Origin: Octopus vulgaris
Taxonomy: Eukaryota
Length of the DNA stretch: 64,000 nt
NCBI GenBank assembly: GCA_951406725.2
Contig: OX597838.1
Span: 18,352,001-18,416,000, forward strand
Direction of reading: 5' to 3'
Positions 1-64,000 of the stretch are shown here, piece after piece. The position numbers were made by a program, and so were the translations under genes. The notes under the pieces are model-generated. The model ran no database searches. It saw only the letters and a program-made list of their open reading frames with translations, and had not been told where the DNA came from. Every line of letters starts with the position of its first letter. Within the stretch, counting starts at the first letter, position 1.

Positions 1-13787: not shown

Positions 13788-14105
13788 TTCTGTATACAAA
13801 CATATATACATATACACACACATATGTATGTATGCATACATATATTAACACACATAGAGAAACCGCATTTCATTTTCTTTTCATTCCGTCCGTGTAGCTT
13901 AAGGTGCGATGGAACAATCTGTGAGCGAATCACATCTCCAACGTAATATTTTTCAAATGACATTTAGAACGAATTCATGGCAAGGAATCAATTCTGCCAA
14001 TCAGATTTTTATTTGGATTACAAGTGACCAATTTTGACAAAAAAAAATAATCTTCAAACCAGTAATGACAGAAGATAGAAGAAATGACAAAGATGGCGGA
14101 GAAAG

Positions 14106-14167
<62 letters not shown>

Positions 14168-14217
14168 TATATACATATATATATACATATATATATACAT
14201 ATATATAATATACATAT

Positions 14218-14279
<62 letters not shown>

Positions 14280-14282
<3 letters not shown>

Positions 14283-14698
14283 CGCAGGAGTGGCTGTGTG
14301 GTAGGTAGCTTGCTAACCAACCACATGGTTCCGGGTTCAGTCCCACTGCGTGACATCTTGGGCAAGTGTCTTCTGCTATGGCCCCGGGCCGACCAAAGCC
14401 TTGTGAGTGGATTTGGTAGACGGAAACTGAAAGAAGCCTGTCGTATATATGTATATGTATATATATGTATGTGTGTCTGTGTGCCTGTGTTTGTCCCCCT
14501 AGCATTGCTTGACAACCGATGCTGGTGTGTGTTTACGTCCCCGCCACTTAGCGGTTCGGCAAAACAGACCGATAGAATAAGTACTGGGCTTACAAAAAAA
14601 AGAATAAGTCCCAGGGTCGAGTTGGTCGATTAAAGGTGGTGCTCCAGCATGGACGCAGTCAAATGACTGAAACAAGTAAAAGAGTAAAGAGTAAGAGT
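14280..14698 (+). mobile_element. SINE family A
   Basis: Full match. Confidence 0.85.
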
Positions 14699-15107
14699 AT
14701 ATATATATATATATAGAAACCTCAATAGAATTTTTGAAATCTTGATCGACATCAGCACGAGCGAAACTAGTATATCGACTTTTTCTTCATCGGCTGCTGA
14801 AGTAGTACTATAAGAACGTCAGAGCTGACATGAATATCTTGGTAACATTTTCATGAAATTTACTGATGTCATCAATGACATTCCATTTCAGTCCGCCGCC
14901 CCCCTCCAATTCGTCCAGCTCCGCTCCACGCCGACCAACTACACCAAATCTCGCATGACTCAGACAATTATGTAAATGTGCTTACATGGAAATCGACCAT
15001 CATAAATAAGTATGTATGCGCCGCATGATCAATGTGTGGCCAATGCGTATTTAGTTGCAGCGAGGGTATTGCCCTTTGCGGTCACTCATGTCTCTGTATG
15101 GTCATTT

Positions 15108-15194
<87 letters not shown>

Positions 15195-15406
15195 GAAAAA
15201 AATTATCCTACATTAGATGTTAATTTAACAGTATTCACTTCCGGACTCTCAGTGTACGAGGGTTTTTAGTTCGAATCACACGTGTCTCGAGATGGGCTAG
15301 AGAGTTTCTATTTTGGATATATTTGGCGTACTTAATTGTGCTCATGACTAAGTGTTCGCTCCTTCCATGGGTATAAGTAAGTATTTCACCTATTTCTTTG
15401 CCGCAT

Positions 15407-15467
15407 TTATCACTGATGAAGGGAAGGTTCTTATGAACTAACTCTGAAATCGGGTCCGATATGGTAA
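15407..15467 (+). ncRNA. Type I hammerhead ribozyme motif inside a (TA)n-flanked insert (~15192-15612)
   Basis: ttatca-CTGATGA-aggg aa ggttc ttat gaact aa ctct-GAAA-tcgg gt ccga-TA-tggtaa. All three stems pair; cleavage triplet AUA. Confidence 0.8.
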
Positions 15468-15634
15468 TAACGGGATTTTTTTAGAAATTTCTGTCGGCTT
15501 TCTTCGAAACGCGTGCTTGTGGTGATAAATTACATGTTTATTGACGTTGTGTCTATTTTCGGCATATTTTGGTATTAGAAATTTTTTCTTTTGCCCTTAC
15601 TTATAGATTGTATATATAAATATATATGTATTTA

Positions 15635-15923
15635 TGCGCCATTTTCAAGCCTAGCCAGGCTCATGGGTCCGGTTTCCCGGTTTCTGTGGCGTATGTGTTC
15701 CCTCCAGCTGGATGGGACGCCAGTCCATCGCAGGAAGAGAGAATGAGAGAAAGTTGGGGCGAAAGAGTACAACAGGGGTCGCCACCCCCGCCCTGTCGGA
15801 TCCTCGTGGAGCTTTTAGGTGTTTTCGCTCAATAAACATACATACACAACGCCCGGTCTGGGAATCGAAACCGTGATCCTCTGACCGCGAGTCCGCTGCT
15901 CAAACCACTGGGCCATTGCACCT

Positions 15924-15926
<3 letters not shown>
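15635..15926 (-). mobile_element. SINE family C head with tail type 3
   Basis: C head at 15850-15926. Tail CCTAGCCAGGCTCATGGGTCCGGTTTCCCGGTTTC is shared with 26245. Confidence 0.75.
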
Positions 15927-15992
<66 letters not shown>

Positions 15993-16213
15993 TACATACA
16001 TACATACATATACATATGCACATATGTGCTTTTAAACAGTTTGATTCGGTTCCGTGTGACCTAAAGTTCTAAAGCCTGAAAGGGATGGGCTCTGTTAGAA
16101 ACCTGCGAAACTTGAAGTCACACGCAACCGAATCCAGCAGTTTTTAATAGTACATGTAACTCCTACTAATTATGTTGAGTGCCTTTTCTTTTGTTTGTCC
16201 ACTCACTCGTATA

Positions 16214-16264
<51 letters not shown>

Positions 16265-16272
16265 GTCTGTGT

Positions 16273-16450
16273 GTGGAGGCGCAATGGCCCAGTGGTTAGG
16301 TCAGCGGACTCGCGGTCGGAGGACCGCGGTTTCGATTCCCAGACCGGGCGTTGTGAGTGTTCATTGAGCGAAAACACCTAAAGCTCCACGGGGATCCGAC
16401 AGAGAGTGGTGGCGAACCCTGCTGTACTCTTTCGCCATAACTTTCTTTCA
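16273..16450 (+). mobile_element. SINE family C (3' truncated)
   Basis: C head, oriented head-to-head with 15635-15926. Confidence 0.8.
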
Positions 16451-16451
16451 C

Positions 16452-16522
<71 letters not shown>

Positions 16523-16543
16523 GTCTGTCTGTCTGTCTATCTG

Positions 16544-16607
<64 letters not shown>

Positions 16608-16910
16608 ACATACTATAACTTCATTTCTTTTTGTTTGTGTCCATGTTTCTAAGTACGGATGTATAGGTGTATGTCTCTGCCGAAATACCTAATCCTGTGT
16701 TTATGCAACCGTACGCTGAATTCTGATGTTCTTCTATAACAATATTAGTCTTCTGTTCGGTGCATATACAGTATTTGTATTGCATCATATTGATGTCTAA
16801 CATCCCATGTGTAGGATATGTTTACGACGATCTATATTAGATTCAGTTTGATCGTATGTTGCGCCGTATATGTATGCTTCAGAAAACACACACACACATA
16901 CAGACACACT

Positions 16911-16981
<71 letters not shown>

Positions 16982-16984
<3 letters not shown>

Positions 16985-17700
16985 CGGTCTCCCGAGGCCA
17001 GGAACATGATCCTTGCCGCAAGACAGCTTCAAGAAAAATGTCTGGAACAAGATAAAGACCTCTATAATGTATTCATCGACCTAACCGAGGTCTCTGACAA
17101 TGTAAGCGGAAAATAATGAAGAAATTTGGTTGACCAGACAAGGCCATTAACATGCTGCTGTTATTTCACGATGGCATATCACAAGCTGGTATCTTGTATG
17201 ACGGAGAATCTTCGGCGCCTATCCCTGTAATCAATGGCGTGAAACAGTGTTGTGTTGCAGCAACCATGCTCTTCATAGACGTTTAGTGCAATGCTTCACG
17301 TTACATTTTCCCATGGAACACCTGGCAACCAGATCAAAAGATGATGGTAGTCTTTTTATCATCAGCCACCTGAAAGCAAAGAACAAAACCCGGGTCACTA
17401 CCACAAGGGAGTTCTTTTTTCGGACGCAAACTCTGAAACAGAGCTTAGACAACTTTGCTTCAGTTGGAGATAACTTCGATTTTGCAACCAGTCTCAAAAA
17501 CAGCCCGCTTCCGGAAAAAGAAAAAAAACCTTAGATGAAACACCCTTCACAGTCGACAATCAACTTCAAGTTCTAAAGAGTTTCGACAACATTCGTAATT
17601 ACACTGTCAAAAGTATTGATGATTAACTGAACACAAGGATAGAAAAATCCAGCTCTGCCTTTGGACGTCTTCATCACAAGGCTTGGGAAAGATCATCACA
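16982..17700 (+). mobile_element. Decayed RTE-clade (BovB-like) LINE RT fragment
   Basis: MILAARQLQEKCLEQDKDLYNVFIDLT...KKFG*PDKAINMLLLFHDG...INGVKQCCV...IEKSSSAFGRL; contains stops and frameshifts. Confidence 0.85.
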
Positions 17701-17709
17701 AACGAAATA

Positions 17710-18335
17710 CGTATTTCTTTACTACTCACAAGGAGCTAAACACAGAGAGGACAAACAAGGACAGACAAACAAATTAAGTCGATTATATCGATCCCCAGTG
17801 CGTAACTGGTACTTATTTAATCGACCCCGAAAGGATGAAAGGTAAAGTCGACTTCGGCGGAATTTGAACTCAGAACGTAAAGACAGACGAAATACCTATT
17901 TCTTTATTACCCACAAGGGGCTAAACATAGAGGGGACAATCAAGGGCAGACATAGGTATTAAGTCGATTACATCGACCCCAGTGCGTAACTGTACTTAAT
18001 GTTTCGACCCCGAAAGGATGAAAGACAAAGTCGACCTCGGCGGAATTTGAACTCACAACGTAACGGCAGACAAAATACCACTAAGCATTTTGCCCGGCGT
18101 GCTAAACTTACTTATATCTTTACTACCCACAAGGTGCTACACACAGAGGGGACAAGCACGGACAGACAAACGGATTAAGTCGTTTGTATCGTCCCCAGTG
18201 CGTAACTGGTACATATTTAATCGAAGCCGAGAGCATGAAAGGCAAAGTCGACTTCGGCAGAATTTGAACTCAGAACATAAAGACAGACGAAATACCGCTA
18301 AGTATTTGCCCGGCGTTCTAACATTTGTGCCAGCT
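17710..18335 (-). mobile_element. Tandem trimer of SINE family B
   Basis: Three ~190-215 bp units, each starting TTTCTTTA(C/T)TAC(C/T)CACAAGG on the plus strand. Confidence 0.8.
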
Positions 18336-18867
18336 TGCAGTCTTACTCAGTTAATATATTGAGTTTTGTCTTGTATCTAAAGTAACAGAGAGCCTTATAT
18401 TATTTTCATAGTTTTACTGGAGTGTGTGATGTGATTTAAAGTTAATAAAGATCCAGCGATTACACAGGCCATGGCTTTTTCTTTCGCTGCCTTATTTTTC
18501 ATTTTTTTTTTTCCAGCTAATAGCAGCTTCTTTTATATTAAACAACTTCTGTTGAACCCTTTTGATTAAATAAATTAGCTTTCATTTATAGAGAAATCGA
18601 TTTTCTTGACATTTCTAAATTTATCAATGAATCCCAAAAACCTTTAACAAAATGTAAACAAATAATACGAAATTAAAAGCGTTATATTAAAGTGTGGTCT
18701 CGCTCATCGCGGAACACGGGAATTTAAAGTAAAATGAAAAGGAAAATGGTAAAGAACGAGAAAAGAAAATGACGGAAACGATGAAATGGTATTTCTGAAC
18801 ACTCAGGAACCATATTAAAGGGAAACTCTGCAAACTAAGATAAAAACTGCATGTGGTGACGTACACA

Positions 18868-18934
<67 letters not shown>

Positions 18935-19057
18935 AAACACACACACATATATATATTCCCCTAAAAATGGGGAATAGGCCTGGTTATATCTACCACATTC
19001 ACTGAAAAGGCTTTTGTCGTCCAACGGCTACATAGTAGCGGACACTTGTCCAAGATG

Positions 19058-19355
19058 TGAAGGCACATGGCCTAGTGGTTAGAGCAGCGGACTCGCGGTC
19101 GAGGGATCGCGGGTTAGAATCTCAGACCGGGCAATGTGTGTGTTTATGAGCGAAACACCTAAGCTCAACGCCGCTCCGGCAGAAGGTAATGGCGAACTTC
19201 TGCTGACTCTTTCGCCACAACTTTCTCTCACTCTTTCCTCCTGCATCTTGCAGCTCACCTGCAACGGACCGACGTCCCGTCCAGGTGGGGAACGTATACA
19301 CCAAGGAAACCGGGAAACCGGCCCTTATGAGTCAGGCGTGGCTCGAGAAGGAACA
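19058..19355 (+). mobile_element. SINE family C-like head with tail type 3 (related copy at 45243-45513, minus strand)
   Basis: TGGCCTAGTGGTTAGAGCAGCGGACTCGCGGTCG head and GAAACCGGGAAACCGGCCC tail. Confidence 0.75.
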
Positions 19356-20141
19356 CGACTTGTTCAAGATGCCACACAGTGAGACTGAACTCAAGACCAT
19401 GTGGTTGGAAAACAAACGTCTTATCATACAACCAATTCATTTCTTGAAGGGTTTCCAGAGCGGACATTAAGATTATGAACTAATTAAATTTACAAATAAT
19501 AGAATGGAAATAATAGATTAAAAACCCTTTCGGATAGAAACATTTCGAAGGGTGGCCATAGGACTCAAGCCCACATATAATGACGTCAACAATAGGTGAG
19601 TGAATGTGCGTGTGTATGCGTGTGTGTGTGTAATATTTTAAGACTTGCGCTATGCAATGTGTTTGGGTGGAAATGGCGTCGGTAATATGAGAAACGCAAC
19701 CGGAAGTCTCCATAGACAAGAACTAAAAATCAATTTATTCTAATTAATAGCTATTTGTGCGTCTGTATGTGTCTATGTAAGAATATATAAATGTATGTAT
19801 GTATATATGTGTGTATGTGCGTATGTATGTAAGTATATATACATACTTACATGTGTACATGCGCGCGTTTATGTGTGTATGTATGTATGTATGTATGTAT
19901 GTATGTATATATATATGTATGTATGTATGTATGTATTTGTATGCATGTATGTATGTATGTATGGATGTATGTACGTATGTATGTATATATATATGTATGT
20001 ATGTATGTACGTATATATTTGTATGTATGTATGTATGTATGTATGTATGTATGTATGTACGTATATATTTGTATGTATGTATGTATGTACGCATATATTT
20101 GTATGTATTTTTGTATGTATGTATGTATGCATGTATGTATG

Positions 20142-20173
<32 letters not shown>

Positions 20174-20269
20174 AATGTATGTATTATGTATATGTGCAGA
20201 TTTGTATATTTCGTTTTATGTATGTATTCTGATGCATATAGTTCCATATCTAGACATGTTCATAGATAT

Positions 20270-20500
20270 TTAAATGATAAACTTCTGGAAAGTTTTACAG
20301 ATTTTTACACTTCCAATGATGGATTGGATCTGTAGACTTCGAATTAGCTTTCTCATTTCTGTCTCTGAGAAGCCTAATTTCTCAAGATTTGTATTTAGGC
20401 AGTGTGTTATATATTCCAGTCTCCCAATAATTACAGGTGTAAACCTGAACTCGTAATCTGGATAGAGTATCTGCAGATTGCTCGATAGTTCAACGTAGGT
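20270..20500 (-). mobile_element. RLE-clade LINE C-terminal fragment
   Basis: End of ORF 20270..20953(-): YVELSSNLQILYPDYEFRFTPVIIGRLEYITHCLNTNLEKLGFSETEMRKLIRSLQIQSIIGSVKICKTF, embedded in (TATG)n. Confidence 0.7.
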
Positions 20501-21221
20501 ATTCTGTATGTATGTATACGTGTGTGTATGTATGTATGTATGTATGTAAGTATGTATGTATGTATGTATGTATGTATGTATGTATGTATGTATGTATGTA
20601 TGCATGTATGTATGTATGTGTGCGTGTGTGTATGTATGTATGTATGTATGCATGCATATATGTATGTATGCATGCATGTGTGTATGTATGCATGTATGTA
20701 TGTATGCATGCATGTATGTATGTATGTATGTATGTATGTATGTATGTATGCATGTATGTATGTATGTATGTATGTATGCATGCATGCAGGTATGTATGTA
20801 TGTATGTATGCATGCATGCATGTATGTATGTATGTATGTATGTATGTATGTATGTATGTATGTATGTATGTATGTATGTATGCATGTATGTACGTATGTA
20901 TGTATGTATGTATGTATGTATGTATGTATGTATGTACGTATGAATGTATGCATGTATGTATGTATGTATGTATGTATGTATGTATGTATGTATGTGAGTG
21001 AGTGAATGAATTACGTTTCCAAACGATATATTCTACATGCATTGGATAGTCGTTCTCTAGCTTAGAATTAAACATCGCACGCATAGAATACACCGCAAAA
21101 AATATCATTTGGCCGGTACTTCAGAACCAAGTTTGATATTTGCATAATATTGTTGTGTGTGTATATTATTCCGACCTAACGAGGTGCCTCCATTTAAGTA
21201 CCTAATCCAACTGAATCTTAC

Positions 21222-21403
<182 letters not shown>

Positions 21404-21404
21404 G

Positions 21405-21435
<31 letters not shown>

Positions 21436-21489
21436 TTGTTTGTGTATGCACAGATAAGAATTTATAAGTACTTTCTTTTCTTTCTTTCT

Positions 21490-21715
21490 TTCTTTTACTT
21501 GTTTCAGTCATTTGATAGTGGCCATGCTGGAGCACCGCCTTTAGTCGAGCAAATCGACCCCAGGACTTATTCTCTGTAAGCCTAGTACTTATTCTATCGG
21601 TATCTCTTTTTGCCGAACCGCTAATTTACGGAGACGTAAACACACCAGCATCGATTGTCAAGCGATGTTGGGGGGGGGGGCAAACACAGACACACAAACA
21701 CAGACACACAAACAT

Positions 21716-21758
<43 letters not shown>

Positions 21759-21928
21759 CATATATACGACGGGCTTCTTTCAGTTTCCGTCTACCAAATC
21801 CACTCACAAGGCTTTGGTCGGCCCGAGACTATAGTAGAAGACGCTTGCCCAATGTGCCATGCAGTGGGACTGAACCCGGAACCATGTGGTTGGTAAGCAA
21901 GCTACACTTACCACACAGCCACTCACAC
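21490..21928 (-). mobile_element. SINE family A
   Basis: Full reverse-complement match. Confidence 0.85.
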
Positions 21929-22472
21929 AAATAAAGACATATAAAAGAGTGAGTCTAAAAGGAATATAGATATAGAAATTCATTAATCGCGAGCATAAAC
22001 CCATACGTTAAAGGAGGACAACACTAAATAATGGCCGGTTAGAGTCGCTTGTCAACATCGATTATCTTCTCACTGGACATCCGGGACTTTCCTCTGCATA
22101 ACGGCTATAAGCTGTACGCATGCGCGTAGACACAGCTAGATTATTGCGTTCGATAGGCACATAAGTTGTGTACTGAAAAGCCACGTTAGCTATTCACCTA
22201 TCTAACCTGATACTCGAGCGGATTCAATGCTAATTGGCGTTGAGTGGATAAAAATCTTCTAATTAGTAGAGATAATTAGAAAACATATAATACACTAATT
22301 AAATGCAGCTATATATCATTACTGTATATATAAATCGATAGTTCATTATGTAAAACTTGTATATGCGTGTGTGGGTGTGTGTGCGTATGTATGTATATAA
22401 TATTATATAACATATTTATCTATATATATTGTGTTATACATGTTATATATAACGTATTATATTATATATTTT

Positions 22473-22521
<49 letters not shown>

Positions 22522-22587
22522 GTATTACATATATATATTATATATGTATTATATAAATATTTTAAATTATACATACATATATATATG

Positions 22588-22634
<47 letters not shown>

Positions 22635-22906
22635 TGAAGCTATGGTCCAGGAAATAGATGGTAAATGTTTTTATTTTTCATTCCCTTCGAGATTTTATCC
22701 CTAATTAGTGGTTTGGACTTTAGCTGTTCCTTCTAGCGTAAGGGAGTCCTATGATGGGTTCCCCTTAATGTGTTTAAATGTACACTGTATTTTATATGAA
22801 TGATATATAGTCTATTGACTAATTTTTCTATACGCTAGGCCACTGGTAGTAAAAATTTCTAAAATCTTCATTACCCTGATATTATTAATTACATATATAT
22901 GTATAT

Positions 22907-22997
<91 letters not shown>

Positions 22998-23417
22998 CAT
23001 ACATACATACATACATACATACATACATACATACATACATACATACATACATACATACATACATACATGCATGCATACATACATACATACATACATATAT
23101 AGGCAAATGAATGATAACAAAAGACGAAATTCAAAATCCAATGCAACAAACGTCCCAGGGTTGTTCCCGGTTAATAGGATTAGTTTGACCCCCGAAGGAA
23201 AAAGTTATGAAGTTGAAATTAAGATTATAAGTATAATGTGTCAGACATAGCCATTCGTCGGTTATTCAGATAAAAGTCCGGAGAAGAGGTGTACGAATGG
23301 AGGAGAAGAGAAAGTAAAAGAGAGCCGGGGAAAACAAAAACGCACACGTGATTAAGTCACATGTTCGATAGCAGACTAACCGGAAGTGGAGAGGTGGTTA
23401 TGTTTTTGAAATGACCA

Positions 23418-23775
23418 GAAGTGGCTGTGTGGTAAGTAACTTGCTTACCAAGCACATAGTTTCAGCTTCAGTCCCACTGAGTGTATTTGGGTGTCCCACT
23501 GAGTGTATTTGGCCGACCAAATCCTTGTGAGTGGATTTGATGGACGAAAACTGAAAGAAGCCCCTCGTATATAATATATGCATTTGTGTGTGTGTTTAAG
23601 TGTGTTTGTCCCCACCACCATCGCTTGACAACCGATGTTGGTGTGTTTACATCCCCGTAGAATTAGCGGTTTGGCAAAAAGAGACCGATAGAATAAGTAC
23701 AAGGATTACGAAGAATACGTCCTGGGGTCGAGTCGGTGCCCCAGCATGGCCACAGTCAAATGACTGAAACAAAGA
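23418..23775 (+). mobile_element. SINE family A (diverged)
   Basis: Head, body and tail present, with a small internal duplication GTCCCACTGAGTGTATTTGG. Confidence 0.8.
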
Positions 23776-24934
23776 AAAGAAAAACAAAAGGATAGTACAT
23801 ATTAGTGTGTGTATATGTGCATATGTTTGTGTGCGTATGTGTGTCTGTGTGTTTGTATGTGTGCGCGTCTGATTGTCTGCGTATGTGTGTGTATGTGCGT
23901 GTGAATATGTGCGCGGAGAGATTAGCGAGTACATGTGAAGGTACCTGTGCACATAGTGTGTATGCGTATGTCTGTGTGTTAGCGTGTGAGGTAGTGTTAG
24001 GCTGACATAAGTCTGTGTAGTATCTGATATACAGATCGTCGTACATAATTAATGTTTTAATCTCCATACGTTTTATTTTTCTGAGAAGGAACCGTTCCCA
24101 AGAGAAAATGAATTATTTTTCAAATAGCTTTCTGTAGATATCCATTGATAATTTTAACACAGTACGTACACAAAAATATAAAAGATTTTACGTTTTTCAA
24201 TATATTCTTAGGCGTGTTTCATTAATGAAAATGTGCCTCATGCAAAATATTACGTTACATCATCAGATCATCAGAAATTTTATAACAAACAAGAAATGAT
24301 CTCTAGTTATTTTATTGTAGCTTGATAGAAACAACAGTCCTGCAGATTTCACTTGTGTGAGAAGAGTCAAATTCTGTAAAGCTGTAAAGCAGATATAATT
24401 ATAAAGATTTAGAATGAGTTTTTTTCGGTGATACACAATCTTTAATGATCTGATGTAACACTTTGCACGCCAAACACTTACATTAAAGAAATACATCTAA
24501 GTATGTATTAAACAAATGTAAAAACGTAACCCCATTTTTCATATATGTTTATTTACATATATACAGACAGACATACATACACACACACACACACACACCT
24601 ACACATATATATATATATATATACATGTATATATAATATATATTTATATATATATAAATATATATTTACATTACAATCATATAGATGTATGCATCTATGT
24701 TTATATATGTATGTATGCACACACACACACACACATATATGTGTGTATATATATATATTTACATTACAATTATATAGATGTATACATCTATGTTTATATA
24801 TGTATGCATGCACACACACACATATATAAATATATATGTATATATATATATATATATATACATTACAATCATATAGATGTATGCATCTATGTTTATATAT
24901 GTATGTATGCACACACACACACATATATATATGC

Positions 24935-24983
<49 letters not shown>

Positions 24984-25100
24984 CATTTATGTACACATAT
25001 TTACATATATGAGTATGTTTGTTTATACCTCAGTGTGTTTATGTGTAAGAATACTTGCATGTGCCTGAACCTGCATATTAGTTATATTACATTGTGGATG

Positions 25101-25131
<31 letters not shown>

Positions 25132-25136
25132 CACAC

Positions 25137-25228
<92 letters not shown>

Positions 25229-25249
25229 CAGTTAGACTGACGAAAGGGG

Positions 25250-25572
25250 ACTATAGTCACCAGGACACAATCATTTCCTTTCAATGGCTGATGTGCATAA
25301 TTTAGCCCTGTTTGGCTATCATCCGTTCCCCAACATGAAAAGTCACTTGGCTATGATCCAATATCGCAGTGATAATGACGTCATTTCAGCTATTGCTGAT
25401 ATTTCTGACCAACAGGGTGGAAACGTCTTCACCAATGGGATCTAAACACTGCAACACCGATGGAAAAAGTGTACAGACCGCAAGGGGAATTATGTTGAGA
25501 AATTAACCTCATTTGGTCACATCACACGAGAGAGTCTTGGCCAACCTATGAACTTTTCAGTCAACATTCGTA
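25250..25572 (+). mobile_element. Decayed mariner transposase C-terminus with probable right end
   Basis: LALFGYHPFPNMKSHLA...FTNGI*TLQHRWKKCTDRKGNYVEK matches mariner DLAPSDYHLF...RWxKCxxxxGxYxE. Ends AACTTTTCAGTCAACATTCG-TA. Confidence 0.8.
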
Positions 25573-25768
25573 ATCTTTATAAACCTATGTTACTTAGCTT
25601 GTCTATTTTTCATATAATGGATATGATTTATCCAGGAAGTATTTGTTATGGTTTTCAAACATTTTCTTCCCATCTTTATTATATAGCAAATGTCCATATC
25701 TTTATTTATGGTCTGCTGGAAATCTATAAGGAGATACTCAGAGTGAAGTTTTGGATTTCATCTGCTAA

Positions 25769-26139
25769 TCTCTCTATATATAAAATGCAGTTTGTCTGTG
25801 TGTGTGTCTGTGTGTCTGTTAGGTTGTACCCTCACCCTGACCACGGCTTTCAACCGATTCTGATGAAACTTGATACACACATAATTAAAAACTAACGCAG
25901 CGAAAATTTTGAAAAGTTCCCCCAGTTCTGAAAAAAATCGATAAATTCGACATGGGGTCGAGAATCAGAAACACAAACCACAGACTGTCTAGGGGACGCA
26001 ACTCGACATTTTAACTCTCAAAAAAAATTTACCATAATTTTTTTTCCATTTCTTTGCTATTTTTTTGGCTATAACTCTCTAAAAATGCTTTATAGTTATT
26101 TCCCTTACAAACCCGAGCAACGCCAGGTGATACTGCTAG
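25769..26139 (+). mobile_element. Non-autonomous Helitron-like element
   Basis: 5' TC (TCTCTCTATATATAAAATG), subterminal imperfect GC hairpin ACCCGAGCAACGCCAGGT, 3' CTAG, inserted between A and T without a target-site duplication. Confidence 0.7.
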
Positions 26140-26229
26140 TATATTATATATGTACTTTAAGTATTACATTTCGCAATCAAGCCGAACCTTCGAAGTCACT
26201 TCAAACTTTTCAAACAAATAAATAAATAA

Positions 26230-26478
26230 ATGCGCCCTTTTAAAGCCTAGCCAGGCTCATGGGCCCGGTTTCCCGGTTTCAATGGCGTATGTGTTCCCCA
26301 GCTGGACTGGACGCCAGTCCATCGCAGCGTTACTCATTTTTGCCAGCTGAGTGGACTGGAGCAACGTGAAATGAAGTGTTTTGCTCAAGAACACAACGTG
26401 TCGCCCGGTCCAAGAATCGAAACCACAATCTTACGATCATGATGCTGACACCCTAACCACTAAGCCACGCGCCACCAC
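26230..26478 (-). mobile_element. SINE family D head/core with tail type 3
   Basis: tRNA-like head at 26405-26478, core CAGCTGAGTGGACTGGAGCAACGTGAAATG, tail shared with 15635. Confidence 0.75.
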
Positions 26479-27599
26479 TTATAAATACGTAGTCTACTAA
26501 AATATAATGCGTAATCCTTTAATTTAATGTCAAATTGCTTTTATATATAAATTCACATTAAAAACAAACGTGTTAATATATATATATTAACGTTTAATAT
26601 ATATATATATGGTGTGGCTAAAGATTTCGCTGGAATCCCCGAAGAAGCTTTGTTACGAAATGAATTGTATTGATAATTATTTAATTATCTTTTTTTTTAA
26701 TTAACTAATTAAAATAGATATAATCTTAGTAATTGAGCAGAAACATATGTCGGGAAATTATTTATTTATATGGATGAATAAATAAAGGGTTATTATATCT
26801 GTTTCCATTGTCTACCTTATTATATATTCTCGGGACCTACTACTTTAAGTAATTTGACTGGAATTAATACTATGCGTGGTCAGAACCAAATTTGAGACAG
26901 AATTGATATCTACATGGATTTGTCTCCCTAATTTGCTATTTATATATGTATATATGTATATACATACACACATGTATATACATATATATATGTACCTACA
27001 TACACACATGTATATACATATATATATATGTACATATATATGTATACATATCTATATATGCATATATATACACACATAAAATACATATACATGTCCTTTT
27101 CTCTCTGTTTGTTCCCCTACTATCGCTTGACAACCGATGTTGGTGTGTTTACGTTTCTGTACCTTTTGCGGTTCGGCAGGAAAGCCCGATAGAATAAATA
27201 CTAGGCTTACAAAGACTAACTGCTGCAGCCGATTTGCTCGACTAAAGGCGGTGCTTCAGCATGGCCGCAGCCAAATGACTGAAACAAGTAACAGAGTAAA
27301 AGCGTATATGACTCTCGCTGCTGCGTGTGTGAGTGAGTCTGATTTGTGTGCACGCGTGTCTGTGTATGCCTAATCCATGCGAGTGTGTATATTCACATGG
27401 AGCGCATGTGTGTATGCGTGTATGTGTATGTGTGTATACATGTGCGACGTGCGCATGTGTGAACAGTCAATGTTTATAAGATATCTTTAAGTTAATTAAG
27501 TTAAGATACAATTACAATTGTCAAGTAAATTGATAACATTGTATTTAATTAGCTGTAGTGTTGCGTTGTGTACAAAGGTGGCGCTGGTGTTGCTGTTGG

Positions 27600-28050
27600 T
27601 GTAGTGTTGTTGTTGATGATGGTGGTGGTGGTGGTGGTGGTGGTGGTGGTGATAACCATGGTGATGGTGGTGGCAATGGTAATTGGTCTGGTCTAGAGGT
27701 ATTGGTGGTGGTGGTAGTGGTGGTGGTGGTGGTGGTGGTGGTGGTGGTGGTGGTAGTGGTGATGGTGGTGGTGATGCAATAGTGATTGGTCTGGTCTAGA
27801 GGTAGTGGTGGTGGTGGTGGTGGGTGGTGGTGGTGGTGGTGGTGGTGGTGGTAGTGGTGATGGTGGTGGTGATGCAATAGTGATTGGTCTGGTCTAGAGG
27901 TAGTGGTGGTGGTGGTGGTGATGGTGGTGGTGGTGGTGGTGATAGCCGTGGCGATGGTGGTGGCAATAGTGATTGGTCTGGTGGTGATGGTAGTGGTGGT
28001 GGTGGCAATAGTGATTAGTCTGTTCTAGAGATAGTGGTGGTGGTGGTGAT
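27600..28050. repeat. (GGT)n-derived minisatellite
   Basis: GCAATAGTGATTGGTCTGGTCTAGAGGTAGTGG-type unit recurs about 5 times within GGT runs. Confidence 0.8.
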
Positions 28051-28236
28051 AGCGATGATAGGGTGCGACGGTGGAGTGGTTGCGGAGATTGATGACGGTG
28101 GGATGACGGTTCATGTGATCGTGATGACGGTAATGGTAATGTTGACCATTGTGGTAGGGAAATACCGCCGTTGATTGTCGATGACGGTGATGATGAGGAG
28201 GGGTTGTGGTGAAGTGGGGAGCAGAAGGGTTAGAAA

Positions 28237-28680
28237 AGGCAGCGAGCTGGCAGAAACGTTAGCGCTCCGGGCGAAATGCTTAGCGGTATTTTGTCCGCCG
28301 CTACGTTCTGAGTTCAAACTCCGCCGAGGTCGACTTTGCCTTTCATCCTTTCGGGGTCGATAAATTAACTACCAGTTTCGCACTGGGGTCGATGTAATCG
28401 ACTTGATACCTTTTGTCTGTCCTTGTTTGTCCGCTCTGTGTTTAGCCCCTTGTGGGTAGTAAAGAAATAGGTATTTTGTCCGCCGCTTACGGGTATTACG
28501 TGCCGCTAGTTCTGAGTTCAAATTCCGCCGAGGTCAACTTAGCCTTTCATCCATCCTTTCGGGGTCAATTAAATAAGTACCAGTTACGCACTGGAGTCGA
28601 TATAATCGACTTAATCCGTTTGTCTGTTCTTGTTTGTCCCCTCTGTGTTTAGCCCCTTGTGGGCAGTAAAGAAATAAGAA
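28237..28680 (+). mobile_element. SINE family B dimer
   Basis: One complete unit followed by a headless second unit. Confidence 0.8.
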
Positions 28681-28844
28681 AGGTTAGAAAAGGAGGAGAG
28701 GGTTGAGGGCAAGGAAGAAGAGGAGGAGGAAGGCAAAGAAGAAGAAGAAGAGGATGAAAGTAAAGGAAAGGAGGATGTGAAGGATGGTGAGGTCGTGAAC
28801 GATGACGGCAATAATGGAAAACAATAACGGGGATGCCGTCGACG

Positions 28845-29165
<321 letters not shown>

Positions 29166-29549
29166 TTATCATTGTGATAGGGCCATGACACTTAGTTGTT
29201 GTTAATGAAGATGAGGAGGAGGTAAGTGGTGGAGCAGAAGGGGATGAAGAGGAGGAGGAGATGGAAGAAGGCAAGTAGGAAGAAGGCGAAGTCGTGGACG
29301 ACGACAATATCGGCCATAACAACTACGGCGACAAAGACGACGGCGTCGGCGATGACGATGGTACTACTGCTGCTGATGATGATGATGATGAGGATGATGA
29401 TGATGATGACAGGGATGAGTAACCGGATATTGATCTCAAAATCTGCTGATACGTTAATATTGTTTCGTCACCATGAGCAATGGCAGCATTAGCTGATTTA
29501 ATTAAACCACTTGCACCGTCTCCACCTCCCTAGATTCTGAAAAACCTCC

Positions 29550-29598
<49 letters not shown>

Positions 29599-29644
29599 GA
29601 GAAACACCGAGAGAAAGAAAAACCTCAGAATGCATTCTTTGTTA

Positions 29645-30050
29645 TTTACTCTTTTTACTTGTTTCAGTCATTTGACTGCGGCCATGCTGGGGCACCGCCT
29701 TTAGTCGAGAAAATCGACCCCAGGACTTATTCTTTGTAAGCTTAGTACTTATCATATCGGACTCTTTTGTCGAACCGGTAAGTTACGGGGACGTAAACAC
29801 ACCAGCATCGGTTGTCAAGCGATGTAGGGTGGGAGGACAAATACAAGCACACAAACACACACATATATACATATTCATATATACGACGGGCTTCTTTCAG
29901 TTTCCGTCTACCAAATCTACTCACAAGGCTTTGGTCGGCCTGAGGCTATAAGTAGAAGACTCTTGCCCAAGGTGCCACGCAATGAGACTGAACCCGGAAC
30001 TATGTGGTTGGTAAGCAAGCTACTTACCACACAGTCACTCCTGCACCTAT
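29645..30050 (-). mobile_element. SINE family A
   Basis: Full reverse-complement match. Confidence 0.85.
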
Positions 30051-31163
30051 CTGAATAAATGTGTTGTGATGTGGTGGACAGAACAAAGATGACGTGCAAC
30101 ATGAGTCAGTGTTTATTCGAGATATTTTGTCCTGAGTATGACGTTAAACTGCATCCGTTAGTAGGCCCTTGGTTTGGAAGTTCCAAGGTTTTAAGGATCC
30201 TTTAAACCACTATTTGTTCCTGAATCTACTCAGGCTCGGAGGAGGAGTAGCACCTTTTACAGATCCAACTATGGGCTAAATTGCCGCGTGGAAAGACATC
30301 GCTCCTGTGCAGTGGCATGTTAAATGTAAATGAGCACTGTTTTATTTTCATCACCGCTGCTTAGCGGACTTAAATAGTCACAGCTTGACAAAGCTTTGTA
30401 CACGCCAGCAGACAAAGTTTTTGCTGTTTACATACAGGATCGACAGTTATTTTATGTAAACTGCAAAAAATACATTTGCTGGTAAGTGAAAATCTTTGTC
30501 AAACTGGAATTAATTATAAGCGCATTAAGTAGCGACGATGAACGGCTGTTCCTGTATTTAAATTCCCTTAGCTACAAAATGATGATTGTTACTGATGAAG
30601 CGCATTTGCACATAAACACACGTTCGGCAATCCGATGATATTATTCAGAACGTAGCTTCAAGTGTTTCTATTCACATAATCTATAAACGGATCTCCGAGA
30701 CGAACAGCGGGAGTCTTTACACCTTTGTGTGTACACAACCATATTAAATACTAACGTACTCAGCTTTATCTTAATTACATACGGCTTGTAATAACATCAT
30801 AATTTGGCTATTGATTTCTATACTTGATGAAACATAAATATGCTGAAACAGTCTGTCTATAGATATAAATGTTTGAGAAATATGAAGCATAAAATGAATT
30901 ATAAATTTAAATCTTTACATATCGTAGAGAGTCACTTAAGAAAAATATTTTCATTCTACACGATTCGTTTTCTAACAGAAAATATTGGATAATCAGTCAG
31001 TAAAATACTTTCATGACAAATATAGCAGCTGCAATGAAACCTTATTGAAACGCAAAATGTTGGTCGTGCTGTGGAGGACACCATTATGAATGTAAATTTA
31101 TATTAACAGCAAACGTGAAAAAAAGAAACAGTTCGGATACAGCCTATACGTATGTATAGATGT

Positions 31164-31203
<40 letters not shown>

Positions 31204-31207
<4 letters not shown>

Positions 31208-31493
31208 ATAGAAATGGTAAGAGAACAAAAGAATGAAAGAGACCTCGATATTATGTAATTAGAAAAAATTATCTGTAAATATAATATGTGACAATTATTC
31301 GGTAGCCATGATAAAACTCCGAATTTCCGATGTCGGGGCGGAAACCCCGCCGCCATCTCTTCAGTTATTTTATCTTCAGGAATTTTTTCGATGGCTGGAT
31401 AACTGAAGAGAAGGCTACGTGGGTTTCCGCCCCGACATCCGAAACTCGGAGTTTTATCATGGCTACCGAATAATTGTCACATATTATATTTAC

Positions 31494-31498
<5 letters not shown>
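31204..31498. mobile_element. (TA)n-inserted palindromic element with two hammerhead motifs (family H2)
   Basis: Inverted arms at ~31270-31368 and ~31399-31498, a one-sided extension at 31204-31269, and (TA)n on both flanks. Confidence 0.8.
31398..31458 (+). ncRNA. Type I hammerhead ribozyme motif
   Basis: gataa-CTGAAGA-g...gacatcc-GAAA-ctcggag-TT-ttatc. Stem I is 5 bp, triplet GUU. Mirror copy on the minus strand at ~31310-31368. Base of stem II is imperfect. Confidence 0.7.
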
Positions 31499-31540
<42 letters not shown>

Positions 31541-31569
31541 TATTATTATTATTAAAGCTGCAAAAATCT

Positions 31570-31682
31570 TCACAAACTGTTACTCACATATTCACGTTCC
31601 CTGTTGGTCCGACAGTTGTGATCATACATGATCGTATCTGTGCGACGAATGGGAACGTGAAACTCTGAGTAACAGTTTGTGA
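31570..31682. repeat. Imperfect inverted repeat made of two decayed hammerhead-like motifs (family H3)
   Basis: Plus: ctgt-gCGACGA-atgggaacgt-GAAA-ctctgag-TA-acag. Minus: aactgt-CGGACCA-acagggaacgt-GAAT-atgtgag-TA-acagtt. Confidence 0.6.
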
Positions 31683-31783
31683 CGCCATTTTCGGCTTTAA
31701 TAAACAGCATATTACTCTACCTTCGGTATTCGGGAACTATTTTGCATTTACGAGCTAACTCCACTTCCTCTCTCTCTCTCCAC

Positions 31784-31829
<46 letters not shown>

Positions 31830-32914
31830 GCACGAGTATGTATGTATATGCATATGTTTATGTATATTTGAATAGATAGGAAGATACATACATACATACA
31901 TACATACATACATACATACATACATACATACATACATACATACATACATACATACATACATACATACATACATACATACACACACGCGATAGATGATATC
32001 GAAAAATAAGATTCTGAAATAAGCAAACCACAGCTACTCTGTCATTGACAAAAAAAAAACGGGTGGAAGAAAAGGAAAGAAATCTTAGAATGGTTTATTG
32101 GAGATTACTAAACATAAGCAAAATGTATTTGAAGAACTAATAGGAAAATAAATGGTTTTGTACCAATGTAGGTCTTTGAAGAATGAACTTCCAATACCAC
32201 CAACATATATATCCGTAATTCCCGGTGGAATAATTTCTTTGGTAAAAAATACAAGATTTCTTTTTCTGTCGGTCTTTGCCGCTTTTTTTTTTGTGTGTGT
32301 GTGTATACAGACTATTGATTAATACATAGACACGCACATACAGACACACACGCACACGTACACATACATACGCACAAACACACACAAATATGTACAAACG
32401 CACTTACACACAAACACAAACACACACACACACACAAACACGCTCTTTCTCTCTCTCTCACACACACAAATACACACACGGGGATTGTAAAGGTTTGCTG
32501 TTTCATTTTTTGGCTCACTTCTGCTTTGTTCCTGTATAAAAGGGGTAGATTTTAAAAATATGTATAAATTCATATATACATAAACTTAATATAGTTATCT
32601 TGTTTAAGACGGTCAGCTAGTTTGAACGTTAGCACACCGGGAAATGCTTTATGTTCTAAGTTCAAATTCCGCCGAAGAATTTAAACGAAGGATGAGTAAC
32701 CTCTTCCTCCATATTGCAGGCCTTGTGCCAAAACTGGAATTCACCATCACCATTAATATTATATTAACCATAATATTTCATACCTCGCCAGCGTATTTGA
32801 CCTCACCTGGTCAAATACAAAATTAATTATTTACAAACATAAGATCCATTAATACATTGCCCTCGCTTAATTCTTGTTTCTCAATTTACACTCACTTGGC
32901 TCCTTTTCCCTCGT

Positions 32915-33600
32915 TTAACCCTTTCGATACCAACCCACCCGAAACTGCCTCTGGCTCTGTAGTACAAATGTGTTGTTTTCAAAAGTTTTGAATTAAAACC
33001 ATCCACCAAATCTTAGTCACAATTTATGTTCCTAACACTAGCTGAATGATAACTAAGTTTTTTTATACTAAATTCTTTGTTATATTTAACCTTTTTGACA
33101 CCAACCTGGCTGAAACCACCTCTGGCTCTGTAGTACAAATGTGTTGTTTTCAAAAATTCTGAATTAAAATCTTCCACCAAAACTTAGTCTCAAGTTATAT
33201 TCCTAACACTAGCTTAATGATAACTAAGTTTTTTTTTTACAAAATTCTTTGTTATATTTAACCTTTTTGATACCAACCCACCTGGAACTGCCTCTGGCTC
33301 TGTAGTACAAATGTGTTGTTTTCAAAAGTTTTGAATTAAAACCAGCCACCAAATCTTAATCACAATTTATATTCCTAACACTAGCTTAATGATAACTAAG
33401 TCTTTTTTTACTAAATTCTTTGTTATATTTAACCTTTTTGATACCAACCCACCTGAAACCGCCTCTGGCTCTGTAGTACAAATGTGTTGTTTTCAAAAAT
33501 TCTGAATTAAAATCTTCCACCAAAACTTAGTATCGAGTTATGTTCCTAACACAAACTTAATGATAACTAAGTTATTTTACTAAATTCATTGTTATATTTA
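32915..33600 (+). repeat. Tandem repeat, 4 units of ~171 bp, each beginning TTAACC
   Basis: Units start at ~32915, 33086, 33258 and 33429. Each contains CCTCTGGCTCTGTAGTACAAATGTGTTGTTTTCAAAA. Confidence 0.9.
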
Positions 33601-33796
33601 AAATAATTAAAAGAAACACAGAGCATCTAATTTTGTTGCATGGACCCCACACAAAAAATCTTGTATGGAATGGCATGGACGATATAGGACCCCGTTGAGA
33701 ATCGCTGGATTAAACAATTAGAATTACATTTGTAAAGAAGAGAGAAAATCTTTGCTTTATTGGAAATTATATATATAATTAGAAGCAATGACAGAA

Positions 33797-33879
<83 letters not shown>

Positions 33880-34188
33880 TATGTTTGACTTTTGCTTTAC
33901 ATTTGTACGAGTTGGCTACAAGTCTCACCCAGAGACCTCAAGAGACAACAGGTTGGAAGTTCATGTTGTTGTTATGCCTAGTGTGTCATATATTTGGTTT
34001 TGTATTTAGTGTTGGACTAGTGAATGTCTAAAAAAAACCATACGAAAATTATGTTTGTTTTAAAACTTGAGATTACATAGAAAGTATTTTGCGTAGGATA
34101 TGAGCAGTTCCCATGAGCACTATCTTTTGAATTTCTGCCATTTTGAGGTTTCCTGGTATCTGAGTTAGGTAGTATTTTATTATTAGCA
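33880..34188 (-). mobile_element. R4/Dong-like LINE 3' end inserted in (TAA)n
   Basis: YLTQIPGNLKMAEIQKIVLMGTAHILRKILSM* is a typical R4/Dong C-terminus (QKxxLLGTAxILR), followed by a 3' UTR, with (TAA)n on both sides. Confidence 0.75.
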
Positions 34189-34249
<61 letters not shown>

Positions 34250-34254
34250 GTTGC

Positions 34255-34297
<43 letters not shown>

Positions 34298-34317
34298 ATT
34301 ATTATTATTATTATTAC

Positions 34318-34350
<33 letters not shown>

Positions 34351-34497
34351 TAAGGGAGTTCACTTTTAGTGGATTCCCTGTCATATATGTATTAATAATA
34401 TTTACTGAATCTCAGTTTTTTATGCGCTAAAGCATTGGTGTTAAACTGATATTATTAAATTAATATACAGTTTTTCACCCTCATTTTGATTTTAATT

Positions 34498-34546
<49 letters not shown>

Positions 34547-34554
<8 letters not shown>

Positions 34555-35107
34555 AGTGAATTGAAGAAATGGAGTTGAACGAAGATTGAACAGAAATCGT
34601 TTTATTGCATTCTACACGTGTTTCGAAAGCCACAATTTACCAAATTCCGATTGAATAAGGAGACCATATTGTGTCTTTCTCTTCAGGAAGAAATAGGAAA
34701 TCCGTTGGAAAAAACAAAAACAGAACAGAGGCGGAGCAAAACAAATCGAACGAGGCTCCTAAGAGCCCATGGCCAAACTCTGTTTGGCCATTCCAACGGA
34801 TTTCCTATTTCTTCCTGAAGAGAAAGACACAATATGGTCTCCTTATTCAATCGGAATTTGGTAAATTGTGGCTTTCGAAACACGTGTAGAATGCAATAAA
34901 ACGATTTCTGTTCAATCTTCGTTCAACTCCATTTCTTCAATTCACTAATAATATTAAAATTCAATTATCTGCACCAACGCATGGTTGCAACACCATATGG
35001 TTGTACCTCCAACCGTGCTGTCTTCTGCTGTGATTTTTGCTACCAAGGTATCGGTTAAACTTTTGATTAATCTGCAACAAGATTATTCATCTTTCTATTT
35101 CACAAAA
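34547..35107. mobile_element. (TA)n-inserted family H1 element: perfect 164-bp inverted arms, each with a hammerhead ribozyme motif
   Basis: Arms at 34547-34710 and 34791-34954, an 80-bp spacer, and a unique 3' extension homologous to 5985-6130. Confidence 0.85.
34812..34891 (+). ncRNA. Type I hammerhead ribozyme motif with long stem II (mirror copy on minus strand at 34610-34689)
   Basis: ttc-CTGAAGA-gaaagacacaat...attgtggctttc-GAAA-c acgt g-TA-gaa, then AATAAA at 34895. Loop III is the palindrome ACGT. Confidence 0.8.
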
Positions 35108-35781
35108 TATATATATATATCAAGCAAGGTACGCAAGCCTAAAACGGAAATTATTTAAAAGTTGAACTGAGAACGGGTATGTATTTAGATACGTGTTCAT
35201 ATATTAAATCATTCGACTCTCACTTAAATGTTCTTTCTTTCGTGTGTGGAAAATATCTTTAGGGAAATTTTCCAATGTCATTATAATAACGATTCCACAG
35301 CATTTACAACCGAATCAGTTCTGGTTTAGCGAATTGTTTACAAGTGTTAGTAGCAAGGATGAAATCTCTTTGGAATATTCTTCTTTTGATAGGAATTGGA
35401 TCCTTTTTTTTTTTTTTTTTTGCTATTTCATCTTTTGCATTGGATCTGTAATATTATTTTCTTTCTCTATTTATTCATGGCATGTTTGATGTATCCGTTT
35501 ATTCATTGGTCCTACCATACTCATGGCTAACGTTTTTCCAATGTAATCTAATATCAAAAGGTTTTTGGTAACCCTATCCAAACCATGTTCAGACTCACTT
35601 CCGCTTCCAGTAACTGATCTTTACAACCATGCCAGTCTTGTAGGGTTTTCTTTCTTCTCCTGGAAGTGGCGGTTTTTTTGTTGGCGGGGGGGGGTGGTGT
35701 TAACTTAACCATTGAAATAGTATTGCTATTGAAGTTATATATATATTAGCAGCCACGTTATGGGTCTCTCTAATATATGTA

Positions 35782-35864
<83 letters not shown>

Positions 35865-35872
35865 CATTATTA

Positions 35873-35948
<76 letters not shown>

Positions 35949-36026
35949 TATTATTATTATCACAATCATTATTATTACTATTATTATTATTATTATTATT
36001 ATTATTACTGATGATGATGGTGGTGG

Positions 36027-36063
<37 letters not shown>

Positions 36064-36551
36064 AAAATAATAAAGGAAAAGTAAGAGACTACTACAGAAG
36101 AATGAAGCTGATGCTAAGGACAACCGAATACTAGAAAGATGATAAGTATCAATGCATTAACCATTCCTATTATAAACTGCAGTTCCAGCCTAAACAAAGT
36201 AAAAGTTATGAGAATTGAAGAGCTTACAGAGAGAACGAATAAATAAATAAATAAATAAATAAACAAATATATAAAAGACAGGAAACTATTAACAACGTTC
36301 CGAAGTCCCTAACACAAACTGATATATATATATATGTACATGGAATGTGACTAGCCCGCACACAGAGGGGAGAGAGCATGATCCAAATAGAAAACTATTA
36401 CAAAATAACAACAGTAGGATTTTAAAAACTACTTAGAAGCAATGACAGAGAAATTTATTAGAGTGATAAGGGAAATGAAGAATGAAGAACTTTGCCCTTT
36501 CTGTCTCTGTCTCTTTTTCTGTCTGTCTGTCTGTCTCTCTCTCTGTCTCTT

Positions 36552-36586
<35 letters not shown>

Positions 36587-36927
36587 CGCTACTCAGTAGG
36601 GAAGTTCTTCAGAGAGATGGTTAACAATGGTCCAAAAACGTTCGAGCTACTGAAAGTGCAGAATCAGGGCTAACTTTAGCTGCATAAAACTGATACATAC
36701 CCACAAATGTTGTTTTCTTTTAAAAAGGAAAATATATAGGCCGCAGACAACGTGGCAGTGTGGGAAGAAGCTTGTTTCTCAACCACATGGTTTCGGGTTC
36801 GGTCCTACTGTATGACACTTTGGGCAAGTGTCTTCTACTATAACCTGGGGCCAAACAAACTCTTCTGAGTGGATTTGGTAGACGGTAACTGAAAGAAGTC
36901 CATCGTATATGTATATGTGTGTATGTG

Positions 36928-36974
<47 letters not shown>

Positions 36975-37427
36975 TCCCACAGTTTGACAACCGGCGATGG
37001 TGTGTTTACGACCCCTAATCTAGCGTTTCGGCAGAAGAGATCGATAGAGTAAACACCAGACTGAAGAAAACAAAAAAAGGCCTGAGATTAATCAGTTCGG
37101 CTAAAATTTTTCAAAGTGGTGCCCCAGCATGACTGCAATCAAATGAACGAAACAAATAAAAGATGGAAGATAAAAGATAATAAAAACATGTAAGCATAAA
37201 ATGTACTAAGAGTATTATACCCGTAGGGAGCAAAAAAAACTTAGTAATTTCAATATTATACGTATTTTCTGTTTTCCATTGCGTAAGTGTTGTCTGTTTA
37301 AAGCTCACATTTTCTGTTATCGCTGTTGCGGTTGATTCTACTACGGCGAGTTCATTTTTCTGCCAGTTCTGTGGCAGCGAGTGTTAAACACGAGAAAATA
37401 TTGCAAATGGCTGATGAGAGAAATATA

Positions 37428-37821
37428 TACTCTTTTACTCTCTTTTACTTGTTTCAGTCATTTAACTGCGGCCATGCTGGAGCACCGCCTTTAATCGAGC
37501 AACTCGACCCCGGGACTGATTCTTTTGTAAGCCCAGTACTTATTCTATCGGTCTCTTTTGCCGAACCGCTAGGTAACGGGGATATAAACACACCAGCATA
37601 GGTTGTCAAGCAATGCTAGGGGACAAACACAGACACACAAACACACACACGCATATATATATACATTTCAGTTTCCATCTACCAAATCCACTCACAAGGC
37701 TTTGGTCGGCTCGAGGCTATAGTAGAAGACACTTGCCCAAGATTCCACGCAGTGGGACTGAACCCGGAACCACGTGGTTGGTAAACAAGCTACTTACCAC
37801 ACAGCCACTCCTGCGCCTATA
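37428..37821 (-). mobile_element. SINE family A (a diverged plus-strand copy lies at ~36740-37160)
   Basis: Reverse-complement match. Confidence 0.85.
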
Positions 37822-38068
37822 TGCAGATAAAAGATTTTATTTTTTTAAACATGTTTAGACGAGCCTTTGTATTTGTTATAAGGTTTTGCGGGTGGATATT
37901 CAATAGTCCAAAGACCTTTGATGAGTGAAAAAGGTAAAAAAAAAAAAACCCTTGTAAAAATTACTTTTTCCCCCCGAGGCTTTTATATTGACGCCTATTC
38001 GGTTAAACAGTCGAGTATGATATTAGTGAGGAACAAGGATGATGCTGATGCTGATGATGATGATGATA

Positions 38069-38101
<33 letters not shown>

Positions 38102-38490
38102 GTGATGACGACGACGATGATGATAATGATGATGACGACGATGATGATAATGATGATGATGACGATGATGACGATGATGATGATGATGATGACGACGACG
38201 ACGACGACGACGATGATGATGATGATGGCGACGACGATGGCGACGATGATGACGATGATGACAATAAAAATGATAACAGCAACGCAATAATAGTCGTTTT
38301 ACATATTGACACAAATCCAGCGATGTTATGAGAAAAGGAATAGTCAAACACATTGACCCTCTCCCCCAGTACGTGACAGGTACTTATTTTATCTACCGAA
38401 AAGGATGAAGGCGGTGAAGGCAAAGTGGAATTTGAACTCAGAACGTAAAGACAGACGAGCTGCTGCAAATATTTTTTTTTGCCCGCAACC

Positions 38491-38701
<211 letters not shown>

Positions 38702-39049
38702 GTAATAATAATAATGATAATAATAAATAACAACGACCACAATAATTATAATAATCACCGAAGCTACCAATTAAAATAAATAAATTTCTTCGCTGATTTA
38801 AATATGGTGGCAATTAAATGTCACAAGTCATTTAAATTGTGTTTCTAAAGAAATTGCGACTCCATCAGTCGATATAGCGATTTGAATACAATCATCACCA
38901 CATCACCATCATCATTATCATCATCATCATTATAATACAACCGCTATTATCATTACATCATTATAACGCTATCACTGTTATCATCATCGTCATCATCATC
39001 GACAACAGCATAAGCATCATAATCATTATCTTAATCATCAGCAACGCAA

Positions 39050-39790
39050 TCCCTGTCACCAAAGCCATCACCGCTACCAGTTCCACCATGACAAACACCA
39101 CTACCACCGCCACAGCACCATCAACATCAGCATCAACATCAGCAGCATTGCTCTCACCACCATCGCTATGATAGTACTATCACCACCGCCACCGCCACCA
39201 CCACCACCACCACCACAATTACCATGGCAACCACCACCACTACAACCTCCAGAACCACCACCTCCGCCACTACCACTACAAGTGCCACAACCACCAACAC
39301 CAGTACCACCACCGCAACCACCGCCACAACTACCACCACCACCACAATCACCACAGCAACCACTACCACAACTACCACCACCACTACAACCTTCAGAACC
39401 ACTGCCACCGCCACTACCACCACAAACAACAGCAACAACACCAGCAGCACCACCACCACTACAACCTCCAGAACCACCACCTCAGCCACAAGTGCCACAA
39501 CCACCAACACCAGTACCACCTCCACAACCAAAACCGCAACCACCGCCACAACTACCACCACCACCAACAACAACACCACCACAACATCCAGAACCACCGA
39601 CACCGCCACTAGCACCACAAGTGTCACAAACAACAAGAACAGCACCAGTACCACCACTACCACAACCTCCAGAACCACCAGCACCACCACCAACACGAAC
39701 ACCACCACCATTACAACAGTCCGTTCATCTTCACCACAAGGACCACCACCACCACCACCACTAGCACCATCATCATCATTATGATCATCA
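39050..39790. repeat. Degenerate (ACC)n low-complexity tract with internal block duplications
   Basis: ACCACCACTACAACCTCCAGAACCACC recurs about 4 times, and CAAGTGCCACAACCACCAACACCAGTACCACC twice. Confidence 0.8.
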
Positions 39791-39991
39791 TTATAAAAAT
39801 CCATCACCACATTTCATAATTACCGCCATCACTACCATCATCATCATCAACATCATGATGAAAGTTTCATATATTTTATGCACAAAATTGATTACAAGAT
39901 TTCATTTATGGATTTCTCACAGTATAAGTTGTCGGCGATGCATTTATATACTTAAATATGTTGTTTGTTGTTGTTGCTGTTGTAATCATCA

Positions 39992-40064
<73 letters not shown>

Positions 40065-40115
40065 TATTATTATTATCATTATTATCATTATTATTATTAT
40101 TATTATTATTATTAA

Positions 40116-40160
<45 letters not shown>

Positions 40161-40162
40161 CA

Positions 40163-40214
<52 letters not shown>

Positions 40215-40252
40215 CATTATTATTATCATTATTATTATTATTATCATTATCA

Positions 40253-40301
<49 letters not shown>

Positions 40302-40340
40302 CATCATTATTATTATCATTATTATTATTATTATTATTAA

Positions 40341-40373
<33 letters not shown>

Positions 40374-40375
40374 CA

Positions 40376-40433
<58 letters not shown>

Positions 40434-40757
40434 CATTATTATTATTATCATTATTATTATCATTATTATTATTATTATTATCATTGCGTTTTGAAAACTA
40501 TGAAAGAGACAGAAAATTAGTTTCTCTAAATATTACAGCAAATATCGCAACACGTGACAAACGGATGGCGAGTGGGGGAAGCTCGCGGCGGAATGGGATG
40601 AGGGAGAAGTGGAGAGGCAGGTGGTGGTGGTGGTGGTGGTGGGTCCTTTCAATTTCTGTTATTTACAGAACATGACATAAGGAAGGCAAGCTGTCATATG
40701 TGCGTGTCTGTGTGAATAGGTGCGTGTGTGTGTGGTATGTGTGCACAATCACAAACG

Positions 40758-40791
<34 letters not shown>

Positions 40792-40837
40792 TGTATATAT
40801 GTATGTATGTACGTATGTATGTATGTATGTATGTATG

Positions 40838-40872
<35 letters not shown>

Positions 40873-40904
40873 TTAGCTCTCACTTTCTCTCTCTCTCTCT
40901 CTCC

Positions 40905-41712
<808 letters not shown>

Positions 41713-42185
41713 AATTTGTTGTTGTTGTCGTTGTATTCTTCCTGCTTTTGTTGATGCCATCGCAGTTCCTTACTGAACTGTATTTGATGTTTCTTCTGGC
41801 CAGAGATAACATTGATCATAGGTCGGTAAGATTAAGCCTGTCCTAGGGCTAAACAGCAACGAAAACTTTCATCATAGGGGATCAGCAAGATCAGGGATGA
41901 GCTGGACGGGAGCAAGAATTAAAAGTATTTCAAATCTTCGCACAAGTTCATCAGTTTTTAGGGGGAGAGGTGTGGGGGTGGGGGTATGTTTGCTATGGTC
42001 GATTGGTATTTATTTTATCGACCCCCGAAAAGATGAAAGACTAATTTAATCTCGGTACAATTTGATCTCAAAATGTAAAGAGCCGGAAGAACTGACGCTG
42101 AGCATTTCATCCGACTTGCTAACGATACTGCTAGCTGACCGCCTTAAACTACGATAATAATAACAACAACAACAACAACAACAAC

Positions 42186-42220
<35 letters not shown>

Positions 42221-42243
42221 TGATGATGATAACAATAATAAGT

Positions 42244-42473
42244 GTATTTCTTTACTGCCCACAAGGGACTAAACATAGAGGGGAGAAACAAGAACAGACA
42301 AACGGATTAAGTCGATTACATCGACCCCAGTTGGAAACTGGTACTTTATTTATCGGCCCCGAAAGGATGAAAGGCAAAGTCGACCTCGGCGGAATTTGAA
42401 CTCAGAACGTAACGACTGACGAAATACGGTTACGCATTTCGTCCGGCGTGCTAACGTTTCTGCTAGCTCGCCA
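42244..42473 (-). mobile_element. SINE family B
   Basis: Full reverse-complement match. Confidence 0.8.
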
Positions 42474-43147
42474 GGTGATAACAATAATAAGTGCTTCACT
42501 ACATAACGTTGCTACTGCTGATGGTGGTGGTAGTGGCGGTGGTAGTGGTGGTTGTGGTGGTGGTGGTGGTGGTGGTGGTGATGGTGGTGATAGTGGAGGT
42601 GGTAGTGGTGGTGGTGGTGGTGGATGTGGTAGTGGTGGTGGTGGTGGTGGTGGTGGTGGTGGTGGTGGTGGTGGTGGTAGTGGTAGTGGTGGTGGTGGTG
42701 GTGGCTGTGGTGGTGGTAGTGGTAGTGGTGGTGGTGGTGGTGGTGGTGGTGGTGGTGGGATGGTGGTGGTAGGGGTGGTGGTGGTGGTGGTGGTGGTGGT
42801 GGTGGCATCCTATAACCTTCCACTATGGACAAGGAACGTTATGAAGTTATGAAGTCTCTTCAAGTCCTGCTTATTACTTGAATAACGCGACCTTTATTGA
42901 GGATGAAATGATGAAACACAAAGGAAACCTGTTAATTCGTTTAGATGAACCTTACGGTAAATAACTTGAGGATGTGGATATTTCGATATAATTAAGGAGC
43001 TATGGATAGGCAGCAGTGAGTGAGGCAGAGAGAGAGGAAGGGGAGAGAGGAGAGAGAGGGAGAGAGAGGGAGAGAGAGGGAGAGAAAGGGAGAAAGAGGT
43101 GGTTGAGATTGAGAAAGAGTGCGTGGATGTGTGAGAAGGTGTGTGTC

Positions 43148-43500
<353 letters not shown>

Positions 43501-43709
43501 CAGCCAGCCAGCCAGGCAGACAGACAGTCAGGTAGATATCTTATATATTACTCTCCCATAAAAATTATATATACTGTTCGAATATTTTGATCGATTAACT
43601 TGTACGGTATGTACGTATATGGATGTATGCATGGGTGTATATGATAAACATCTACTCTTTCACATCACTTTTTTAATCTATTTTATATATATATAATTAA
43701 TTTTACTCC

Positions 43710-44388
43710 AAACACAGATGTCCTTGTATTTGCAGGCATCACCTCAATTAAAGCTATGGTTTTGACAACCCAAATGAGATGCTGTGGCCATATTGTTCCA
43801 ATGGCGGATGAACGCATGCCGAGACAGCAGTTTTCCAATGAGCTTGCAGAGGGGAAATGCTATCGGCGTAAACCTAAAAAAAAAAGGTTTAAGGACGGCA
43901 TAAGGATTACTGTGAAGTCACTTGAAATGTATCCAGAATACATCGAAACCCTTGCTTCGGATCGAGCTGGATGGCAAACAAAAGTGTGGTGTGGAGTGAA
44001 AGCATTTGAAGAGGCCCGGATAACACAAGCAAGACTCAAAAGAGATCTATAAAAGAATATTTCGATCGAGAAGGTGAATCACAAGGACCTTTTTGTGTGC
44101 ACAGTGTGTGACAGACCATGCCTTTCTTTTGCCGGGATCAGATCTCATTTGCGAACTCATGGAAAACAAACCTCCACCAACTATTCTGCCTATATGCCTG
44201 TGCACACCTTTGAATGCAGTGTACGCCAGGTTTGTAAATCTAACGGAGGCCTCAAAAGACATTTTAAGATCCACACAGATCAGAACTTATCTGTAGCTCT
44301 TGGTGGTCCAAATCGGATGTGAAATCTATGTGGGTGTCTTTTCAGAATATTATCTGGTTTAAAAAGCCACATCAGATGCCAAAGACGG
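43710..44388 (+). mobile_element. RTE-clade LINE ORF C-terminus with C2H2 zinc fingers (decayed)
   Basis: QMRCCGHIVPMADERMPRQ...ELAEGK...RFKD...IETLASDRAGW matches RTE LRWxGHVxRMxxxRxP...LAxDRxxW, followed by CTVCDRPCLSFAGIRSHLRTH and further degenerate fingers. Confidence 0.85.
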
Positions 44389-44389
44389 T

Positions 44390-44562
44390 TGGGTAAACAA
44401 CAAACAGATGTATTAGTTTAACGCGCGGGAAGTGAGAAAGTCTTTTATGTTTCGAGCCTACGCTCTTTGACAGCTTTCTGTTGAAGAGCGTAGGCTCGAA
44501 ACCTAATATACAGAAATAAACAGGGAGAGAAAATAGAAAAAGTAATAGTGGCTAGCGATCTA
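44390..44562 (-). mobile_element. Short pLTR-like repeat with a local inverted duplication of a hammerhead-like motif
   Basis: Reverse-complement match to 45021-45211. GTTTCGAGCCTACGCTCTTTGACAG (44449-44473) mirrors CTGTTGAAGAGCGTAGGCTCGAAAC (44478-44502). Confidence 0.7.
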
Positions 44563-44909
44563 GTAAATGAAAGAATAAATATCTATAAAACGTATCATAC
44601 TGGTGAGCATTTCGTTTTAGTGTTATTGACCAAGTAATAATGTATTTTATGCCATCCGCTTTCAATCTCCATATTAGGTCCGCTGCTACATAAAGAAGCA
44701 TTTATATATAAACACACACACAAACACATTAGATCTGTATATTCTATACATGTATGCAAATATATATAATCTTCATCCCAAAAAACGTTAGTGACATCCT
44801 AATAAAATATTTCATAACATTTTTTTAATAAATAATTCTTTTAAAAAGCACCTTTACACTTCAAAAGAAGTAAACCCCATAGACATTCATATGTATATAT
44901 ATACATATA

Positions 44910-44953
<44 letters not shown>

Positions 44954-44955
44954 TA

Positions 44956-45013
<58 letters not shown>

Positions 45014-45020
45014 TGTGTGT

Positions 45021-45211
45021 GATAGATCGCTAGCCACTGCACATTCTTTATTTTCTATCCTTGTTTCTTTTTTTGTGTTCCTTTCTGTGGAAGAGCGTAG
45101 ACTCGAAACGTTAGAGACTTTTTCCCTTCCCGAGCGTTATACTAATACATCTGTTTGTTTTGTACACCACTTGTCTTCGTCTTTTGTTGTTTTTTTTTGT
45201 GAATTCTCCCT
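45021..45211 (+). mobile_element. Short pLTR-like repeat with a minimal hammerhead-like variant
   Basis: cttt-CTGTGGAA-gag cgtaga ctc-GAAACGTT-agag at 45081-45116, lying between (TG)n and (TA)n. Confidence 0.65.
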
Positions 45212-45557
45212 ATATATCTATATATATATATATATTGTTGTTTGTTCCTTCTCGAGCCACGCCTGGCTCATTAGCGCCGGTTTCCTTGGCGTATAGTCTC
45301 CCCACATGGACGGGACTCCGGTCCGTCGCAGGTGATCTGCAAGATGTAAAAGAAAGAGTGAAAGTTGTGGCGAAAGAATCAACAGAAGTTCGCCATTACC
45401 TTCAGCCGGAGCCGTGTTTCGCCCATGAACACACACATCGTCCCGTCTGAGATTCTAACCCACGATCCCTCGATTGCGAGTACGCTGCTCTAACCACTAG
45501 GCCATGTGCTTCCACATATATATATACATATACATACATATATACTATATACATACA

Positions 45558-45629
<72 letters not shown>

Positions 45630-45740
45630 TATATATATATATATATGTATATATGTATATATATAATATAGGAATTAAAGAAGATGGCATAAAATATATT
45701 ACTTGGTTGCTAATAATAATGATAATAATAATGATAATGA

Positions 45741-46225
<485 letters not shown>

Positions 46226-46814
46226 AGTGTGTGTATGTATGTGTGTGTATGTGTGTGCATTCATATATATATGCATATATATTTATGTATAATTTATGTA
46301 TGTCTGTGCGTGCGTCTGTGTGTGTGCATGTTTGTGTCTGTGTCTGTGTCTGTGTGTCTGTGTGCATGTATGTGTCTGTGTGTATGTGTGTGCGTCTGTG
46401 TGTGTATACGCGTGTTCTGGGCGCTCGAGCGCTGAACTAATTGAATGGAAAGTATTCCACTACATGTCTGCAACTAAGCAAAAAAAAAAAAAAAAACGTA
46501 ATATTCACTACGTGTCTATAGAGTGGAACACGATTTATTCCAAGTCAGCCGAATACGAGTGAACAGCTACTTAAACTCCGCGAATCTGCCTCATCAGACA
46601 TCGAGCGATGAACCGTTTTAGACTAAACTCGTAGCTGTTATAAACAATAATTAACAACAATATGGATCTCTCAATCTTCCTTTTTTTAAAGCACCAATTT
46701 TTCTTTTCCATGCCAGATATAGAGAGATAAATATCACCATAAATATATATAAAATATAATGAAGTGATAAAATATATACAAAAATGATAATTGGAGGGAA
46801 CGAAGTAAAATGTG

Positions 46815-46897
<83 letters not shown>

Positions 46898-47344
46898 GAT
46901 GCGTAGTAGTGGTTGTGTGGTAAGTAGCTTGCTTACCAACCACATGGTTCCGGGTTCAGTCCCACTGCGTGGCACCTTGGGCAAGTGTCTTCTACTATAG
47001 CCTCGGGCCGACCAAAGCCTTGTGAGTGGATTTGGTAGATTTGGTAGACGGAAACTGAAAGAAGCCCGTCGTAAATTATACAACTCACCCAACAAAAAAC
47101 TCACTACTTGAATGGACCATAAACAAAACTTGACTTAAACAGGATTCAAATAATCCTATCAGGTGGTGCTATTAAGTTAGACATTGGCCAGAATAGACAT
47201 GGGTTGGACCAATCATTGGTCGAAACATATCTAAGTTTATCTAAGTATATATATATATATATATACTCTTTTACTTGTTTCAGTCATTTGACTGTGACCA
47301 TGCTGGAGCACCGCCTTTAGTCGAGCAAATCGACCCCAGGACTC

Positions 47345-47745
47345 AGTTGTTTGACCATAACCAGTTGAGCATGCCCCTTAGTGGCTGACGACATGTGCAT
47401 CTCTGATCACGAGCAGAAGTAGTGGGGGAGCATCATAGACATGTGTTGAGAGGGATTCTGTGGGGTTTGAATAATTCACCTCTGGAAACATGGGTGTTTC
47501 GTTCAACATCCTTAAACAACCCTTATTCAGGGACCTTTTGAGCGGGATGGGTTACTCGACCAGAAGAAAATTCTAACTGGGTCCACCTACAATGTCATGC
47601 CCTGTTAATCTTGATATGAGATCACCATGTCGCGCACATATGATTGTGATGCATGTGACTGGTGGTCATGATGGGTATACTGGGCTTCGTTTATTTGTAC
47701 CCCTGTATCACTTTGATGGCATGGACTGCTCTCTCGTTCATTAAT
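47345..47745 (+). other. Probable unclassified interspersed repeat
   Basis: GC-richer block that truncates a SINE A tail and ends in an AAT-rich tail. No second copy in the window. Confidence 0.3.
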
Positions 47746-48047
47746 AATGATAGTAGTAATTATAATAATAGTTTTTTCTTATCTAGGCACGAGTGCAGCA
47801 ATTTTAAGAAGGTAAGACGATTACGTCGACCTTAGTACTCGACTAACATGCATACATACGTCTAGACATGCAATAATATGCATGAGAATACATACATAAT
47901 ACAAATCTGCACTGACTGCTCACATACACATATACATACACAAATACACTGTTGATGTTTGTAAAATTCCAGCGAAGAAGCCTTGGATCTAGGTTAGGAA
48001 CCAAATCTTTCTCTATTGATAAGAAACCTTACGTGACAATGGTGGAC

Positions 48048-48425
48048 ACACTCCGTCGGATACGACGACGAGGGTTCCGGTTGATCCGATCAACGGAACA
48101 GCCTGCTCGTGAAATTAACGTGCAAGTGGCTGAGCACTCCACAGACACGTGTACCCTTAACGTAGTTCTCGGGGATATTCAGCGTGACACAGAGAGTGAC
48201 AAGGCCGGCCCTTTGAAATACAGGTACAACAGAAACAGGAAGTAAGAGTGAGAGAAAGTTGTGATGAAAGAGTACAGCAGAGATCACCACCATCCCTGCC
48301 GGAGCCTCATGGAGCTTTAGGTGTTTTCGCTCAATAAACACTCACAACGCCCGGTCTAGGAATCGAAACCGCGATGCAACGACCGCGAGTCCGCTGCCCT
48401 AACCACTGGGCCATTGCGCCTCCAC
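48048..48425 (-). mobile_element. SINE family C with tail type 1
   Basis: Near-identical to 9525-9906. The flanks share AAACCTTACGTGACAA (48025 and 48436). Confidence 0.85.
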
Positions 48426-48523
48426 ACGTGACAATAAACCTTACGTGACAAGCAATCATACATGCACGCATACATGTAGCGTATATTCTTTTGTATTTCG
48501 CTTGCAGCATTCTTGAAATAAAT

Positions 48524-48928
48524 ACTTATTTCTTTATTGCCCACAAGGGCCTAAACATAGGGGGGACAAACAAGGACAGAGAAAGGGATTAAGTCGATCA
48601 CATCGACCCCAGTGTGTAACTGGTACTTAATTTATCGACTCCGAAAGGATGAAAGGCAAAGTCGACCTCGGTAGAATTTGAACTCAGAACGTAACGGCAG
48701 ACGAAATACCTATTTCTTTACTACCCACAAGGGGCTAAACACAAAGTTGACAGACAAACGGATTAAGTCGATTATATCGACCCTAGTGCGCAACTGGTAC
48801 CTAATTTATCGACTCCGAAAGGATGAAAGGCAAAGTCGACCTCGGTAGAACTTGAACTCAGAACGTAACGGCAGACGAAATACCGCTAAGCATTCCGCCC
48901 TGCGCGCTAACGATTCTGCCAGCTCACC
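48524..48928 (-). mobile_element. SINE family B dimer
   Basis: Two units with a single head. Confidence 0.8.
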
Positions 48929-49741
48929 ACATTGAAATAAATAATTGAAATAAATACTGTTGAAATAAATACTGTCTTGAAATAAATACTGTTTACTCAG
49001 GTACTCTGGGATGAACATTTTTGTCTATGAAAACACACGCATTGATTATATTTCACTTCTTTCTAAAATTGCCAATCAAATAGTTAACTAGTTAAATAAT
49101 TAAATAACCAGTAATTTGATCAGTCTATAGGTTGGTTCATCAAAGTTCTTTTGTCGCCATATGCGACCTTAGTCAAGTGATTTGTGAAACAGTTGATTAG
49201 TTGATTAGTTAATTTGTTAACTAGTTGACTGATAATAAGAGAAAGACGCAAAATACGACAGGAGGTGTGTTGTTTGTTTTGGATTTTTCTTGATTAGCAA
49301 AATGACAGTCTCAGAGCTCAAGAACAAAAAGCAACAAATATAAGTGCAGGTGTACCTGTGTAATGAGATGTTTGATTTCCAGCCACAAAGATCTGGGTTC
49401 AGTCCCACCGTGTGGCACCTTCGACTGAGAAAAGTGTTTTGTGTGGAATTTGGCAGACAGAAACTAAAAGAAGCACTTCGTGTATGTGTGACGGACTTCT
49501 TTCATCTTCATTGCCAAATCTACTCACAAACATTGGGTTGACCTAGGACTGTAGTAGAAGACACTTGTACCAGCAGTGGGACTGAACCCGGAACCATGTG
49601 GTTGGGAAGCAAACTTCTTATGACACAGCCAAACCCGCGCCTATCAAGGCATAGTTAACCTTGATAAGATTTGATCTCAGACCACAGAGTCAGACTAAAT
49701 ACTGCATGGCATCGTATCTATTGCTCTAACGACCACTCTTA

Positions 49742-49773
<32 letters not shown>

Positions 49774-49779
49774 TACACA

Positions 49780-49815
<36 letters not shown>

Positions 49816-50539
49816 TACACACGCACTCTCTCTCTCTCCCTCTCTTTATTTCAATGGCTGAAAAAAAAAACAAAAGATAAGAGATATACCGGAAAGCGTT
49901 GACCAGGTTTTATAACGCTAGAGTAGGATTTAAGAAATATTTGGTTGCTGTTAGTAATTAAGAATTTATTATTGGGTCGCGTTGTGGGTCGTTGTTTTCT
50001 TAAAGGGTTTAACTCCACAAACTGCTCGCCGAGTAGCTTAGGATAAGGACCAGTTCTGCAAGCAACCTCTCTTTCATAATTTCAGAGATGCCCTACTCTT
50101 CCACCGATTCAGTCACCACTAAAGCAACTGTGCTTTACAGTATGATTGCACCTTCATAAGCATGGTAGTAGTAGTAGTAGCTCTGGCGGTGGTAGTAGTG
50201 GTAGAAGTGGTGGTGGTGGTGTGGTAGTAGTAGTAGTAGTGGTGGTGGTGATGGTGGTGGTTGTGGTGATGTTGGTTGTAGTAGAAGTAGTAGAAGTGGT
50301 GGTGGCTGTGGTAATGGTGGTGTTGGTGGTGATGATGGTGGTAGTAGCAGTAGTAGTTGCGGCGGTGGTGGTAGTAGTAGTAGAAGTAGTGGTGGTGGTG
50401 TAGTAGTAGTAGTAGTAGCTGTGGTGGTGTTGGTATTAGTAGTAGTAGTAGTAGTAGTAGTAGGAGGAGGAGGAGGAGTATTAGCAGTGGTAGTAGTGGT
50501 GGTGGTGGTGGTGGTGGTGGTGATGGTTGTAGTAGTGGT

Positions 50540-50639
<100 letters not shown>

Positions 50640-50857
50640 AATAGAAAAAGCAGAGAAATGTCATCAAAAGGTCAACAATATATTTTCTTAAGTAACGCAG
50701 GATTTGATGTAAACTTAACGTAGCTTTCTGTGGTTAGGCACAAAAACACACCAATCCACACACACACACACACACCCGCGTATGTATATGTATACGTGTC
50801 TCTGTGCATGCATTGTATAATTGTCCGTGTCTATGTGTGAAAGAGAGTTTGCGTGTG

Positions 50858-50921
<64 letters not shown>

Positions 50922-50927
50922 TGTATG

Positions 50928-50958
<31 letters not shown>

Positions 50959-51015
50959 ATATATGCATGTATGTGTATATATATATGTATATATATCTAT
51001 GTATCTATATCTATC

Positions 51016-51170
<155 letters not shown>

Positions 51171-51204
51171 ATATGTGTATATATATGTATATATACATAC
51201 ATAC

Positions 51205-51266
<62 letters not shown>

Positions 51267-52639
51267 ATATATATATATATGCACGTACGTATGCATGTAT
51301 GAAGGTATACAATGGTAGAGTGAGTGGGTTTGAGTAGGGAACATGATTTTATTTCGGTACAAATTGCAGTTAGGTAAAGCTAATGTTATCAATGATTATA
51401 GACTGAGTGAAATACTGCTATTGTTTACAGTTAGGATTGCATGAGGTCGCTGCATCGGAGCTCTTCGTTGCCTTCGTCAGGCAATTAAGTGTATGGACTA
51501 GGGAACTTGTTTGTTCGTCGGACCATTGTTTGGATTCCGATCGGGGGGGAGGGGGGACATCGGTAAGTGATAGCGTGCGGCAGAGGAAGAGAAGGGGGAG
51601 GAAGAGGAAGAGAAGAAGGAGAAGAAGAAGAAGAAGAAAACAACAACAACAACACAACAATAACAACAACAACAGGAACAACAACAGCAACAACAACAAG
51701 GCGGGAAAGAAGGAAAAGAAGAAGGAGGAGGAGGAGGAGGCGAAAAAGAAGAAGAAGAACAACAACAACAACAATAGCAACGACAACAAGGCGGGGAAGG
51801 GGGAGGAGGAGAAGTGAGAAGAAGAAGTGAGAAGAAAGAAAAGAAGAAGAAGAATAAGAACAAGGAGAAGAAGGAGGAGGAGGAGAAGAAGAAGAAGAAC
51901 AAGAACAAGAAGAACAAGAAGAACAAGAAGAACAAGAACAATAACAACAACAAGGAGGGAAAAGAAGGAGGAGGAAGAAGAAGAACAAGGAAAAGGAGAA
52001 GAAAAAGACGAAGAAGAAGAAGAGAAAGAAGAGGAAGAAACGAAGAAGAAGAAGAAACGAAGAAGAAGAAGAAGAAGAAGAAGAAGAAGAAGAAGAAGAA
52101 GAAGAAGAAGACATATTGCAATAACAATAACAACAACAGCAACAACAACAAGAATGCGGAAGAGAACGACAGAAAGGAGGTGGTGTGAGAGTTGCAGAAG
52201 TGGATAAGGAAGAACAACAGATAGGTGTATAGGATTTATCGAAATCCTATTTCTGGGTTGCATGCAATTTGATCCTGTTTTTTTTTGTCTTTGAATATTC
52301 GATCCGGTTTATTGGGGTATGAAAAATTGAATCTAGGATTAGAATCTAAGGTGTGTGTTCATTGTGGCTTGCTTTCTTGACTCACGTGCCTTATGCTTTG
52401 ATTCGTGGCTTATTTTAAAGAAATAGTGCATGCGTGCCCATATCGCGGACATATTTCGTATATATACGTGTATGAGAATATAGGTTTTGTGCGCTTGCGT
52501 GGTATGATACATGTATACGTGTGTGTGTGCGCGCGCGAGCCTGTGTGTGTACGTGTATGGATATGTGTGTATGCTCATGCACATACATACACACACACAC
52601 ACAAAAACACACACACGCACACACACACACACACACACA

Positions 52640-52689
<50 letters not shown>

Positions 52690-52848
52690 TGTTTTACTTG
52701 TTTCAGTCATTTGACTGTGGGCAAGCCGGAGCACCGCCTTTAGTCGAGCAAATCGTCTCCAGGACTTATTATTTGTAAGCTTAGTACTTATTCTATCGGT
52801 CCCTTTTGCCGGACCGTTAAGTTACGGTGACGTAAACACACCAGCATT

Positions 52849-52890
52849 TGAAATCTGATGAGTACGTTATGTAGGAAAGCGCTAATTTTG
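52849..52890 (+). ncRNA. Minimal hammerhead motif in a ~100-bp insert interrupting a minus-strand SINE A
   Basis: tgaaat-CTGATGA-gtac gttat gtag-GAAA-gcgc-TA-attttg. The closing pair of stem II is G-G instead of G-C. Confidence 0.65.
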
Positions 52891-52996
52891 TTAAAATGCC
52901 ATAATAATAATCTTGAAAACCAGACTATGTTTTAACTTTATTCAACTGATACACACACACACACATATATATATATACATACATATATATATACAT

Positions 52997-53079
<83 letters not shown>

Positions 53080-54165
53080 TCAGAAGGCTTTGGTCGGCTC
53101 CAGGCTATAGTGGAAGACACTTGTCTAAGGTGCCACACAGTGGGACCTGAACCTGGAACCATATGGCTGGTAAGCAAGCTGCTTACCACACAGCCGCTCG
53201 TGCGCTTAATTTGGTGTGCTTAGTATTGTGAGTAAGGGCCTAAGTGACAATCTAGTAAAGCTAAGATTCTCAGAAAAAAAAATTCACCCATCGAACCCGC
53301 CGCACATTACAAATACAATTTGTAAGCGGAACAGTAGAAATATGCAAGCCATTTCTCAAGTTGAATATATGAATATTGCTTTTTGTTATCTACATTCCAA
53401 CGATAGAACTTTGCATCTTTGTCAGAAAGCAGCTGTTTCCTTACACGAAGAATTCATGTAATTAAAACTAGAAAAGAACGTACGTACACAGACATATGCT
53501 CGCACGTACACCGATGCGCTGACACCCATCCATGTACACTCACACACATATTCCAACATTTAAATACCAACATCGGACTACATGTTAACAAGTACAGAAG
53601 CCGCCATCACTCAGATTCCTGTAAGAAAACCAATTAATCAAAGCATGATACTTATACAATCTTCCACAACAGCAAAGGAAAACAAACCAAAAAATAATTT
53701 TTAAAATACATTAAATTCTTATCCCAAATCCAATTCTTCGCAGCCCAATAAACACAATCGAATTTTCGTTTGTAAGGCCGCGCGGTTCAAACAATATTTC
53801 AGCAGAAATTCAACGAACCCATAAATATGATTTGTCTAAAATCCTATTTAATCCTCTTCTTTCTTCTCTTTCTTTCATCTTTTATATCCTTTTCTCCTTA
53901 CTACCCACCTCTTTTTCTCTTCTTCTTCTTCTTCTTCTTCTTCTTCTTCTTCTTCTTCTTCTTCTTCTTCTTCTTCTTCTTCTTCTTCTTCTTCTTCTGC
54001 TTCTTCTGCTTCTTCTTCTTCTGCTTCTTCTTCTCCTGCTTCTCCTTCTTCTTCTTCTTCTTCTTCTCCTTCTTCTTCTGCTTCTTCTTCTTCTTCTTCT
54101 TCTTCTTCTTCTTCTTCTTCTTCTTCTTCTTCTTCTCATTATTATTATTATCATTATTATTATTA

Positions 54166-54239
<74 letters not shown>

Positions 54240-54402
54240 GTTGTTATTATTCGTCCAATTCTTCTTCTTCTTCTCCTGCTGCCCTTTCTCCTCCTCCTCC
54301 TCCTCACCATCCTCCTTCACCTTCTTTCTTTTATTCTTTTATTCTTTTACTGCTTTCAGTCATCTGACTGCGGCCATGCTTTATATATAAAAGAAGCCCG
54401 TC

Positions 54403-54456
<54 letters not shown>

Positions 54457-54460
<4 letters not shown>

Positions 54461-54675
54461 CAATTAAGGGTTTAGCAACGAATTGCCTCACCACACACCG
54501 AATTTAGAAATAGCAGTCAAAGAGTTATAGCTATTCTTTCTACTAAAAGTGAGTTATCAGTAAAAACACTACTGAGATCTCACTTTTAGTAGAAAGAATA
54601 GCTATAACTCTTTGACTGCTATTTCTAAATTCGGTGTGTGGTGAGGCAATTCGTTGCTAAACCCTTAATTGCTTA
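54457..54675. repeat. Perfect ~98-bp-arm palindrome within a (TA)n-flanked element (to ~54780)
   Basis: AAGCAATTAAGGGTTTAGCAACG...AAAAGTGAG and CTCACTTTT...CGTTGCTAAACCCTTAATTGCTT with a ~23-bp spacer. Confidence 0.9.
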
Positions 54676-55362
54676 GTATTACTTAAATTTTCCTCGAATG
54701 AGGCTTTTACATGCCGAAATCTACTTGGTGTAATTGATAATTATTCCAAATTAATTAATTTCACCCTATATTGTTACTGATATATATATATATATATATA
54801 TATACGACGGGCTTCTTTCAGTTTCTGTCTACCAAATCATCTCATACGGCTTTTGTTGGCCCGAGGCTATAGTAGGAGACACTTGTGCTTGTGCATATCT
54901 TTGTGCTTGTGTTTGTGTTTGGATTTGTGTATGTCTGTGTTTGTGTTTGGGTTTTCTACCACCACCACTTGAAAATCGGTGTTGGCTTGTTTACGTCCCC
55001 AAAATTTAGTGCTTTGACAAAAACCTCTGATAGAAAAAGTGACAGGCTTTAAAAATGAATAAGAACTGAGGACCGATTTATTCGACTGCACCCTTCAAAG
55101 TTGTGCCCCAGCATGGCCACATTCAAAGGAATGAAGCAAGTAAAAAATGTATATAAAAAAAAGATAAACGATATAAGTAGCCGTGTCTTTGTAAGTGTAA
55201 ATATTTGTTTTAGTGTTTATCTTCCACCACCGCTTGACACCTGATGTTGGTGTGTTTAGGTCCCCCGTAACTAAACAGCAAAAATAAAAACCGATACAAA
55301 GTACTGGATCCGAATTATTCGACTAAAAACTTTTCAAGGTGGCGCACTAGCATGGTCGCAAT

Positions 55363-55965
55363 CTTATTTCTTTTTTGCCAACAAGGGGCTAAACATAGAG
55401 GCGACAAACAAGGACAGACAAAGGGATTAAGTCGATTATATCGACCCCAGTGCGTAATTGATACTTAATTTATCGACTCCGGAAGGATGAAAGCAAAGTC
55501 GACCTCGGCGGAATTTGAACTCAGAACGTAAAGACAGACGAAATACCTCTTTCTTTATTGCCCACAAGGGGCTAAACATAGAGGTGGCAAACAAGGACAG
55601 ACAAAGGGATTAAGTCGATTAGATCGACCCCAGTGCGTAACTGGTACTTAATTTATCGACCCCGAAAGGATGAAAGGCAAAGTCGACCTCGGCGGAATTT
55701 GAACTCAGAACGTAAAGACAGACGAAACACCTATTTCTTTATTGCCCACAAGGGGCTAAACATTGAGGTGGCAAACAAGGACAGACAAAGGGATTAAGTC
55801 GTTTATATCGACTCCAGTGCGTAACTGGTACTTAATTTATCGACCCCGAAAGGATGAAAGGCAAAGTCGACCTCGGCGGAATTTGAACTCAGAACGTAAC
55901 AGCAGACGAAACACTGCTAAGCATTTCGTCCAGCGTGCTAACATTTCTGTCAGCTCAGCGCCTTG
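55363..55965 (-). mobile_element. SINE family B tandem trimer
   Basis: Three ~185-bp units with one head at the right end. Confidence 0.85.
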
Positions 55966-56949
55966 TCGCAATCTAACAACTGAAGCATCTACAGGAGATT
56001 GTAATATGGCGAACAGAGAGTAAATGCATCAACGACACGAGTATATTGTGGCCTTGAGCCAATATGAGACATTTTCTTTGTCATTATTGCTATTTCCTTC
56101 ACAACATGAGTAGTTCTCATCAGATCAATTTCCTCTACCCCAACCGCTCCCCAAAAGGTAACAACAATATCAACAACATCGTAGATTAAGCCGAAGATTA
56201 CATAACAGACATAACAGTAAAACAATATGAACGCCGTAATAAACGCTGGTCACCAGGCAATAAGTTCCTAATCTTTTCAACTTTCTCTATTTTCACCGAC
56301 AAATCCAGCAGCACTGTTAACTGTTTAGCATATAACGAGATTATCTCCTCTAAATTCCACTTCCATCGTGTCTACGCCGCTAAGAAGCAGAGCGGCTATC
56401 GCAAGTAGGATCTCGTCGTCCACATGTCGGATATTTAATCCGGAAAGCTTTTGACTTCATAACAAACACAGATTACAATTACAAACAGAATGTCACCGAG
56501 AACATTTTGAGAACTGCTTCGTTGATTGTCTAGTTTTGTGTTTTTATTTATTCGTGTTTTTTTCTTCTTGTAGATCTTCGTTGCTTTTGTGTTCCGTGTA
56601 TCTGTATGTGTTTGCGTGCGAACGCATATGTGTGTGTGTCTGTGTGTCCGTGTGTAAATATGTTTGCTCTGCTCTTTCACTTATCATTGAGGAATAGTTG
56701 TCTAACTCCTCACACCTATTTAATACCCTACTCACTTATTTATTTATTTATTTATTAATATATTTATTTATTTATTTATTTATTTATTTATTAATACAAT
56801 TAAGTGTTTTCCAGTTTTGCTATCAGAATCAATCATCGTATTCCTGAGAGTTTATTTCTTTTTATGATGGAAAGCGCAAGAGACATTACATTTTGTTTTT
56901 TATTATTATTAATAATAAATAAAATGGGGCGTGTTGGCAGAATTGTTAA

Positions 56950-57180
56950 CGGCAAGCTGGCAGAAACGTTAGCACGCCGGGCGAAATGCTTAGCGCTATT
57001 TCGTCTGCCGTTACATTCTGGGTTCAAATTCCGCCGAGGTCGACTTTGCCTTTCATCCTTTCGGGGTCGATTAAATAAGTATCATTTATGCACTGGGGTC
57101 GATATAATCGACTTAATCCCTTTGTCTGTCCTTGTTTGTCCCCTCTGTGTGTAGCCCCTTGTGGGTAGTAAAGAAATAAG
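56950..57180 (+). mobile_element. SINE family B
   Basis: Full match. Confidence 0.8.
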
Positions 57181-57409
57181 AATTGTTAACGCGTCGGATA
57201 AAGTGCCTCGCAGCATTTCTTCTGGTTTTACGCTTTGGGGTCAAATACCACCGAGATCGACTTAGCCCTTTTATATTCTCAGGCTTGATTAAATAAGTCG
57301 AGCAATAAGATTGATGACATCGACTTACCCCTGCCTTTAGAATAAGTGGCCTTGTGCTAGAATTTAAAACCATTATTAATAACAAATGTGTTTACACAGT
57401 ATTTGTGAG

Positions 57410-57498
<89 letters not shown>

Positions 57499-57653
57499 AT
57501 GTGTGTGTGTATTAATTGTATTCCAACCTAGTTGGATTTTCACGTTTTATTATTTACATGTTTTACAAATTTAGATTGTTGAAATAAACTAGTAGTTTCA
57601 TTCGTTACGCATTCATCAGGTTTATGCAGTGACAGTTGTGTTTCCCTATTGAT

Positions 57654-57835
<182 letters not shown>

Positions 57836-58074
57836 GAATAAATATATGTATTGGAGCACACTCAAAAATAATCAGTGCCAAAATTGCGAAGATAATCTGG
57901 TTCTTGACTGAAGATAGAAAACTTGGAATGACCGGTCTTTGTTTTCTTTGTATTGTCTATCTGGATGTTTTGTTGTCCCTTTTTGTATCACCTGGTTGTC
58001 CGGATGTTTTGCGTTCTTGTCCCACTTTGTATTATATATATATATATATGAATAACTATGTGTATATATATGTG

Positions 58075-58126
<52 letters not shown>

Positions 58127-58310
58127 TAAACACACACATATATATATATATTTGTTTTTCATCCTCTTCAAAATTACTCTTAACCGTGGTTTGGGCCTTG
58201 ACTTCTCCTTTTAGCATGTAATTAGTGTATAAATATACACTAATTTTATATAAAAAAATATGTTGTCTATTGACTCTTTTATGCATGCTAGCCACTAAAT
58301 TTTCTACCCA

Positions 58311-58343
<33 letters not shown>

Positions 58344-58418
58344 TACATATACATACTTACATACATAATCTGGGTTTGGTAAAATAAAAAGAAGCAGAAC
58401 GTAGTACCCAATACATGA

Positions 58419-58463
<45 letters not shown>

Positions 58464-58613
58464 ATTAGTGAGGGATTATGAAACTGGGCAAAAACAAAAC
58501 AAAGCAATTAATAAGCTCTCTGTTAGCAAACCAGGCTGTCAATATTATATTTTCTATCAAAAATTTCTGTGTATTATTGTGACAGGGTCCGGGCTTATAA
58601 CTTTTACTAGAAA

Positions 58614-58708
58614 TGACTCTGACGAAAATATCGTTAATTTTTTAAGCCGTCCACTGAACCGATTGAGTAAACGAACCTATAATGATTACCGGAAACACCT
58701 GTAAGTCA
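58614..58708 (+). ncRNA. Hammerhead motif with long stem II region in a (TA)n-flanked insert (~58460-58757)
   Basis: tgact-CTGACGA-[66 nt including atcgtta/taatgat]-GAAA-c acct g-TA-agtca. Stem I is a perfect 5 bp, the base of stem II is mismatched, and AATAAA lies downstream. Confidence 0.65.
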
Positions 58709-58936
58709 AATTTACTACAAGAAAAATAAATAATGAACATTATTTATACCTCGTCTTATGTGCATATATATATATATATATAATTATATATTTATTTATA
58801 TATGTAATTATATATACATATATACACATACACATATATACATACACGCATACATACAGATATTTAATATATATATATATCCATACATGCATGCATACAC
58901 ATATATATGCATTTTAAACGCATACACACATACATG

Positions 58937-58970
<34 letters not shown>

Positions 58971-59524
58971 CCCATATATATATATATATGTATATATATG
59001 CATTTTAAACACATACATATATATATATATACATATTTATAAACACATACAAAGATACATATGCTGAGAGAGAGAAAAGAATGAATGAATGAAAGAAAGA
59101 AAGAAAGAATGAAAGAAAGAAAAGAAGGTAAAGATATGGGGAAGGGAAAATGCGTATGATTGAGAGAGTGGAACAGGTGATTGATGACTCGGGAAACTAG
59201 CGAGAGAAAAACAAAAAAATTGTTCGATCAGGTTTATATCACAGGTGTTTATGGAAAACTCCCAAAGCTGAGAACGAAAGCATGCGTTACGTGGCACTTC
59301 ATACTCAGCAATCTTTATAAATCAGAGAATTTTCAATAATTTGCTGACACTTATGCATAGCTTCCTCACTGCATCGATCTACAGCAATTTGAATCTCAAG
59401 CATTCGCACATATTTCTCTTTTTTTTTTTGTCTTTGTCACTTTGAATTTTACCTTTGATTTTTATCGTTCTCAAACGCAACATATTAATATTCTTCGATA
59501 TATCTTTATCTTTTATTATCTTTC

Positions 59525-60203
59525 TTTTTACTCTTTTACTTGTTTCAGTCATTTGACTGCGGCCATGCTGGAGTACCGCCTTTTAATCGAGCATCTCGAC
59601 CCCCGGGACTTATTCTTTTTGTAAGCCCAGTACTTACTTATTCTATCGGTCTCTTTTGCCGAACCGTTGGAAGTTTAACGTAAATATATTTCTTTATTGC
59701 CCACAAGGGGCTAAACATAGAGGGGACAAACAAGGCCGAACAAAGGGATTAAGTCGATTAGATCGACCCCAGTGCGTAATTCTCTTTACTCTCTTTTACT
59801 CTTTTACTTGTTTCAGTCATTTGACTGCGGCCATGCTGGAGCACCGCCTTTTAATCGAGCATCTCGACCCCCGGGACTTATTCTTTTTGTAAGCCCAGTA
59901 CTTACTTGTTCTATCGGTCTCTTTTGCCGAACCGCTAAGTGACGGGGACGTAAACACACCAGCATCGGTTGTCAAGCAATGCTAGGGGGACAAACACACA
60001 CACATACACACACACATATATACATATATACATATATACGACAGGCTTCTTTCAGTTTCCGTCTACCAAATCCACTCACAAGGCATTGGTCGGCCCGGGG
60101 CTATAGCAGAAGACACTTGCCCAAGATGCCACGCAGTGGGACTGAACCCGGAGCCATGTGGTTGGTTAGCAAGCTACTTACCACACAGCCACTCCTGCGC
60201 CTA
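59525..60203 (-). mobile_element. SINE family A with duplicated tail and an internal foreign segment
   Basis: Tail 59525-59666 is repeated at 59790-59934, separated by a copy of 60696-60805. Confidence 0.8.
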
Positions 60204-60327
60204 TATATATATATATAATCGAAGTAAAATGCTTCTTTGTAAATCTGTCACTTTTATACACAGAAATTTATAAATAATTCTTAATTACCTAATATATATA
60301 TTAGCGACAGAGGCAGCATTAAGGTCG

Positions 60328-60589
60328 AGAGGCAATATTTATCTCCGTTTAAACGTGGGTGTTCTGTTGGAATAATCTATACTGCGGTAGAATACACGAG
60401 AGAAACTCTCATGTTCGTGGTCTCGGTGCTGGAGCTGGTGGAGATTTATCTCCCCACTTGCGATTTAAACCAGCGTGCACTTTGTACAAAAAAAGGACAA
60501 CAAAATGAGAAGTTCTCTCATGACCTCTATCGCAGTATAGTTTATTCTAACCGAGCATCCACGTTTGAGTAGCGATAAATGTTACCTCT
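60328..60589. repeat. Imperfect ~85-bp inverted repeat (MITE-like or long hairpin)
   Basis: 60328-60412 matches the reverse complement of 60505-60589 at roughly three-quarters identity by eye. Confidence 0.75.
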
Positions 60590-60715
60590 GTAAATTATCT
60601 GTTTCAATATGACTTTATTGTAACGCTCCAAATAACACATAATATAAGAATGGCTTATTTCGCATCAGTTGCTTTTTTTCACAACGCTTGCCAAATTGGA
60701 AGTTTAACGTAAATA

Positions 60716-61730
60716 TATTTCTTTATTGCCCACAAGGGGCATAGAGAGGACAAACAAGGACGAACAAAGGGATTAAGTCGATTAGATCGACCCCAGTGCG
60801 TAACTCTCATTACTCTCTTTTACTCTTTTACTTGTTTCAGTCATTTGACTGTGGCCATGCTGGAGCACCGCCTTTAGTCGAGCAAATCGACCCCAGGACT
60901 TATTCCTTGTAAGCCTGGTACTTATTCTATCGGTCTCTTTTGCCGAACCGCTAAGTTACGGGGACGTAAACACACTAGCATCGGTTGTCAAGCGATGTTG
61001 GGGGAGAAACACAGACACACAAACATATATATACACACACACACATATATATATATACATATTTACGACAGGCTTCTTTTCAGTTTCTGTCTACCAAATA
61101 CGCTCTTAAGGCAAGAGTAGACGACACTTGCACAAGGTGCCACGCAGTTGGTCTGAACCTGGAACCATGTGGTTGGTAAGCAAGCAACTTACCAATACTT
61201 ACCACACAGCCACTCCTACGCCTAACTGGTACTTATTTAATCGACCCCGAAAGGATGAAATGCAAAGTCGACCTCGCCAGAACTTGAACTCAGAACGTAG
61301 CGGCAGACGAAATACCTATTTCTTTACTGCCCACAAGGGGCTACACACAGAGGGGACAAACGAGGACAGACAAACGGATTAATTCGATTATATCGACCCC
61401 AGTGCATAACTGGTACTTATTTAATCGACCCCGAAAGGATGAAAGGTAAAGTCGACCTCGGCAGAATTTGAACTCAGGACGTACCGGCAGACGAAATACG
61501 GCTACGCATTTCGCCCGGCGTGCTAACGATTCTTTTCTACTCAAGGAAGAAGGCCCGAATTTTTGAGGGAGGCGGCCAATCGATTAGATCGACCCCAGTA
61601 CGCAAGTGGTACTTAATATATCGACCCCGAAAGGATGAAAGGCAAATCAACCTCGGCGGAATTTGTACTCAGAACGTAACGGCAGGCGATATACCGCCAA
61701 GCATTTTGCCCAGCGTGCTAACGATTCTGC
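60716..61730 (-). mobile_element. SINE B array with a SINE A nested at 60805-61222
   Basis: The B sequence GTGCGTAACT|GGTACTTA is split by a SINE A, with TAACT on both sides. Confidence 0.8.
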
Positions 61731-61914
61731 ATACGAAAATAGACAATGTCACTTGGAATAAAGCATGCACCATCCATGCTCGGGTTTGATCTCCTCCATC
61801 ATCTGATCATTGCTATGATTGAATATTGTCTATGTCGTATGAACATTTGAAGTAACGGACAGCCTGAGCGCATAAGAAGTATAACACGAAATAGATACAT
61901 AGGTGGGCGTGTGC

Positions 61915-61989
<75 letters not shown>

Positions 61990-62165
61990 GTGTGTGTGTG
62001 TGTGTATTTTTATAAACACATACATATATCTATATATATGAAAATGTATGTATATATATATATATATATCATATATATATATATATATATACGTATGCGT
62101 GTATGTGTATTACACATGCATACACACACGTATATACACTAACACACACACACACACGCACACAC

Positions 62166-62202
<37 letters not shown>

Positions 62203-62272
62203 ATACGTACACATAATTTTATCTTAATTTCATAAATTACTGTTCTCTCCTCCAAGATGTACTACAACGCCG

Positions 62273-62369
<97 letters not shown>

Positions 62370-62399
62370 GTAATAGTAATAATAATAATAATAATGATG

Positions 62400-62507
<108 letters not shown>

Positions 62508-62766
62508 GTGCTACTACTGCCTTAAAAGGCAGCGTCTGTCTACATGTAAAATCTATCAGATTAGTCTCGACACAATAGATCGCCATCTACCATAAACCCA
62601 TCGGTCTAAGCAATTACGGACATCAGATAAACGCCTTGAGTAATTACACCTTCCAAATTATCGCTCGCCGTCATTTTACAAAGACTTCAATACACTGTCG
62701 GCCATGTTGTTTTATTAATATTTCTATTACTATTCCTATCATCATTCTTATTACTATTATTTGTAA

Positions 62767-62814
<48 letters not shown>

Positions 62815-62864
62815 CGGCGGCATTGCTGTTATTGTTGTTGTTGTTATTATTATTATTATTATTA

Positions 62865-62928
<64 letters not shown>

Positions 62929-63015
62929 CAGGGTCCTGTGTTTCATCTTTTGTAATACATTTTATACTTAGTTAAGTAGATAATAATAATAATAATAATA
63001 ATAACAATAATAATG

Positions 63016-63178
<163 letters not shown>

Positions 63179-64000
63179 TAATAATAATAATAATAATAAT
63201 AATTTGAATACACTCATTCATACAAACGCGCATACATACACGAGCACACGTATATATATATATACATATAACTTACATACACACACCTCACACACACCAC
63301 GCACAAGCACATACATGTTCATACGCAGACACACACATATATATACAATCACAGATGCATACACACACCATACACGCACACACACGCACACACACACACA
63401 CACACACATACACACACACACACGCATACACTTATATATAATGCATTTTTTTCCTCACTTTCTTGTCCCGACTTCAATCGCCAGACTACTGACCCTCTCG
63501 TTTAAATTTTTTTCTCTCTCTCCTTCTCTCCCCCACCCCGCCCCTCTCTCTCTCTCTTTTCTTTCCTATCGAGTATTGCATATATAAAAAAAAAATCGGT
63601 AAAGCTAATTCTGAATGGAAAAATGTATAGTTATCGATAAATCGATTGCCCCTTAGGAAGCCATGCAATTATCTTTTCTTTCTTTTTTTTCTCACCCCAC
63701 TTTCTCTTTTCTATACTCTTTCAAGCTGTGATATCTTTAACTGGTTTTGTTATGCCGGTTGTTGTTCTTGGTTTTATCACATGATACACCCACATACACA
63801 GACCCACACAAACACACACTTATATACACACATACACATATATACACATATTGATATTTTTATCTGCATTTTCTCCACTTCATCACTTTTACTCCTGTCT
63901 GATACACGCGCACGTAAAACTACTTGCATATATGCATGTATATATATATATGTGTGTGTATATATATATGTGCAAATGTATATGCATATACACATCTATA

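Follow-up and report, generated by a model that had tools for sequence, protein, structure and literature searches.

How does a (TA)n tract in the genome of Octopus vulgaris come to hold two outward-facing hammerhead ribozyme motifs within a perfect palindrome? The locus occupies positions 34547-35107 of the window (the whole 64-kb stretch of DNA analysed), and an initial annotation read it as a young, probably non-autonomous or retrozyme-like derivative of a Penelope-like element (PLE), in which self-cleavage would compete with double-stranded RNA. Its sequence and that of its relatives identify it as an insertion in (TA)n, truncated at the 5' end and joined head to head, that derives from a protein-coding, Hydra-like PLE. 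It probably arose by twin priming at two fixed sites, A and B. Positions within the repeat are given as U coordinates, U1 being window position 34791.

Architecture of the locus

The two arms of the palindrome (34547-34710 and 34791-34954) are complementary without mismatch over 164 bp and stand 80 nt apart, as first described. The intervening 80 bp have the length originally reported but do not form a separate spacer: 69 bp are a further part of the left arm, and 11 bp are a junction insert (Table 1). This insert creates the small hairpin already noticed in the spacer, which lies at 34769-34791, and we infer it to be a templated end-joining scar. The one-sided extension is also present and can be identified as the element's tail, whose sequence in tandem copies runs on into a leader of ~46 nt and then into the start of an ORF; as a whole, the tail is unremarkable in folding stability (z -1.56). 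The locus contains no ORF, as had been stated, but only this copy is non-coding, by 5' truncation. No target-site duplication is readable in the left-flank (TA)n tract (34500..34546). A 171-bp tandem repeat in four copies (32914-33601) lies ~950 bp to the left of the insertion.

Table 1. Features of the insertion and of a related insertion in the same window
Feature	Position	Strand	Remarks
Older-family insertion, head-to-head A+B, one complete hammerhead	5680..6130	.	core 5813-5807, minus strand; 71-78% identical
(TA)n target tract, left flank	34500..34546	.	sequence
Arm A, outward-facing; pLTR copy, U-68 through U164 (fixed end A)	34547..34779	-	233 nt
Hammerhead type I motif, arm A	34607..34692	-	core 34686-34680; predicted cut after GUA 34615-34613
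Junction insert, fold-back copy of the end of arm A	34780..34790	.	11 bp
Arm B; pLTR copy, U1 through U317 (fixed end B)	34791..35107	+	317 nt
Hammerhead type I motif, arm B	34809..34894	+	core 34815-34821; weak stem I
Stem II, arm B	34822-34833/34865-34876	+	
GAAA, arm B	34877-34880	+	
Palindromic CACGTG, arm B	34881-34886	+	
Predicted cut, arm B hammerhead	34888/34889 boundary	+	
AATAAA, directly 3' of the predicted cut	34895..34900	+	older sister family has AATAAA too
Tail, between fixed ends A and B	34955..35107	+	~150 nt
(TA)n target tract, right flank	35108..35120	.	sequence

The hammerhead motif

Both strands of the window were searched with a strict type I hammerhead descriptor, which gave four matches in 64 kb, at 34815 (+), 34686 (-), 5813 (-) and 15413 (+). 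The first two, which read CTGAAGA / stem II / GAAA / CACGTG / TA, are the type I cores that the initial annotation had placed in the arms. The motif scan envisaged there gave a divided result: the descriptor recovers the cores, whereas in the Rfam scan no hammerhead model matched at E<=10, and the nine matches obtained were miRNA, snoRNA or cis-reg models. In the locus copy, stem II has 11 pairs over 12 positions and stem I has three contiguous pairs only; loop III is the palindrome CACGTG, and the cleavage triplet is GUA. The palindromic loop III and a cut after GUA at 34888, both part of the earlier description, are supported as a predicted position. In this copy, the hammerhead fold is less stable than the MFE structure by 5 kcal/mol.

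Genome-wide, the 17-nt 3' core occurs 2,336 times without mismatch, compared with 0 for its reversed control; thus, the motif is not due to chance. Across 11 natural copies (~3-4 lineages), the core is invariant and stem II pairs in 89% of cells, compared with 37-55% on sliding. Four of the 12 stem II pairs are altered on both sides, a covariation that comes from ~3-4 lineages. Loop III remains self-complementary across natural copies, in keeping with the dimeric mode in which PLE hammerheads are described as acting (PMC4209133). In the subfamily of the locus, an allele at U104 (window 34889-34894) weakens stem I to three pairs, and stem I pairs better in sister subfamilies and in an older family, which suggests that the recent spread occurred without need for a strong stem I.

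The window contains two other hammerheads. In the older-family insertion at 5680-6130, the changes in stem II are compensatory and stem I has 6 bp. A further (TA)n-flanked segment (15193-15610) is unrelated; it carries a more canonical type I hammerhead at 15413, with stems of 6/4/5 bp and a CTGATGA core, and is likely a fragment of another PLE family.

The parent element

Copies 97-100% identical to the arms extend upstream into a 3' UTR of ~590 nt, a GIY-YIG-type endonuclease (EN) and a reverse transcriptase (RT). The junction between pLTR and ORF has 30 matches at 27 loci in the genome, and of these 27 full-length loci, all inspected, 17 hold an intact ORF of 895-904 aa that combines RT motifs with a GIY-YIG-type C-terminus. 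The PLE origin proposed in the initial annotation is therefore upheld, since longer copies of the same repeat carry the RT and EN ORF, and the copy number of the core and its linkage to RT/GIY-YIG ORFs, by which that origin was to be checked, agree with it. The same evidence speaks against a non-autonomous or retrozyme-like insertion, since the repeat runs into 3' UTR, EN and RT ORF and 17 of the 27 loci are intact. The claim of youth also holds: arm B differs from at least 12 other copies at a single position in 310, and arm A is identical to 9 of the 114 arms compared. In one full-length copy (L068), the ORF encodes 904 aa and starts ~46 nt past the end of the tail. Upstream and downstream pLTRs are near-identical inside one insertion. 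No full-length intact copy with the exact haplotype of the locus was found; the closest is L068, with 8 differences in 313.

For the protein of the family ORF (P0001), Pfam returned 0 families and a PDB profile search no relevant match. Homologs of P0001 numbered 115 among 8,000 scored, one of them from Argonauta; identity to an RVT_1-bearing homolog is 34% (E 1e-74), and Pfam detected RVT_1 in 1 and GIY-YIG in 1 of 21 aligned homologs. The protein contains SDKT (DKG to DKT) and YRDD, and its EN stands at the C-terminus, with none N-terminal. CCHH is absent from the EN, which in most copies reads CNLC..E..N..CPH; in L068, F replaces the last C. The RW motif aligns with RWK/RWR of homologs but reads RWL. 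Homologs keep the CxCX5C linker between RT and EN, of which nearly all copies inspected keep only the first Cys; one variant has CxC, and none has the full motif. The unit is 3.62-3.73 kb long, and because CxCX5C is lost and the unit exceeds 3 kb, the family is called Hydra-like here and not a strict Hydra member.

The RT-EN linker (L068:6480-6950 and other copies) bears an Asn/Ser-rich insert, with CxCX5C gone and (TA)n targeting kept; N-rich inserts are described for rotifer Penelopes (PMC3846280). A TA-rich flank lies beyond almost every outer arm end in 70 insertions. The loss of the linker cysteines in a family that still targets (TA)n argues against the linker being required for microsatellite targeting.

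Fixed ends and pairing of the arms

The first 100 core matches on C1 correspond to 70 consecutive insertions, a sample that favours long A arms because it was chosen through an exact 17-mer at U87-103 in one arm. Its 126 outer arm ends fall at A (U147-170) in 61 cases, at B (U305-320) in 64 and elsewhere in 1. The two fixed ends are ~150 nt apart, and both are TA-like and merge into the target. The insertions comprise 44 inverted pairs of an A and a B arm, 11 solo B, 9 solo A and 6 complex cases, with 0 clean inverted pairs of any other kind. When the set was enlarged to 114 loci, 113 of them with arms at >=85%, 77 of the 78 clean inverted pairs were A+B. An older sister family (71-84% identical; 465 exact core copies in the genome) follows the same plan: of its 41 unique arm ends, 40 lie at A or B, and its pairs are A+B in 13/13 cases; further old copies are alike. 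Both arms carry the core in 25 of the 70 C1 insertions, and the twin ribozyme of the locus is a by-product present in only some insertions.

Origin of the inverted arms

Under twin priming, the EN of the element would nick both target strands in (TA)n, and each nicked end would prime reverse transcription at a fixed internal site on the RNA, A or B. The two cDNAs would stop independently, and their inner ends would be joined head to head; at the locus, both would have run beyond the hammerhead, leaving the motif twice. Priming from both strands, a single RNA template and end-joining repair are the parts that we infer, and a single template would need strand displacement or a multimeric RNA. 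End-joining characteristically leaves junctions with short overlaps or templated inserts, and the junctions between arms have overlaps of 1-10 nt or short templated inserts. In vitro, the protein of an anole PLE nicks AT-rich DNA on both strands and extends each of them, and two internal RNA start sites bound the tail of that element (PMC11167929).

The inverted arm could instead arise by self-priming or fold-back at a palindrome, with EN resolution at site A and later one-sided deletions. This alternative, which we regard as unlikely, has precedent in parts of the literature: palindromes found at inverted junctions led to a self-priming proposal for PLEs (PMC3846280), and the tail has been explained as a product of resolution by the EN (PMC8557442). 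In the octopus family, junctions do cluster at short palindromes, and the locus itself has its 11-bp fold-back insert. Among 41 two-segment pairs, the arms end within 10 nt of each other in 6, and 4 of these near-symmetric pairs turn at the identical base, as fold-back predicts. In the remainder, the A arm reaches further upstream in 26 and the B arm in 9; arm lengths are uncorrelated (rho 0.007), and the arms share no common sequence in 12 of the 41. One-sided deletion of a perfect palindrome could yield unequal arms, but the longer A arms and the 12 non-overlapping pairs would need an extra deletion from a B-begun cDNA. The 9 solo A insertions and the B-arm lengths, which form a graded series down to 30 nt, also stand against it.

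The alleles of the two arms bear on the same choice. Over 59 pairs with an overlap of >=60 bp, arms diverge at 78 of 11,189 sites (0.70%), compared with 4.2% after shuffling. Arms of subfamily S1 agree in 293 of 299 polymorphic comparisons (42 pairs; 30% differ in the shuffled control) and those of S2 in 52 of 56 (17 pairs; 40% differ in the control). Private variants occur in both arms in 18 cases and in one arm in 34. The agreement and the shared private variants point to one template for both arms, although gene conversion between arms could also yield such variants and contribute to the agreement; fold-back explains shared alleles trivially. In one insertion (L027), three linked family alleles distinguish the two arms, which thus represent different family haplotypes; this is at odds with fold-back and suggests that two templates are sometimes used in one insertion. 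Taken together, the fixed ends, A+B pairing, uncorrelated arm lengths and shared alleles favour twin priming over fold-back.

A further reading, developed from that of the initial annotation, is a non-autonomous retrozyme- or SINE-like family in which the palindrome itself is the unit and is retained as a switch between cleavage and dsRNA. It would account for a locus with a type I hammerhead and no ORF, and retrozymes have been proposed to derive from pLTRs (bioRxiv 2026.07.22.740005). We consider it very improbable, since the turn point varies among copies, so that the palindrome is not a replicated unit, the parent is coding and the ribozyme would be sequestered within the duplex. None of the 70 C1 insertions contained short tandem hammerhead monomers; one same-strand core pair ~235 bp apart occurs (L153). 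By the varying turn point, coding parent, lack of short tandem monomers and duplex, the retrozyme-like family is largely refuted.

Perfect arms could also betray an assembly artefact, and four public contig sets lack a junction-spanning contig: the junction (34787-34789) has zero depth in contigs of X1, X4, X3 and X9 (X9 is RNA by guess), whereas the family has very high depth in 4/4 DNA or unlabelled runs. One X4 contig enters the right end of the element by 15 nt, too short for a bridge. The gap fits a private or polymorphic insertion, loss of the palindrome or filtering, and proves nothing. Against an artefact stand 78 clean inverted pairs with differing junctions, unequal arms and a strict A+B rule, the average arm divergence given above, the same plan in older families and the presence of the tail on one arm only, which make this explanation highly unlikely.

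Inner ends at the predicted cut

Inner ends were counted as single-base arm starts, genome-wide, among ~2,370 arms, with U121 alone as control. Inverted junctions numbered 20 at U98 (30 of 35 matches examined), 15 at U99 (23/23) and 20 at U100 (30 of 31), compared with 3 at U121 (18/18). The excess at U99 alone has p 0.004; in the pooled cut-site test, 6 insertions are counted twice. In 12 insertions, neither arm starts more than 6 nt from the cut, compared with 0/3 at U121. Partners of U99 arms start at U95 or later in 5 of 7 cases for A and 7 of 7 for B, whereas the corresponding figures in the C1 sample are 1/28 and 13/40; the scarcity of partners reaching further upstream is expected from a template with its 5' end at U99. 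The excess adjoins the palindromic loop III, and ends also gather at U81-84 and U273-275, at palindromes or structures. On these counts, which hint at cleavage in cells without proving it, the hammerhead likely cuts some of the templates at 34888|34889, but it is not required for every insertion. Most arms read past the cut site, which points to uncut or religated RNA as the usual template. In the anole study, RNA reads ending at the cut were absent, and elements with dead ribozymes still inserted (PMC11167929).

A broader proposal would be that inverted repeats and tails of PLEs arise by programmed twin priming, in which a single ribonucleoprotein opens (TA)n on both strands and begins one cDNA at A and the other at B of the same RNA, and that the hammerhead cuts this RNA in the germ line frequently enough for the two cDNAs occasionally to end by run-off at the scissile bond; we judge it evenly balanced between right and wrong.

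Partial tandems (L203-L219) have upstream copies that begin near A (U149-189) at 6 of 19 loci and near the cut (U87-107) at 3; these starts may reflect collision with A-primed synthesis, or template ends. A tandem array (L201/L202; G000:C1:119.514-119.527 Mb) consists of three full 3.62-kb units and a truncated one, two with intact ORFs. Its units differ by 0 substitutions, compared with 26-128 to other full-length loci, which fits more-than-unit copying of one circular or multimeric template, or homogenisation by the assembly. That cut-and-ligated unit-length circles served as the template for such identical units is possible, if doubtful.

Read-through RNA

The initial annotation supposed that self-cleavage would compete with dsRNA in a read-through transcript. 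Such a competition is unlikely, since read-through from either flank transcribes the antisense arm first, and the duplex is thus predicted to win over cleavage. In the folding prediction, stem II has an equilibrium probability of ~1e-56, compared with 0.99996 for the pairing of arm with arm. In read-through RNA, the palindrome would, by this model, form a 164-bp duplex rather than a switch; such a duplex might be the ADAR or Dicer substrate that the initial annotation suggested. No host gene was recognised by inspection among the 38 ORFs at 25-45 kb of the window. Extrapolating 25/70 from C1, some hundreds of near-perfect twin-hammerhead hairpins would exist genome-wide.

Significance and comparison with known systems

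A young family with more than 2,000 ribozyme-bearing arms offers a natural experiment on the inverted repeats and tails of PLEs and on hammerhead cleavage in vivo. The A+B rule connects the pair of RT start sites observed in vitro with the structure of genomic copies, and strand-specific start sites are predicted from it. The pile-up at U98-100 predicts an exact cut, and the intact ORFs make both the start-site and the cut predictions testable. Inverted copies, the tail and twin hammerheads on opposite strands are already published for PLEs.

L1 twin priming likewise begins a cDNA on each target strand and leaves a 5' inversion sealed through microhomology, but its second priming site varies and little sequence is duplicated. 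The octopus PLE, by contrast, has two fixed sites, and its arms may overlap by more than 1 kb.

The comparisons that follow draw on parts of the published studies. By its motifs, the octopus family is placed near the Hydra clade of C-terminal EN+ PLEs, which includes Hydra-1_Obim (Craig et al., 2021; PMC8557442): both have a single ORF with RT followed by a C-terminal GIY-YIG EN, DKT, no CCHH, CxxC and CxH around the E and N of the EN, a pLTR hammerhead and a (TA)n target. The Hydra clade has CxCX5C and RWK and is generally below 3 kb (PMC8557442), whereas the octopus family has one Cys, RWL and 3.62-3.73 kb with Asn/Ser-rich inserts. Compared by eye, the start of the protein and the hammerhead differ from those of Hydra-1_Obim, and the family departs from Hydra in linker, size and tail length. 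Partial tandems, an inverted 5'-truncated copy and an optional tail characterise PLE architecture (PMC8557442, PMC3846280), and all occur in the octopus family. The PLE tail, however, is given as 30-40 bp (PMC8557442), compared with ~150 nt here, where a tailed arm meets a tail-less one in 77/78 pairs.

Pairs of minimal hammerheads (min-HHR) on opposite strands, as at the locus, are reported for Schistosoma PLEs at distances of 100-700 bp (Cervera and de la Pena, 2014; PMC4209133), which also share the long helix II, short helix I and palindromic helix III; the parts of that study covered neither map the ends of the pairs nor propose how they form. Poseidon PAc of Anolis (Frangieh et al., 2024; PMC11167929) shares with the octopus family an AT-rich target and a hammerhead upstream of the start sites; as proposed here, its tail lies between two internal RT start sites, and both target strands undergo nicking and extension. 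The anole element belongs to another clade, its start sites are in the ORF whereas those of the octopus family are in the leader, and a strand difference in start site is not reported in the part covered (PMC11167929). In the openly licensed literature surveyed, partly in extracts, no A+B pairing or twin-priming model was stated for PLEs; older subscription Penelope papers may hold one.

Non-LTR retrozymes (bioRxiv 10.64898/2026.07.22.740005) likewise carry a type I hammerhead related to those of pLTRs. They are non-coding tandem repeats with the hammerhead in at least two consecutive units, whereas the octopus locus is a head-to-head fragment of a coding element, and the regular tandem units in its family are the 3.6-kb coding units.
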